Made by a program: the position numbers and the translations under genes. This document shows positions 1 through 64,000 of a stretch of 64,000 nucleotides of DNA, piece by piece. The notes under the pieces were generated by a model that saw only the letters and a list, made by a program, of their open reading frames with translations, was not told the DNA's origin and did no database searches. Origin of the DNA: Capsulimonadales bacterium (GTDB lineage Bacteria > Armatimonadota > Armatimonadia > Armatimonadales > Armatimonadaceae); NCBI GenBank assembly GCA_033762295.1, contig JANRLW010000038.1, positions 1 to 64,000 on the forward strand. Reading direction: 5' to 3'. The stretch's first letter is position 1. Each line of letters begins with the position of its first letter.

Positions 1-148
1 GTTCCAGGGCTTCGCGGATCGGGGCATCGCGAAGGTCGAGCGTGACGGGTTGGAGTTGTCGATCCTGCTGTGCGTAGACCGCCGTCGGGCAGGAAAGCGC
101 CGACAAACCGGCGACGGCAATGCAGGCCGCTGTTCCGAAATGTTTCAT
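1..148 (-). CDS. 5' part of a secreted protein with a secretin/TonB short N-terminal (STN)-like segment; runs off the window edge
   Basis: Read manually on the minus strand: GAGGAG RBS, then MKHFGTAACIAVAGLSALSCPTAVYAQQDRQLQPVTLDLRDAPIREALE. This is a signal peptide followed by an STN-like 'VTLDLRDAPIREAL'. Confidence 0.6.
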   Translation of the reverse strand, partial: MKHFGTAACIAVAGLSALSCPTAVYAQQDRQLQPVTLDLRDAPIREALE

Positions 149-334
149 TTTGCTCCTCATTATCGATGTCATTCGAGTGTTTCCTGCCGCGAAACGCGGG
201 TTGGAGACAGGTGTTCTTCAAGTCCGAAAATCGACATCGGAGAGACCTGTACCGGGATTTGGCAAAGTGCCTCTTTCAAAGAACAACCGAATGGGGTCAC
301 AAAGTTCGGGACAACGGATAAATTTTCGAAATTT

Positions 335-2722
335 TCAGGAATACAGGAGAAAGGGGGCGCGGCGACGGTTCCAGGATTCGACATCGGTCCGCCAGGAAGC
401 GATGATCCGCTCCGGGGCGGCTCCGGCAGCCAACGCGGCGGGAACGGCCACCGTTCCGACCATCGTTCGCATTCGGTCGAGCGTTTCGGCGCGGAATGTC
501 TCCGGAGCGACCCGAACCAGAGCGGCGGCGAGGTGGATTCCGAACGCGACCGGCCGGAAGTTTGTTCGATCCGCCAGGCCGATTTGTACGCCTCCGCAGA
601 GCGTTCCCTTGTGAACGCTGCCGGTCGGAACGAACCGGACGGGCGTGAAGGTCAAACCGGGCAGCCGCCGCGCGTTCAGTTCCTCCGCCAGCGCCAGCGG
701 ATCGATTGAGGGTGCGCCGAGAACTTCAAAGGGCGTATCGGTTCCTCGACCGACCGAAATCGGCAGCGTTTCCAGCATCCCGACGCCGGGATACAGGCGA
801 ACCTGACGGATATTCCGGATATTGGGCGAGGGGTTGATCCACGGCAGTTCGCACTGTTCGAACTCCGTTCCTCGCCGCCACCCTTCCGCCGGAACGATGT
901 CCAGGGCAACCGACAATCTCTTTTCGGCGACGAACATCCGCGCCAGTTCGCCCACCGTCATGCCATGCGTCACCGGCAGGGTGTGATAGGTGGTAAACCC
1001 TCCGACGAGACGCTCTTCGAGCAGCGGTCCTTCGACCGAATGCCCGCCCAGAGGATTCGGACGATCGAGAACCATCACGCGGATTCCGTGTTTCGCCGCC
1101 TCTTCCAGACAGTAACCGAGCGTCGCGATATAGGTATAGAATCGCGCCCCGATATCCTGAATATCGAACACCAGAGTATCGATTCCGGCGAGTTGTTCGG
1201 CGGTCGGTCGGTAGCGTTGTTCGCGGGGCAGTTCGAGGTTATACAGGGAATAGACCGGTACGCCGGTTTTCGTATCGACCGCATCCCGGTTCGATGCATC
1301 GACTTCGCCACGGATACCGTGTTCCGGCGCGAACAGAGCGACGATTTTTCCCCTTTCGCTCTCGTACAGTCGATCGACCAGATGCCGACCCAGTCGGTCG
1401 ACCGCCGTATGGTTACAGACGATCCCCAGACGCCGCCGCTCGAGTCGGCGGAACGATTCCGCTTCCAGCACCTCCAGGCCGGTCAGGACCGGTCGTCCCC
1501 CGCCCCGCTTCCCCGTCGATGGCGGTCCGAACGGCAGCGCGGAGACGATTCGAAGGTGAACCGTTCGCCGCAGACGGATCGCCTCTCCCCGGTTGTTCGG
1601 GGAATGAACGGCATTGGTCAACAGCAAAACGAAGGTTTTCGTGCGAGGGTCGATCCAGACCGACGTGCCGGTGAACCCGGTGTGCCCGTAGGAACCGGGC
1701 GGGAACCCGGTTCGGACCGAATACGGAGAATCGAGATCCCAGCCCGGCGAGCGCTGTCCGTCGGCCAGGTCCGTTTGCCGGGCGGTGAAGCGTCGCACCG
1801 TCTCCGGGCGCAGAATCCGGACCCCGCCGTACTCCCCGCCGTTCAGCATCATCTGGCAGAAACGCGCCAGGTCGTCGGCCGTCGAGAAGAGTCCGGCATT
1901 CCCGGAAACCCCACCGAGCGCCCGCGCGGTCGGGTCGTGGACAAGGCCACGGGTGTCCTCGTTTCCGGAGTGCGTGGCCGCGCATCGGGCGGCCACCGTG
2001 GCCACCGGACGGAACCCGGTCGCTCCCATTCCGAGAGGTTCGAAAATCCGTTCCCGACAGAAAACATCGAACGGCTTCCCGGAAACCGCTTCGACGATCG
2101 CCTGCAGGGCGATTGCGGAGTAATCGGAATAGAGGTACCGCTGTCCGGGCGGAGCGATCTGCCGGGAGCGGACGATGTTTTCGACCACTTCCGCCAGAGG
2201 GACGGTTTTCCCCGCATAAGCGCCGCCCGCCGGGACGCCCGCCGTATGCGTCAGCAGATGCCGGACGGTCGCTTTCGGGCGATCGCCTTCGGCGTTCGCG
2301 AACGGGGGCAGGTAGGTGGCCACCGGCTCGTCGAGGACGATCTTGCCCGATTCGGTCAGGATCGCGACCGCGGTCGCCGTCGCCACGACCTTGGTCAGGG
2401 AAGCCAGGTCGAACACCGTCTCCGGTGTCATGGAAACGACGGTCGGACGTAGGACCGCGCTGCCATACGCCTTGCGCAGGACCGTCGCCCCATCCCGCGC
2501 GACCAGGAGGACCGCGCCCGGAACTCCGGACCCGTGGACCGCCTCGGCGACCTCGCGGTCCGCCGCCGCCAGCGGGACGGGATCGAGTCCGACATCCTTC
2601 GGGTTACGGTGCGGCAACGGTCCGGGCGCGGGCAGGGCGAAAACCGGAGGAATCGGGGTCAGAGGGTCGAGCAGAGCGATGCCGAGGGTTCCAAGGGTGC
2701 CAAGGGCGTGGCGACGATTCAT
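335..2722 (-). CDS. Tat-exported fusion of a beta-lactamase-family serine hydrolase (AmiE-like) and a DUF1343 exo-beta-N-acetylmuramidase (NamZ-like)
   Basis: MNRRHAL twin-Arg signal; SxxK (ASLTK), YSD and GHTGFTG in the N-half; DUF1343 motifs LFAPEHG, FDIQDIGARFYTY, DRPNPLGG and PSPN in the C-half. Confidence 0.9.
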   Translation of the reverse strand: MNRRHALGTLGTLGIALLDPLTPIPPVFALPAPGPLPHRNPKDVGLDPVPLAAADREVAEAVHGSGVPGAVLLVARDGATVLRKAYGSAVLRPTVVSMTPETVFDLASLTKVVATATAVAILTESGKIVLDEPVATYLPPFANAEGDRPKATVRHLLTHTAGVPAGGAYAGKTVPLAEVVENIVRSRQIAPPGQRYLYSDYSAIALQAIVEAVSGKPFDVFCRERIFEPLGMGATGFRPVATVAARCAATHSGNEDTRGLVHDPTARALGGVSGNAGLFSTADDLARFCQMMLNGGEYGGVRILRPETVRRFTARQTDLADGQRSPGWDLDSPYSVRTGFPPGSYGHTGFTGTSVWIDPRTKTFVLLLTNAVHSPNNRGEAIRLRRTVHLRIVSALPFGPPSTGKRGGGRPVLTGLEVLEAESFRRLERRRLGIVCNHTAVDRLGRHLVDRLYESERGKIVALFAPEHGIRGEVDASNRDAVDTKTGVPVYSLYNLELPREQRYRPTAEQLAGIDTLVFDIQDIGARFYTYIATLGYCLEEAAKHGIRVMVLDRPNPLGGHSVEGPLLEERLVGGFTTYHTLPVTHGMTVGELARMFVAEKRLSVALDIVPAEGWRRGTEFEQCELPWINPSPNIRNIRQVRLYPGVGMLETLPISVGRGTDTPFEVLGAPSIDPLALAEELNARRLPGLTFTPVRFVPTGSVHKGTLCGGVQIGLADRTNFRPVAFGIHLAAALVRVAPETFRAETLDRMRTMVGTVAVPAALAAGAAPERIIASWRTDVESWNRRRAPFLLYS

Positions 2723-2843
2723 GTCCTATACTAACCGAAACCGGAGCGAAACGGCAAGCGGAGACGGTTTCGCCGTCCGCCGGACACCCTTTCCGGTTCC
2801 CCACCCCGTGTCTACGGAGCGGGGAACCGGCCGTGAAGGGGGC

Positions 2844-3341
2844 TTACTGCTGCGCCGCTTTCTGATTGACGTTGGTCTCGGCGATGCGGGAGAGCAGTTT
2901 GTCGGTATCCCCTTCCTCCTGCAACGTCTCATCGAGGAGGTTGGCCACCTGGGAGTTGCCCATTTGCAGGGCGAACGTCCGGGCGGTTCCGTAGGAGGCG
3001 ATTTCGTAATGCTCCACCTTCTGGGCGGCATCGATCAGCACGGCATCGAGCAACGGACCGGTTTCCGTTTCCTTGATATGCTCGTTAGCCTCGGCGATCA
3101 GGCCGCGCGTCGCCAGGCAGGTTTTTCGTTCGGCTTTCTGTCCGAGCAGTTGAAAGACCTGATCGAGCCGCTTGATCTGCCCCTCGGTTTGCCGGAGGTG
3201 CGTTTGGAACGCCTGTTTCAGTTGCGGGGAAGTCGCCGCCTTTTCCATCTTCGGCAGGGCTTCGGTGATCTGATGCTCCGCGTCATAGATATCGCGAAGT
3301 CCTTCCACCGCCAGTTCGTCGAACGTCTTCACCATTGTCAT
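2844..3341 (-). CDS. yciF: DUF892/YciF ferritin-like stress protein
   Basis: LRDIYDAEHQI, HLRQTEGQIKRL, QKVEHYEIASYG and TLQEE motifs. Confidence 0.9.
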   Translation of the reverse strand: MTMVKTFDELAVEGLRDIYDAEHQITEALPKMEKAATSPQLKQAFQTHLRQTEGQIKRLDQVFQLLGQKAERKTCLATRGLIAEANEHIKETETGPLLDAVLIDAAQKVEHYEIASYGTARTFALQMGNSQVANLLDETLQEEGDTDKLLSRIAETNVNQKAAQQ

Positions 3342-3573
3342 CGTAACCTTTCCGATCTTTGACCACGTTTCGGACCGTGGTCCTCCTCCATAGTTGAGGA
3401 AATCCCCGGTCGAGGTTCCCTGCGGATTTACGGGGACCGGTGCGGGCGGGCCGTAACTTCGATTGAAGGCGTGCGAACGAACATTGGTCGAAAGGGTCGC
3501 GGCCTGTTACAATGGGAGCGACGTTCCCGTTAAGGCGTTCGCCGACGTCCCCGCCTTCAGGAGAGATAATGCG

Positions 3574-4983
3574 ATGAAGTGCCACGAGTGTCAGACGGAA
3601 AACCCGGCGGAGAACAAATTCTGTCGGGAATGCGGAACGATGCTGGCTCCGGCGGACGCTCCCCCTTCCCGTGACGAGATGATGCGGCGGCAGGCCAAAG
3701 TGGCGGAACTGCTGTCGGACGCTCTCCGTCTGCGCGACAAGGGTCTCCGAAAGGAAGCGCTGGCGCTCGCCGAGGAGGCGTCGCGCCGGATGCCGGAATC
3801 GGTTCGCGCCCTGGGTCTGCTGACCTCCCTGTACGAACAGGAGGGCAATCTGCGCGAAGCCATTGCGGCGATGGAACGGATCGTCCTTCTGACGCCGGAT
3901 TCGGTCGCCGATCAGGAAAAACTGGCCGAGCTTCGGCGGCAGACGCTCCTGCCGACCCCGTTGCCGATCGCGCATGGTTCCCCATCCGCGTCTCCGGCTC
4001 GCGCCCTGCCCTCGTTCCTGCCGCTGGCGGTGGCGGGCGTGGTGGCGGGTGTGGTGTTCTTCTCCTTGCTGCCCCTGGTCAGCCGCAAAAAGACGGCCCC
4101 TTCCGTGCCCGTCGAACGGCAGACCGCGTTGGCGGTCGCCCCGCAGCCCGTCCAAACCCCCTTCTTCGATCCGGTGACCCCGTTGCAGCAACCGCTGCCG
4201 CCTCCCGTCAACCCGCCGGTCGATCCGTTTTCGCGCCAGCGACCGCCGGAGACTCCGGCCCCGGTCTCGATCGGAAGCGGGGTGAGCCAACTTCCGGAAC
4301 TGCCGTCGCTGCGGAACCGACCGCGCGTCGCCCGCCGCCCTTCACCGACCCCGGTTCCTTTCCGTTCGGTCGACCCCATGCCCGTCGCGCCGCCCGGAAC
4401 CGGCGAAAACGGCGCGTTGCCCGGCTTCGAAGGGGAACCGGCATCCGGTGAAACCTCCTCCGAGAACGGCGGTTTCGGGAATGGCGGACGCCTGACCGTC
4501 CGTCCGCCGTCGGAGGGCGCACGGGAATCGGCCATCTCCGCAGGACCGCCCGCCGAAAACGGCAGTCAGAGCTATATCTATATCAAAGTGCATCCGGCGC
4601 CGGTCAGCAGCGGTAAGGAGGAGCCGACTCCGACGCCGCCCGCGCCCCGGAACAACCAGGACGAACAATCCGGCGTTCCGGCCACGCCGACAGGCACGGA
4701 GGTCGGAATGAACCGCGACATGGAACGCGCCCGCTCGCTCCAGGGCGCGGGTCACTACCCCGAAGCCATACGGGCGTACCGCCACGCTCTCAGCAGCGGG
4801 GCGCGCGGCGATGCCTACCAGGGGATCGCGCAGTCCTATCAACGTATGGGGGATGAGGAGTCGGCGCGCGCCTCCTACCGGGAGGCAATCCGCGCCTACC
4901 AGCATGAGCGCCCGGCCCGCCCCCGGCTGGCTCAGCAGGGGATCGAAACCTGCGAAGCGGCTTTGACGCTTCTTGGAGGATAA
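3574..4983 (+). CDS. Bitopic membrane protein: zinc ribbon, TPR, TM helix, Pro-rich linker, C-terminal TPR
   Basis: MKCHECQTENPAENKFCRECG; TPR-like helices; hydrophobic LPLAVAGVVAGVVFFSLLPLV; GGAGAG upstream of ATG 3574. Confidence 0.8.
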   Translation: MKCHECQTENPAENKFCRECGTMLAPADAPPSRDEMMRRQAKVAELLSDALRLRDKGLRKEALALAEEASRRMPESVRALGLLTSLYEQEGNLREAIAAMERIVLLTPDSVADQEKLAELRRQTLLPTPLPIAHGSPSASPARALPSFLPLAVAGVVAGVVFFSLLPLVSRKKTAPSVPVERQTALAVAPQPVQTPFFDPVTPLQQPLPPPVNPPVDPFSRQRPPETPAPVSIGSGVSQLPELPSLRNRPRVARRPSPTPVPFRSVDPMPVAPPGTGENGALPGFEGEPASGETSSENGGFGNGGRLTVRPPSEGARESAISAGPPAENGSQSYIYIKVHPAPVSSGKEEPTPTPPAPRNNQDEQSGVPATPTGTEVGMNRDMERARSLQGAGHYPEAIRAYRHALSSGARGDAYQGIAQSYQRMGDEESARASYREAIRAYQHERPARPRLAQQGIETCEAALTLLGG

Positions 4984-4989
4984 ATACTC

Positions 4990-6603
4990 GTGCGGTTTGC
5001 TTCGATTCTGCTGCTAGGCGTTGCGTTGGTCGGAGTCCCGGTTCCGGGAAATGCGACGGACCGCTCTCTTGCGCCGTCCCCCTTCCCGGCGATCCCTCAG
5101 ACAGGCCGTCCGCTCGTCATCATCCTTCCCGGAGGTCAGGTGACCGGCAGCGGGGTCTCCTCCACCGATGAGGCCGACGGCGAAACCCTGTCCATGCGCG
5201 CGATGAAGGCCGCCGGTAAGGTACGCGATCTTTTGAACGAGGCACGGACGATGGAGGCGATTCTGTACTCGCCCGACATGCCGCTCTTCAAACGCGCCGC
5301 CCTGGAGGCGAAGCTGAAGGTCGAAAATCGGTATCGATTAACGGCGAGCGAGCAGACCGCTCTCGGCAAGGCGGCGGGCGCGATCTACGTGGCGGTCGTC
5401 AGTCTGCGTCGTGCGCCGGATGGCGGACCCGGTTACGAAATCGCTCTCGACGGCATCGATACGACCACCGGCAAATCGTACGGCGATGCCGCAAAGTACA
5501 ATGTCAGCCGGGCGGCGGCGATCGAGGTCAATGCGCTGAGCGGCGGAACCCGAACGGTTTCCGACAACGCCATCAGCAGCGCCGCCAACACGCTGGTCAC
5601 CCGCCTTTTGAACGGGCCGCTGGCCGCCTACGGACGGATGGCGCCGCCTCCCGTCCTGGTCGCGCCCAAAACCGATCCCGGCCCCGGGGTTTCCGCCGAC
5701 GCCGATACCGAGGCGGACACCATCCAGGTCACCTTGCAGGAGGCGTCCTCCATGCTGGCGGACGGCAATAACAACGGGGCCATCGTCCTTCTGCGACACA
5801 CGATCAACCAGTCGCCGTTGAATCTGAAACTGCGTCTTCTGCTGGCCCGTAGCTACGTCGCTTCCCGACGCAATACGGATGCCGCCACGGAAATCAAACG
5901 CTGCCTGATGCTGATTACGCCGAGCGAATCGGAACGCAAGGAAGCGATCGGCGTACTGGCCGAAGCGCTGCAGCAGAGCGGCAATATCGGCGCGGCGCGG
6001 GCGACCTACGAGGATATTCTCGCGGCCCACCCGGAGGCTGTCTGGGCCCATCTTGCCCTCGCCGACCTTCTCAAAAACGAGGCGCCCTCGGAATCGGAGA
6101 AACATTACCGTGCCGTGCTGTCTGCCGATCCGACCAGCGTCGAAGCCGCACGGGGACTCGCCCGACTACTGGCCACCCGCGGCAACTTTTCCGAGGCCGT
6201 CTCCGCCGTCGTACCGGCCGGGGAGACGCCCGTCAACCGACAGATGCGTTACACCACGGCCGCCGCGCTTTTCGACGAGTTTGCCGGGCGGGCGGTCGCA
6301 TCGCTGCGGAAAAACCGGACCGCCTGGGAAAACCGGGAGATGACCCGCGAGAACTTCTACAAGGCGACGGTGACCGAGGTGACTCAGGCGGGTGCTCTGA
6401 TCCGTCTGCTGAAGACCGCTCCGCCGCTCGATACCGATGCCGCGGCCAAAAAAGCGCACTCCCATCGCGTCCTCGCCGCCTCCCTGCTCAGTCAGGCGGC
6501 AATCGCCCTGCAGACCTTCCTCGAAAACGGGGACAAGGAGTCAGGAGCGCAATCCGCCCTCTGGCTGACCGAATGCGCCAGGGAACTCGCCGCCGTCCGT
6601 TAG
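4990..6603 (+). CDS. Secreted TPR-repeat protein
   Basis: N-terminal signal peptide and several TPR-like repeats (ARATYEDILAAHPEAVWAHLALA); starts 6 bp after the upstream gene. Confidence 0.8.
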   Translation: MRFASILLLGVALVGVPVPGNATDRSLAPSPFPAIPQTGRPLVIILPGGQVTGSGVSSTDEADGETLSMRAMKAAGKVRDLLNEARTMEAILYSPDMPLFKRAALEAKLKVENRYRLTASEQTALGKAAGAIYVAVVSLRRAPDGGPGYEIALDGIDTTTGKSYGDAAKYNVSRAAAIEVNALSGGTRTVSDNAISSAANTLVTRLLNGPLAAYGRMAPPPVLVAPKTDPGPGVSADADTEADTIQVTLQEASSMLADGNNNGAIVLLRHTINQSPLNLKLRLLLARSYVASRRNTDAATEIKRCLMLITPSESERKEAIGVLAEALQQSGNIGAARATYEDILAAHPEAVWAHLALADLLKNEAPSESEKHYRAVLSADPTSVEAARGLARLLATRGNFSEAVSAVVPAGETPVNRQMRYTTAAALFDEFAGRAVASLRKNRTAWENREMTRENFYKATVTEVTQAGALIRLLKTAPPLDTDAAAKKAHSHRVLAASLLSQAAIALQTFLENGDKESGAQSALWLTECARELAAVR

Positions 6604-6624
6604 CGGCGAGTTCCCCCCGGCCCC

Positions 6625-7527
6625 CTACTTTCCGAACCCGCGAACGAATCCGATACACTGGGCGATCTCCGGAACCGAGGATTCCCAGTTGTGCTCGTAC
6701 TCGACCGAGATCGGTCCCTCGAACTTCTGACGACGAAACTCGGTCAGAATCGCCCGAATATCGGAGACGCCGGTTCCGTAGGGGACGTCGTGGGCACCCG
6801 GCGCGAACTCATTCAGGTCCTTGAGGTGGCTGGCGACGATCCGTCCCTCCAGAATCCGCAGAGCGTCCAGCGGCTTGATCCCCGAGCGGACGAAATGTCC
6901 CATGTCGGCGCAGGCCCCGATCCGTCGGTCCCGGTTCTTCACCAGCGAAAGAATGAAGTTCGGGTCCCAGTGTCGGTAGCCGGGGTTATTTTGCTGGCGC
7001 GGGTGGTTGTGGATACCGACCTTGATATCGTACTCCTTCACCAGTTTCTCCACCGTCTCCATCGCGTCGGCATCGCACTCGGTATTGATGACGCCGATTC
7101 CCATCTTTTTCGCGAACTCGAAGACCGCGCGTGTCTGTTTCTCGTCCTTGCTCAGTCCGGTGACGCCGAACGCGACCGGCTTGATTCCGTATTTGGTCAG
7201 GTGGGCTTTGACGGCATCCAGCACGTCGTCCGGTGTCTCCGGACCCAGACGAACCTCCCGCCGTTCCGGGCTGAACGCCTGACCGGGGAAGAACTCGATC
7301 GTTTTTCCGCCCGCCTGCGCCGTCTTTTCGATCGCCTCAAGGACCGTATATCGATGGAAGCACCAGGCCTGACATCCGAGCAGAAACCCGCCGGTACGGA
7401 CATCGGGGGCGGACTGCGTCCGCCGCACGGGGGTCTCCGGTCGGGCGACGGACGGCATCGCCGACATCGCCGACATCGCTCCGAGAACGCACAGGGCTAT
7501 GGTCAGCCCACTACGAACGTTTTGCAT
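6625..7527 (-). CDS. Secreted sugar-phosphate isomerase/epimerase (xylose-isomerase-like TIM barrel)
   Basis: GIHNH, CADMGH, HLKD and SVEYE motifs; signal peptide. Confidence 0.85.
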   Translation of the reverse strand: MQNVRSGLTIALCVLGAMSAMSAMPSVARPETPVRRTQSAPDVRTGGFLLGCQAWCFHRYTVLEAIEKTAQAGGKTIEFFPGQAFSPERREVRLGPETPDDVLDAVKAHLTKYGIKPVAFGVTGLSKDEKQTRAVFEFAKKMGIGVINTECDADAMETVEKLVKEYDIKVGIHNHPRQQNNPGYRHWDPNFILSLVKNRDRRIGACADMGHFVRSGIKPLDALRILEGRIVASHLKDLNEFAPGAHDVPYGTGVSDIRAILTEFRRQKFEGPISVEYEHNWESSVPEIAQCIGFVRGFGK

Positions 7528-7536
7528 TCCTCGCTC

Positions 7537-8388
7537 CTATGCCACCGGATTGGTCAGCGTTCCCACCCCGGCGATCGTAATATGCACCATGTCTCCGCTG
7601 GTCAGCGTGAACGTATCGGGCGGCACCAGTCCGGTCCCGGTCATCAGCAGTGCGCCGTGCGGAAACGACGTCTCCCGAAACAGATACTCGGCCAGTTCCT
7701 CGGGCGACCGTTTCATACGCGCGGTCGTCGTTTCCTCCGAGAAGACGACCGCCCCGGCGCGAACGATCTCCAGTCCGATCGTCCGGTTCCGCAGGTCGTC
7801 CGTCGGACCGACCGGAACGACGGCCGGTCCCAGAGCGCATGCGCCATCATAGCACTTCGCCTGCGGCAGGTACAGCGGGTTCTCTCCCTCGATCGATCGG
7901 GAGGAAACATCGTTTCCGATCGTGATGCCGACGATGCGCCCGCCGGAGGACAGAACCAGCGTCAATTCGGGTTCCGGGACGTTCCAAACGGAGTCCTTGC
8001 GAACGCGGACCTGCTGACCGGGGCCGACGACCCGCCATCCGACCGCTTTGAGGAAGAGTTCGGGCCGATCCGCGATATAGACCCGATCATAGAAGTCCCC
8101 ACCGCCCTCGCTCTCCTCCATTCGCGCGACTTTCGACCGCTCGTAGGTGACGCCCGCCGCCCAGACCTCCTGCAGGTCGACCGGCGGCAGAAGGAGGCAA
8201 TCGTCGGGAACGGGTTCCAGGGCGCGATCCGCCGCCCGGCGCAGGTCATCGACCGGGTCCTTGCGGGCGAGCCAGGCGGCGAGCGTACCGAAAACCTCGG
8301 GAGCAAGGCCGGTCAGATCGAATCGTCCGTCCTCGGTCTCGACCCCGAGTCGGGGTCCGTCCGCGTCATAGCGAAAGAGTTTAATCAT
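7537..8388 (-). CDS. Fumarylacetoacetate hydrolase family protein (2-keto-3-deoxy-pentonate dehydratase-like)
   Basis: WAAGVTYERS, RPELFLK, PEPEL, GNDVSSRSIEGENPLYLPQAK and MTGTG. Start moved to ATG 8388. Confidence 0.88.
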   Translation of the reverse strand: MIKLFRYDADGPRLGVETEDGRFDLTGLAPEVFGTLAAWLARKDPVDDLRRAADRALEPVPDDCLLLPPVDLQEVWAAGVTYERSKVARMEESEGGGDFYDRVYIADRPELFLKAVGWRVVGPGQQVRVRKDSVWNVPEPELTLVLSSGGRIVGITIGNDVSSRSIEGENPLYLPQAKCYDGACALGPAVVPVGPTDDLRNRTIGLEIVRAGAVVFSEETTTARMKRSPEELAEYLFRETSFPHGALLMTGTGLVPPDTFTLTSGDMVHITIAGVGTLTNPVA

Positions 8389-8473
8389 GCTTAGAGGATA
8401 GCACAAACTGCCGCCGGGCGAAAGGGCTTCGAAGCGGGAGGAAAACGGACGTCGGATCGAGAAATCCAGCGTT

Positions 8474-10687
8474 ATGGACCATGCCGCTCCTCCTTCAAAG
8501 CCGCTGGGCGGGTTTGCATGGGCGGTGCTACTGTCGCTTCTCCTTCTGACTCTGTTCCTGATGTCGCCACCGCGCGCCCAGTCCGACTCGGCGGCAGCCG
8601 ACCGGTTTTCGGCGACCCGCGCCATGGAGACCGTGCGGGCCCTCGCACAGGTTCCTCATCCGCCCGGCACCCGCGAACATGACCGGGTCCGCGACGAGAT
8701 CGTCGCTCGCTTCCGCGCCCTCGGCTGCGAGACGCAGGTGCAAAAATCGATCGTCGTTCGAGACTTCGACTACTGCCTCAAAGCGGCCACCACGGAAAAT
8801 ATCATCGCCTATCTGCCAGGCTACCGGGATTCCGATCGTCTCCTCCTGCTGACCGCGCACTACGATTCGCACGGAATCGGTCCGGGCGCGGGCGACGACG
8901 CCGCCGGAGTCGCCGCACTTCGGGAAACGGCCAGGGCGCTTCTGAACGATTCCCCGTCCGACATCCCCGTCGCGTTTCTGATCACCGACGCCGAGGAGCA
9001 GGGATTGCTCGGAGCCCGCGCCTTCGTGGAGAACGCCGCCCGATTCGAAAACGGACGGTTCGACCCGCGGAAGCGGGATATCATCGCCCTGAACTTCGAA
9101 GGACGCGGCGCGGGCGGTCCGGTCTTCATGTTTGAAACCGGAAACGGCAATCGGAGCCTGATCGACGCCCTCGCCGCGACGCCGCGCCCGTCCGCCAACA
9201 GCCTGATGTACGCCCTGTATCGGTTATTGCCGAATGACACCGACCTCACCGTTCTCAAACAGGCCGGTATGCGCGGGATGAACTTCGCGTTCGCCGACCG
9301 CTGGGCGCACTACCATACCGCTCTGGACCGCCCGGAAGGGCTGGACCCGCGCAGTCTTCAGCACCACGGGGAGTACGCCGTCTCCCTGGTCCGCCGACTG
9401 CGCAACGACTGGCCCCGCGCCGGGGCGGAGGATGCGATCTATTTCGACCTCTTCGGACGGGTTCTGATCCGGTATCCGACCTATGTCAGTTACCTTCTGG
9501 CCTTGATCGGGGTGGGACTGTATGCGGAGGCGTTCCGACGACGAAAAGGGCGCAACTCCGTTCCGCCGGGCTTTACGGTCGGGATCGGCGTCTTTTTTCT
9601 CACCCTGGTTCTGGGCGGTCTTCTCGGATACCTGGTCACCCTGGCGATGACTCCGTTCCGCCAGGGAACGCCCTACGAGGATACCCACGCACCCCGCTGG
9701 TTCGAGGGCGCGTTCTTCTGCCTGGTCTTCGGCGCGATCCTGGCGGTCTGGCTGCCGTTGCTGCGCCGCCATTCGACGATCGGGCTTTCCCTGGGCGCGC
9801 TCCTCGGCTGGCTGCTACTTCTGATTGTGACCACGCTGCTGCTGCCGGGCGCGTCCTATCTGTTTTTCTGGCCGCTCTTCTTCGTCCTTCCGGCGCTTTT
9901 ATGGCGGGATACTCCCCCGGCCCCGGTTATTCTGGGCGCGATTCCGACCGTGATTCTCTATACGCCGATCTGGCACGGGCTGGCGTTGATGCTCGGCTTC
10001 GGTAATCCGCCGGCGCTCGGGGTGACCCTCGCCTTCGTCTTCGCGCCCCTGCTCCCGACACTCCGGGCCGTGGTCGGTCTCCATGTCCTGTCCCCCGTCG
10101 CCTTCGCCGTCTGCGGCGTTCTGCTGTTCGTTGTCGGCGGCGTTCGATCGAACGGCCCGCGCACCAATACGCTGTTCTTCGCTCAGGACACGGACAGCAA
10201 CGCCGCCTTCTGGGCGACACACGAGGAGAAGGACGACCGCTGGCTGAGCGAGTTTCTCGGCGGGTCGGCGGAGCGGCGGGAGGGCCGTTACTTCTATCCG
10301 TGGCTGGAGAAGCCGTTACGGACGGCGTCCGCGCCACCGCAGACACTCCCCCCGCTGTCGGTGACGCGTAACGGCGATACTCTGACCGTCCGCTCCGCCC
10401 GGTCCCCGCAGGAGATCATCCTTTCCTCCGACCGTCCGATCCGCCGGGCGACCGTCGCCGGGCGGACATTTGACCTCCGAAACCGTCCGTTTTGCCTGCG
10501 GTTCCTTGCGCCGCCCGACGATCGGGTGACGCTGACGGTCGAGGCCGAGCCGGACACGCTTTTTACCTTGACGGAGTATACGTTCGGGCTTCCCTATCCG
10601 GTGCCGCCCCGGCCGGCCCATCGAATCGCCGCTCCCGTTTCCCCCCTGACCGACACGACGCTGACCCGACGGACGCTTCGCTGGTAG
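8474..10687 (+). CDS. M28-family membrane metallopeptidase (ERMP1/Pff1-like)
   Basis: AHYDS, GAGDD, DAEEQGLLGA, NFEGRG, NDTD and YHT motifs, followed by multiple TM helices. Confidence 0.88.
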   Translation: MDHAAPPSKPLGGFAWAVLLSLLLLTLFLMSPPRAQSDSAAADRFSATRAMETVRALAQVPHPPGTREHDRVRDEIVARFRALGCETQVQKSIVVRDFDYCLKAATTENIIAYLPGYRDSDRLLLLTAHYDSHGIGPGAGDDAAGVAALRETARALLNDSPSDIPVAFLITDAEEQGLLGARAFVENAARFENGRFDPRKRDIIALNFEGRGAGGPVFMFETGNGNRSLIDALAATPRPSANSLMYALYRLLPNDTDLTVLKQAGMRGMNFAFADRWAHYHTALDRPEGLDPRSLQHHGEYAVSLVRRLRNDWPRAGAEDAIYFDLFGRVLIRYPTYVSYLLALIGVGLYAEAFRRRKGRNSVPPGFTVGIGVFFLTLVLGGLLGYLVTLAMTPFRQGTPYEDTHAPRWFEGAFFCLVFGAILAVWLPLLRRHSTIGLSLGALLGWLLLLIVTTLLLPGASYLFFWPLFFVLPALLWRDTPPAPVILGAIPTVILYTPIWHGLALMLGFGNPPALGVTLAFVFAPLLPTLRAVVGLHVLSPVAFAVCGVLLFVVGGVRSNGPRTNTLFFAQDTDSNAAFWATHEEKDDRWLSEFLGGSAERREGRYFYPWLEKPLRTASAPPQTLPPLSVTRNGDTLTVRSARSPQEIILSSDRPIRRATVAGRTFDLRNRPFCLRFLAPPDDRVTLTVEAEPDTLFTLTEYTFGLPYPVPPRPAHRIAAPVSPLTDTTLTRRTLRW

Positions 10688-10709
10688 GCGACCGCTTCGC
10701 GGTTCGGTC

Positions 10710-11318
10710 CTATCGCGCCGCGACGTCCGTGGCCGGATCGGTCTCCTGCGATGCGGACAGGAGGTCACAGAGGACGCGTTCACGATCCCGCGCGCCGAAA
10801 ATGTAATGCTGCACGACCTGATCCCGATACTTCGCGCCATGGATTACGGTCGGCATGGGTGTGCCGTCGGCGCGAAACGGGATCAGTTTGGCGGAGGTAA
10901 CCGGAGTGGTCTCCTTCGTCGGCTTGCCGTTTCGAAACACCGGCGTCCGCCAGGAGGAGACGGCGGTCAGGGACAACGCCCAGCGTCCTTCCGGCAGTTT
11001 CGGTCGTCCCAGCCCGTAGTATTCCATTCCCGGGGTTTCCTGCGGAACGACGGTCAGATCGGCGACCCGTTCGACCGGCAGCGAAACGCGTTTGCCGTCC
11101 ACGATCCCTTCGAAGGTCGCCTTCAGGGTTCCGTTCAGGGCATAACAGCCGCCTGCCCGATAGACGAGAACACAGTCCCGGAGGCGCGCGTCGTGCTCCG
11201 GGCGGGGCGGTTCCGCCAGAATGCCGAACCCGCCGGCGTTCACGCCCGTCCCTACCGCTCCGACGGCGACCATCACCGCCGTCGCCCTTCTCCCGATCTG
11301 ACGATACATACTTGCCAC
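10710..11318 (-). CDS. Hypothetical secreted protein
   Basis: Signal-peptide-like N-terminus, GAGG upstream, fills the intergenic gap. Confidence 0.65.
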   Translation of the reverse strand: MASMYRQIGRRATAVMVAVGAVGTGVNAGGFGILAEPPRPEHDARLRDCVLVYRAGGCYALNGTLKATFEGIVDGKRVSLPVERVADLTVVPQETPGMEYYGLGRPKLPEGRWALSLTAVSSWRTPVFRNGKPTKETTPVTSAKLIPFRADGTPMPTVIHGAKYRDQVVQHYIFGARDRERVLCDLLSASQETDPATDVAAR

Positions 11319-11466
11319 CTCGCTGTCTCCCGGATCGGACGCTATTTTGTCCGACGGTTTCGACCCCGCGAGCAGTCCGTTTCTTCAAAAAATAGCAAAC
11401 GCCGGGGACATTCCCGGCGTTCTTTTCCCTGGTCCGGTCAGGCATTATGGGCCTGTCCGATTGGGC

Positions 11467-11772
11467 CTAACGGGCCTGTTTTGCCGGTTGATCGAGCAGA
11501 ACCGCCCGACTGATCGTTTCACCATCCAGCCAGAAATGCTGAAACGGCGCTTCGGAAAGCCGCATACGGACGATATCGACATACTCGATCAGTCCGAGTT
11601 CGGCGCGAAACTGCGTCGCAGTGTCTCCATCGGTGAAACAGGCCAGGTGTTCCCGGCCTCCCTGACGCAGGCAGATGAACTCCGAGGTCTCCAGGTGCTG
11701 CAATGCATAGACTTTTTGAGACACCGGCACCATGGCGTGCAGCGGCTTTTTGTCGTTCATTCGATCTTTCAT
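11467..11772 (-). CDS. Small hypothetical protein
   Basis: 101-aa ORF with globular composition in an otherwise empty gap. Confidence 0.6.
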   Translation of the reverse strand: MKDRMNDKKPLHAMVPVSQKVYALQHLETSEFICLRQGGREHLACFTDGDTATQFRAELGLIEYVDIVRMRLSEAPFQHFWLDGETISRAVLLDQPAKQAR

Positions 11773-11960
11773 TTAAGTTCCGTTCTATGTCTCGTTATGG
11801 CGCTCTCACCCCTGTATCGGTTCGCCTCCGGCGAAGGTTTGGCCATTCGAGTCTCTCTATTCATAGAGACGAAAACCGAAATTTCCACGTTCCGAAACGA
11901 TCGGCGACACGAAACGTTCCGTGTCCGGAAACTTATCGCGAATTTTTCCGTAGGGTAATC

Positions 11961-12989
11961 GTGAAACAAAAATCGACCGAAATCCGCGAGTTCCTGTCCT
12001 CCCCGTACTTTCCGTACATCGCGGGCGCGACCGCTCTGGGTCTTTGCGCGGCGGTACCTGCCGCCGCCGCCTGGCTCTTCCTGCATCCGCCGCGCGCCTT
12101 TAACAGGACCAATCCCCGAGCGGGTCGGGGGTTGCCCTACGACCGGGTGCGGTTCACCAGCGCGGACGGAACCCGGATTCGGGCATGGCATATTCCCGCG
12201 CCGACGGAGACGCGCCCGCGCGGGATCGTGATCGTCTGCCACGGATACACCGGCAACCGGGCCACCATGCTCCCCTACGCGGATTTCCTCCATCATGCCG
12301 GGTACGTCACCCTGCTCCCCGAATTCCGGGCGCACGGATGGAGCGGAGGCAGTCGTATCTCCTTCGGTATCGGGGAATCGCTGGACCTTCGGGCGGCGAT
12401 CGAATGGGTGCAGGGACACGAGGAGTTACGCCATCTGCCGTTGATCCTTCTCGGGGAGAGTATGGGCGCCGCGGTCGTTCTCCTGGTCGCGGCGGAGATT
12501 CCGGGAGTCTGTGCGGTCATCGCCGATTCCCCGTACGCCCGGTTCGATATCGCCGTCGAGGGGCGGTTCATCACCATGATGGGCGAGAAAGTCGGGCCTC
12601 GGGTCGCGCCGTTCGTTCGGCGCATCGGGGAGCGAATGCTCGGTATCCGCAGCGAGGACATCGCGCCGGAATTGGTGGTCGGACGCGTTGCGCCACGCCC
12701 CGTACTGCTGATTCAGGGGCTCGCCGACCGACTGATCCATCCCCGGAACGCACACCGCATTCTGAATGCCGCGCCGGGGAATGTCACGCTCTGGGAGGTT
12801 CCCGACGCCGACCACGTCATGTCGGTCTACCTGGTCAAAGAGGAGTACGCGCGACGTGTGCTCGCGTTCCTGGACGACGTTCTTGGAGACTCTTCCGCGG
12901 AGTGCTCCTGTCCCCCGGAACCGGGGGACAGGGACGAGATTCAAATCTCCGAAACCGCCCGCTCGATAATGCTGCGGGCGACGGACTGA
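11961..12989 (+). CDS. Membrane-anchored alpha/beta hydrolase
   Basis: CHGY oxyanion loop, GESMG nucleophile elbow, QGLAD and DH catalytic residues; likely GTG start at 11961. Confidence 0.85.
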   Translation: MKQKSTEIREFLSSPYFPYIAGATALGLCAAVPAAAAWLFLHPPRAFNRTNPRAGRGLPYDRVRFTSADGTRIRAWHIPAPTETRPRGIVIVCHGYTGNRATMLPYADFLHHAGYVTLLPEFRAHGWSGGSRISFGIGESLDLRAAIEWVQGHEELRHLPLILLGESMGAAVVLLVAAEIPGVCAVIADSPYARFDIAVEGRFITMMGEKVGPRVAPFVRRIGERMLGIRSEDIAPELVVGRVAPRPVLLIQGLADRLIHPRNAHRILNAAPGNVTLWEVPDADHVMSVYLVKEEYARRVLAFLDDVLGDSSAECSCPPEPGDRDEIQISETARSIMLRATD

Positions 12990-13828
12990 ATACCGGTGTG
13001 CTCGTAGTAGTTGGTCGAGGAGTCGAGGAACCCGGCGACGAAGTCCAGTTTGTCATCGCTGATGTCCACGAAACGCCGCAGTGAGTCGGCGACACTGTGC
13101 TGCGTGATTCCGCGCTCCGCCACCAGGCCGCCGATCCAGTTTCGAACGGCTCCGAAGTTCTGTGTGAGGAAACCCAGTTGCCCCATCGTATCGCCGCCGG
13201 GCACCATTCCGCGAATCCGTTGGAAGAGCGTATTCTGTTCCAGGTCCTGCGGCCTGGTCTGGCCCTCCAGAATATCCGCCACCTTGTTCAAAAAGTTGTC
13301 GCCGAGCGGGATCACACCGTCGAACGCCACCAGGGCGGACATCCGGATCAGGGACTCTCGTTCGTAGGCGCCAAGAGCCTGCACGAAGTCGCCGATACTG
13401 TCGCCGGGCAGTCCGTTGGTCTGGGTGAACGCGATCAATTCGGCAATCAGTTTGAGCGACAGATCGAGCGTCTGCACCTTATCCGCCTTCGGGGTGATCT
13501 TTGACAGGAAGGACAGGAAGCCGACCTTCTCGCCGACCTTGTTCGCCATCGCCGCCATGCCGAGGGCCTTATCGGTATTGTCCACCGTCTGGTAGATCCA
13601 GATGGCCCGCTGGTAGCCCTGGGACGCATCGTTATACAGTTCGATCGCCCGGTTGCGGATACGGAAGACGGTTTGCGGGTCGGTTTCTCCGGTGACCAGA
13701 GAGATCGTATTTTCGAAGCCGATCGGGTTCTGCCACTGTCCCGGGGCGACGAAATCGAGGGCACGCAGAACGCGAACGGTCACATTGTCCGCCGGAAGCG
13801 AATCCACCAGTTGATAAATCGGGGTCAT
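12941..13828 (-). CDS. Conserved hypothetical helical protein (family I recall from cyanobacteria)
   Basis: AAAGG upstream; highly expressed-type codon usage; segments LYNDASQGYQRAIWIYQTVD and NGLPGDSIGDF. Confidence 0.8.
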   Translation of the reverse strand: MTPIYQLVDSLPADNVTVRVLRALDFVAPGQWQNPIGFENTISLVTGETDPQTVFRIRNRAIELYNDASQGYQRAIWIYQTVDNTDKALGMAAMANKVGEKVGFLSFLSKITPKADKVQTLDLSLKLIAELIAFTQTNGLPGDSIGDFVQALGAYERESLIRMSALVAFDGVIPLGDNFLNKVADILEGQTRPQDLEQNTLFQRIRGMVPGGDTMGQLGFLTQNFGAVRNWIGGLVAERGITQHSVADSLRRFVDISDDKLDFVAGFLDSSTNYYEHTGIQSVARSIIERAVSEI

Positions 13829-13853
13829 TTCCTATCAGCCTTTCCCAAATCGT

Positions 13854-14435
13854 TTACTTCGCCATATTCGCCAGACCGCTCAGATCGAACTTTTGCAGCC
13901 AGGCTTCCCGGTCGCGTGCCGAGAAGGAGGAATCGGTCGAGCGCACCTGCACCTGGAACTTCTCCCCAACCAGGATCGACGAGCCCTGACTGCCAACGTT
14001 CGACGCGGGATAGCCGCCGACCTCCTGCGTGCTGCGATTGTACTTTTCGAGAGCGGACAGGTTCGCGGCGATATCGGAAACGGAGAGCGTGGCGACCTTT
14101 TTTCCGCCTTTACGGAGTTCGGCCATCGCGAACCCTTTTTTCTCCTGGGTGAAAACGACATCGAAGCCATCGCCATCCTTCGGGAAGTGCCGGTTGAAAT
14201 CGCCGCCCTGCGCGACCGGGCCGGTCGGCGCCGGGATGCTCCCCGGTTGACGCGCCATCATCCCGCCGCCTGCGGGGGGAGATGTCGAGGTACGTTCCGA
14301 CGCCGGGTTTCCCGGAGGCGGAGTCGGAGCGGTTTCCGTTCCCGCATCGCATCCGACCAGCATGAAAACGCCGATCGCGGCCAGCGATGGCAGCCAGCGG
14401 CGACCGCCGCGAGAATGTATGAACGTGTTGATCAC
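13854..14435 (-). CDS. Conserved hypothetical lipoprotein
   Basis: Lipobox LVGC, Pro-rich linker, then FNRHFP..QEKKGFA..REAWLQKFDL domain. Confidence 0.8.
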   Translation of the reverse strand: MINTFIHSRGGRRWLPSLAAIGVFMLVGCDAGTETAPTPPPGNPASERTSTSPPAGGGMMARQPGSIPAPTGPVAQGGDFNRHFPKDGDGFDVVFTQEKKGFAMAELRKGGKKVATLSVSDIAANLSALEKYNRSTQEVGGYPASNVGSQGSSILVGEKFQVQVRSTDSSFSARDREAWLQKFDLSGLANMAK

Positions 14436-14579
14436 GGATACCTGACCTTTCTCTGTGCGTGAGAAACAGTGGGGGAGTCGGAGGTACGGCCCGACATCCC
14501 CCGGTATTGTGACCGATTTGCGGCGAAAAGGTTGTGCTGCCGAAGCATCCTCAACCCCGTCGGCGGAACCTTCCGGCGG

Positions 14580-15557
14580 TTAACGCCGTTCCATAACACC
14601 GACCAGCGACTGAAGGTCGAAGTCGCGGTCCCGGCCGGAAAGGCAGATTCCCGAACTGACGACGGTGAGGTCGCCCCGGGAGATTGCCGACGTATGCACC
14701 CGACCGTCGCCGGTCGTCCATTCCACCAGGTAGTATTCGCCCCGGTCGTTGAAGTCCCGGAGTTCGCCTCCGCCGGTACGTAACGCCTGGCGCAGCCGTC
14801 GCTCGTCTCCGGTATCGCGCGGCTGCCCCCGGTGAATGCGCGGGCCGTACCAACCCGGGTCGTCCTGTTCGCGGACATCGGCCTCGAACGCTCGTCGGGC
14901 CTGCTCGCGCTGCCGTCGACCCTCGCGTTCCGCCTCCCGGCGGGCGCTTGCCTGACGCTCCCGGCGTCGTTGTCGGAACCGGGGGTCCGCCTGCGCGGCC
15001 AGTTCGTAGACGGTCCGCATCTCCGGGGTCCGACCGGCGAACATCGGAACGTCCGGTTCGACCGTTTGACGGAACGCCTCGCGCAGCGCCTCCGTCGGCG
15101 CGGTGTCCGCGCGCCGGTCGGACGCGGCGAAAAACCACGTACCGCCGACGGCGTGCGCGACGATCGGTTCGAAACGTCCCCCCTCGGTCACCAGATGCAC
15201 CGCCACCGGGCGTGGCGGACCGAACCGCTGGTTCATATCCGCTTCGTTGGCAGGGTAGGCGAGCCAGATCGTTCCGCCAAGCGGTCGGGCAAGGCGCAGG
15301 CGCAGACGGGGAAACAGCGACAGATAGGCGTCGATCAGCGGCAGGTCCGCCTCCTCGACCAACCGCGCCGTCTCCCCGTCCGGGCGGAACACGCCCCACC
15401 CCTCGAAATCGGCCGGAGCGGTCCGGAAGGTCCGCACGATCCCGGCAACGCGCGTCCGTACCCGGCCGCCCTGCGGGCAGGGCGCGACAAACCGCGTCCC
15501 CTCGAACGCCGCCTCCGCCTCCGCCATCCGTGCCAGCATGTCTCGAACGTTTCGCAT
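14580..15557 (-). CDS. Conserved hypothetical protein
   Basis: GAGGT RBS before ATG 15557; C-terminal SGICLSGRDRDFDLQSLVGVM segment; central charged coiled region. Confidence 0.75.
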   Translation of the reverse strand: MRNVRDMLARMAEAEAAFEGTRFVAPCPQGGRVRTRVAGIVRTFRTAPADFEGWGVFRPDGETARLVEEADLPLIDAYLSLFPRLRLRLARPLGGTIWLAYPANEADMNQRFGPPRPVAVHLVTEGGRFEPIVAHAVGGTWFFAASDRRADTAPTEALREAFRQTVEPDVPMFAGRTPEMRTVYELAAQADPRFRQRRRERQASARREAEREGRRQREQARRAFEADVREQDDPGWYGPRIHRGQPRDTGDERRLRQALRTGGGELRDFNDRGEYYLVEWTTGDGRVHTSAISRGDLTVVSSGICLSGRDRDFDLQSLVGVMERR

Positions 15558-15580
15558 CCTGCCTACCTCATTTCCTGCCC

Positions 15581-15609
15581 TTGACGATTTTCCGGGCGGG
15601 TTATACAAT
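15581..15609 (+). promoter_or_regulatory. sigma70-type promoter, leaderless-type (ATG 7 nt downstream)
   Basis: TTGACG-17 bp-TACAAT. Confidence 0.7.
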
Positions 15610-15616
15610 CGCCACC

Positions 15617-16744
15617 ATGGGAAGCGCCTACACGCCCGGTCTGACCGTCAGCGAGGACACTATTATTTCGAAGACGCGCCGTCTGCCGCTAAAGGGAACG
15701 GTGCTGGTCGAACGGGGACAGGAGGTCGCGCCCGATACCGTCGTCGCCCGCGCGGACCTGCCCGGCATCATGCATTCGGTCAAGGCTGCGTCCATTCTGG
15801 GCTGCGATCCGGAGGATGTTCCCCACTCGTTGCTGGTGCAGGTTGGCGATCCGGTGACACGCGGTCAGGTGATCGCGCGGACGACCGGCCTCTGGGGCCT
15901 GTTCAAGTCGGAGGCGAAGGCGACGACCACCGGTACGGTGGAGATCGTCTCGCCGGTGACAGGTAACGTCGGCATTCGCGAGACGCCGACGCCGATCGAG
16001 GTGTCGGCCTATATCGGCGGTACGGTAACGGAGATTCTTTCCGGCGAAGGGGTCGTCATCTCCACGCGCGGAGCGTTCGTACAGGGCATCTTCGGGGTGG
16101 GCGGCGAGCGGCGTGCGCGGTTACGAACGGTTTCCGGCGCTCCCGACGCCGTGCTGACCGGGAACGAGATCACGCCCGATCTGGCGGGGTGGACGATTGT
16201 CGGCGGGGCGCGTGTCACCGGCGAGGCGCTGAAAAAGGCCGCGGAATCGGGCGTCGTCGGAATCATCGTCGGCGGCATCACCGATACCGATCTGATCGAG
16301 TTCCTCGGCTACGATATCGGGGTCGCGATTACCGGCCATGAAGATATTCCCCTCACTCTCGTCCTTACCGAAGGGTTCGGTAAGATCGCGATGGCACGCC
16401 GGACCTACGACCTGCTGCGTTCCCGTGACGGGCAGTATGCCTCCTTCTCCGGAGCCACCCAGATCCGTGCCGGAGTGATCCGCCCCGAGGTCATCATCGA
16501 AGGGCGTCCGGCCGGGGCCTCCGACGCGCCGGCGGACGCAGCGGCCTCGGACTCCTCACTCGCCATCGGCACCGCCATCCGGATCATCCGCGAGCCGTAC
16601 TTCGGTCGTCTGGCGACCGTCACCGGCCTGCCCCCGGAACTGGTGCGGGTGGAATCCGGCGCGGAAGTTCGCGTCCTTCAGGCCCGCTTGTCCGGCGGGG
16701 AGAGCGTCACGGTCCCACGCGCCAACGTCGAGCGGATACTGTAA
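15617..16744 (+). CDS. Conserved hypothetical protein with barrel-sandwich-hybrid repeats and a KOW-like C-terminus
   Basis: MGSAYTPGL, RRLPLKGTVLV..G..V, QGIFGVGGER, GATQIRAGVIRPE and VPRANVE. Confidence 0.8.
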   Translation: MGSAYTPGLTVSEDTIISKTRRLPLKGTVLVERGQEVAPDTVVARADLPGIMHSVKAASILGCDPEDVPHSLLVQVGDPVTRGQVIARTTGLWGLFKSEAKATTTGTVEIVSPVTGNVGIRETPTPIEVSAYIGGTVTEILSGEGVVISTRGAFVQGIFGVGGERRARLRTVSGAPDAVLTGNEITPDLAGWTIVGGARVTGEALKKAAESGVVGIIVGGITDTDLIEFLGYDIGVAITGHEDIPLTLVLTEGFGKIAMARRTYDLLRSRDGQYASFSGATQIRAGVIRPEVIIEGRPAGASDAPADAAASDSSLAIGTAIRIIREPYFGRLATVTGLPPELVRVESGAEVRVLQARLSGGESVTVPRANVERIL

Positions 16745-16814
16745 TCGGCCCCCGCCCGGTCGTGTGGCTGCCCCCTCCCTTGATTCGCCCTGGCGTTTTA
16801 TGCTTCAATGTCCC

Positions 16815-17885
16815 ATGGACGTTGCGATTCTGGGCGCTTCGGGAGACTGCGGTCGGGAGATCGCCAGTCAACTGGTCGCGTCGCGCCTCCTCGCCCCGAC
16901 GGAACGGATGCAGATGGTCGGACGGGCGGAGGGTGCGTCCGCCCGTGTTCTCTACGGTCTGGCTGCCGATCTTGCCGACGCGCATGCCGAATATATTCCG
17001 GAAGTCGACGTCGCCCTGGACCCGTCGGAAGTCGTCGCCGATCTCTGGGTCGTCGCCTGCGGACGAACGATCGAGAAGAACGGTCCGTCCGACCGGAACA
17101 TGCTGGCGGAGAGCAACGGCCCTATCTTCGCCGCCTACGCCGATGCCCTGGCCCGCTACGGCCAGGGTTCCGAGATCGCCATCATCGTCTCGAATCCGGT
17201 GGAACTGGGCGTCGCGATCTTCGCGGAGGCGATCGGACGGCATCGGGTGATCGGGATCGGCGCGTTTCAGGACTCGTTGCGTTTCCGCCGCGAGATCGCC
17301 TCCGATCTGGGCGTGCGCCGTCAGCGGGTGAGCGGTTTCATGCTCGGTGAACACGGCGTCAATCAGGTGCCGCTCTGGTCGAGCGTCGGGGTCTACGGCA
17401 TGGCCCGGGGCGATGTCGCCGCCGCCATTCGCAACCTGCGCCGGGGAACCGAGGCCGTTCCTTTTGATGATATGGTTCGCGACGGGCGCGACGAGATGAC
17501 CGCCCTGATCGCCGGTGACGATATCGCGGGCGCGTTTCGCCGTCTGGAAAGTCTGCCGCCCGACCTGCGCGTGGTTTTGAAGCCGATCGTCACTCACCTT
17601 TCGGGAGCCAAAACCGTGATGGCGACCGCCAACGTCACCATCGAACTGTTGAAAACGCTTCTCGGCGGGCATGAAGCCCTGATCGCCGCGCAGGTCGTGA
17701 CCGAGCCGGAGGAGTACTACGGACTGAAGGGACCGCTGGGCGTTCCGATCATCGTCGGACCGCAGGGGGTTCTGCGCGTGGTGGAGACGCCGGTGACGTC
17801 GGACGAGTTGCAGCGCCTGACGGCGGTTTCGCGCACCGTCGCCGGGCATATCGATCACTGGATGGCGAAACTCGGAAAGAGGTGA
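16815..17885 (+). CDS. Lactate/malate dehydrogenase superfamily protein (atypical)
   Basis: ILGASGDCG Rossmann loop, VSNPVE, DSLRFR and catalytic His in GEHG. Confidence 0.85.
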   Translation: MDVAILGASGDCGREIASQLVASRLLAPTERMQMVGRAEGASARVLYGLAADLADAHAEYIPEVDVALDPSEVVADLWVVACGRTIEKNGPSDRNMLAESNGPIFAAYADALARYGQGSEIAIIVSNPVELGVAIFAEAIGRHRVIGIGAFQDSLRFRREIASDLGVRRQRVSGFMLGEHGVNQVPLWSSVGVYGMARGDVAAAIRNLRRGTEAVPFDDMVRDGRDEMTALIAGDDIAGAFRRLESLPPDLRVVLKPIVTHLSGAKTVMATANVTIELLKTLLGGHEALIAAQVVTEPEEYYGLKGPLGVPIIVGPQGVLRVVETPVTSDELQRLTAVSRTVAGHIDHWMAKLGKR

Positions 17886-17889
17886 CGGG

Positions 17890-18372
17890 GTGAACGTTCT
17901 GCCCGAACATACGCTGGTACTGCGGCTGACCGACCGTCCCGGCGCGATGGAGTCGATCGCCGCCACGTTCGCCCATCGTGGTATTTCGCTCTGCTGGACC
18001 CTCGGCAACGACGGTTCGACATCGCCGGACGGTCAGGCGCTGGTCATCGTCCATTTCCGGGCGACGGTGACGCACAAGGAAGCGGTGAAGCGGGTACTGA
18101 CCCGTCTGACCCGTATCGTATCCGTCACCGAACCGGCGGCGGACGGGACGGCGGTACGGCTCTGCGCTCTTGTCCGCCTTCAGCCGGACGGGACCGCTCC
18201 GGTCTTGCCCGTTGGGGCGTCCGGCCATATCGACTTCGTTGCGCAGGATCCGCAGTCCGGCGAAGCCATCTACTCGCTCACCGGTCCGTCCGAGGTCATC
18301 GCCCCCATTTTGAGCGACCTGCACCGTTCCGGAACCGCCCGAACCATCACCCAGGTTCTGCTCGCACTTTAG
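17890..18372 (+). CDS. ACT-domain protein (IlvH/IlvN-like regulatory fold)
   Basis: LVLRLTDRPGAMESIAATFAHRGISL; starts 4 bp after the dehydrogenase stop. Confidence 0.75.
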   Translation: MNVLPEHTLVLRLTDRPGAMESIAATFAHRGISLCWTLGNDGSTSPDGQALVIVHFRATVTHKEAVKRVLTRLTRIVSVTEPAADGTAVRLCALVRLQPDGTAPVLPVGASGHIDFVAQDPQSGEAIYSLTGPSEVIAPILSDLHRSGTARTITQVLLAL

Positions 18373-18499
18373 CCGGGGTCAGGCATCCCCCGGATGCCAC
18401 CGTTCCGCCGGCCTTGCCCCTTTACAGTGTTTCGGGCAACGGTTACCATAGGGGTGCCGGGCGTTTGCCCGAGCCACCGACAGGGTACAGGGCTATTCG

Positions 18500-20083
18500 A
18501 TGTCTGCCGATACCGTTCTTCCTCCGTTCGGGCCGTTGACCCGACGTCAACTCTTGAAACGATCCGCCTCCGGGCTTCTCCTCGCCGCCACGTCCGCCGT
18601 CCCGCTTCCCTCGATCGCGCAGGGCGGTCGTCCGGTTCTTACCCACGGCATCCAGTCCGGCGATATCACGGAAACGTCCGCCATTCTCTGGAGCCGCAGC
18701 GACCGTCCGGCCCGGATGGTGGTCGAGGTAGCGGCAACCGAGCAGTTTCGGGACGCGCGACGCCTCCTCGGACCGGTCGCGCTCGAAAACACCGACTTCA
18801 CGGCCAAGCTGCGGGTCACCGACCTGCCGGCGGGCCAGGAGGTGTTCTACCGTGTCTCGTTCGTGGGCCTCGACAGCGACCGGGCAACGAGCGAACCGCA
18901 GATCGGCCGTCTGCGCACCGCGCCCGCGCCGAACGGCAAGCCGAATCGGGCCGTTTCGTTCGTCTGGACCGGCGATACCGCCGGGCAGGGCTGGGGCATC
19001 AACGAGGAGTGGGGCGGAATGCGGGGCTACGAAACCATGTTGCGCAACCGACCGGACTTCCTGATCAACTCCGGTGACTGCGTCTACAGCGACGGTGTCA
19101 TCCCCGCCGAGGTCAAGCTCGCCGACGGGACGCTCTGGAAAAACCGGACCACCGAAGCGAAATCGAAGGTCGCCGAAACCCTGGAAGAGTTCCGGGGGAA
19201 CTTCCGGTACAACCTGCTCGACACCCATTATCGGAAAATGATGGCCGAGACGCCGATGCTGGTGCAGTGGGACGATCACGAGACGACGAACAACTGGTAC
19301 CCCGAAGAGATACTGGAGGATAGTCGCTACACCGTCAAGAGCGTTCCGCTGCTGTCCGCGCGGGCCAACCAGGCGTTCCGCGAGTATATGCCGATCCGTG
19401 AGTTCGACGACGAGCCGGGCCGCGTTTATCGCAAAATCTCCTACGGTCCCCTGCTCGATATCTTCGTCATAGACATGCGAACCTACCGCGGAAACAACAC
19501 GGCCAACCGGCAGGAGCGGCCGGGACCGGATACCGCGTTTCTCGGTGCGGCGCAGATGGCCTGGCTGAAGCGGGAATTGGAGTCTAGCCGGGCGACGTGG
19601 AAGGTGTTTGCGGCGGATATGCCGATCGGCCTCATCGTGCCGGACGGCAACGCGATGGAGGCGATCGCCAACGGTGACGGTCCGCCGCTCGGACGGGAGT
19701 TCGAAATTGCCGACCTGTTGCGCTTCCTCAAACAGCGGGATATCCGGAATACGCTCTGGCTGACCGCCGACGTCCACTATACCGCCGCCCATCACTACGA
19801 TCCGGCCAGGGCGCAGTTCAAGGAGTTTCTGCCGTTCTGGGAGTTTGTCTCCGGCCCGATCCATGCCGGAACGTTCGGTCCGAACAGGATCGATCCGACT
19901 TTCGGGCCGGAGGTCCGGTTCATCAAGGATGGCGGCGGCAAATCCAATCTTCCGCCGAGCGACGGGTTACAGTTCTTCGGACACGTCCGCATCGCGCCCG
20001 ATACGCGGGTTCTGACGGTCACCCTGAAGGACATCGCCGATCGATCGCTGTATACCGTCGATCTGACACCGCAACGCCGCTGA
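18500..20083 (+). CDS. phoD: Alkaline phosphatase D (Tat-exported)
   Basis: TRRQLLK; GIQSGD, SGDCVYSD, QWDDHE, DMRTYR, TADVHY and WEFVSGP. Confidence 0.92.
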   Translation: MSADTVLPPFGPLTRRQLLKRSASGLLLAATSAVPLPSIAQGGRPVLTHGIQSGDITETSAILWSRSDRPARMVVEVAATEQFRDARRLLGPVALENTDFTAKLRVTDLPAGQEVFYRVSFVGLDSDRATSEPQIGRLRTAPAPNGKPNRAVSFVWTGDTAGQGWGINEEWGGMRGYETMLRNRPDFLINSGDCVYSDGVIPAEVKLADGTLWKNRTTEAKSKVAETLEEFRGNFRYNLLDTHYRKMMAETPMLVQWDDHETTNNWYPEEILEDSRYTVKSVPLLSARANQAFREYMPIREFDDEPGRVYRKISYGPLLDIFVIDMRTYRGNNTANRQERPGPDTAFLGAAQMAWLKRELESSRATWKVFAADMPIGLIVPDGNAMEAIANGDGPPLGREFEIADLLRFLKQRDIRNTLWLTADVHYTAAHHYDPARAQFKEFLPFWEFVSGPIHAGTFGPNRIDPTFGPEVRFIKDGGGKSNLPPSDGLQFFGHVRIAPDTRVLTVTLKDIADRSLYTVDLTPQRR

Positions 20084-20123
20084 GCCGGTCGGTCCGATCG
20101 TTCCCGATCGGCCTGCCCTTCGT

Positions 20124-20936
20124 TCAGATTCCCGGATCGAAGAGCAGGCCGATCGCCCGGGCGAGTTCGGTTTCCGGGCTTCCCGACGGCGCGACCCGAT
20201 TGGCGGCCGCCCGCGCCGCCGGACGACCATGCGACATGGCGACCCCCAGTCCGGCCCAGGCCAGCATTTCGACATCATTGTTCCCGTCGCCGAACGCGAC
20301 CACCTGGGAACCTTCGATCCCGTGCCGTTCGGCCACCGTCGCCAGACCGTGCGCCTTGTTCACGCCCGGAGCCATGAACTCCAGGTACTCCGGATCGGTG
20401 ATGGTGATATACAACCGCTCGCCGAACCGCTCCCGCGCCCGGTCCCGAAGCGTCAGAATCCGTTGTGGTTCATCGATCCACAGGATTTTCAACGCCGATT
20501 CGCCGCCGAAATCCTCCAGGGGATCGTGGATGCTGGCCAGACTGCCGGTTCGTGTCTCGTATAGCTGCACCCAGCGGTCGCGTTCCCGAACATAGGCGTT
20601 GCCGTCGGTGTGATAGTAGTTCTGCGCGACGCCCAGTTCGTCGCCCCATTGGATGACCGTCTCGGCGAGGTCGGCGGGCATCACGATCTCATGCCAGGTT
20701 TCGCCGTTTTCGGCCACCTTGACGCACGCGCCGTTACAGGAGACGATGGGACCGCTCAGATCGAGCTGGCGATGGAAGCGCAGCATATTCTCGTGACGCC
20801 GCCCGGAGGCGAGGACGCAATGCACGCCCGCTTCCTGCAGGCGTCGGACGGCCTCGGCATTCTCCCGGCTGATCGCCTTATCGGGTCCGAGCAGAGTGTC
20901 ATCCAGGTCGATCGCGGCAAGCCGGTACGGCAGCAT
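20124..20936 (-). CDS. Cof-type HAD-IIB hydrolase
   Basis: DLDDTL, ASGR, NKAHGL and FGDGNNDVEM. Confidence 0.92.
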   Translation of the reverse strand: MLPYRLAAIDLDDTLLGPDKAISRENAEAVRRLQEAGVHCVLASGRRHENMLRFHRQLDLSGPIVSCNGACVKVAENGETWHEIVMPADLAETVIQWGDELGVAQNYYHTDGNAYVRERDRWVQLYETRTGSLASIHDPLEDFGGESALKILWIDEPQRILTLRDRARERFGERLYITITDPEYLEFMAPGVNKAHGLATVAERHGIEGSQVVAFGDGNNDVEMLAWAGLGVAMSHGRPAARAAANRVAPSGSPETELARAIGLLFDPGI

Positions 20937-21104
20937 TTTGATTCCCTTTCGTGTTCGACGGTCCTGACGGGTGGATGCGCCTTTGCCTCCGCCAGTATAC
21001 CGCTATACCGCGAACGTTCGCGCATTTCCGTACACGGGACGGTCGGGCGAGAGAACGCGTTTGCGAGAACCCTCCGGGAAGGTGTCTTGCGTTCGTCGTA
21101 GGCG

Positions 21105-21917
21105 TCATTTTTTACGGAGGGAAGAACGCATCCGTTCGGTGGCGAAATCGACGGCGGGAGCCAGCGGGAAGAGTCGGGTCGGCGCGGACCCGACCAGGCC
21201 GAAGCGAACCTTTCCCATCCGATCCCAGGCCGCGCCGATCTCCTCGAACGGATCGCTGTCGAAGTCGATGTCCTCGTAGGCCACCCACTGCCGTCCCTGC
21301 TCCGTTTGAATCGCCGCGTGGTGGACGGTCGGCGTGGCGATACCGCTCCGGTATTCGCTCAAATGGAAGCAGGTGCAGCACTCATACGCGGTTCCGAGCA
21401 TGAGAACCTGCGCGTCGCGTTGGTAGAGGCGTCCGAGCGGCGAGTTCTCTCCCAGTCCGTCGTTCAATGGGTGATCCCGCGTGATCGCCTCCGCTTCCGG
21501 ACCGCAGGCGCAGAAGGAGACGACCGGATGGTAGCTGCGCCGTACGCCCGGCCAGGTTCGGAAGGTTTCGACGATCCGTCCCATGCCGCGTGTCGGTGTG
21601 ACCTGCGGATCGAAGACCGGCATCGTCTCCCGGATAATCGGCCACCAGTGCTCGGGAACGGGCGGGTTCTGCCAGCGGGCCGGATCGGAGTTTTCGCCGG
21701 AGAAGGCGGGCGTCACCAGAGTGCCCGTCGGGCCGAGAACGTCGAAAATCGCCTGCAGTACGGTCACGGAGCTTCCGCAGACCCATCCCAGGCGGGAAAG
21801 CGACGAGTGCAGGAAGACCAGGCTGCCCTCGGCGAGGCCGAGCTTTCGAAGATCGTTTGCCAGGCTGGCGCGAGTCCGTGGCAGATCGGCGGCACGAATA
21901 CTTTTTTCTTCGCTCAT
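21105..21917 (-). CDS. AAC(3)/YokD-family aminoglycoside N3-acetyltransferase-like protein
   Basis: HSSLSRLGWVCG, GTLVTPAFS, RSYHPVVSF, SPLGRLY and TCFHLSEY. Confidence 0.9.
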   Translation of the reverse strand: MSEEKSIRAADLPRTRASLANDLRKLGLAEGSLVFLHSSLSRLGWVCGSSVTVLQAIFDVLGPTGTLVTPAFSGENSDPARWQNPPVPEHWWPIIRETMPVFDPQVTPTRGMGRIVETFRTWPGVRRSYHPVVSFCACGPEAEAITRDHPLNDGLGENSPLGRLYQRDAQVLMLGTAYECCTCFHLSEYRSGIATPTVHHAAIQTEQGRQWVAYEDIDFDSDPFEEIGAAWDRMGKVRFGLVGSAPTRLFPLAPAVDFATERMRSSLRKK

Positions 21918-21950
21918 CGGTTCCTCCGTCAGGCAGGGCTGGAAACAGGG

Positions 21951-22604
21951 CTAGAAAAGCGTGGTGGGCGGTTCCTTTTTCGCGACGATGACCTGTTTGC
22001 GCGCGGCTTCGATGTCGGCGATCAGTGAGGCGCGCGCCGAATCGTAGGCTTCGCCCTGCTGGCGAAGAATATACGCCGGGTGCAGGCCGGCAATCGCGTA
22101 ACGGGCGTACTTCGACGGAAAGAACTGTCCGCGCTCGCTCATGATCTTGAAGTTTTTGTGGATGATCGCGCTGGCGGCCGGTCCGCCCAGACAGAGGATT
22201 ACCAGTGGCTGAATCGTTTGCAGGGTCGGTTCGAGCCAGAGGGTGGTACAGGTGGCGGCTTCATCGGCGAACGGCGCACGGTTTTTCAGGCGATTGCCTT
22301 CCTTTTCCGTGGGGCGGCAACGGACGACGTTGGTAATAAAAACGTGCTTCCGGGTCATGCCGCACTCGCGCAGGCATTCGTCCAGCAGTTGTCCGGCTCG
22401 TCCGACAAACGGTCGTCCGGTGGCATCCTCGGTCTCGCCCGGTCCCTCGCCGACGATGACCAGGGGAGTGTTCGGATTTCCCTCCCCGAAGACCACATTG
22501 GTCCGGGCCTCATGCAGGCGGCAGGCCGTGCAGTCCGACGCCTCCTGCCGCAATGCCTCGATTCCGGTTTCTTTCTCGGTCGCTTCCGGCGAACCCGTAG
22601 CCAT
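21951..22604 (-). CDS. Family-4 uracil-DNA glycosylase ([4Fe-4S])
   Basis: CTACRL, GEGPG, PFVGRAG, CRP and HPAYILR. Confidence 0.92.
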
Positions 22605-22624
22605 TTCCTGCTCCCGCCTCGTTT

Positions 22625-23155
22625 CTAACTCGCCTTACCCGCGCTTTCTCGCGCCTCGATCGCACCACGAACTTTTCGATACGTCTGCTCCAGCGTCTCG
22701 GGCAACACCTTGACCTCGCCGATGACCGGCATAAAATTGGTATCGCCGTTCCAGCGCGGGACGATGTGCAGATGCAGATGCGCCGCAATCCCGGCGCCCG
22801 CCGCACTGCCGACGTTAATCCCGATATTATACCCGTTTGCCCGGTAGACCTCGTCCAGAACCGTCGTCAGGTTCGCGGTCGTCATCATCATCTCCGCGCA
22901 CTCGTCCGGGGTCATCTCGGCCGGGCGGGCGATATGCCGGTACGGAAGCACCATCAGATGCCCGTTGTTGTACGGATAGGCGTTCAAAATGACGAAACAG
23001 GTCGGTCCCCGGTAGACGATGAAGTTTTCCGCATCGTTCTCCTCGCCGGTCTGCGTCGGCTTGTGGCAGAAGATGCAATCCGGGCGCGTCGCGTCGGCGG
23101 CGGGTTTGTTCTCGGTAATATAACTGAGTCGCCAGGGGGCGAAAAGTCGTTCCAC
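22625..23155 (-). CDS. HIT-family protein (Ap4A phosphorylase-like)
   Basis: [23 protein letters not shown] and [10 protein letters not shown]. Confidence 0.92.
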
Positions 23156-23234
23156 GTTTTCGGTGCTCCTGAAGGCGGGAGGGACGATTCTCCCGGTGAT
23201 AGTGTAATCCCCCGCGCCGCTCCCGGCAACTCAC

Positions 23235-23274
23235 TTGACAAATGCCCTATTTTTAGTATATATTTTTATATCAA
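23235..23274 (+). promoter_or_regulatory. sigma70 promoter with conserved box TATATATTTTTATATCAA
   Basis: TTGACA at 23235 and TATATT at 23259; the box recurs at 24540. Confidence 0.7.
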
Positions 23275-23317
23275 TTCGAGCCGACTTCGGTCGGTCTTCG
23301 TCTCATTCGGAGATCGT

Positions 23318-24187
23318 ATGCTCTCAACCTCGAAGCCCTCCCGTCGGGCCGCTTTCACGCTGATCGAGCTGCTCGTCGTGATCGCCATAATCGCGATTCT
23401 GGCGGCTATTCTTTTCCCGGTTTTCGCCCAGGCGCGGGAAAAAGCCCGGCAGACGTCGTGCCTGTCCAACATGAAGCAGATCCTTCTGTCGGAGATCATG
23501 TACACGGGCGACTATGATGAGATGCTGCCTCGCATCCGATACGGCGCAGCCAATAGTAATGTCTACTGGGTGCTGGCGATCGACGATGTTCTCGCGCCGT
23601 ACATCAAGAGCGAGCAGGTCTGGAAATGCCCGTCGGACAGCGTTTCACGGAACGACTGCGATGCGGACGGATGGGGAACGCCGATCAGCTACGCGTTTAC
23701 GTACTATCGCCCCTCGACCGCCCCGCAGAACGGCAACCCGATCGAGGTGCAGTTCGGCGTTCACAGTCTGCACAACGCCAGCGCGGTCAACAACTACGAT
23801 TCGCTGACCCTTCCCGCGATCGGTGCGCCCGCCGAGACGGTCTCCATGTACGAACTGTTCTTCACCGGCAGTTACACCCAGGGCTATCCGTACTACCGGA
23901 ACGATCAGCGCGGCATCGCCTATTCCCAGTTCGAGTTACCGACCTCGTTCGGTCCCGATACCGCGCCGAACGCTCTGCAGACCAACTGGTGCGCTACCGG
24001 GGACGCTCTGATGTCGATCGGAGCGCACAGCGGCATTACCAACTTCGGGTTTCTCGACGGTCACGTCAAGGGAATGCGGCGCAGCGCGTTGATGCCGAAG
24101 GACTGGACGCTGGCCGGGATCGAGGCCCGACGGGCCGCCGGTCAGTCGAACAAGAATCTGATCCACTGGGATTCCCAGTTTAAGTAA
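23318..24187 (+). CDS. DUF1559-type prepilin N-terminal cleavage / H-X9-DG protein (copy 1)
   Basis: [61 protein letters not shown]. Confidence 0.92.
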
Positions 24188-24197
24188 GGAAGAATCG

Positions 24198-24380
24198 ATG
24201 CGACCGGAAGAAGCGGACGATCCGTCCAAACGGACCAAGTTGATACTTATCGTCGTCGGGGTCGTTCTGGCGCTCGGCCTGGCGATATGGTCCGGCTTTC
24301 GCGCGCTGGATACCCGTCCGCGGGTGACCGGCGTTCTGGGAGAGGACCCCGCCATGACCTCAACGGGCGGCGGAAAATAG
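24198..24380 (+). CDS. Small single-TM partner protein (60 aa)
   Basis: AAGGAAG RBS, one TM segment, terminator immediately after. Confidence 0.7.
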   Translation: MRPEEADDPSKRTKLILIVVGVVLALGLAIWSGFRALDTRPRVTGVLGEDPAMTSTGGGK

Positions 24381-24409
24381 GAAGCGACCGCCGGGTAACC
24401 GCCGTGAGA

Positions 24410-24444
24410 AAACGCCGGGTTCCAAGAGCCCGGCGTTTCGCTTT
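24410..24444 (+). terminator. Rho-independent terminator
   Basis: AAACGCCGGG..CCCGGCGTTT hairpin followed by a T-rich tail. Confidence 0.75.
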
Positions 24445-24518
24445 GCCGCATGTTCCGGTTGTTCCATGATCCGAATCGGAACCGGGTCGCTTTCCTGCGG
24501 GAATTTCGGCAAACGCCA

Positions 24519-24557
24519 TTGACATATTGAACGACCTCATATATATTTTCATATCAA
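24519..24557 (+). promoter_or_regulatory. sigma70 promoter with conserved box TATATATTTTCATATCAA
   Basis: TTGACA-17 bp-TATATT. Confidence 0.75.
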
Positions 24558-24694
24558 CGGAGCTTTTTTCGCCTGTCATCGGACGTCGGCCGGCGTCTCC
24601 TGTTGTCGCGGAGCGTGCCGATCGAAACCGTGCCGCCCCTCCGTCTCTCCGGGAATCGGCGTTCCCATCCTTTACCGTTTAAGGAGCTACTCGT

Positions 24695-25678
24695 ATGCAA
24701 CGCACGAATCAGCGCGCAGCCTCTCATCCCTTTAAAGGTGTTCGGGCCGGCTTTACGCTCATCGAACTGCTCGTGGTCATTGCCATCATCGCCATTCTTG
24801 CCGCCATTCTTTTCCCTGTTTTCGCTCAGGCCCGTGACAAGGCGCGTCAGGCGACCTGTCTTTCCAACCAGAAGCAGATTCTGCTGGCGATCCTTGCCTA
24901 TGTTCAGGATTACGACGAAATGCTTCCGCGCGGACGCGCCTGGGACCCTCCCGCCCCCTGCGGCACCGGGACGGACTATGTGGCGGGAGGTCTTGCCGCC
25001 GGCTTCAATACCGACGGGCAGAACGATCAGGTCTTCGGGATTGAGAACGCCGTCGATCCTTATGTCAAAGCCGGACAGCCGTGGGGCGACGACCGACGCG
25101 GCACGGTCTGGCACTGTCCGAAAGATACGCTGGTGCGCCATGACTGCAGCCCGAGCGGCCCGAACAAAGCGGTCGGCTACGCCATCAGCTACTCCTTCAC
25201 CCGCTACAATCCCCGTTCCGCCTCCGGCTTCGGCCTGTTCGCCCGTGGCGGACGCGGCAGCAACGTCTGCAATGCCAGCAACTCCGAATACTTCGAGACC
25301 GGCGGCGGTCCGATCAACTCGCGTACTCTGGCCGGCATCGGAGTTCCGGCCGATACCGTCATGATGTTCGAGTTCTACGGAGCGGACGCCGGTTACTCCC
25401 GGTTCGTCGCCGGAATGCGAACCAATGCCGCCGATGTTGCCTCTCCCCGCTGGACGGACTACCCGGCGACGATGGATATCGGGGACGGTTGCGGCGATGG
25501 CACCCGATGGTTGTACACCATGGGCAGCCACCAGGGTGTCATGAACATCGGCTGGGCCGACGGTCACGTCAAGGCTGCCCGCCGCCTCAGTCTGATCGCG
25601 GGCGTCAGTCCGACGACCGGCGCCTGGGACGGAGTCAGCCGACCGAACCGAGTGCACTGGGATGAATCCTTCCACTGA
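24695..25678 (+). CDS. DUF1559-type prepilin / H-X9-DG protein (copy 2)
   Basis: [40 protein letters not shown]. Confidence 0.92.
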
Positions 25679-25687
25679 CCCCCGATC

Positions 25688-25711
25688 CGTTCAGGAGATC
25701 GTTCAGGAGAT
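25688..25711 (+). repeat. 12-bp tandem duplication (CGTTCAGGAGAT)x2 that duplicates the RBS
   Basis: Directly visible in the sequence. Confidence 0.85.
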
Positions 25712-25717
25712 ACTGTC

Positions 25718-25963
25718 GTGAGTTACAACAGCACGGAGGGCAACAAACTCTCCCAGCGGGATATGCTGGTCATCGCGGGGGCGATCGTCGCGGTCGTCAT
25801 TGCGGCGGTCGTCATCGTTCGCATCGTTCTGGCGGACCGTCCGTATGCGGTCAATAAGCCGCCGGCCGCCAAGGGGTTCTCCGAGAAGCTCCAGGGGCTC
25901 AAGGCGGACGAGCAGGCGAGACAGGCTAAAGAAAAGGTTGCCGGCGACGATTTCCAGCCCTGA
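25718..25963 (+). CDS. Small single-TM partner protein (81 aa)
   Basis: AGGAGA RBS, GTG start, TM segment MLVIAGAIVAVVIAAVVIV. Confidence 0.72.
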   Translation: MSYNSTEGNKLSQRDMLVIAGAIVAVVIAAVVIVRIVLADRPYAVNKPPAAKGFSEKLQGLKADEQARQAKEKVAGDDFQP

Positions 25964-25987
25964 TCGCCCATTTTGTATCCGTTCCTG

Positions 25988-26020
25988 GCGGCCCGTCCCG
26001 AATCGACGGGCCGCTCTTTC
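25988..26020 (+). terminator. Rho-independent terminator
   Basis: GCGGCCCGTC..GACGGGCCGC followed by TCTTTC. Confidence 0.7.
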
Positions 26021-26050
26021 GTTCCGGTTCGCCCCGGTTCCCGTTTGCAT

Positions 26051-26079
26051 TTGACAGCCGGTAAGAAGTGTTCTATACT
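26051..26079 (+). promoter_or_regulatory. sigma70 promoter
   Basis: TTGACA-17 bp-TATACT. Confidence 0.8.
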
Positions 26080-26166
26080 CAACCACAATCCGGTCATCGC
26101 CGACCGATCACCGTCTCTTCGACGGTTCCCCCTGATGCTTCGAATTTTTCCTTAGGAGTTCGTTTC

Positions 26167-27012
26167 ATGTTTCGTCCCGTTCCCGCGCGTTCCGGATCTT
26201 CCCTCCGCGCCTTCACACTGATCGAGCTGCTCGTCGTGATCGCCATTATCGCGATTCTGGCGGCGATTCTCTTCCCCGTCTTCGCCCAGGCGCGGGAAAA
26301 GGCGCGCGCCATCTCCTGCCTCTCGAACTGCAAACAGATCGGTACCGCCCAGATGATGTATATGCAGGACAACGACGAAAATGTCATGTTCTGGCGGAAC
26401 GTTCCGGCGACGGCATCGCTGGACGCTCAGATCAACGGCAGCTGGGTGAATCAAATCCAGCCCTATGTCAAAAGCGGCGGACAGATTCCCGACCTGGCGA
26501 CCGCGCAGGCGAACCCCAATCCGAGGGGAATCATGGCCTGCCCCTCGTTCAGCCTTGCCACGCTTCATAGAGCGGCGGACCGGGCGGACTGTGACGGCGA
26601 CGGCTCGACCGGCAGCGGGTCCACCAACTTTCAGAATCCTTCCGGGATTCTGGCCCACTACGGCATGTCCTTCTCCCTTACCTGCGGGGACGGCTCGACC
26701 CAGGGCAACTACTACTGTAACTGGCCCGGCAGCGGATGGAACGGCAACACGCCGGCGGTTCTGGCCTATGCCGCCGTGCAACGTCCCGCCGAAACCGCCA
26801 ATATCGGCGATGGCGTGACCCTGATCCGGTCGACCCGGACCCCCCGTTTGAACCCCCAGTTCGGCTGCGAGTCGATGTTCGCCCATCAGGAGGGTTCCAA
26901 CTTCGTCTTTCTGGACGGTCATGCCAAATACCTGAAAGGCAATATCGAACGCTACCTGAAGCAGCATTCCGATGGCCGCTGGTATCAGCAGTATCTTACC
27001 TACGACCTGTAG
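26167..27012 (+). CDS. DUF1559-type prepilin / H-X9-DG protein (copy 3)
   Basis: [38 protein letters not shown]. Confidence 0.92.
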
Positions 27013-27025
27013 ACCGGAGGGGAAA

Positions 27026-27190
27026 ATGATTCCGAATCGAAGGGAGCGCCTTTGGGTCGGCGTGGCCGTGTGCGGATGGCTTCTTTTTTGGATCGTCGGC
27101 TGCGCGAAAGAGGAGCCGCCCAAACCGGAGGGCGGTGGCACCTATTACAACGGTCCGATGCAAAAGGGCGGTCAACGCAGTCCGCAGTAG
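27026..27190 (+). CDS. Small lipoprotein partner (54 aa)
   Basis: GGAGG RBS; lipobox IVGC; short tail AKEEPPKPEGGGTYYNGPMQK. Confidence 0.68.
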   Translation: MIPNRRERLWVGVAVCGWLLFWIVGCAKEEPPKPEGGGTYYNGPMQKGGQRSPQ

Positions 27191-27337
27191 CGGTCGCCGG
27201 ACGGCTGTTTTCACCGCGATCCGTCTCCTTCTCGGAAGGAAGGCCGGAATCTTGCATTCCGGCCTTAAACTTTTGGCGGTTCCGTCACGATTTTGGAGTA
27301 CAATTTCCTGTGCCGTCGTTTCGGAAGCGGGTGGCGT

Positions 27338-28681
27338 ATGAAGCGAGCCAGTAGAATTACATTTTTCGTCTCGTGTGGCTGTTTACTTTCCGGTATTGCC
27401 GGATTGGCTGCGCCCGCCCTCCGGGATACCCTCAATCAGGCCGTGCCGGCGACGAAAGAGGAACCTATTCCTCCGGCGACCCCTATCTCCGCGCCGGATG
27501 CGACCGCCCCGCGTTTTTCCGTCCGTTTTCTGGAGGAAGGCATTCCTTCCAGCGTTTTCCAGGCCCTGATTTTGAATAACCGGGGCGAGGTTCTCTGCAT
27601 AACGGAGGATCGCGAACCGTTCCCGGAGGCCGATCAGGGCGGGAAACGGATGCGCCCGCTTTATCGAACGGTGGGAACGAAGTACCATGTTTACCGCGAG
27701 GGTAAGCTCACCACCGTGGCGGAGATGGGACAGATCGTCACCTTCCGACCGCTGGCGTTCAACGATCGCGGACAGATTCTCGGATTTGAGTATGATATCG
27801 AGGAGATTCGCCGGGCGACCCAGGCTCCCCGTCTCGAAAGTGGTCGCTCTCCGTCCGGCTTCCTCAACCCCGGCATGACCCCCGCCGTTCGTAACACCCG
27901 ACTGACTCTCTGGGAAAACGGACGATTCCGCCCGCTCAATATCGCCGAAGCGCTGATCGAAGCCGGCATGCCCGCGCGTTACGCCCCTTTCCTCGAGTCG
28001 GCGATGATCGCCATGAACTCGAAAACGCAGATTCTGGTCGGGCTGCAAAACCTGTATCTCTGGGAGAACGGCAAAGCGCGGCGCATCGGCACCGGCGGTG
28101 TCTCCACCGGGGAACGTTTCTTCATTAACGAACGGGGGACGGTCGTCCGCCGCGGAGAGCAGTACCGTCCGTCTCCGGACGGGGCAAGCGTCTACCCGGT
28201 GACGGCGATCTATTCCTCCGGCAACAGGACCCCGCGCACCCAGGATTTCGGCTTCGGATCGTTTGTCGTCGACCTGAACAGCCGGGACGAGCTGCTGGTC
28301 GGTCGCATGTACCTGCCGACACCGGACACGCCCCGCATGCAGTTCACCCGCTGGCAGGGCAGCCGGCAGGAGACGCTGTTCGCCGTGAACGGCCGAACCC
28401 CGGCGCGAATGAATCGCCATGGTATCGTGACCGCCTGGCGTCAGAAGGAAAGCGCCGGCGGGTGGTCCTCCCTTTTCGCTACCGGCAACGGTTCTTTCTC
28501 CCCCAGCGTCCCGATCCTCTGGGACGGCCGGAAACTCTATGACCTGCAGACTCTCCTTCCGACCAACCTGGAGGTTACCAGTCTGACCGACATCAACGAT
28601 CGGAACGAGATTCTGGCTCAGGTGCGTGTCGATGGCAAACTTCGAATGGCGTTGCTGGTTCCGGAGAGCCCCCCTCGCTGA
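27338..28681 (+). CDS. Secreted HAF-repeat-like beta-propeller protein
   Basis: Signal peptide; recurring (I/L/F)NxRG(Q/E)(I/V)L repeats and LWENG; C-terminal LYDLQTLLP..INDRNEI. Confidence 0.7.
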   Translation: MKRASRITFFVSCGCLLSGIAGLAAPALRDTLNQAVPATKEEPIPPATPISAPDATAPRFSVRFLEEGIPSSVFQALILNNRGEVLCITEDREPFPEADQGGKRMRPLYRTVGTKYHVYREGKLTTVAEMGQIVTFRPLAFNDRGQILGFEYDIEEIRRATQAPRLESGRSPSGFLNPGMTPAVRNTRLTLWENGRFRPLNIAEALIEAGMPARYAPFLESAMIAMNSKTQILVGLQNLYLWENGKARRIGTGGVSTGERFFINERGTVVRRGEQYRPSPDGASVYPVTAIYSSGNRTPRTQDFGFGSFVVDLNSRDELLVGRMYLPTPDTPRMQFTRWQGSRQETLFAVNGRTPARMNRHGIVTAWRQKESAGGWSSLFATGNGSFSPSVPILWDGRKLYDLQTLLPTNLEVTSLTDINDRNEILAQVRVDGKLRMALLVPESPPR

Positions 28682-28859
28682 GCGGGCGGGCTTCCGGGAA
28701 AAGTTTCCGCCGAATTCCCCCCGGTTCACTCTGTAAAATACCGGTCGTCGTGCCGACAAATAAGATAAGCGACGGCAGGTTTCATTCGCCCTGACCGTCG
28801 TTCGATTCCGATATTTTTACGGGAATTTTCCGGAATGGCAGGCCCGTCGGCAACCGGCG

Positions 28860-28875
28860 TGGCACGGCAGTTGCA
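28860..28875 (+). promoter_or_regulatory. sigma-54 (-24/-12) promoter
   Basis: TGGCAC-GGCAG-TTGCA is an exact match to TGGCAC-N5-TTGCW, in a 450-bp intergenic region and oriented toward the ParB gene. Confidence 0.8.
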
Positions 28876-28934
28876 GGAACAGTTCGCCGTATGGTTCGGG
28901 AAGTGAATCAAAACCAGCACATTAGAAAGTTGAA

Positions 28935-29116
28935 TGCCTGACCAGGCAATCGTGACGAGCGTCCTCGACGGGGTTGCTCGTCTTCGTTCCCCGAATCGCA
29001 TTCCGCGGGCCCGGAGGCAGGACCGTGGTTCACGGGTGGCTTTCCGCCAATGCGAACGGCAGGGTACCGGCGTTGACGAACGTGACGACCGTGGTTTCGG
29101 AAAACGCGACCGTCGT
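28935..29116 (+). ncRNA. Candidate structured 5' leader RNA
   Basis: Helices GACGAGC/GCTCGTC, TCGCATT/AATGCGA, GCGG/CCGC, CCGTG/CACGG and ACGAC/GTCGT between the sigma-54 site and the RBS. No known riboswitch recognised. Confidence 0.3.
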
Positions 29117-29139
29117 GCGGGGTGACGTGGAGGATATCT

Positions 29140-30321
29140 ATGGCTCTTGAACATTTGCCGCTGGAAAAAATTCGTGCCGCGCTGGATCAGCCGCGTAAAA
29201 CGTTCTATCAGGAATCTCTGGAAGAACTGGCCGCCTCCATTAAGGAGCGTGGTGTCCTCGAGCCGATCGTCGTTCGACCGCTGAAGGGCACCGAAGCGGG
29301 AATGTACGAAATTATTATGGGTGAACGGCGGTACCGGGCTTCCCGTCTCGCCGGCAAAACCACCATTCCTGCCATCGTCAAAGAGATGTCCGACGAGGAG
29401 GCGGCGGCGGACGCCCTCCTGGAAAACTTCCAGCGAGAGGATCTCAACCCGCTGGAGAAGGCGCGCGCCGTCGAATCGCTGCTCAAGATCATGAGCTACG
29501 AGAAGGTGTGCAAGGTTCTCGGCGTTTCGGAAACCACGGTGCGCCGGTTGATGGAACTGCTGGAACTGTCGCCTCAGGTACAGCAGGAGCTGGTGCAGCG
29601 TCCGGGCAACCCGGCCAGCAACTTCTCGGAAGGTCATGCTCGCGCCCTGTCCGCCCTCAATGACGACCCGGCCACTCAGGCGCGTCTGATCGCCAAGGTC
29701 AAACAGGAACGGCTCAGTGTCAATGCTCTCGAGCAGATCATCCTCAACCTTCAGAAGTTTCCCTCCAAAAAAGAGGTATTTCTTCGGGTTTCCCATACGG
29801 TCGGTGACCAGATGGTGCGCTCCCTTACCAATCGCGAGGAACGTAAAAAACCGTACCGCGCGCAGACGGCGAAGGAGCATCTGAAGAGCATCGACAAACA
29901 GGCCTGGACACTGACCGATCTGCTGGACGAGCGCATCGTCGAGTACCTGACCCCGGAGGAGATGAACCATCTTCTGGCGATCACGATGCAGGCGACCCGA
30001 CAGATGGAGATCTTCAACCACCGGGTGCGAACCGCCCTGGAAAACCGCACGTTCGGTTTCAAGGAAGTGTACATTCACTGCCCCCTGTGCGGACGTATCG
30101 AACTGATCGGGGCCGTCCGCTGTTCGACCTGCTGGTCGGTGCTTCGCCGTTGTTGCGACTGCGGAAACTTCAATCGGGCAGGCGAGCGTTGCGAACTGTA
30201 CAACCGTGAGGTAAAAGCCGAGGACGCGGAAAATCCGAAGGATACCTCTCCCTCTTTCCGATGCCCCGATTATCGGCCGAAATTTACGCCCAAGCTGATG
30301 AAGATGAAAATGAGCCAGTAA
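29140..30321 (+). CDS. ParB/Spo0J-family CTPase-HTH protein with a C-terminal Cys-rich metal-binding domain
   Basis: QPRKTF, LAASIKERGVLEPIVVR, GERRYRA, LLENFQREDL, HTH and SEGHARAL; C-terminal CPLC-X10-CSTC-X6-CCDC...C...C; GGAGGA RBS. Confidence 0.9.
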   Translation: MALEHLPLEKIRAALDQPRKTFYQESLEELAASIKERGVLEPIVVRPLKGTEAGMYEIIMGERRYRASRLAGKTTIPAIVKEMSDEEAAADALLENFQREDLNPLEKARAVESLLKIMSYEKVCKVLGVSETTVRRLMELLELSPQVQQELVQRPGNPASNFSEGHARALSALNDDPATQARLIAKVKQERLSVNALEQIILNLQKFPSKKEVFLRVSHTVGDQMVRSLTNREERKKPYRAQTAKEHLKSIDKQAWTLTDLLDERIVEYLTPEEMNHLLAITMQATRQMEIFNHRVRTALENRTFGFKEVYIHCPLCGRIELIGAVRCSTCWSVLRRCCDCGNFNRAGERCELYNREVKAEDAENPKDTSPSFRCPDYRPKFTPKLMKMKMSQ

Positions 30322-30390
30322 TGCCCGCCGGCGTTCCGGCAATTCAGGTATGCGTTTCGGGCCGCACGGCACCGTGAACAGGAGCAGCAG

Positions 30391-31347
30391 GTGAACTTCG
30401 CGAAGAAATTGCGGGAAGTCGTCGCATCGAACTTTATTGAAATCGCCAAGACGGAGGAGAACGATGCGTCTCCCCGGAGGACGCCGGATATCGATCGTGT
30501 CTCCCCTCCGGCGTACATGGACGCGCCGCCGCCCCCGCCGGTCGTCCCGCCGGTCGTTCCCGTAACGTCGGAAAGCGGAACGATCGCTCCGGACAACGAC
30601 ACCGACCATCCGGCAAACGAGGTAGCGGCGGAAACCACGACGGTTCCGGAGACGGTCGTTGCCGAACCGGTTCCCGTGTCCGTGGAACCGCCCGTCAGCG
30701 CCCCGGCGCGCCGTAATCTTCTGGCCCTGGTCGCCCCGCACGAGCCGGTGGACCTCGAGAGAATCCTCCAGGAGGCGCGACTGCCCCAGGTCCCCTTCAG
30801 CGCGGAGCAGGCCGCCAAAGTCCTGGCAGCCCTTCCGGCGGACCTTCCGCTTCAGGTCAAGCGCATCACCGTCAAGGCCACCATGGAGGCGGTCGAACGA
30901 ACCCGCGCCATCGAGCCGCAGGAACTGGTCGCCGACGCCATGCTGAAAAAGGCTCACCTCTCCGACTATCGGGAGGAGTTTCACGGGCACGTGGAGGCGC
31001 TTCACCAGGAGACGGACCTGGAAATCGAACGGCTGCAGGCGGAAATCGAGCGGCTGCGACAGTTGAAAGCCTCGTTCGATCGAAAGAAACGGGCGCTGAA
31101 CCAGGCGGCGGACGAACGAATCGCACAGATGGAGCAGGTCATCGTCTTCTTCCAGAGCGAGGTCGCCCAGGAACTGGAGCAGGCGAAACCCCTGACCGTG
31201 GACGACGACGAGGAACTGCCTCCGTTTATGCGCGACGATTCCGTCATGAAAATGCTGGGCATGGAAACCGCCGCGGCCGCCCCGGAAGGCGCGAACAACG
31301 AGGAGGAGCGTCGGCCGCTCGCCAGCGCCGGATCGACCGCCCACTGA
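30391..31347 (+). CDS. Hypothetical protein: amphipathic N-terminus, Pro/acidic disordered linker, helical domain and coiled coil
   Basis: AGGAG RBS and GTG start; heptads LEIERLQAEIERLRQL. Confidence 0.8.
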   Translation: MNFAKKLREVVASNFIEIAKTEENDASPRRTPDIDRVSPPAYMDAPPPPPVVPPVVPVTSESGTIAPDNDTDHPANEVAAETTTVPETVVAEPVPVSVEPPVSAPARRNLLALVAPHEPVDLERILQEARLPQVPFSAEQAAKVLAALPADLPLQVKRITVKATMEAVERTRAIEPQELVADAMLKKAHLSDYREEFHGHVEALHQETDLEIERLQAEIERLRQLKASFDRKKRALNQAADERIAQMEQVIVFFQSEVAQELEQAKPLTVDDDEELPPFMRDDSVMKMLGMETAAAAPEGANNEEERRPLASAGSTAH

Positions 31348-31465
31348 TCGACCCCGGAGGTTCCCTTTTCCCGGGTCGACGGACTATCCGTCGTCCCGAA
31401 ATCAGGAACCTCCCCCCCTCCGGATGCGTAGCAAAAGTAGAGCTTGTTTCCGAGGGCGCCTGACT

Positions 31466-32689
31466 ATGTCCATTTTCCGCCGACGCCGCGCTTTTCCCGG
31501 CATACTGACCGCCATCTTCATCCTTCTTCCGGGGTCACTTCTCCCCGCATCGGTGTTCGCGGGCGACCCTCCGCAGCAGAACGACGCGAAGAAAACCGAA
31601 AAAACCGAAAAGAAGGCCAAACCGCCCGGCGAAGATCCGGAAGTCAAACTCGGTCAGCAGTCGCATGAGGAGATGGTGAAATCGGGCCTCAAACTGATCA
31701 CCGACCCCGCGCTGGTCGCCCGTGTCACCGAGATCGGAAAGAAAATCGCCGCGATCGCCAACACGACGAAGACCGAGGCGACGTATGGCTCCTCGGAACT
31801 CGTCCCCTACGATTACAAATTTTTTATCGTCGACGATCCGGATGTCAACGCCTTTTCGCTTCCCGGTGGCTATATCTATATCAATAAAGGGCTGCTGAAC
31901 TACGTGCAATCCGACGATGAACTGGCGGGCGTCCTCGGTCATGAGATCATTCACGCCGCCCACCATCATGTCGTCCGCCTGCAAAAGGAGCAGAACAAGC
32001 TCAACAATGCCATGTTGATCACCACACTGGCAACCCTTTTCGCCCGGGTTCCGACCGCGGACGCACTGAATGTACTTCAGGGCTTCCAGCTGGTCGCCCT
32101 GCAAAAAGTGAACGGATTCGGTCAGAATGCGGAACGGGATGCCGACCGCGCCGGGCTGATCGTGATGCATAAGGCCGGGTATAACCCGGTCGGGATGCTG
32201 ACGTTCATGGAACGGCTGAGCCGGGACCAGAGACTGCGACCGGATATCGAACTCGGTATTTTCCGCACACACCCGCCGGAAAACGAACGGGCGGACGCTC
32301 TGACCGCTCAGATCAAGGAGCAAAACCTGCCGATCAACCGGCGGGCCGTCACCAAAATGCTCAGGGTGGAGGTTCGAACGGTCGCCCTCAATAAGGATGT
32401 TCAGGCAACCGAAGTGCTCCTCGACAAGCAGATCGTTTACCGCACTCCGTCCGAAGCACGGGCCAGGGAGGCGGCGGATCGTCTCAACCGACTCCTCGAC
32501 CATAACATCCAGTTGTTCGACGTCACGCGCAAGGGCGTTTCCGTTCTGGTGCGCGGCGAAGCCATCTTCACGGTCGGCGCGGCGGACACCGATCTCCCCG
32601 GCAGTCCGTCCGCCGAAAAACTGGCGGAAACCGGCTACAAAAACCTTCGGCTCGCGCTCTACCGCCAGTCGGTCGAAACCAGCTTCTGA
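31466..32689 (+). CDS. Secreted M48-family Zn metalloprotease (BepA-like)
   Basis: VNAFSLPGG, HEIIH, ERDAD and FRTHP. Confidence 0.9.
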   Translation: MSIFRRRRAFPGILTAIFILLPGSLLPASVFAGDPPQQNDAKKTEKTEKKAKPPGEDPEVKLGQQSHEEMVKSGLKLITDPALVARVTEIGKKIAAIANTTKTEATYGSSELVPYDYKFFIVDDPDVNAFSLPGGYIYINKGLLNYVQSDDELAGVLGHEIIHAAHHHVVRLQKEQNKLNNAMLITTLATLFARVPTADALNVLQGFQLVALQKVNGFGQNAERDADRAGLIVMHKAGYNPVGMLTFMERLSRDQRLRPDIELGIFRTHPPENERADALTAQIKEQNLPINRRAVTKMLRVEVRTVALNKDVQATEVLLDKQIVYRTPSEARAREAADRLNRLLDHNIQLFDVTRKGVSVLVRGEAIFTVGAADTDLPGSPSAEKLAETGYKNLRLALYRQSVETSF

Positions 32690-32696
32690 GGAATTC

Positions 32697-33611
32697 ATGA
32701 CCGGCCAGTCGCCGTTCGTTCGTGTGGCCGTGTTCGCCATGCGAACACGTTTTGAAATTCTTCTGTGCGGCGAGGACCGCGAAAGCGACCTTCGCGCGGC
32801 GGGCGAGGAAGCCCTGGAGGAGATCGTCCGTATCGAATCGATGCTGACGGTTCACCGTCCGGACGGCATGCTTCACCGCCTGAACGCGGCCGCCGGCCAG
32901 GGTCCCGTGAGGATCGATTTCCCTCTGCAAACCTTTCTCCGTCGGGCCCTCGATCTGTCGCTGGCGACCGACGGAGCGTTCGATCCGACCGTCGGTCCGC
33001 TGATCGATCTCTGGCGAGGCGCAGGCGAAACCGGAGCGTTTCCCTCCCCTGAAGAGATCGCGGATTGCCGGGCGACCGTGGGTTCGGATAAGGTCCGGCT
33101 CAATGACACCGAGGGCACTCTCGCTCTGCCGGTGCAGGGAGCGCGATTCGACCCGGGAGCCATCGGTAAAGGCTACGCACTCGACCGTGCCGCCTCGTTA
33201 CTGCGAGAGACGGGAGTCCGCTGCGCTTTGCTCCATGGCGGCACTTCCTCGGTGGTTGCGATCGGCGCGCCGCCCGGTTCGCCGGACGGGTGGCCGATCG
33301 CGGTCGGAAATCCGCCCTCCGATTCCGACGCGGTTTATCTGACCGACCGGGCGCTGGGCGTGTCGGGAGTCCACGGGCGGACGTTTCAGGCGGGGCGACG
33401 GTCGTTCGGTCATGTGATCGATCCGCGCTCCGGATATCCGGTCGACCGCTCCGGGCTGGCCGCCTGCCTCCATCCTTCGGCCACGGTGGCGGACGCTCTC
33501 TCCACCGCCCTCCTGGTGGTCGGTGAAGAGGGTCTGCCCGCGCTTTCCGCCCGGTTTCCCGAAGCCCGCTGGATCCTCAAAGCAAGCAAAGCCACGCCCG
33601 GGTCGGACTGA
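32697..33611 (+). CDS. apbE: FAD:protein FMN transferase
   Basis: FDPTVGPL, DPGAIGKGYALD, HVIDPRSG and ADALSTA. Confidence 0.88.
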   Translation: MTGQSPFVRVAVFAMRTRFEILLCGEDRESDLRAAGEEALEEIVRIESMLTVHRPDGMLHRLNAAAGQGPVRIDFPLQTFLRRALDLSLATDGAFDPTVGPLIDLWRGAGETGAFPSPEEIADCRATVGSDKVRLNDTEGTLALPVQGARFDPGAIGKGYALDRAASLLRETGVRCALLHGGTSSVVAIGAPPGSPDGWPIAVGNPPSDSDAVYLTDRALGVSGVHGRTFQAGRRSFGHVIDPRSGYPVDRSGLAACLHPSATVADALSTALLVVGEEGLPALSARFPEARWILKASKATPGSD

Positions 33612-33615
33612 ACGC

Positions 33616-36670
<3,055 letters not shown>

Positions 36671-36679
36671 ACGGCGTTT

Positions 36680-39418
36680 CTACGGTTTTTCCAGCGAGGC
36701 GAGGGGGTTGGCCGCGTTATCGGGATTGCGAGAAAAGCCCGGGTCGGTTTGCGTCTCCAGAACGAACCCATGCCAGGCATCGTTTCGGACCATTCGTTCG
36801 CAAAGCATCCGTAAGGAGCGGCGGTCGATTCCCGACCATAGTTGAATAATGCGATACGCCAGACGGGATTGCGCCTTCGCCTGCGTGACCTCGTCGGCGG
36901 GCCGTTCTCCCCCTGGAAAAATGTCTCTATAAAACGGGAGCGGCGCGTCCGGTCGATCCCACGAACCGAACCAGGGTCGATACCGTCCCTCCGTCGTCCG
37001 GGCGGCGATCAGAAGGTCGAAGGACCTATCGCCCGTCCCGATCGTCCCCTCATACAGCGATCGGAGGAAGGCCACGTTCGTTTCCCGACGGAACTTGCTC
37101 CATTGCTCGGTAAGTTCCCGCTCCCGGTCGAAACCGTCAAAGAACGCCAGCCGGGTATTGGCCCGCCCCGTTCGATAGTAGTTCGGAAACACATCGATCG
37201 GATCGCTATGATTCCGGCGAAGGAACTTCAGGCGCATATCCTCGCCGTACCCGAGTTCCGTTTCGGGATCGCTGCTCGTCAAAAACCGATCGTCGGAACC
37301 GCGATAGCCGTTCGGGGCGTCCGTTCGCCAGACGACACCGGCGATTCCCTCCCGTTTCCGCAATGCGACCAGCAGTTCGGTCAGGTCCTCGCGCACTCCC
37401 GGTCCGCTCGGCGAAACGTAGACCGGCCCGTTGGGCATGGGGAACGACGGAGGTTGGGGGCCGCGCTTCGCCTGTGCGAACCACGCCTGACGCCGCAACT
37501 GACGTATCTCCGCTTCCAGGGAATTGTCACCGAGAATCGTTCGATCGCGGACGGATTCGGAGGCGTTGGCGGGAGCCCAGGCCAGCAGATCGACGACCGG
37601 AAAGACACGAATCCCGGTTCCCTTCGCCGCCTCCAGAGCCAGCGTCAGCACATCGCCTTCCGGTTTTCCGGCGGTCGGCGCCGACCGCTTCGTTCCGCCG
37701 ATATGGGCGACACCATCCGAGAAGACATCCAGCCAGAGTTCGTTGAACGTCAGGCGTTTCATCGAAGAGATCAGGGCGTTCACCTCGTCCGCCGTTCGTG
37801 GCCGGGCATACACCGCCCGCCGTTCGATCGCCTTCATCAGGGCTATCAGGTCGTCGATCGTCGGCGGTTTCGGAGAATCCGGCGGCTCCGTCGACGGAAC
37901 GGATGGTTTCGCCTCCGCCCGCATTTTCTCCGCCATTAGGTGCATCGCCTGTTGCGACGGGCGGAAAATTCCGGTCATATCCATGCTCAGGTTGACCGGA
38001 CCGTCGAGCGAGGGCAGCAACAGTTGGAGCATCGGGTTCGCCTGAACGAGAAACGTGCCCTCCAGCGTTCGTTCCGGGTCCCGCCGGCGGTAGTTATAGG
38101 TGATACGGGCGACCTCCTGTTGCGCGGGCGACAGTTCCGCGAACGGCACCTCCGCCTGTTCCTGACTGTGATAGGCGATACCGAACGGATCGTTCCTCTT
38201 GGCGTCGGCGAGTTTGCGCTGTGCGGCGTTCATCGCCAGCGGTTCATCGAACGTCGGCAGAACGCGCTGCGGATACCGTTCCAAAATTTCGTCCCCGGCG
38301 CTTTCGAGGGCGGTCCGGCGCAACTCCTCCGCCTGCCGTTCGAAACTCGCCCACCGCTGTCGACGCGTCCCGATGCCGACCCGGTCGTCGGTCAGGACGA
38401 ACGCCGGGCCGACCCGACGGTAAGCGCCGGTCACGCTCAGTGCCAGAGCGCGCAGCACATCGGCGGCCCGCCCTTCCGGTCTGCCGATCACCGTCACCCT
38501 TTTGTTCTCCAAACGGTAGTCGGCATAGAGTTCGGTTTTTGTCGCACGCCCAATTCGCTCGATCAGTTCGCCGACCGTCCGCACGCTTTCCAGCGAAACG
38601 GCGACCTGCAGGGAAGGCGTCGAGAAATCCAGGTCCCCTGGTTTCAGCCGGTTCGGCACCTCGGTCCGGACCCTGGCGCCGCTCACCCGGTCCGCCTCAA
38701 AGTTCTCCGGGGCGATCTGGAAATAGCGGGGCGGCGCCTTTTTCGGGCGGAAACCCATTCCGAAGACATGGTGTGTCGGCTTGCCCGCGACCGGCATGCC
38801 GAGCGATACCATCTGCCCGAGACGCAGTCGCGCCTGCGGCAGTTCCTCGCTCCGATCCTGAATATCCTCGTCGCGATTCGGTCCGTCCGGCACGTCGTAC
38901 TGCACGCGCAGAACGCCGTTCGGGAACAGGGCGCGAAAGAGATCCCGTTGCTCTTTGGTGTTGAGTTCCTGTACGGCGACTCCGTTCCTGCTGACGAACG
39001 CCTTCCATTGTTCGGGGGTAAAGGTGGCGGCGAGCAGCTTGAAGAGATCGCCGGGCGGCGCTCCGTCCCAGGGGTTCGGTTCGGCGGACGGGGAGTGCAG
39101 GAGGGACATCGTTCGAGGGACCAGCGCCAGCAGTTCCCCGGAGGGAACCGCTTTCCTTCCGAATGCGGCGGCGATTTGCGAGGGCGACGGGCGTCCGGGC
39201 AGCGATACCGCGTCACGGGTTCGAAAGGCGCGATCGGGCGCGACGACCAGTATCGTGCGTGTCCCGGCGACCGGATACGCCGCCAGAGCCGCTTCCAGAT
39301 TCAGCGGCGCGAGCGAAACGCGGGGCGGCGCACTCTGCCCCTTTGCCGAAACGCTCCATAGAATCATCGCTACCGGCGCCACAAGACGAACGATGACACG
39401 GTTTGCTCGACGGACCAT
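36680..39418 (-). CDS. Large secreted protein with an STN-like segment and a degenerate GHL10-like TIM barrel
   Basis: Signal peptide; FNELWLDVFSDG..DVLTLALEAAKGTGIRVFPVV resembles the GHL10 N-terminal strands. Confidence 0.65.
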   Translation of the reverse strand: MVRRANRVIVRLVAPVAMILWSVSAKGQSAPPRVSLAPLNLEAALAAYPVAGTRTILVVAPDRAFRTRDAVSLPGRPSPSQIAAAFGRKAVPSGELLALVPRTMSLLHSPSAEPNPWDGAPPGDLFKLLAATFTPEQWKAFVSRNGVAVQELNTKEQRDLFRALFPNGVLRVQYDVPDGPNRDEDIQDRSEELPQARLRLGQMVSLGMPVAGKPTHHVFGMGFRPKKAPPRYFQIAPENFEADRVSGARVRTEVPNRLKPGDLDFSTPSLQVAVSLESVRTVGELIERIGRATKTELYADYRLENKRVTVIGRPEGRAADVLRALALSVTGAYRRVGPAFVLTDDRVGIGTRRQRWASFERQAEELRRTALESAGDEILERYPQRVLPTFDEPLAMNAAQRKLADAKRNDPFGIAYHSQEQAEVPFAELSPAQQEVARITYNYRRRDPERTLEGTFLVQANPMLQLLLPSLDGPVNLSMDMTGIFRPSQQAMHLMAEKMRAEAKPSVPSTEPPDSPKPPTIDDLIALMKAIERRAVYARPRTADEVNALISSMKRLTFNELWLDVFSDGVAHIGGTKRSAPTAGKPEGDVLTLALEAAKGTGIRVFPVVDLLAWAPANASESVRDRTILGDNSLEAEIRQLRRQAWFAQAKRGPQPPSFPMPNGPVYVSPSGPGVREDLTELLVALRKREGIAGVVWRTDAPNGYRGSDDRFLTSSDPETELGYGEDMRLKFLRRNHSDPIDVFPNYYRTGRANTRLAFFDGFDRERELTEQWSKFRRETNVAFLRSLYEGTIGTGDRSFDLLIAARTTEGRYRPWFGSWDRPDAPLPFYRDIFPGGERPADEVTQAKAQSRLAYRIIQLWSGIDRRSLRMLCERMVRNDAWHGFVLETQTDPGFSRNPDNAANPLASLEKP

Positions 39419-39533
39419 AGCTACCCTCTTCCGTATCCCGACGAGAGACCGTTCCGCTTTTTTCGCCGTGATTCCTCTCCGGCTGGCGCAGTTCCGTCCC
39501 TTCCAACGTCGCGGCCTGTATAATGCGTGGAGT

Positions 39534-40826
39534 ATGTCCTATCGCGATCTGCTGGCGATCCGACCCTTCCGTAACCTCTGGCTCGGTCAGGCTATCTCTC
39601 AACTGGGGGACGCCCTCTATGCTCTGGTTTTCCTCTTCATGGTCGATAAACTGACCGGGGACGCCCGGATGGTCGGCATCGCCGGGGTCGCCCAGACGCT
39701 GCCCTTCCTACTCCTGTCGCTCCATGCCGGGGTCGTGGCGGACCGACAGGACCGACGCCGGATCATGCTCTTCGCGGACGTGGCGAGCGCGATCATCCTG
39801 GTGACTTTCGGCCTGGTGCTCTGGTTCATTCCGAAGCCGCCGGTCGTCGCCCTGATCGGGGTCGGTGGCGCTCTTTCGCTGGTGAACGTCTTCTTCGCCC
39901 CGGCGAAGAGCGCGGCCATCCCGCGTCTGGTCCCTCCCGAAGCGCTTTCGACGGCGAACGGCCTGTCGATGGCGACCCAGAGTTTCATGCCGCTGATCGG
40001 TATGGCGATCTCCGGCGCGGTTCTCGGAGCGCTGTACGCCATCTCGCCGACCTATTTCTTTCTGTCGGCGGTTCTTCTCAACGCGCTCTCCTTCGGACTC
40101 TCCGCCGTCTATATCCGTCGTCTCCCGCCGCTTCTCCCGGACAAAGTCGCCGATTCGTCGTCCGTCTCCCCGCTGCGGCAGTCGTGGCGGGATACCATCG
40201 ACGGTCTGCGATATATGCGCCGTGAGCATGTGCTTTTTGTGGTCCTGATCCTGACCCTTCTGTTCCAGTTCTTCGTCGCGCCGTTTATGGTCGTCTATGT
40301 CAAGGTGAACCGGGAATGGTTCGGCGGCGCCTATGCGACTCTGGCGTTATGCGAGGGGTCGTTCTTCACCGGAATGATCCTGAGCGGTATCTGGGTCGGG
40401 CGGCGGGAGATACGGCGTCCGGGTATCGCCTTCATTCAGGGGATTACGATCCTCGGTCTGACGATCGCGGCCATGGCGTTCTCGCGTCCGGTCGGATGGT
40501 TCGCTTTCTGGAACTTCGTCGCCGGTCTCGGGATTCCGCTGGCGCAACTTCCGATGACCACGTATATCCAGACCGTCGTTCCGGACCATTTCCGCGGGCG
40601 TGTGAATTCCGTGCTGACCATGGTGAGTATGGGTGTCCAACCGGTCGCGATCGGATTGGGCGGCGTGCTGCTCGAAGCGATCGGCCCGTCGAACATGCTT
40701 CTGGTGATGGGTCTGGCGATGGCCGCCTCGGCCGTCGCCGGGTTCGCCGACCGCGCCTTTCGCACCGCGACACTGGGAGATCCGGGCAGCTACCGGGAAG
40801 TGTCCGACGGAAAGTCGGATTTATAG
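39534..40826 (+). CDS. MFS transporter (MFS_3/macrolide-efflux-like)
   Basis: FRNLWLGQAISQLGD, GVVADRQDRRRIM and VVPDHFRGRV; about 12 TM helices. Confidence 0.9.
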   Translation: MSYRDLLAIRPFRNLWLGQAISQLGDALYALVFLFMVDKLTGDARMVGIAGVAQTLPFLLLSLHAGVVADRQDRRRIMLFADVASAIILVTFGLVLWFIPKPPVVALIGVGGALSLVNVFFAPAKSAAIPRLVPPEALSTANGLSMATQSFMPLIGMAISGAVLGALYAISPTYFFLSAVLLNALSFGLSAVYIRRLPPLLPDKVADSSSVSPLRQSWRDTIDGLRYMRREHVLFVVLILTLLFQFFVAPFMVVYVKVNREWFGGAYATLALCEGSFFTGMILSGIWVGRREIRRPGIAFIQGITILGLTIAAMAFSRPVGWFAFWNFVAGLGIPLAQLPMTTYIQTVVPDHFRGRVNSVLTMVSMGVQPVAIGLGGVLLEAIGPSNMLLVMGLAMAASAVAGFADRAFRTATLGDPGSYREVSDGKSDL

Positions 40827-40965
40827 ATCGTTCGAAGGACCGGACAAAGGGATTTGTGAAAGACGTGATTGCCCTTCCATGATACTCTGAAGTGTCGGAG
40901 TTCGGTTCCTTCGCCCTGACATACTCCGAGAACGTTTCGAATCCTCCGACGAGAAGGGTGGGCCA

Positions 40966-42663
40966 ATGCGATCCAAATCCGGCACCTCGATTTTAATCTA
41001 CGGTGTTGTATGCCTGTTTCTGTCGTTGCTTCCCTTTTTCACGAGCGGGTGCGGCGGTGGTGATGGCCGCCCTACGGCCACCTCGGCCGCCGAAAATGCC
41101 ACCGGGAAGGCGGTTTTGACCGTCCGCTGGCCGGAACGCTCCCGCCTGATTCCGTTCGCCGCCGAAAGTCTGCAGATTCAAATCGTGCGCGGTTCCTCAC
41201 TTCTTGCCCAGGGAATTCTCCGGCGTCCTGCCGATGGCGGTTCCGCGTCCCTGCAGTTCGATCGCCTTCCGACGGGATGGGTCGTCGTTCGTGCAACGGC
41301 TCACCCGGCGGCGGACGGTTCCGGCGTCGCTCAGGCACGGGCGGAAATCGGCGTTGAGGTATTATCCGGCAAGGTGACTCCGGTCAAGGCGACTCTGACC
41401 TCGACCATCGATCGGCTGGAGGTCACTCCGTCCCCGGCCGAAATCACCGTCGGCGAGACGGTCCATCTGACCGCCACAGCGCGAAACCGCGAGAACGAAG
41501 CGGTCCTGACTACCGGAGCTACTTATGAATGGGTCTCGACCAGCCCCGATCTCGTGACCGTCGACGCGGGGGGAATCGTCAAAGGGGTTCGCGCCGGTTC
41601 CGGAAGCGTCGAAGTAACCGAAACGGAATCCGGAAAGAAGGCGACGGTGCCCGTCACCGTCGTTGCCGCGCCCACACCGACACCTACCCCTACCGGCACC
41701 CCATCCTCCACTCCGACACCGACACCTACCCCGACTCCGACACCGACTCCACCGCCGCCGGGCGAACCGAGAATCATCCCGCTGGTTACGAACGATCTCG
41801 CCTATGATAAGTTTTCGGGAAAACTGTACGTTTCGATCCCCGGTTCGGTGGGTGCGACCGGAAACAGTATTCGGTCGATCGACCCGATAACGGGTAACAT
41901 CGGGCCGGCGATCTTTATCGGCAGTGAACCGGGGGGACTTCGCGTCACCCGAGACGGGAAATATCTCTATGTCGCCCTGAACGGCGCTCGTGCCATCCGT
42001 ATCTTCGACCTCGCCACGCAAACCGCGGGCCTTGAGTTCGGACTGGACAACCGGGCCGTGATCGATATGGAGGTGATTGCCGGTCACCCGGACCGCCTGA
42101 TCGTGATCCGGCATGATACGCGTTTCAGCCCGCCGGGCGGCGTGGACACCGCGATCTATGCGAACGGCGTGCCGGAGGCGCAAACGATTGGCGGGGTCAG
42201 CACCATCGTTACCAACGAGGATGGTTCCCGTCTCTACGGATACGACGGGTTCCTGAGCAGTTTCGGCTTTTTGAAACAGCCCCTCGCCAACGGTACGTGG
42301 GCCGACGGCGCACAATGGGGTACCGGCATGATCAATTCCTATAATGTCGGCATCGAATACGGGGGAGGACGCGTCTACGCCACCAACGGCGAGGTGATTG
42401 ATCCGGAACAGCTACGAACCGTCGGTCGGATCGGCGGGGGTGTCCTCTGTCCCGACGCCGCGAATAAGCGGGTTTTCGTCATGGGAGGCGGAAACGGCGG
42501 CCCGAAAATTACCGCCTACGATACCGAAACCTTTGTCCCGCTGGACTCCCGGACCGTGACCGGCGTCGGCGGGGGCGGCAGCCTGGTACGCTGGGGAGAC
42601 AAGGGGCTGGCGTTCCGCACCGGCGATCAGGTGGTCATCCTTTCGGAGGCCCCCGGACTTTGA
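40966..42663 (+). CDS. Lipoprotein: WPERSR domain, Big_2 Ig, (PT)n linker, YncE-like beta-propeller
   Basis: Lipobox TSGC; Ig repeat; DGKYLYVAL-type blades. Confidence 0.85.
   Translation: MRSKSGTSILIYGVVCLFLSLLPFFTSGCGGGDGRPTATSAAENATGKAVLTVRWPERSRLIPFAAESLQIQIVRGSSLLAQGILRRPADGGSASLQFDRLPTGWVVVRATAHPAADGSGVAQARAEIGVEVLSGKVTPVKATLTSTIDRLEVTPSPAEITVGETVHLTATARNRENEAVLTTGATYEWVSTSPDLVTVDAGGIVKGVRAGSGSVEVTETESGKKATVPVTVVAAPTPTPTPTGTPSSTPTPTPTPTPTPTPPPPGEPRIIPLVTNDLAYDKFSGKLYVSIPGSVGATGNSIRSIDPITGNIGPAIFIGSEPGGLRVTRDGKYLYVALNGARAIRIFDLATQTAGLEFGLDNRAVIDMEVIAGHPDRLIVIRHDTRFSPPGGVDTAIYANGVPEAQTIGGVSTIVTNEDGSRLYGYDGFLSSFGFLKQPLANGTWADGAQWGTGMINSYNVGIEYGGGRVYATNGEVIDPEQLRTVGRIGGGVLCPDAANKRVFVMGGGNGGPKITAYDTETFVPLDSRTVTGVGGGGSLVRWGDKGLAFRTGDQVVILSEAPGL
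41671..41760 (+). repeat. Pro-Thr linker microrepeat
   Basis: Degenerate (CCNACN)n coding repeat. Confidence 0.8.
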
Positions 42664-42721
42664 CCCCCGACCCTCATTCCGCCTCCAACGCCGACACTAA
42701 CCCGGACTCCGAACGGGAGTG

Positions 42722-44596
42722 CTAGAGGGTCGGCGAAACGGACTCCCAGGTCCGGCCAACCCGATACTCATCGTAGAGTACGGGAACGCTGGACCCGATC
42801 CCGATATCCCCGATGACCTGCGGCGTGTCGATCGTTTCCGTGATCATGTCCGGAGCGGGCAACGGCTGTCCCACAGGCGGGTTGACCCAGCCTTCGAGCC
42901 TGTCCGACCCTTCCCGGAACCGCGCTCGCAACACCAGAAGGTAGGTGCGATTCGGCTCCGCACGGATCGAAGAGGTCACTCCGACTCCCCGCTTTCCGAT
43001 CTCGAAGAATGGACCGCTTCCCATACCAAACCCCATGTCGCTGAAACCGAATCCGAAGTAAGTGCCCGAACCGGACAGGTCCCCGGAAACCGCCCGTGGT
43101 CTCACCAAAATGCTGAAGTAAAGCGTATCGCCTTCCACCCCGACCGGATAGGTGGGAATGTTGAAGTTGCCGACCGGGTAATAGGAGGTTGTTTCGAGCG
43201 CCTTCCCCGTCGTTTTCAATCCCGGATAGGTCAGGCCGGCGGTGGCGACCCGGGTCGGGGTGTGACGGCTATCGCCATAGTCGTTCCACCCGCGCGTCCA
43301 GCCGATTCCGCCCAGTTTTCCGGCAATATCCTCTCCGGAGGTATAGTCGAACCCGTCATAGACCAGTAAGGGTGCGGTCGGGGGCGCAGGAAAGGCGGTC
43401 GCCTCGAACTCGACGATGTAGCTCGAATCGTCACCCGGATACGCGTCGTTCCAGCTTCCGTCGTCGAAACACGAAACGTAGTCCTCTCCGCCGCCCACGT
43501 TATTCGGTTCGCCGAATTGCCATCGAGTGTAACCCCACGGTTCACCGGTCACCCAGCGCCATCCTCCCCCGGGTTCGGAGTAATCCGGAGCGGTACGGTC
43601 CTGGAACGCGCCGATCCGCGCGCCGCCCAGAAAGAAGTGCGCGTTCAGGAACGCAAACTCCGCTTCGGAGTTCACGGTAACCAGATGTCCGGGTTTTCCC
43701 TGATAGGTTTGAGCGGCGGCGATATCGCGCAGGTGCTCAAAGTTGGTGCTGTCCTTAACGACATGGTAGAGCACATAGCAATGATCGGTTGCCGGATCGC
43801 AACGCACCTCCCCGCTTCCCGCCTTCGTCGGCGGGGGAGTCGGGGTCGGCGTTGGGGTCGGCGTCGGAGTTGGGGTAGGGGTTGGTGACGGAGTCGGAGT
43901 CGGCGTGGGAACCGTCGTCACGATCACGGAGACGGTCGCCGTCTTGCCCGATTCCGTTTCGGTGGCCGTCACCGTGGCTGTCCCGACCGCCAGACCGTTC
44001 AGTTTCCCGCCCGACTCCACGGAAGCCACGTCCGCCCTGTCGCTCGCCCAGGTTATCGTGGCCGGTTTCGTCAGCACCATGTCGTCGGCAGCGTTAAAGG
44101 CGGTGGCGATCACGGGGGCGCTCTCCCCGACCCTGAGGGAGACGGATATCGGCGCGACCGCCAGACGATCGATCGTGCTACCCATCGTCAGGCCCACCTG
44201 CGTGGTCCGGTTCGCCTCGACCGTCACCGGGACACTGCCCGTCGCCTGCGCCACCCCGGAACCGTCCGCATTCGGATACGCGGACGCGGCGACCGTTGAC
44301 AGTCCCGTCGGAACGCGCTCAAACGAGACCGACGTACTGCCCCCGTTCTCCGGCCGAATCAGGACCTTCTCCCCGAACAATCGGGTTCCCCGAAAAAGAC
44401 GAACGTGGATGCTCTCCGACGCGAACGGGATCAGACGCGAACGTTCCGGCCAGCGAACGGTCAACGCCGCCCGCCCGACGGTGGCGGACTCCGTCGATGG
44501 ACGCGCTTCCGGCTTCGAACTGCCGCAGCCCGAAAGTAGCAACAAACCGGCAAAAAGAATCAGAAAGGGAAACGGCTTGAAGCCATCGTAACGCAT
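42722..44596 (-). CDS. Lipoprotein: WPERSR domain, Big_2, (PT)n, C-type lectin (EPN/WND), C-terminal beta-sandwich
   Basis: Lipobox LSGC; HLVTVNSEAE, WRWVTGEP, GEPNN..EDY and WND. Confidence 0.87.
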   Translation of the reverse strand: MRYDGFKPFPFLILFAGLLLLSGCGSSKPEARPSTESATVGRAALTVRWPERSRLIPFASESIHVRLFRGTRLFGEKVLIRPENGGSTSVSFERVPTGLSTVAASAYPNADGSGVAQATGSVPVTVEANRTTQVGLTMGSTIDRLAVAPISVSLRVGESAPVIATAFNAADDMVLTKPATITWASDRADVASVESGGKLNGLAVGTATVTATETESGKTATVSVIVTTVPTPTPTPSPTPTPTPTPTPTPTPTPPPTKAGSGEVRCDPATDHCYVLYHVVKDSTNFEHLRDIAAAQTYQGKPGHLVTVNSEAEFAFLNAHFFLGGARIGAFQDRTAPDYSEPGGGWRWVTGEPWGYTRWQFGEPNNVGGGEDYVSCFDDGSWNDAYPGDDSSYIVEFEATAFPAPPTAPLLVYDGFDYTSGEDIAGKLGGIGWTRGWNDYGDSRHTPTRVATAGLTYPGLKTTGKALETTSYYPVGNFNIPTYPVGVEGDTLYFSILVRPRAVSGDLSGSGTYFGFGFSDMGFGMGSGPFFEIGKRGVGVTSSIRAEPNRTYLLVLRARFREGSDRLEGWVNPPVGQPLPAPDMITETIDTPQVIGDIGIGSSVPVLYDEYRVGRTWESVSPTL

Positions 44597-44634
44597 GCAA
44601 GTCCCCCTGACCTCCTAATCGATATCGATGCGGA

Positions 44635-45666
44635 CTAATCGATGCTGACGCCGACTCCGCCCGTATCCGGGAACTCGCCTCCGACATTGACGTTTCCGGC
44701 CTCGACCGTAATCGCGAGGGTCGCGCTTTTCTCCGGATCGTACTGGCTGACCGCCACCACATGGTAGATACCGGGCGTTCCGGGAGCGATATACTGCCCG
44801 TTCGCATCGATCGTCCCCCCGGTCGCCCCCTCCTGTACGGTCCAGGTTACCGCCTGATTGCTCGTCGTGCTGACCTGGGCGGTCAGGTTAAGCACACCGT
44901 TAATCGATACCTTCGCCGGATTTGGAGAAAGGGTAACGACAGCGCGCGAACCGATCCGCACGGGAACCGGATCGCTCGCAACACCGTCCGCCGTCGCGAG
45001 GACACTGGCCATACCCGGCAGCAACCCCTCGGCCTGCCCGCCGACGAAGCGCAGACGATCCCTCCCCGATTCCACACGGAAAAGGAACGAACCGGGACTC
45101 AGCGGAACGATCGCCTCTCCGTCACCGCGTGCCGTCGCCACGAGATCGTTCCGCTCCCCGACTATCGCGGACTGCCCCGACGCAAGTTCGATCCGACGCA
45201 CGATTCCGTTGATCGCTACATCCGGCAGGTTGCCGTCCGGGCCCAGGGTGACGTTCGCCTGGCCCACACCGACGACGAGTTCGGTGCCATTGCCTCCGCC
45301 GAAGAAGGTAACGGTCAGAGTCCATTGGCCCAGACGCGCCGGTTCGGGCGCCACGACGGTCGCCTCATGCGGGCCGGGAGTCGCGCCCCGGTTCACCACG
45401 AAGACCAGATCCGACCCGTCCGGCTTCGCGCCGGCCAGGCGAACGGCGACGGAGAGAGCGGAGTTCAGCCCGCCGGTCGCCCGGCTCCGCTCGCCCCAGC
45501 CAATCACCATTCGAGGCGCGATGGTCGGAACGGGAGTGGGTGTCGGGGTCGGTGTCGGGGTGGGCGTCGGTCCCGGTTTCGGAGTACCGCCGCCGCCACC
45601 TCCTCCACATCCGGGGAGAACGACGCAACAGAACACAACGACGGCGACAGGCAGAAGATTGCGCAT
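44635..45666 (-). CDS. Lipoprotein with (PT)n, WGERSR domain and Ig-like domains
   Basis: Lipobox LPGC; VTWTVQEGATGGTIDANGQYIAP. Confidence 0.82.
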   Translation of the reverse strand: MRNLLPVAVVVFCCVVLPGCGGGGGGGTPKPGPTPTPTPTPTPTPVPTIAPRMVIGWGERSRATGGLNSALSVAVRLAGAKPDGSDLVFVVNRGATPGPHEATVVAPEPARLGQWTLTVTFFGGGNGTELVVGVGQANVTLGPDGNLPDVAINGIVRRIELASGQSAIVGERNDLVATARGDGEAIVPLSPGSFLFRVESGRDRLRFVGGQAEGLLPGMASVLATADGVASDPVPVRIGSRAVVTLSPNPAKVSINGVLNLTAQVSTTSNQAVTWTVQEGATGGTIDANGQYIAPGTPGIYHVVAVSQYDPEKSATLAITVEAGNVNVGGEFPDTGGVGVSID

Positions 45667-45774
45667 GGAAAACCTCGGCGGAGCCGGGCAAGACGGTTAC
45701 CGGCCTTGTCTGCCTCATTTTATCAATCGAGCGAACGGCTTGCCATCCGCAAGCGAGATCGCCGACCGGGAAAC

Positions 45775-47721
45775 TCAGGAGATAGGAGAAAGATTGGGCG
45801 TACCGTCGTCGTTTTTCGGTTCGGCCTTCGGTTCTCCGGCCGGTTCCGTTTTCGGTTCGGCCGCTTCGCCCTTCGGTTCCGGGGCGGTCGTCGGTCCGGG
45901 CAACGCTTCCGGAGCGACCAGTTCCAGGCGGGTGGCCGTCAGTTTCCCGCCGGTATAGATCCCGACGGCATGCACGGTACGTCCGGATTTGGCCGCCTGC
46001 CAGAACGAGGCCGATGCCAGGAACTGCCCCTTCTCATCCCGGTACGCGGTGGCCGCCGTCGCCACGACCGGGATTTTCGAGCGGTCCCCACGGGCGACGA
46101 TCCCCTGCCAGAGCGTCAGCGAACCCAGGGTCAGCGTCCCCGCTTTCTCATCCGCACTCTGCGCCGTTCCGGTGACGGTCGCCTCGTGGGCGGTCCCCGG
46201 CGTATTCTCCTCCAGGCGAACGGTCTTTCCGCGCAGTGAACCCGTGACCGGTTCGTAGGCTCCGGTGACGGACACGGTCGCCCCCGGTCGGGCCGTCAGC
46301 GCGGCATGGAACTCGTCATGGGTCAGCAGGACGCCCCCCCGTGACCGATAGACGACGTCCGGCGACATCTGCACGGTCACCGCCGCGAACGTGGGCAGGA
46401 TTCCCTCCGCCTGAGTCGCAGTCAGCACCAGAAGATGGTTTTTGCTGTCCGCGGCGGTCACCGCCCCTCGAATGGTCGTCATCTCTCCGGTCGGTCCGTC
46501 CCCGTTCAGCAGGGTGATTCGCTCGGCGAGCACCCGCTTCGTCACCGGGTCCAGAATCCCGCGAACGGCGGCTTTCTTCCCTTCCGGGAGCGTGGGATTG
46601 GGAGTAGGCCCCTCGTTATCGAAAACGGTCGCCTCCCCCGCCTGAACGGTTACGCTTCGATTCGTTCCCAGGGTAAGGGTAAAGAGCAGACCGTCGGGGG
46701 AGAGTTCCGGCGCAACGGTCGGGGCGGGTGTCTGAGCAACGGTCGGGGCAACGGATGGCGCGGTGGTCGGTGCGGTCTCGTCGGAGGCAGGCGTTCCCGT
46801 GATCGCCGCTCCCTCCTTCGGCTCCGCTCTCCCCGGCGATTTTTCCGACGGACGGTCGGTGTTTTTCGCCGCCAGCTCCTTCGCTTTTTCCTTCGCTTTC
46901 GGTTCGACCGGTGTCGTCACCGGGGTTTCGGGAGTGTTTCGTGGGGAGGACGACGACTCGCCGGCGGTTTCCTCCGACGTCTTCGGCGTGTCCTTGCCGG
47001 TCAACTCCCTGACCGTCCCGACAAAGGTCGTCGGGATCTGCCGCGCAAGATCGCTCAATCCGTCCTGGTCGCCCTCGCGCAGGGCAGGAGTGATCCGGCC
47101 GTCGGCGACCTGCATCCCTGCCAGATCGAAATCGATGACGAGGTTTTCTCGCCCGTTGCCCAGATCGCGAGGTCGGGTCAGCGGAAAGGACAGGATCGGG
47201 TTTTCCCGTTCGTCCTTCGGCAGCAGATCGGCCAGCGGCGTGAGCACCCCGGTCGGGGCGTCGGGGGAGAAGCGGGAGAAGGACGGGCCGAACGTCACAC
47301 GCGCGCGGATGTAGGCTTTTCCGGACGGAACTCCCGGACAGGCCAGCAACTGGAAACGGCGTCCCCCCGTCTCGTACAGGGTCGTCAGGTCAACGTTCGC
47401 TCCGTCCTGCGCTTCAAAAACGGTGACCGCTTTCTCCTGAATATCGATCAGTTCGACCTTGAGGATGCCCGCCCAGAGGCGACCGCTTTTCTCGGCCTTT
47501 TTGCCGTCCGGCGTCGCGGAGAGGAAGATGCCGACCCGTCCGACCTGCCCCTCGGCGCGAACATTCCCATCGGCGGGCGCGTCGGCCGATCGCGGCGTAC
47601 CGGTCAGGCCCTCCGTACGTCCGGGGGTCGTATTATTTCCCGAGCCGCTGCCACAGCCGGACACAATCGCCGCCGTCAGGGCCGCCGTCCACCATCCGCC
47701 GGTTCTTCGAGCCGTTGCCAT
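45775..47721 (-). CDS. Lipoprotein with DUF4382-like and DUF5666-like OB-fold repeats
   Basis: GAGG RBS; lipobox VSGC; LVIDFDL; repeated 'V.V.G....L.A..I.L' units. Confidence 0.75.
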   Translation of the reverse strand: MATARRTGGWWTAALTAAIVSGCGSGSGNNTTPGRTEGLTGTPRSADAPADGNVRAEGQVGRVGIFLSATPDGKKAEKSGRLWAGILKVELIDIQEKAVTVFEAQDGANVDLTTLYETGGRRFQLLACPGVPSGKAYIRARVTFGPSFSRFSPDAPTGVLTPLADLLPKDERENPILSFPLTRPRDLGNGRENLVIDFDLAGMQVADGRITPALREGDQDGLSDLARQIPTTFVGTVRELTGKDTPKTSEETAGESSSSPRNTPETPVTTPVEPKAKEKAKELAAKNTDRPSEKSPGRAEPKEGAAITGTPASDETAPTTAPSVAPTVAQTPAPTVAPELSPDGLLFTLTLGTNRSVTVQAGEATVFDNEGPTPNPTLPEGKKAAVRGILDPVTKRVLAERITLLNGDGPTGEMTTIRGAVTAADSKNHLLVLTATQAEGILPTFAAVTVQMSPDVVYRSRGGVLLTHDEFHAALTARPGATVSVTGAYEPVTGSLRGKTVRLEENTPGTAHEATVTGTAQSADEKAGTLTLGSLTLWQGIVARGDRSKIPVVATAATAYRDEKGQFLASASFWQAAKSGRTVHAVGIYTGGKLTATRLELVAPEALPGPTTAPEPKGEAAEPKTEPAGEPKAEPKNDDGTPNLSPIS

Positions 47722-47798
47722 GTTCGTTCCACCTCGCTCCGTCCCTAACATTTTCGGACGGCAGTACACCGTTCCTGCTTCGATTCCGCGCCCGGTTA

Positions 47799-47814
47799 TG
47801 TGAATAATATCACT
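47799..47814. promoter_or_regulatory. CRP/FNR-family-like operator
   Basis: TGTGA-ATAATA-TCACT in an AT-rich divergent promoter region. Confidence 0.5.
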
Positions 47815-48045
47815 TCGATCCCTGGCTCGGCGAGGGGGGTTTCCGCAGGGATCGCCCGACCGTTATCGTGTTGCGGGAAAACGTTCATTTATAGTTATTA
47901 GACATAATTCACCGGTAAAATAGCCTAAAATGTACATTGCGTTCTCCGGTTCTCCTGTGCTACAATGCCGCACAACACTTCCGGATGAAGCGGCGTCCGC
48001 GCCGCCCGTTCGTGAAGTGCCTCGTGCAAGGAACCAATCTTTACT

Positions 48046-48519
48046 ATGGCTGACGACCCTGAAGAAGGCTTTGTGATCCGTGACCGCCGCCGTTTTACGA
48101 GCGAGCTGAACGCCGGACCGGCAGCCGCCCCGACCGACTCTCCCGCCGCACCGGAGGCGACGCCGCCCCCGGCTGAGGAGATTCCGTCCTCTCTGTTGGT
48201 CGAGGAGACGTTCGCCGAGGAGGCGTACGATTCCGAGGACATGGGCAACGATAACTCGGTTCCCGATGTCTACTCGGTCCTGATTCTCTTCCTGGGAGAG
48301 ATGCGGAACCATGCGCTCCTCCGGATGGGGCTTGTTCACAATCCGATGACCGGGCAGATCGAGCGCGACCTTCAGCAGGCCCGAATCGCCATCAACACGG
48401 CCACGTTTCTTGCCGAACAACTGGAGCCGGTCCTTCCTCAGGAGGAACGACTGCCTCTCAGGGCGATGCTCAGCGATCTTCAAATGAACTTTGTCAAGCT
48501 GGCGCGCGGGGCGGAGTAG
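48046..48519 (+). CDS. DUF1844-like protein
   Basis: GFVIRDRRRF, MGLVHNPMTGQIERDLQQARIAI and LSDLQMNFV; TGcTACAAT upstream. Confidence 0.8.
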   Translation: MADDPEEGFVIRDRRRFTSELNAGPAAAPTDSPAAPEATPPPAEEIPSSLLVEETFAEEAYDSEDMGNDNSVPDVYSVLILFLGEMRNHALLRMGLVHNPMTGQIERDLQQARIAINTATFLAEQLEPVLPQEERLPLRAMLSDLQMNFVKLARGAE

Positions 48520-48720
48520 CCGATACACGCCGTTCCCGGTTCGAAACGGCGATGCGGTTCTCCTTCCTCGTTCTCAGGAAGGCAACAGGCCATGACACGG
48601 CAGTCGTGGTTCGCGTCCCCCCGACCGCCCTCGGTTTTACCGGAAATCAACGACGACCGTATTCAGGATTTAAGGGTTCCCTTGCGGAGAACATCCGTGC
48701 CCGATCGGAGAAGAAGTGAC

Positions 48721-49272
48721 ATGATCAGGACTGCCTATCCAACGCCACCGGTCCGACAGCTACGGTTACGGCTGGAACTGGCGACCCGACGCACTCGCCG
48801 CGCCCTGTTCGAACGGTGTCGAACGCTTCGCTCTCGTCCGGTCGAAGAGACCAAAGGACATGGTTCCTACGCCGCTTACCTGCGGGAACGCGAAGCCATT
48901 CGGAGAAATCGTGCCATGTACGATATGTTTGAGAAACAGTTTGACGGACTGGTCGGGGTGGTCTGCTTCGCCGCGCAGGAAGGCATTACCTCGGACGCCG
49001 AAACCGAGTTCGCCCGGTACCGGGCCTGGTTTATGGAGTACTACCATCGGGTCCGACCCTACCTGGCCCCGTACCTCACCCTCCACGAGAATGATGTCAC
49101 GCCGACACGCTGGGGTCTGCGCCGATGCGACACCTTCGAGGCGCTCTTTCTACCGGCCAGCATTCAAGCGCTGCTCGATGCCGATAACGGCTGTCTGATC
49201 GATCGGTTGGATCGGGCGCAAAACGCGGTCACCGACTGGTACAACGCCGTCCGTCATGAGGAACGCGCCTGA
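48721..49272 (+). CDS. Hypothetical protein
   Basis: Globular helical ORF ending before a bidirectional terminator; start uncertain. Confidence 0.65.
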   Translation: MIRTAYPTPPVRQLRLRLELATRRTRRALFERCRTLRSRPVEETKGHGSYAAYLREREAIRRNRAMYDMFEKQFDGLVGVVCFAAQEGITSDAETEFARYRAWFMEYYHRVRPYLAPYLTLHENDVTPTRWGLRRCDTFEALFLPASIQALLDADNGCLIDRLDRAQNAVTDWYNAVRHEERA

Positions 49273-49302
49273 ACTCCTCTGCCGAACTCCCGGCATAACG
49301 GC

Positions 49303-49326
49303 AAAAGCCCCGCCTGCGGGGCTTTT
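49303..49326. terminator. Bidirectional intrinsic terminator
   Basis: AAAAGCCCCGC-CT-GCGGGGCTTTT between convergent genes. Confidence 0.85.
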
Positions 49327-49332
49327 CGCTTT

Positions 49333-49698
49333 TCAGACCGGTGCGTCCCCGTCGCAGGTCGCCCGGGCCGCCTCAACGGCTTCGTTCACGCTCTCGAAAA
49401 CCCGAAAGATCCGGATCAAGCGCGTGATCTCGAAGGCACGCAGAACGAACGAGGTGATCCGCGCCAGGAAGACCTCGCCTCCCTTTTCGCGGGTACGCCG
49501 CTGGGCGTCCACCAGCACTCCCAGCGCCGCCGAATCGACATAGGGCACGGAGGCCATGTCCAGAACCAGACAGAACCTGCCCTGCTCGATCAGCGTTTGC
49601 AGCGTGGAGCGTAGCTCCGGGCACGTGTGCAAATCGATCTCCCCGAGGATTCGGATCAGAGGAATCCCGGCCTCGGTCTCGCTTACTTCTATTTCCAC
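49333..49698 (-). CDS. STAS-domain anti-sigma factor antagonist (RsbV/SpoIIAA-like)
   Basis: GEIDLHTCPELR; LDMASVPYVDSAALGVLV retains the phosphorylatable Ser; probable GTG start at 49698. Confidence 0.88.
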   Translation of the reverse strand: MEIEVSETEAGIPLIRILGEIDLHTCPELRSTLQTLIEQGRFCLVLDMASVPYVDSAALGVLVDAQRRTREKGGEVFLARITSFVLRAFEITRLIRIFRVFESVNEAVEAARATCDGDAPV

Positions 49699-49968
49699 TC
49701 TTTGGTATCCAACTTTCGCTGTTTCGATACGCGGTCGGCACCCGCCCGGGTCGCTTCGCACGGTCCGATACCCGGACCGACGCTTTCCGCTTTACGCGGC
49801 GCGAACCGGCGGCATTCTCAGAAAACTCCGGAGAAAGTATACCCCTCCCTGCCTGATACTACACGTCTTTATACCTATCCAGGTTCCAAATACCTGACAC
49901 CCTCCGGTCCGCCCAACAATCGATGACCGGTTTCCATCCGCCGATAGCCGGATTTGAAACGGGGCGCG

Positions 49969-49998
49969 TTGACAGTCCGCCGGAGACGGTGCTATCAT
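49969..49998 (+). promoter_or_regulatory. sigma70 promoter of gap
   Basis: TTGACA-18 bp-TATCAT with an extended TG. Confidence 0.7.
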
Positions 49999-50023
49999 CC
50001 ATATGGGCAGACGAATGGCATAG

Positions 50024-51157
<1,134 letters not shown>

Positions 51158-51170
51158 CCCCTCTGACCCG

Positions 51171-51204
51171 GTGCCCGTCCGCTCTCCGGGCGGGCATCGT
51201 CTTT
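51171..51204 (+). terminator. Intrinsic terminator after gap
   Basis: GTGCCCGTCCG..CGGGCGGGCAT followed by a T-rich tail. Confidence 0.6.
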
Positions 51205-51398
51205 CCGCTGACCCCTTCTCGTCGAGCCGTTCTCTCGTTTCAGGATATCTACCGTCGCGTTCGTTTCGAAAATGACCGGTAGGGGCGACGCACCGAACGA
51301 CGTACCGATTCCGGGCAGGAATTCACGTCGAGGCGGAGGAACAGTCCCGGTGTCGACGGGTGTCGTCGACCACTCTTGCCAAAACAGGACCGTCACCG

Positions 51399-52850
51399 AT
51401 GTCGAACACAACGATCGCCCTCCCCCGCAGTACTCCTGAGGCGCAGGGAATCTCCTCCGAAGCGATTCTCTCCTTTCTCCGCGCCGCCGAAAAGGAACTG
51501 GATGCTCTGCACAGTTTCGTCCTCGTCCGTCACGGAGCGGTCGTCGCCGAAGGATGGTGGCATCCCTATGAGGCGCAAAACCCGCACGTGCTCTTCTCCC
51601 TGAGCAAGAGTTTCACCTCGACCGCCGCCGGATTCGCCGTCGCCGAGGGCCGGTTCACGCTCGACGATCGTGTGGTTTCCTTCTTCCCCGACGACCTGCC
51701 GGAGGAGGTCAGCCCGAACCTGGAAGCGATGACCGTCCGCGATCTGCTCATCATGGGCACCGGGAACGCCGAAGACACGACCGGCTATCTGCACCGCTCT
51801 CCCGACGGAAACTGGGCAAAAGCCTTTCTGGCACGGCCGGTGGAACACACGCCCGGAACGCATTTCGTCTACAATAGCGGCGCGACCTACATGGTCGCGG
51901 CGATCCTGCACAAAACGACCGGCGAATCCCTCCTCGACTACCTTACGCCACGTCTGCTCGCTCCGCTCGGTATCGAGGGCGCGACCTGGGAAGCCTGTCC
52001 GCGCGGTATCCATGTCGGAGGGTGGGGCCTCAGTATCACGACCGACGCGATCGCTAAGTTCGGACAACTCTACCTCCGGGACGGCGTTTGGAACGGACGA
52101 CAGGTTCTTCCGGTCGGTTGGGTTCAAGAGGCGACGTCCAAACATATTTCCAACGGCGACAATCCGGAAAACGACTGGAATCAGGGCTATGGCTACCAGT
52201 TCTGGCGGTGTCGGCACAATGCCTACCGGGGCGACGGGGCGTTCGGTCAGTTCTGCGTCGTACTGCCCGATCAGGATGCGGTGGTCGCCATCACGGCCGG
52301 CCTCGGCTTTATGGGTTCGGTCCTCGAACTGATCTGGGACGAACTTCTCCCGGCGATGCGGCCCGATTCGCTTCCGGAGAACCCGACCGGAGTCGCCGCC
52401 CTGCGCGACAAACTCTCGTCGCTGCGTCTTCCCGCCCCGGAAGGCGCGGCGACATCGCCGACCGCCGGACGAGTCTCCGGGCAGGTCTATTCGCTCGCCG
52501 AAAATGAACCGGGGCTCCGGACGATCGGCTTCGAATTTTCCGGGGAGGGCGCGACCCTGGCTCTGACCGATGCCCGGGGAACGCACACGATCCTCTGTGG
52601 CACGGCGAACGACTGGCGGAAACATCGAACGACCCTGCACTCGCGCGGGAACGAGACCGCGCCGGTCGCCGCGGTCGGCGCATGGACGAGCGACGATACC
52701 TACACCGTCGTCCTCTACTACACGGAAACCCCCTTCCGCTTCCATCTCCGCGCCACCTTCGGCGAGGACACGCTGGACCTGGAAACCCGAATCAACGTCT
52801 CCTTCGGACCAACGGACCCGGTCCGTATCGCCGGGCAACGTCAGCCGTAA
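51399..52850 (+). CDS. Beta-lactamase-family serine hydrolase (class C-like, cytoplasmic)
   Basis: FSLSKS, FVYNSG, GYGYQFW and RGDGAFGQ. Confidence 0.88.
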   Translation: MSNTTIALPRSTPEAQGISSEAILSFLRAAEKELDALHSFVLVRHGAVVAEGWWHPYEAQNPHVLFSLSKSFTSTAAGFAVAEGRFTLDDRVVSFFPDDLPEEVSPNLEAMTVRDLLIMGTGNAEDTTGYLHRSPDGNWAKAFLARPVEHTPGTHFVYNSGATYMVAAILHKTTGESLLDYLTPRLLAPLGIEGATWEACPRGIHVGGWGLSITTDAIAKFGQLYLRDGVWNGRQVLPVGWVQEATSKHISNGDNPENDWNQGYGYQFWRCRHNAYRGDGAFGQFCVVLPDQDAVVAITAGLGFMGSVLELIWDELLPAMRPDSLPENPTGVAALRDKLSSLRLPAPEGAATSPTAGRVSGQVYSLAENEPGLRTIGFEFSGEGATLALTDARGTHTILCGTANDWRKHRTTLHSRGNETAPVAAVGAWTSDDTYTVVLYYTETPFRFHLRATFGEDTLDLETRINVSFGPTDPVRIAGQRQP

Positions 52851-52906
52851 AGAGCCATCAAGGCCGACCCTCCTCCGCCCGATAATCCCGGACGGAGGAC
52901 CCTCTC

Positions 52907-53098
52907 ATGTCACGATTACGAACGGTCATCTGCCTGTCAATGCTGTGGTGCGCGATCTCGCTCACCGGCTGCCGACGGGAGGAAACCCCGGAAGCCGCCG
53001 TGAAGGCGGGTGCAAACTCCCGTGACCGGGCGAAAGCGTTTCAGGCCGAGTCCGAACGACGCCAGCAGGCCGGCGAAGCGCTGCTGAACGGTCGGTAA
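52907..53098 (+). CDS. Small lipoprotein
   Basis: GGAGGA RBS; lipobox LTGC. Confidence 0.65.
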   Translation: MSRLRTVICLSMLWCAISLTGCRREETPEAAVKAGANSRDRAKAFQAESERRQQAGEALLNGR

Positions 53099-53232
53099 TC
53101 CGGTCCGTCGGCGCTCCCCGATCCGAAAAGGTGAAATCCGTCGTTTCGCGGGAACGCCGATCGCCGAACGGTGGCATAATATCGATGAAGCCATAACGAG
53201 ATCGGCTCCCCGAATACCGCACGAAGCAGTGG

Positions 53233-54909
53233 ATGGAGAAGGTCATGCCCTATCGAAACGTCATCGATCCGCTGCTCGCCGCCAGCCCGTTACTCGCGCT
53301 TTTTCTGGTCGCCGCTCTCGGTAACCTCTTTGGCCGATTGAGGATCGCCGGGGCCGGTCTCGGGATCGCCGGAGTCCTGTTCGCCGGGCTGCTCGTCGGC
53401 GGCCTCTTTCCGTCGGCAGCCCTGCCGGAGATCGTCTACCAGCTGGGGCTGGTCCTGTTCGTCTATACGATCGGTCTGAGCAATGGCCGCCTCTTCTTCG
53501 CCTCCTTCAAACGGGGGGGCGGCCGTACCGTCGCGCTGACGCTGGGAGTTCTCGGTATCGCCGGCACGATGGTTTACCTGACCAATCTTCTGCTCCACCT
53601 TCCCACGACCCGGTTGATCGGCATTTTTTGCGGAAGTCTGACCAACACCCCCGCCCTCGCCGGTGTCCTCGAAATACTGCGAACCGATCCGGCCACGGCG
53701 AATCTGGCGCCGTCGGTCGTCGTCGGGTACTCGCTTTGCTATCCGATGGGAGTCGCCGGAATGATCCTGGTCGTGCTGGCCTACCAGCGACTCCGAAGCG
53801 TTCGTTACGACCTGCCGGAGACCGCCGTTCCCTCCGAAGGCGCGCGTGAGGTGCCGGCCGGTCAGTTGACGAGCAAAACGATCCGGGTGGACCGGCATGA
53901 CGTCACCGATACCATTCAAACCCTGCGCGAAAAGTACGGATGGGAGGTGGTTTTCTGCCGACTGAAACGCGGAGACGACGCGATCCGGTTGATGCATGCG
54001 GAAGACGTTCCGCAGGTCGGCGACCTGGTCAGCGTGATCGGGACCGCGGACGGGATTGAAGAGGCGACCGTCTTCCTGGGCACTCTCGCCGAACAATCCC
54101 TGCTCGAAACGCCCTCGCCCCTCGATTACGTGCGTGTCTTCGTTTCCAATCCGAATCTGGCGGGGCAGACCCTGGCCGATCTGCATTTGAACGACCGATT
54201 CGGCGCGCTGATCACCCGGCTTCGACGCGGCGACGTCGAGTTCGTTCCCTCCGGAACGTTTCGCCTCGCTCTCGGCGACCGGGTCCGGGTGGTCGCGCCC
54301 CGACGAAATGCCGACGCCGTCGTTCGCTTCTTCGGCGATTCCTACCGTCATCTGAGCGAGGTCGATATTCTCACCTTCGGCTTCGGTATCGCCCTCGGCC
54401 TGCTGATCGGGATGATTGCGCTCCCCCTGCCGGGCGGCGGCAGTATCAAACTGGGTCTTGCCGGCGGCCCGCTGATTGTCGCTCTCATTCTCGGCACCGT
54501 CGATCGCACCGGCCCGTTCGTCTGGAGCCTTCCCTACGGAACGAACCTGACCCTGCGCCAGATCGGAATGGTTCTCTTCCTCGCCGGGGTCGGGACCCGC
54601 TCCGGACAGGCGTTCGCCGCCTCGATCAGCGACCCGCGCAGCCTGATCGTCATCGCTATCGGCGCCCTGATCACGATGACCGCCGCCGCTCTCTTCCTCA
54701 CCGTCGGCGACCGCCTGTTCCGGATTCCGATGCGGACCCTCCTCGGGATGCTGGCCGGTCTTCAGACACAGCCCGCGCTCCTGGGGTTCGCCATCGAACA
54801 GACGAAGGATGACACCCCCAATGCCGGCTACGCCGCCGTCTACCCGATCGCAACGATCGGGAAGATTCTTCTGGCCCAGTTCCTCCTTCGTCTGCTGACC
54901 CCCTCGTAA
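53233..54909 (+). CDS. AspT/YidE/YbjL-family antiporter with TrkA-C domains
   Basis: GLVLFVYTIGL, GSLTNTPAL, GLAGGPLIVAL and AGLQTQPA. Confidence 0.9.
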   Translation: MEKVMPYRNVIDPLLAASPLLALFLVAALGNLFGRLRIAGAGLGIAGVLFAGLLVGGLFPSAALPEIVYQLGLVLFVYTIGLSNGRLFFASFKRGGGRTVALTLGVLGIAGTMVYLTNLLLHLPTTRLIGIFCGSLTNTPALAGVLEILRTDPATANLAPSVVVGYSLCYPMGVAGMILVVLAYQRLRSVRYDLPETAVPSEGAREVPAGQLTSKTIRVDRHDVTDTIQTLREKYGWEVVFCRLKRGDDAIRLMHAEDVPQVGDLVSVIGTADGIEEATVFLGTLAEQSLLETPSPLDYVRVFVSNPNLAGQTLADLHLNDRFGALITRLRRGDVEFVPSGTFRLALGDRVRVVAPRRNADAVVRFFGDSYRHLSEVDILTFGFGIALGLLIGMIALPLPGGGSIKLGLAGGPLIVALILGTVDRTGPFVWSLPYGTNLTLRQIGMVLFLAGVGTRSGQAFAASISDPRSLIVIAIGALITMTAAALFLTVGDRLFRIPMRTLLGMLAGLQTQPALLGFAIEQTKDDTPNAGYAAVYPIATIGKILLAQFLLRLLTPS

Positions 54910-55021
54910 GCCGGTGACGGTGAGGAAGAACGAGACAGGGAATATAAAAATGGTATAGATGTTTAATTTTGACGATATAATGTCAGGAAATTAGGTAGAA
55001 AAACTTAAAGTCCTGATCCTT

Positions 55022-57403
55022 ATGAGCCATGCGTCCCCTGCGCCGGAGCGAGATCACTCCGCGCCTGCCGATGAACGAAGATTCGTCTCGGAAATGCTGA
55101 CGATCCCGCCCCTGGCCGAGATCGAGTCCGTGCCGGCCGCCCCGGAATTCATCCGTCTGCTGGAAGCGTCCGGACAGATGGTCATTGCCTTCAATGACCG
55201 GTGGGAATATCTTTACCTGAGTCCCGGCGTCGCCGCTCTGGTCGGGAAAAGCCCGGAAGAGATGATCGGTTTCGATGTCTTCGCTCTGTTTCCCGAAACC
55301 GAACGCAGTCCCTTCTTCCGTTACCCGATGCAGGCGATGGCCGAGCAGGTCGCCCTCCGATTCGAGGCGCTCTCTCCCGTCGTCGACCGCTGGTTCGAAG
55401 GCCAGGCCGTCCCGATGATGTCCGGCGGACTTTTGCTCCTGTTAAGGGATATTACGGAGCGAAAGCGGGAGGAGGAACGACTGCGCCTGCTGGAGGCGGC
55501 AATCGTGCACGCGAACGATGCCATCATGATCACCGATATGGGCGCATCCGGCGAGCGACACGGCGAGGAGAAAGCCCTCGAACCGCAGGGGCCGCGCATT
55601 ATTTATGTGAACCCGGCCTTCTCTCGCCTTACCGGCTATTTACCGGAAGAGGCGGTGGGGCGCTCCCCCCGCTTTCTTCAAGGCCCCAACAGCGCCGAAC
55701 CGACGCGCCGATATATGCGGAACAAACTGGCCGCACAGGAGCCGTTCCGCGCCGAAATCCTGAACTATCGTCGGGATCGAAGCACCTTCTGGACGGATAT
55801 CAACGTCCATCCGGTGATGAACGAATTCGGCTTCTCGACGCACTGGGTCGCGATTCAGCGGGATATCACGGAACGAAAACAGTACGAAGAGGCATTGCGC
55901 CGGAGCGAATCCTATCTTCATCAGGTCATTGATTCCAGTCCGAACGCGATTTTGACGCTCGACATGGAGGGCCATCTTCTGTCCGCCAACCGACGAGGCA
56001 TGGAGATGCTGGAAACCGATTCGCTGGCGGATATCATCTATACCTTCTGGCTGGAATACTGGAGCGTCGACGATCAATCGACGGTGGAAACCGCATTGCG
56101 GGAGGCGATGCAGGGGCGAACCTGTCGTATGCAGGGTCAGGGCCGCACCCGGCGCGGCGCGTTCCGCTGGTGGGAAATGATTACCGCTCCTCTCGCTTCC
56201 GGGCGCGCGGAGGCCCTGCAGGTGATGGTCGTGGTCACCGATATCACCGAACAGCGGCATCTGGAGATCGAGCGGGAACGCCTGTTTCAGGATGCGGTGG
56301 AACGCGCCGACCGCGACTCGCTGACCGGCCTGTGGAATCACCGGGCCTTCAATCGCCAGATGCTCCGAATCACCGAATCCCTTCCTCCGGGCGTTCCCTA
56401 TGCCCTTCTGGTGCTGGACGTCAATAATTTCAAGTTTTTCAACGATGCCTACGGCCATATGTACGGCGACGAGGTTCTGATCCTGGTCGCGGATACCCTC
56501 CGTGCCAGCGTTCGCGGCAACGATCTGGTCGGGCGCATGGGCGGCGATGAGTTCGCGATCCTGCTTCCCCGTATGCCGCGCGTGGCCGTCGATCGCTATA
56601 TCGAACGCCTGCGGATGCGCATCGGCAAGCTGGGCTTCTCGCCGCCGGGCGGGAATAACAGCGTTCCGCTCGAACTGTCGATCGGCGTTGCCTCCTTCCC
56701 GGAGGACGCCGCTTCCGGCACGGAACTCTTCCGGATCGCCGACGAACGCTGTCTGCGCAACAAGCTGGGGACGCCGGACACCCTGATCGCCGATCTGTAC
56801 GAAACGCTCCGCGCCACCGTCCAGGGTTTCACGGTTCTGGATGCGCTGGTCACCTCGGTCGACAATAAGGACCGGTACACCCGCCGTCACAGCGAGGAGG
56901 TGGTCCTGTACAGCCTCGTCATCGCCGATGAGCTGCAGGTGCCGGAAACCCTGCGCCAGGCTCTGATGAAGGCGGCGCTGGTCCATGATGTCGGCAAGAT
57001 CGGAGTCCCGGACCGTATTTTGCGGCATCCGGGCCAGCTTTCCGCCGGGGAGCGGGAACTGATGCAGCGTCATACCCAGATGGGCGAGATCCTGGTGCGC
57101 TCCGCCGGGGGGTTGGACGACACGCTCGACGCCGTTCTGTACCATCATGAGGCATGGGACGGCAGCGGCTACCCACAGGGTCTGGCCGGTGAGGCGATTC
57201 CGCTTTCCGCGCGTATCCTGTCCGTCGCGGACGCCTTTTCGGCGATGACGACCAACCGACCCTACCGGAAAGGGCTGTCGGAGGAGAGCGCACTGGAGTT
57301 GCTCCGCCGGGGCGCGGGCACGCAGTGGGACGAGGTCTGCGTCCGCGCGTTCATCCGTGGCCGACAACGACAAAAAACCGCCCTGAAACCCGTCAACCGG
57401 TAG
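55022..57403 (+). CDS. PAS-PAS-PAS-GGDEF-HD-GYP c-di-GMP turnover protein
   Basis: Three PAS/PAC domains (DITE ends); RGND I-site plus GGDEF; HDVGKIG and HHEAWDGSGYP. Confidence 0.93.
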   Translation: MSHASPAPERDHSAPADERRFVSEMLTIPPLAEIESVPAAPEFIRLLEASGQMVIAFNDRWEYLYLSPGVAALVGKSPEEMIGFDVFALFPETERSPFFRYPMQAMAEQVALRFEALSPVVDRWFEGQAVPMMSGGLLLLLRDITERKREEERLRLLEAAIVHANDAIMITDMGASGERHGEEKALEPQGPRIIYVNPAFSRLTGYLPEEAVGRSPRFLQGPNSAEPTRRYMRNKLAAQEPFRAEILNYRRDRSTFWTDINVHPVMNEFGFSTHWVAIQRDITERKQYEEALRRSESYLHQVIDSSPNAILTLDMEGHLLSANRRGMEMLETDSLADIIYTFWLEYWSVDDQSTVETALREAMQGRTCRMQGQGRTRRGAFRWWEMITAPLASGRAEALQVMVVVTDITEQRHLEIERERLFQDAVERADRDSLTGLWNHRAFNRQMLRITESLPPGVPYALLVLDVNNFKFFNDAYGHMYGDEVLILVADTLRASVRGNDLVGRMGGDEFAILLPRMPRVAVDRYIERLRMRIGKLGFSPPGGNNSVPLELSIGVASFPEDAASGTELFRIADERCLRNKLGTPDTLIADLYETLRATVQGFTVLDALVTSVDNKDRYTRRHSEEVVLYSLVIADELQVPETLRQALMKAALVHDVGKIGVPDRILRHPGQLSAGERELMQRHTQMGEILVRSAGGLDDTLDAVLYHHEAWDGSGYPQGLAGEAIPLSARILSVADAFSAMTTNRPYRKGLSEESALELLRRGAGTQWDEVCVRAFIRGRQRQKTALKPVNR

Positions 57404-58742
57404 ACCGCGCCGGTTCGCCGGCGACGAACGCCTCGAAGGTCGTCCGCGCCCGCTCCGCCAGGGCCGCGCCCCGTTCGCGCTTGGCCCGGATTCGTTCTCC
57501 GTCGAGCGGCGGTAGCAACCCCCAGCAGGCGTTCATCGGCGCGAAATGCTTCCCCTCGTAGGCGGCCACATACCGGGTCAGCGACCCCAGGATCGTCATT
57601 TCGGGGTAAACGAGCGGGGCTTCCCCGTTCGCCAGGCGGGAGGCGTTGATGCCCGCCACCAGTCCCATCGCCGCCGACTCCAGGTACCCTTCGACGCCGA
57701 CGATCTGCCCGGCGAACAGCAGGTTCGGGCGGGTCCGAAGCTGCAGGGTCGGATCGAGCAGAGAGGGAGAATGGATATAGGTATTGCGGTGCATTACCCC
57801 GTAACGCACAAACTCGGCGTTTTCCAGTCCCGGAATCATCCGGAAGATCCGCTTCTGCTCGCCCCATTTCAGACGCGTCTGGAAGCCGACGAGATTGTAC
57901 AGGGTGGCCGCGCGGTTCTCCTGGCGCAACTGCACCACCGCATAGGGTCGACGCCCGGTGTTCGGGTCGATCAGTCCGACCGGCTTGAGCGGGCCGTACG
58001 CCAGCGTTTTCGCTCCGCGTGCCGCCAGTTCCTCGACCGGCAGACAGGCCTCGAAGTAACGGATATCCTCGAACTCCTTCATCGGAGCCTTCTCGGCCTT
58101 CGTGATCTCTTCGACGAACGCCAAAAAATCGTCTTTCCGGTCGAACGGACAGTTCAGATAGGCGGCGTCATCGTCGTGGGTTCCGTCGGCGGTCTTTCCG
58201 TAGCGGGAGGCGCGGAACACCTTCGAGTAGTCGATGGAGGCGGCGTCGACGACCGGCGCGACGGCATCGTAGAAGTAGAGGTCATAGCGCCCGGTCAGTT
58301 CGCCGATTCGCGCCGCCAGCGTATCCGACGTCAGCGGTCCGGACGCGATCACGGTGATACCGTCGTCGGGCAGATCGACGGCCTCCTCGCGCACGAACTC
58401 GATATGGGGGTGAGCGGTCAGTCGCGCGGTCACCGCTTCGGAGAACGCCTCCCGATCGACGGCAAGCGCCTCGCCGGCCGGAACGGCGGTCGCGTCAGCG
58501 CACCCGACGATGATCGAATCGAGCCGCCGCATCTCCGCCTTCAAAACGCCGCTGGCATTGGTCAGCAGGTTGCTTTTGAAGGAGTTGGAGCAGACGATCT
58601 CCGCCGCTTTGTCGGTGTGGTGGGCGGGCGACATCCGAACGGGCCGCATCTCGATCAGCCGTACCTTCGCGCCCCGGTTCGCCGCCTGCCATGCGGCCTC
58701 GCTCCCGGCCATCCCCGCCCCGATTACCGTAACCCTGGTCAT
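57393..58742 (-). CDS. trmFO: FAD/folate-dependent tRNA m5U54 methyltransferase
   Basis: GAGMAGSEAAWQ, VCSNS, YFYDA..P, YGPLKPVGL, RYGVMHRN and AGQIVGVEGY. Confidence 0.96.
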   Translation of the reverse strand: MTRVTVIGAGMAGSEAAWQAANRGAKVRLIEMRPVRMSPAHHTDKAAEIVCSNSFKSNLLTNASGVLKAEMRRLDSIIVGCADATAVPAGEALAVDREAFSEAVTARLTAHPHIEFVREEAVDLPDDGITVIASGPLTSDTLAARIGELTGRYDLYFYDAVAPVVDAASIDYSKVFRASRYGKTADGTHDDDAAYLNCPFDRKDDFLAFVEEITKAEKAPMKEFEDIRYFEACLPVEELAARGAKTLAYGPLKPVGLIDPNTGRRPYAVVQLRQENRAATLYNLVGFQTRLKWGEQKRIFRMIPGLENAEFVRYGVMHRNTYIHSPSLLDPTLQLRTRPNLLFAGQIVGVEGYLESAAMGLVAGINASRLANGEAPLVYPEMTILGSLTRYVAAYEGKHFAPMNACWGLLPPLDGERIRAKRERGAALAERARTTFEAFVAGEPARSTG

Positions 58743-58796
58743 AGGGTCATTGTATCGCGCCAACGTTCCGAACAGTCTCCGGCCGACACGGACCGG

Positions 58797-59171
58797 TTAC
58801 GGCTTGTTGTAACCCTTCGCTTCCGCCACATCACGGATCGACACTTTGCCGAATCCGCGCGTCAGCGCGTCCGCTTTATCGAGTTCTTCCTTGGTCAGCT
58901 TCGAAAGGTCGCCGCCGCTCTTTTTCGCGAGGGCGTTGATATACTCGAGCCGTTCCCGCTCGTCCGCTTTCAACGGGGGCGGGGCCAGGACGACGGTATA
59001 TCCGATATAGCCGATGACGGCGAAGACGGCGACGAGAACCCCCAGGACGACACCGATCGGCAGGTCCTGCTTTTTCGGCTTCGTCTCGACGTTCTCCGCA
59101 TTCTCGGTTCCGGGTTCCCGGAGTTTCGACTGCTCCGGCGCTTGCGTATCCGGCGTATTTCCAGCAGACAT
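58797..59171 (-). CDS. Small single-TM protein
   Basis: TM segment IGVVLGVLVAVFAVIGYIGY; own TACAAT element near 59199-59204. Confidence 0.7.
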   Translation of the reverse strand: MSAGNTPDTQAPEQSKLREPGTENAENVETKPKKQDLPIGVVLGVLVAVFAVIGYIGYTVVLAPPPLKADERERLEYINALAKKSGGDLSKLTKEELDKADALTRGFGKVSIRDVAEAKGYNKP

Positions 59172-59219
59172 GAGGCACCTTGATCCTTTCCACCAATCAT
59201 TGTACCAAGCAGGAGAGGG

Positions 59220-60983
59220 TTATTTCGGCAAGACCGTATTGCCGGGAAGTTTTCCGGTGATTCCCTTCCCCTCGGTCACGATCCACCCGGTGTCGATCGG
59301 GACATTGGTCAGGGTGTCTTTCGTTCCGCTCGGCCAGCGGACTTCCACCCGGTCGATTTTCGTGGCCTCTCCGAGACCGAAAAAAACGCGGCGGTCGCTG
59401 TGGGAGAGATAGCTGCTCCCCGCGCGAACCGCACCGCTCTGCGTCACGCCGCCGGCGGTGAGAACGAACCGGGCGTGACGTCCCTCCCGGTTGGACTTCG
59501 TTCCGACGGTCAGGAAGGACACCCAGTGATGACGGTCCGGCGATTCGTTGCGCAACAGTTCCGGCGCGTCGTTTTGATTCGCCACCAGTGCGTCCGGGCG
59601 ACCGTCGTTGTCGAAATCGCCGACCGCCAATCCCCTCCCGACCGTCGGATTCGACAGCGCCCCGAGCATCGCCGGTTCCTCGATCTCCCGGAAGCGGCCG
59701 TCCCCCTCGTTTCGGAACAGTTGCTTGCGCTCCCTGTAGGTCGTGCCCTCGAACCGCTGATCGGCGTGCGCCTGGACGTGTCCGTTCACCACCAGAAGGT
59801 CGGACCATCCGTCCCGATCGTAATCGACGAACTCCGCGCCGAACGTCAGGAACGGCATATGACCGATCGCGACCCCGGCGGTGTAACTGGCCTCCTCGAA
59901 CAGACCGTTCCCCATATTCCGGTACAGCATGTTCGGCTTGCCGGAGAAGTTGCCGACGAACAGGCTGTCCCGGCCGCTGTGGTCGTAGTCGCCGACCCCG
60001 ATCCCCATCCCGGCCATCACCTGCCCGGTGCTGTCGTAGGCGCAGCCCGCTTCCACGGCGACGTCGACGAACGTCCCGTCGCCCCGGTTCCGCCAGAGCA
60101 TGTTCGGTGTGATATCGTTGGCGACGAAAATATCCTGGCGACCGTCCCCGTCATAATCGAGGAACGCGACACTCAGGCCACGTCCTTTCGCCTTCAAGAT
60201 GCCCGCGGCCCGGCTGACATCCCGGAAGCGCGCGCCCTCGTTGTGCAGCAAGACATGATCGCTCGCCTCATATACCTCCGGAGTACAGTATTCCGGCCCG
60301 ATCGAGTCCTTGCAGGGGATGTTCGTCTTCCAGGTCCAGGGGCTGTATCGGCAGAGATAGAGGTCGAGTCGACCGTCGTTATCGTAGTCTCCGAACGCGG
60401 CGCTGGTAAAATACCCGCGCAGGCTTGCCAGTCCCATCGACGCCGTCACATCACGGAACCTGCCGCTCCCTTTCTCATTTCGGAACAGGAAACAGCGGTC
60501 GTACCCGGAAACCAGCAGGTCGGAATAACCGTCGTTGTCATAATCGCCGACCGCCACTCCCTGCGCGTGAAGGAGGTCCCGATCGAGGCCCGACCCGGCG
60601 GTCACCTCGGCGAACGTTCCGTCGCCCCGGTTCCGATACAGGGCGCTGCGGGGCCGCTCCTTTACCTGCTCGAACGGTTCCGAAGGTCCGGACTGCACCA
60701 GAAAGAGATCGGTCCGGCCATCCTCGTCGTAATCGAAAAAGGCGCACCCCGGAGGCGTGTTCTCGATATAGAGAAACTTCCCGGTGGCCCCGCTGTCATG
60801 CCGAAATCGGATTCCCGCTTTCTCGGTGACGTTCGCAAACAGTCCCCCGGAAACGACGGTCGGAGACGGGGCGGGCGAGACCGTCGCTTTCGGGGACGGG
60901 GACGGAGTACATCCGAACGGCAGGAGGGACAACATGGCCCATACCGGAACCATTACGGCCAGGCGAACCGAGGACAGTCTCAA
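59220..60983 (-). CDS. CRTAC1-like FG-GAP/ASPIC-UnbV lipoprotein
   Basis: Lipobox PFGC; multiple DYDxDGxxDL repeats; GSSYLS..FFGLG..VRWPSG. Confidence 0.92.
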   Translation of the reverse strand: MRLSSVRLAVMVPVWAMLSLLPFGCTPSPSPKATVSPAPSPTVVSGGLFANVTEKAGIRFRHDSGATGKFLYIENTPPGCAFFDYDEDGRTDLFLVQSGPSEPFEQVKERPRSALYRNRGDGTFAEVTAGSGLDRDLLHAQGVAVGDYDNDGYSDLLVSGYDRCFLFRNEKGSGRFRDVTASMGLASLRGYFTSAAFGDYDNDGRLDLYLCRYSPWTWKTNIPCKDSIGPEYCTPEVYEASDHVLLHNEGARFRDVSRAAGILKAKGRGLSVAFLDYDGDGRQDIFVANDITPNMLWRNRGDGTFVDVAVEAGCAYDSTGQVMAGMGIGVGDYDHSGRDSLFVGNFSGKPNMLYRNMGNGLFEEASYTAGVAIGHMPFLTFGAEFVDYDRDGWSDLLVVNGHVQAHADQRFEGTTYRERKQLFRNEGDGRFREIEEPAMLGALSNPTVGRGLAVGDFDNDGRPDALVANQNDAPELLRNESPDRHHWVSFLTVGTKSNREGRHARFVLTAGGVTQSGAVRAGSSYLSHSDRRVFFGLGEATKIDRVEVRWPSGTKDTLTNVPIDTGWIVTEGKGITGKLPGNTVLPK

Positions 60984-62017
60984 CGCGGGCCTCCGCCGGT
61001 CAGAATTTGGTCCAGTTCCCGGGCGACGCTCATTCCGGCCGGGTCGTTCGGGCGGATGGTCAGGGCGCGATTGACATAATAGATCGCCTTGTCCGGGTCA
61101 CCTTTCCGGATCATCAGGCGCGCGGTTTTCAAATGCAGGTCGAAATCCTCGGGAAACGCGCCGCAACGTTTGGCCATCGCCTCCGCCAGCGTCGCCTGCT
61201 CCCGCAAACGTACGAACTCGGACTGCGCCTTCGCCGACGTTTCCCGGTCCCCGATCAGACGGAACGCCCGGGCGAGTTCGAAGTGGACATCCGGGTTTTC
61301 CGGCATCCGTTCGGCCGCCGCCGACAGCGGTTCGATCGCCTTCTTCGCCTGTCCCTGCCGAAGGTAGACCCGACCGAGAAAGAGCTGGGTCCGCGCGACA
61401 TTGGCCCTGAGTTCCAGGGTCTTCTTAAAATCGGCTTCGGCCTGCGCCAGCGCCGCGCGGTCCGTCCCCCGGAAGTAGCCCACCTGCCCGCGCAGGTAAT
61501 ACGCGGCGGGGTCGTTCGGATCGGTCCGGATCAGATCCTCGATCAGGGGACGCGCCTCATCGTACAGAAAAGAGTTGACCAGTTCCTGCGCCAGGGTCAC
61601 CTTGAGAACGCTGTCTTCGGGCCGAAGGCGCACGAGGGTTCGCAGATACCCGAGACGCTTGCGCTGGTCGTCCTTGCCCAGAAGCGCGCTGACGGCGATC
61701 GTGAGCGCTTCCACATCCTCCGGTTTCCGCGCCAGGACGGTTTCCGCCTCCTTCAGCAGTTCCTGCCGCTGCGATGAGCGCATGACACTGCGCCCGAGGT
61801 CGGCAAAGACGTTCGGCGTGTCCGGCGCGAGTCGGACGACCGTTCGAAGCGGAGCGACGGCGGCGTTGAAGTCGCCCTGCTCCAGGAACTTCACAGCCTC
61901 AGCTTTCGCACGTTCCGCTTCCACCGTCTTTCCGCCGTCGCACCCGGCGACGAAGATCGCCGAAAGGAGGATGCAGCAAACAACAGGCCCCCGAGTTTTC
62001 CGAAACCGTCCCCTCAT
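60980..62017 (-). CDS. TPR lipoprotein
   Basis: Lipobox VAGC; many TPRs; 4-bp overlaps with both neighbours. Confidence 0.88.
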   Translation of the reverse strand: MRGRFRKTRGPVVCCILLSAIFVAGCDGGKTVEAERAKAEAVKFLEQGDFNAAVAPLRTVVRLAPDTPNVFADLGRSVMRSSQRQELLKEAETVLARKPEDVEALTIAVSALLGKDDQRKRLGYLRTLVRLRPEDSVLKVTLAQELVNSFLYDEARPLIEDLIRTDPNDPAAYYLRGQVGYFRGTDRAALAQAEADFKKTLELRANVARTQLFLGRVYLRQGQAKKAIEPLSAAAERMPENPDVHFELARAFRLIGDRETSAKAQSEFVRLREQATLAEAMAKRCGAFPEDFDLHLKTARLMIRKGDPDKAIYYVNRALTIRPNDPAGMSVARELDQILTGGGPR

Positions 62018-63054
62018 TTGGATACCGGCAGTAGATAAAGGGTGTTTTTGTAGACGTAACTGATGCCGCCGGCTCCCGGAGAAAACCGGACGTTATAGGG
62101 ACCGAAGGCCGGATCGTCCCGCCGGGAGGGCAAACAGCCGTAGGATTTCGTCTCACGGGTTCGTCGGTTGGTCACCCAGAACCCGGTGTAGTACTTCTTC
62201 GGCTTCCCCTTGTTCAATCCGAGGTTTTGGGAGACGGGATCGCGGAACTTGAGAACCCAGCCCATATACGTCTCCTCCGGTGAGAAGAAGACCTCGGCGC
62301 CATCGTTCTCATGGGGCGCCGGAAAACGCAGGAACGCCGATCCGGCCGGGCTGGCGGTCAAACCGGCGGCTCCGACACGAACGGTCCTGGTCGGTTCATC
62401 CGGACCGCGCCAGAGCTGGGCCAGGAACTGCCCGGAATCGGAAAAGATTGCCTGCGCGATATTCGTTCCGTCAAAGTCCGCGCCGACGGTCTGGGTTGGC
62501 TCCAGGAAGAAGGTCGCCGCGAGCGGCGAAAAATTCCCCTTGCGGTTGTTCGCGGTCCGATCAAAGCTATGCCCCCCGGCGAGTCGGCCGTCGTAGATGC
62601 CGAGTCCCATCCAGGTCCGGCTTCCGACCCTCCAGAACGGCAGGGTGGGCACGTCGTGCCGTACTTCCTGAAACTCGCCGCCGTCGATTCGACAGAGCAG
62701 CGACCGTTTTTTGTCCTGCGACGCCCAGACGAGAAACGCGCCGTCCGGACTGACCCGCAGAGTCGCCGGAAGTCCTGAGGTTCCGGCGAACCGTTCGGTC
62801 AGTTCGGGTAGGGGAGTTTCCTTGCCTTCGGCGATCCGGAAGCGGAAGAAACGCTCCGGTTTGCCCTCGCGAAGCAGGAGCAGTTCGTCGGCATTGAGCC
62901 ACCAGTAGTGCGGCCGGTTACCGGGAAGAGCGACCAGGGGTTGGGCACCCCGCACCTCCGGGACATCCGGACGGGATTGAAAACCGAGTACCAGCGATAT
63001 CGCCAGAACGGCGACCGCCAGACCGAGCAGAGCGTTACGCAGGGATTTGGACAT
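62014..63054 (-). CDS. Hypothetical exported protein (TolB-like propeller features)
   Basis: Signal/TM segment; VSPDG, FSPEE and FSPG turns. Confidence 0.7.
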   Translation of the reverse strand: MSKSLRNALLGLAVAVLAISLVLGFQSRPDVPEVRGAQPLVALPGNRPHYWWLNADELLLLREGKPERFFRFRIAEGKETPLPELTERFAGTSGLPATLRVSPDGAFLVWASQDKKRSLLCRIDGGEFQEVRHDVPTLPFWRVGSRTWMGLGIYDGRLAGGHSFDRTANNRKGNFSPLAATFFLEPTQTVGADFDGTNIAQAIFSDSGQFLAQLWRGPDEPTRTVRVGAAGLTASPAGSAFLRFPAPHENDGAEVFFSPEETYMGWVLKFRDPVSQNLGLNKGKPKKYYTGFWVTNRRTRETKSYGCLPSRRDDPAFGPYNVRFSPGAGGISYVYKNTLYLLPVSK

Positions 63055-63093
63055 AGGGAAACGACCGCCGAACGAAGCGCGGGAAGCGGCGTT

Positions 63094-63351
63094 TTACCGC
63101 ATTCCCGGAGGCCCCGGCGGCATGGGCGCCATCTGTCCCTGGCTCGCCGTTTTCTTCTGCATATCCTGCCAGGACTTCGTGTTGTAGGGAGCGACATCCG
63201 GATACCCCGGCGGCGGCGGCACCTTGACCACGGCATCCTGCTTCGGCCCGAAGAAGACCGCACTGATAACGAAAAACAGAACGGCCACCACCGCCAGGGC
63301 GCCCACACCGAGGATCACCTTGTTGGTCGTCGACATTTCGGAAAGATCCAT
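63094..63351 (-). CDS. Small single-TM partner protein, Pro-rich
   Basis: TM segment VILGVGALAVVAVLFFVISAVFF; GGAG upstream. Confidence 0.7.
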   Translation of the reverse strand: MDLSEMSTTNKVILGVGALAVVAVLFFVISAVFFGPKQDAVVKVPPPPGYPDVAPYNTKSWQDMQKKTASQGQMAPMPPGPPGMR

Positions 63352-63389
63352 GAAAGTACAACTCCGAGTTTCGATCACGGGGTCATGTA

Positions 63390-63435
63390 AACGGAGAAAA
63401 AGCGGACAGGGCGGAACGATTTCCACCCTGCCCGC
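63390..63435 (-). terminator. Intrinsic terminator directly after the DUF1559 gene
   Basis: Minus strand GCGGGCAGGGTGGAA..TTCCGCCCTGTCCGC followed by TTTTTCT. Confidence 0.75.
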
Positions 63436-63449
63436 GGTCCTCTATCGGA

Positions 63450-64000
63450 CTATTCCGAGGAGGCGGTCCACTGTCGCATCGTGGTCTTGCGGAAGTACTT
63501 CACGTGACCATCGGCGAAGGCGTAGTTCGCGCCGTCGCTGTGGCGGCGATAGACGCGGTCCTGGCAGTAGCCGGAGATGCCGAAGCAGTTGTTGCCGTCT
63601 TCGGTCGCCTGGCCCCAGGCGATATCGCCGTCGGACGCGGACTGGCGGGACTGCCAGATCGGGCGGTTGGCGGAGTAGCCCGCAGGCCACGGAGCCTGAG
63701 CGGGGTAGGCCTGGGCTTCCTGGGTTCGCGGCGGGGTGGCGCCGGCGTATTCCGCATTGTAGTACGGGCCGAGGCCGATCTGGCCTTCGGCGAGGATGAT
63801 GGAGTCGGCCGGATGACCGATGTTCGGGAACGGCATTCCCTTGTTGCAGCCGAAACCGTTGGACTGCGCGGAGGCAAGCTGTCCGCACTCGAAGCCGGCG
63901 CCCTGACCTTCGCGGATCAGCGGGTCGTTGTTCATGTAGGACTGGGTGATGCCGTAGGAGGTGGAGCCCCAGCCGGCGGACCCGGACAGGTCCTGGAACT
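63450..64000 (-). CDS. 3' part of a DUF1559-type H-X9-DG protein (copy 4); 5' end lies outside the window
   Basis: PADSIILAE and RRHSDGANYAFADGHVKY. Confidence 0.85.
   Translation of the reverse strand, partial: FQDLSGSAGWGSTSYGITQSYMNNDPLIREGQGAGFECGQLASAQSNGFGCNKGMPFPNIGHPADSIILAEGQIGLGPYYNAEYAGATPPRTQEAQAYPAQAPWPAGYSANRPIWQSRQSASDGDIAWGQATEDGNNCFGISGYCQDRVYRRHSDGANYAFADGHVKYFRKTTMRQWTASSE

Follow-up and report, generated by a model that had tools for sequence, protein, structure and literature searches.

The locus raises the question of what a ParB-family protein does when its gene lies downstream of a sigma-54-type promoter box and directly ahead of a gene for a coiled-coil protein, with no ParA gene beside it. 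A preliminary description of this DNA proposed a conditionally induced ParB clamp that has been repurposed for another job and that works with the coiled-coil protein as its partner. Its mention of Armatimonadota as the phylum agrees with the source names. We considered the locus within the window (the whole 64-kb stretch of DNA analyzed), within its own genome assembly (5.16 Mb and 94.5% complete, with ~5% unassembled), and alongside its relatives. On balance, we favor a reading in which this locus supplies the ParB component of a second ParA/ParB-like module, expressed conditionally and specific to one Armatimonadota family.

The first gene (29140..30321, forward strand, with its TAA at 30319-30321) codes for a 393-aa protein (P0002), and a ribosome-binding site, GGAGGA (29129..29134, forward strand), lies 5 nt before the ATG. 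The protein is the clade A paralogue of a narrow, Armatimonadota-restricted ParB subfamily, for which we coin the name ParB-Cys. A ParB_N CTPase-fold domain (residues 3-98; 29146..29433; Pfam PF02195, E 1.5e-32, 111.9 bits against a cutoff of 26.3) is followed by an HTH_ParB DNA-binding domain (residues 100-205; 29437..29754; PF17762, E 1.8e-16, 60.5 bits against a cutoff of 22.6), and ParB-Cys thus has both hallmarks of the ParB/Spo0J superfamily, ParB_N with GxxRxxA and ENxQRxxL, and HTH_ParB following it. The CTP motifs, GERRYRA and ENFQREDL, are intact, and residues G61, E62, R63, R66, A67, E95, N96, Q98, R99, E100, and D101 are invariant in 45 family members. An AF2 model of the protein (pLDDT 82.8) places the first ~200 residues with CTP- and CDP-bound ParB and Noc structures (Foldseek E 4e-16), and with the full model, the matches are confined to this N-terminal ParB part. 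ParB-Cys is a ParB-family protein with its nucleotide-binding motifs intact, just as the preliminary description had claimed. It starts right at the ParB_N domain with no N-terminal extension, and an LGRGL-type ParA-stimulating peptide, which is present in the genome's canonical ParB, is absent.

The remainder of the protein is of a different kind: in place of the usual ParB C-terminal domain there are a helical stalk, a module in which eight cysteines are invariant (Cys8), and a basic tail, and no Pfam family matches residues 210-393. The stalk (residues 219-303; 29794..30048, forward strand; delimited from AF2 models, with a long helix at 272-303) is a candidate dimerization element, judging from the models. 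Its structural matches are only single long helices and coiled coils, and a wide fold search with a 184-aa C-terminal model (pLDDT 72.9) reached Z 4.9 at best, with only the long helix aligned, which singles out no family and counts against none. The Cys8 module (30076..30264, forward strand), defined by invariant alignment columns, contains C314, C317, C328, C331, C338, C341, C351, and C375, together with H313, which is invariant in the 45 rows of alignment A1 and, in alignment A2 (23 rows), occurs in at least 90% of rows. Cys8 probably binds two metal ions, likely zinc. Its similarity to double zinc ribbons is below threshold (DZR_2, 13 bits; Zn_ribbon_6, 17 bits; cutoffs of 25 to 27), and its Atlas structure rows have TM scores of 0.24 to 0.34. 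The basic tail (30265..30318, forward strand) has conserved Y378, P380, and K381, and then a KLKM-like segment. Of 1.84 billion cluster representatives, only 45 clusters have the combination of a ParB with stalk and Cys8, and Cys8 also occurs elsewhere, either alone or fused to GDPD (glycerophosphodiester phosphodiesterases).

These features bear on whether ParB-Cys could be a Noc-like tether, in which Cys8 and the tail would fasten a CTP-closed clamp on DNA to the membrane or to some other cell structure, so as to organize the nucleoid or to block division over it. In favor of this are the portability of Cys8, alone and in GDPD fusions, as for a unit used in targeting or binding, the conserved basic tail, the high rank of Noc structures among the fold matches, and the best NCBIfam match, nucleoid_noc (TIGR04285, E 2.4e-50), albeit at 171.3 bits against a cutoff of 315 and so below the family cutoff. 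Against this, there is no amphipathic helix ahead of ParB_N, the Noc specificity residues Q173 and R201 correspond to E131 and G165 in ParB-Cys, and membrane binding by the tail is something that we can only infer. We regard a Noc-like tether as improbable.

The DNA-reading residues suggest that the binding site is different as well. Six parS contacts are conserved in ParB and Noc (Q162, G170, K171, S172, N178, and R204 in Caulobacter numbering; PMC7383237), and the ParB-Cys equivalents are Y120, G128, V129, S130, R136, and R168, so that only the G, the S, and the final R are kept, in a register set from the GKSR and GHAR motifs rather than from a Caulobacter alignment. The specificity residue R173 (Caulobacter numbering) is E131, and the HTH_ParB recognition helix, GVSETTVRRLMELLEL, has diverged when aligned to solved ParB and Noc structures. 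Because parS and the Noc site are read by other residues than these, the target of ParB-Cys is likely to be some other site. Exact palindromes of 14 to 18 nt are not over-represented genome-wide, and the upstream gaps of relatives contain no repeat arrays other than mirrored promoter boxes (see below). Short repeats in the window's own gap are weak.

ParB-Cys is not the only ParB in this genome. There are four ParB_N genes, and a canonical parA-parB pair is located on contig C14 with six parS-like sites, so the separate parAB system that the preliminary description called for is present. We found no parS-like 16-mer at three or fewer mismatches on the window's own contig (C38), extending the earlier finding that canonical parS is lacking in the window, and a tblastn search of the whole genome gave no ParA-like match on C38. 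The further claim that neither parA nor a replication gene is nearby is right as to parA and loosely true otherwise, with an NAD-dependent DNA ligase gene at 34298-36670; this, an M48 peptidase, and ApbE make up a housekeeping neighborhood. An 872-aa antisense ORF (28726-31344, reverse strand) overlaps both genes of the locus; it was rejected as a high-GC artifact and set aside because all family matches are on the forward strand.

The promoter box matches the consensus TGGCAC-N5-TTGCW exactly, as the preliminary description reported. It reads TGGCAC-N5-TTGCA (TGGCACGGCAGTTGCA; 28860..28875, forward strand), with the GG at 28861-28862 and the GC at 28873-28874 in canonical GG-N10-GC spacing, and is the sole match at one or fewer mismatches in the window. 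It is on the coding strand, within an intergenic gap of 458 nt, and lies 179 nt past the stop of the upstream ORF (28681) and 264 nt ahead of the ATG at 29140; transcription would be predicted to start near 28886. Listings of sequencing runs for 28700-31400 gave no RNA run and one DNA run, which matched 0.08 of the words. The predicted ~250-nt leader (28876..29139, forward strand) is also as first described; it gives no Rfam match at E values up to 1, and its fold is not unusual (z-score +0.57). No Rfam family reaches its gathering score anywhere in the window, and a scan of the forward strand of the gap found no sigma-70-like site.

Taken alone, the box is not above chance genome-wide. There are two exact boxes in the 5.16-Mb genome, compared with ~4 to 5 expected from its base composition (GC 0.623), and 14 relaxed boxes; in the scan of the window, 45 of 100 shuffles gave at least one match at one or fewer mismatches. 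Four relatives have about as many boxes as matches to a reversed-pattern control (8 versus 9, 2 versus 3, 5 versus 5, and 6 versus 4), and G001 alone is enriched (15 versus 2). The argument for a working promoter depends instead on the relatives, for which we scanned 700 nt upstream of 22 ParB-Cys loci (15 in clade A and 7 in clade B). Forward boxes at one or fewer mismatches are present in six of these (the window's own, L075, L076, L077, L078, and L079, in genera g1, g4, and g2), the five besides our own being in g2 and g4 at a comparable distance upstream, against a background rate of 0.0023 per 700 nt (34 such boxes in 10.3 Mb). Two more loci (L080 and L081) have 2-mismatch boxes, and when g7 is left aside, clade A has a box in 6/9 loci at one or fewer mismatches and in 8/9 at two or fewer. 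None of the seven clade B loci has one within the 700 nt. The leaders of the orthologues are also long, with boxes at -132 to -308, and the upstream flanks of the three genera have no 9-mer in common.

Conservation of the box is partial, and holds for orthologues in g1, g2, and g4; the box is missing from g7 and, of the two g3 genomes, from the orthologue's upstream region in G002. In the six g7 orthologues, the gap is short (~100 nt) and contains a sigma-70-like TTGC...CATATA with no box, and the only match in these loci is a 2-mismatch site at -609, within the upstream gene. For two other genes of the genome that carry a box, seven orthologue loci show no conservation of it beyond a single weak 2-mismatch site. 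G006 and G001 have boxes whose spacers are identical; unrelated genes follow these boxes, in one case beside a transposase-like ORF. Following 2 of the 14 relaxed-box genes defined neither a regulon nor a positive control among other sigma-54 targets.

The genome-wide counts and the boxless g7 orthologues could both be accounted for if the box here were a nonfunctional relic or a chance match ahead of an ordinary, constitutive ParB paralogue with an unrelated neighbor. We consider this quite improbable, given that the consensus is matched exactly, in the orientation of the gene, and within a genuine intergenic gap that has no sigma-70-like site on that strand, and that boxes recur in three genera whose flanks have diverged past aligning.

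The machinery to use such a promoter is encoded in the genome, as the preliminary description supposed. The rpoN gene is at C53:24171-24620, and there is a single true enhancer-binding protein (C9:28474-29772; Sigma54_activat E 5.2e-68), composed of REC, Sigma54_activat, and AAA_lid with no HTH. Both are family-wide (rpoN in 29 of 32 genomes and the activator in 28 of 32), and their presence thus does not single out the box-bearing genera.

The second gene, said earlier to begin 69 bp after the first, does so: it encodes a 318-aa protein (P0001; 30391..31347, forward strand) from a GTG located 69 nt after the ParB-Cys TAA. The GTG at 30391 is preceded by AGGAG, and orthologues start at the same residue. 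In P0001, an invariant peptide at the N terminus is accompanied by a linker rich in Pro and Ala, a conserved domain (~118-200), a coiled coil, and the motif ELPPFMRDD; the protein belongs to no Pfam family, and its homologues are only hypothetical proteins. Past the stop codon lies a GC-rich hairpin without a U-tract (31372..31398, forward strand; -23.8 kcal/mol, z -1.61), which is equaled by 12 of 200 shuffles, was missed by the terminator scan, and is a weak candidate for the operon end.

How far the two genes belong together is suggested by their linkage in relatives. The coiled-coil gene is downstream of ParB-Cys at 10 of the 15 clade A loci and at none of the 7 clade B loci, such that the pair is conserved in only a part of clade A; the gene also follows a third paralogue in G006. 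The family has several unlinked paralogues per genome, and in g2 and in G013 the closest copy is located elsewhere. A multicopy, mostly unlinked family would also suit the interpretation of a relic box with an unrelated neighbor. A complex prediction for ParB-Cys (A1) with the coiled-coil protein (A3) scored 0.00 against a mark of 0.32; it was run without controls and counts neither way.

The window gene is a family-specific duplicate, and every locus that has a box or a linked coiled-coil gene belongs to one 18-row clade (SH-aLRT 100, in a quick version of the tree). It is in this clade that a ParA appears. ParA2 is a 257-aa ParA-type ATPase with KGGVGKTT, whose best NCBIfam match is ParA_partition (E 1.1e-33), and in g2 and g4 it lies next to ParB-Cys in divergent orientation. 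In four of six loci, a box at one or fewer mismatches is present on the reverse strand ~285 to 320 nt upstream of ParA2; in g2, two sigma-54 boxes face away from each other, ~52 nt apart, and g4 has the whole set, with ParA2 and its box on one side and a second box, ParB-Cys, and the coiled-coil gene on the other. Copies of ParA2 at 83% or greater identity occur in 8 of the 32 family genomes (4/4 in g2, 2/2 in g4, and 2/2 in g3), and in the g3 genome G002, ParA2 is 9 kb from ParB-Cys. No ParA is near ParB-Cys in g7. In the window's own genome (94.5% complete), we did not find ParA2, the best match being the canonical ParA at 39 to 40% identity, and ParA2 has here been lost or is unassembled. 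A single-protein search of a contig collection returned only unrelated ParBs.

Because ParA2 is divergently paired with ParB-Cys in g2 and g4, we read the locus as part of a second ParA/ParB-like module rather than as a stand-alone ParB. The description of this ParB as an orphan therefore fits this genome, but not g2 and g4, where the orthologue has its ParA2, nor g3, which carries one. The broader proposal of a conditionally induced, repurposed clamp is supported in part, by rpoN, the activator, the separate parAB, and a box conserved in three genera, and is corrected as to its stand-alone character and as to the gene pair and the box, neither of which all orthologues keep.

Two other interpretations bear on this module. 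In the first, the main job of ParB-Cys would be to regulate transcription in the manner of KorB, BisD, or VirB, as a CTP-gated clamp that loads at a few sites and silences or activates distant promoters with no cargo being positioned, and the coiled-coil protein would be a clamp-locking partner or coregulator. The intact CTPase and HTH with changed parS-reading residues, the lack of a nearby ParA both in this genome and in g7, and the presence of KorB among the matches (Foldseek E 3.8e-13; phmmer E 5.6e-15) would all be in keeping with this, and ParB-like regulators of this kind are already known. We nonetheless think it unlikely, since pairing with a ParA-type ATPase under mirrored promoters in g2 and g4 is a hallmark of a positioning pair, and a repeated operator-like site was not found in the gaps; KorB itself also partitions, so that both roles can coexist. 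In the second, ParA2, ParB-Cys, and the coiled-coil protein would serve an integrated plasmid or other mobile element in partition, and the window would contain a decayed remnant of the set. Plasmids and integrative elements typically carry secondary ParAB pairs, and ParA2 is patchily distributed, but ParB-Cys is inherited within the phylum with a clade structure that tracks genera, its neighbors are housekeeping genes, and no integrase, relaxase, or repeats were seen around the locus in the part of the window annotated; such an origin is very improbable. The absence of ParA2 here would also be in keeping with a relic box.

For the favored ParA/ParB-like module, a plausible course of events would begin with transcription from the sigma-54 promoter at 28860-28875, presumably activated by the one enhancer-binding protein of the genome; as this is a response regulator that lacks a DNA-binding domain, induction would depend on a two-component signal. 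The mRNA would have the ~250-nt leader and probably span both genes. ParB-Cys would then close into a clamp on DNA, with the stalk, Cys8, and tail holding the dimer together and attaching it to a partner or cell structure, for which the coiled-coil protein, from gene order, is a likely adaptor. The ancestral order may have been that of g4, with ParA2 and ParB-Cys divergently transcribed from the two boxes and the coiled-coil gene last. We suggest tentatively that ParB-Cys is a phylum-specific branch of the ParB CTP-switch family, with a two-metal cysteine module in place of the usual dimerization domain, and that its clade A copy acts with ParA2 and the coiled-coil protein as a machine for positioning or anchoring DNA. 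The cell's only sigma-54 activator would switch this machine on, a two-component system would thereby remodel chromosome or nucleoid organization, and in this genome ParB-Cys and the coiled-coil protein would work without a ParA motor. Because ParA2 was not found, the positioning model would lack its motor in this genome, unless ParA2 is in the unassembled ~5%.

The study of ParB-type CTP switches is young, and almost every case examined is a partition protein, Noc, or a regulator from a plasmid or mobile element. We have not found in print a ParB with a stalk and eight-cysteine C-terminal architecture, a ParA/ParB-like pair behind mirrored sigma-54 boxes, or a natural series of genomes keeping different subsets of ParA2, the box, and the coiled-coil gene. 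The main text of a 2025 survey (PMC12704722) contains none of the terms 'Armatimonad', 'ribbon', or 'coiled', although its supplements may list the architecture. Once worked out, the function would show what a ParB clamp can do with its dimer and anchor end swapped, and would give a concrete target for the single sigma-54 activator of these bacteria; should this be an ordinary second partition system, its interest would be modest.

Among known systems, the chromosomal ParB/Spo0J proteins (Thermus thermophilus Spo0J, 1VZ0; Bacillus subtilis Spo0J, 6SDK; Myxococcus ParB, 7BNK) share the ParB_N fold and HTH_ParB with ParB-Cys, at 37 to 42% identity over the first ~200 residues and with GERRxRA and ENxQRxDL intact. 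Unlike them, ParB-Cys has no ParA-stimulating peptide and, in this genome, no adjoining parA or nearby parS, three parS contacts and R173 are changed, and the usual C-terminal dimerization domain is replaced. Noc of the Bacillota (7NFU, 7OL9) is likewise a ParB paralogue beside a canonical ParB, a CTP switch in which an extra part ties DNA to another structure; in ParB-Cys, the added part is C-terminal, the N-terminal amphipathic helix is lacking, and the phylum is another. KorB (RK2), BisD (ICEclc), and VirB (Shigella) are ParB-like CTP clamps that regulate transcription, a use of the ParB fold other than chromosome segregation, in which a small partner may lock or modulate the clamp (fold match 8QA9). 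They are found on plasmids or mobile elements, whereas ParB-Cys is chromosomal and phylum-restricted, has no KorA-like partner here, and differs in C-terminal architecture. PadC of Myxococcus xanthus (6RYK; a weak fold match, E 4.4e-6) is a ParB-like adaptor linking ParA to bactofilins, and resembles ParB-Cys in that a ParB-like domain acts in a positioning system with a ParA and a filament or coiled scaffold. There is no bactofilin in the ParB-Cys locus, and PadC is not known to have an HTH_ParB arrangement of the ParB-Cys kind. As to expression, no printed case of a sigma-54-dependent parA/parB pair was found in the literature. Sigma-54 activators without a DNA-binding domain include FlgR of Helicobacter and CtcC of Chlamydia, and like these, the present system has a single REC-AAA+ activator with no HTH, together with a box of canonical GG-N10-GC spacing.

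The ParB gene of the locus, P0002, lies at 29140-30321 on the forward strand, with GGAGGA ahead of its ATG, and encodes a 393-aa protein (here ParB-Cys) matching ParB_N (E 1.5e-32) and HTH_ParB (E 1.8e-16). It carries both GERRYRA and ENFQREDL, in agreement with the preliminary description of a ParB with intact CTP-binding motifs. The exact sigma-54 site reported there is also present, as a sequence match (TGGCACGGCAGTTGCA, forward strand, 28860-28875) that is the sole one in the window even at one mismatch, and which sits in a 458-nt gap between the end of the upstream ORF (28681) and the ATG at 29140. The second gene, P0001 (318 aa, forward strand), begins as described 69 nt past the ParB-Cys stop, at a GTG (30391) preceded by AGGAG, and its orthologues start at the same residue. 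Neither a ParA-like coding sequence nor a parS-like 16-mer within three mismatches was found on contig C38, to which the window belongs, bearing out the earlier statement that parA is lacking nearby and canonical parS in the window. An 872-aa antisense ORF spanning both genes (reverse strand, 28726-31344) was set aside as a high-GC by-product, because every family match falls on the forward strand. Genes elsewhere in the window, for a prepilin-type N_methyl and DUF1559 protein (22766-24187), an M48 peptidase (31424-32689), ApbE (32397-33611), and an NAD-dependent DNA ligase (34298-36670), have no evident tie to the ParB locus.

Taken by itself, the sigma-54-type box is not beyond chance. At least one match with up to one mismatch occurs in 45 of 100 shuffles of the window, and the whole 5.16-Mb genome has only two exact boxes, versus about four to five expected from base composition. 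Counts of the box pattern against a reversed control are unremarkable in four of five relatives tested (8 versus 9, 2 versus 3, 5 versus 5, and 6 versus 4); the sole excess is in genome G001, with 15 TGGCAY-N5-TTGCA boxes versus 2, which would make it the best genome for defining the family's sigma-54 regulon. These counts would suit a nonfunctional box ahead of an ordinary paralogue, an explanation that we consider quite improbable; what speaks for the box is its conservation, as judged from related loci. We scanned 700 nt upstream of 22 loci encoding ParB-Cys relatives, scoring forward-strand boxes with GG and GC cores intact and no more than one mismatch. Such boxes are present at six loci, the window and five from sister genera g4 and g2, at −187 to −308, with two-mismatch boxes in two further loci (G018 and G013); the background in the window's own genome is 34 per 10.3 Mb counted on both strands, equivalent to 0.0023 per 700 nt. 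The other paralogue has no box within 700 nt at any of seven loci, and the box is absent from the short upstream gap of six loci in a further genus, g7. No 9-mer is common to the upstream gaps of the three box-bearing genera, suggesting that the box was kept while its surroundings drifted. Two other genes of the own genome that lie behind a relaxed box have a conserved one in none of seven orthologue loci, bar one weak two-mismatch site.

Among the checks proposed in the preliminary description, conservation of the −24/−12 element holds across the window's genus, g4, and g2, and rpoN is present in the own genome. Exactly one true enhancer-binding protein is encoded there, a response regulator of 432 aa that has a sigma-54 interaction domain and AAA lid but lacks a DNA-binding domain. 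No sigma-70-like site was found on the forward strand of the 458-nt gap. Overall, we think it likely that a working sigma-54 promoter lies at 28860-28875. The activator gene (REC-AAA+) and an adjoining 483-aa ORF that may encode its kinase lie within G000:C9:28474-31237 (L095), and in genome G006 the orthologous activator is only about 6 kb from the clade-A ParB-Cys locus. G006 also has a box-like 16-mer, TGGCATGAATCTTGCA, 13 nt ahead of a small zinc-finger, transposase-like ORF (L143:145-426, contig C13), which recurs in G001 and as near-copies in the own genome (C9:83793 and C66:2786); these copies resemble the ends of insertion sequences and not promoters. A genome-wide count of exact palindromes is topped by a set of overlapping 16-nt palindromes with a 12-nt period (CCGGAATCGATTCCGG; G000:C11:11147-11186).

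The window gene is an extra ParB, as the preliminary description had supposed, because the genome has a canonical ParA-ParB pair on contig C14, surrounded by six parS-like sites, and further ParB copies. In a quick maximum-likelihood tree, 43 ParB-Cys sequences split into two groups: clade A (18 rows, SH-aLRT 100), which includes the window gene and is confined to its family, and a second group holding the genome's other copy (C6:62592-63776) and single copies from other families. Most genomes of the window's family have two ParB-Cys copies, and its clade-B copies sit back-to-back with a DUF4446 gene. In the own genome (G000:C6:60502-63776, L103) this copy is 394 aa and about 65% identical, with an ECF sigma factor and zf-HC2 anti-sigma next on the opposite strand; the DUF4446 pairing is seen again in four relatives (L090, L091, L092, and L094). 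A fourth ParB-like gene (G000:C20:~66085-66984; L104:5129-6985) near a contig end has ParB_N and HTH_ParB without the cysteine domain, and the start of the 618-aa ORF listed for it was probably called too far upstream. The C-terminal part of ParB-Cys finds 295 proteins in a 90%-clustered collection, the named sources being all Armatimonadota save one MAG record labeled Fibrella sp. (NCBI), and is present in 47 of the 151 genomes sampled from the phylum and 22 of 32 of the window's family; only 45 clusters came up when 1.84 billion representatives were searched with a profile.

The first ~205 residues of ParB-Cys are standard ParB, with 37 to 42% identity to Spo0J, ParB, and Noc chains of known structure; an AF2 model of the protein (pLDDT 82.8) matches CTP- and CDP-bound ParB and Noc (E ~4e-16), and the nucleotide-binding residues are invariant among 45 aligned family members. 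The recognition helix is altered, from G-K-(S/A/G)-(R/Q)-x-x-(V/I)-A-N-x-L-R-L-L in solved ParB and Noc to G-V-S-E-T-T-V-R-R-L-M-E-L-L in this family. Of the parS contacts listed by Jalal et al. 2020 (PMC7383237, section 10) as conserved in both ParB and Noc, ParB-Cys keeps only G170, S172, and R204, in a register set via the GKSR and GHAR motifs, not by direct Caulobacter alignment; Q162, K171, and N178 are changed to Y120, V129, and R136, and specificity residue R173 to E131. We infer from these changes that the DNA target is noncanonical, and that ParB-Cys would not bind parS or the Noc site in the usual manner. A Noc-like tether, for which the structural likeness to Noc might speak, is unlikely. 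A regulator like KorB, BisD, or VirB is a possible though doubtful reading of a clamp with a changed target; members in sister genera are paired with a ParA.

Residues 210 to 393 match no Pfam family. They comprise a helical stalk (long helix, 272-303), a module of eight invariant cysteines in the alignment (Cys8: C314, C317, C328, C331, C338, C341, C351, and C375) with a near-invariant H313 ahead, and a conserved basic tail C-terminal to it. The Cys8 module is an independent unit, to judge by its distribution: elsewhere in the Armatimonadota it is found as stand-alone proteins or ORFs of 70 to 110 aa (genome G162 has up to five matches, four being short stand-alone ORFs) and as the N terminus of glycerophosphodiester phosphodiesterases (L121:2420-3679 and L122:2227-3507; P0178 and P0179; GDPD E 4e-35 to 1e-43). 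Similarity to double zinc ribbons is sub-threshold only, and a wide fold search with the C-terminal part aligned the long helix alone.

The preliminary description called this ParB an orphan, which stands insofar as no ParA partner was found in the own genome, but not for its sister genera. In g2 (four genomes) and g4 (two genomes), the gene divergent from clade-A ParB-Cys encodes a 257-aa ParA-type ATPase with KGGVGKTT (ParA2), the copies being 90 to 99% identical to each other and only 39 to 40% to canonical ParA. Reverse-strand boxes (≤1 mismatch) lie about 285 to 320 nt upstream of ParA2 in four of these six loci, and in g2 the forward and reverse boxes are divergent, separated by about 52 nt. 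In a further genus, g3, ParA2 is 9 kb off (G002) or on a separate contig (G013), with no box there. ParA2 was not found in g7 or the own genome and is certainly not adjacent to the window ParB-Cys, but could be in an unassembled part, since the assembly is 94.5% complete. The full set of ParA2, mirrored boxes, ParB-Cys, and coiled-coil gene is held by g4; on the most parsimonious account, clade A started out from a g4-like arrangement, followed by losses of the linked coiled-coil gene in g2, the box and ParA2 in g7, and ParA2 in the own genome. Such patchiness might also be taken for a mobile-element remnant, a reading to which we give hardly any credence.

P0001 matches no Pfam family and its relatives are hypothetical proteins only. 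Its alignment has an invariant N-terminal peptide (K6, L7, V10, V11, N14, F15, E17, and I18), then a variable Pro/Ala/Glu-rich linker, a conserved domain at ~118-200, a coiled coil, and an ELPPFMRDD motif. The core domain is a multicopy family (27 of 41 relatives, up to five copies per genome), and those of its copies that are unlinked lack a box themselves. The two-gene pair of the preliminary description is conserved in part: 10 of 15 clade-A loci have a copy directly 3' of ParB-Cys, and the other five have none there, nor does any of seven clade-B loci; one also follows a divergent third paralogue in G006. Gene order is fair evidence for a functional tie, which need not imply binding.

We lean towards a signal-induced sigma-54 ParB-Cys clamp module with a coiled-coil partner, and with ParA2 where present. 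It builds on these observations: the ParB CTPase fold and HTH are intact, the box is conserved, the one activator has no DNA-binding domain, sister genera have a dedicated ParA, and the C-terminal architecture is new. A two-component signal would act through the response-regulator activator to open the sigma-54 promoter, giving a transcript in which a long leader precedes both genes; ParB-Cys would dimerize via its stalk, load on a DNA site, and close into a CTP-dependent clamp. The Cys8 module and basic tail may bind metal and attach to the coiled-coil protein or a cell structure, and ParA2 may move or space the complex. Full-text literature searches returned no paper on ParB in Armatimonadota bearing on this locus, and nothing on ParB-like CTP switches with sigma-54, ParB CTPases with a zinc ribbon, or RpoN-dependent parA/parB promoters; the main text of a 2025 survey of ParB-CTPase domain fusions (PMC12704722) is silent on Armatimonadota, ribbons, and coiled coils. 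Set against known systems, and as far as these searches reach, what is new here is a CTP switch of the ParB family whose C-terminal end is new and whose control is unusual, inside a second ParA/ParB-like module.
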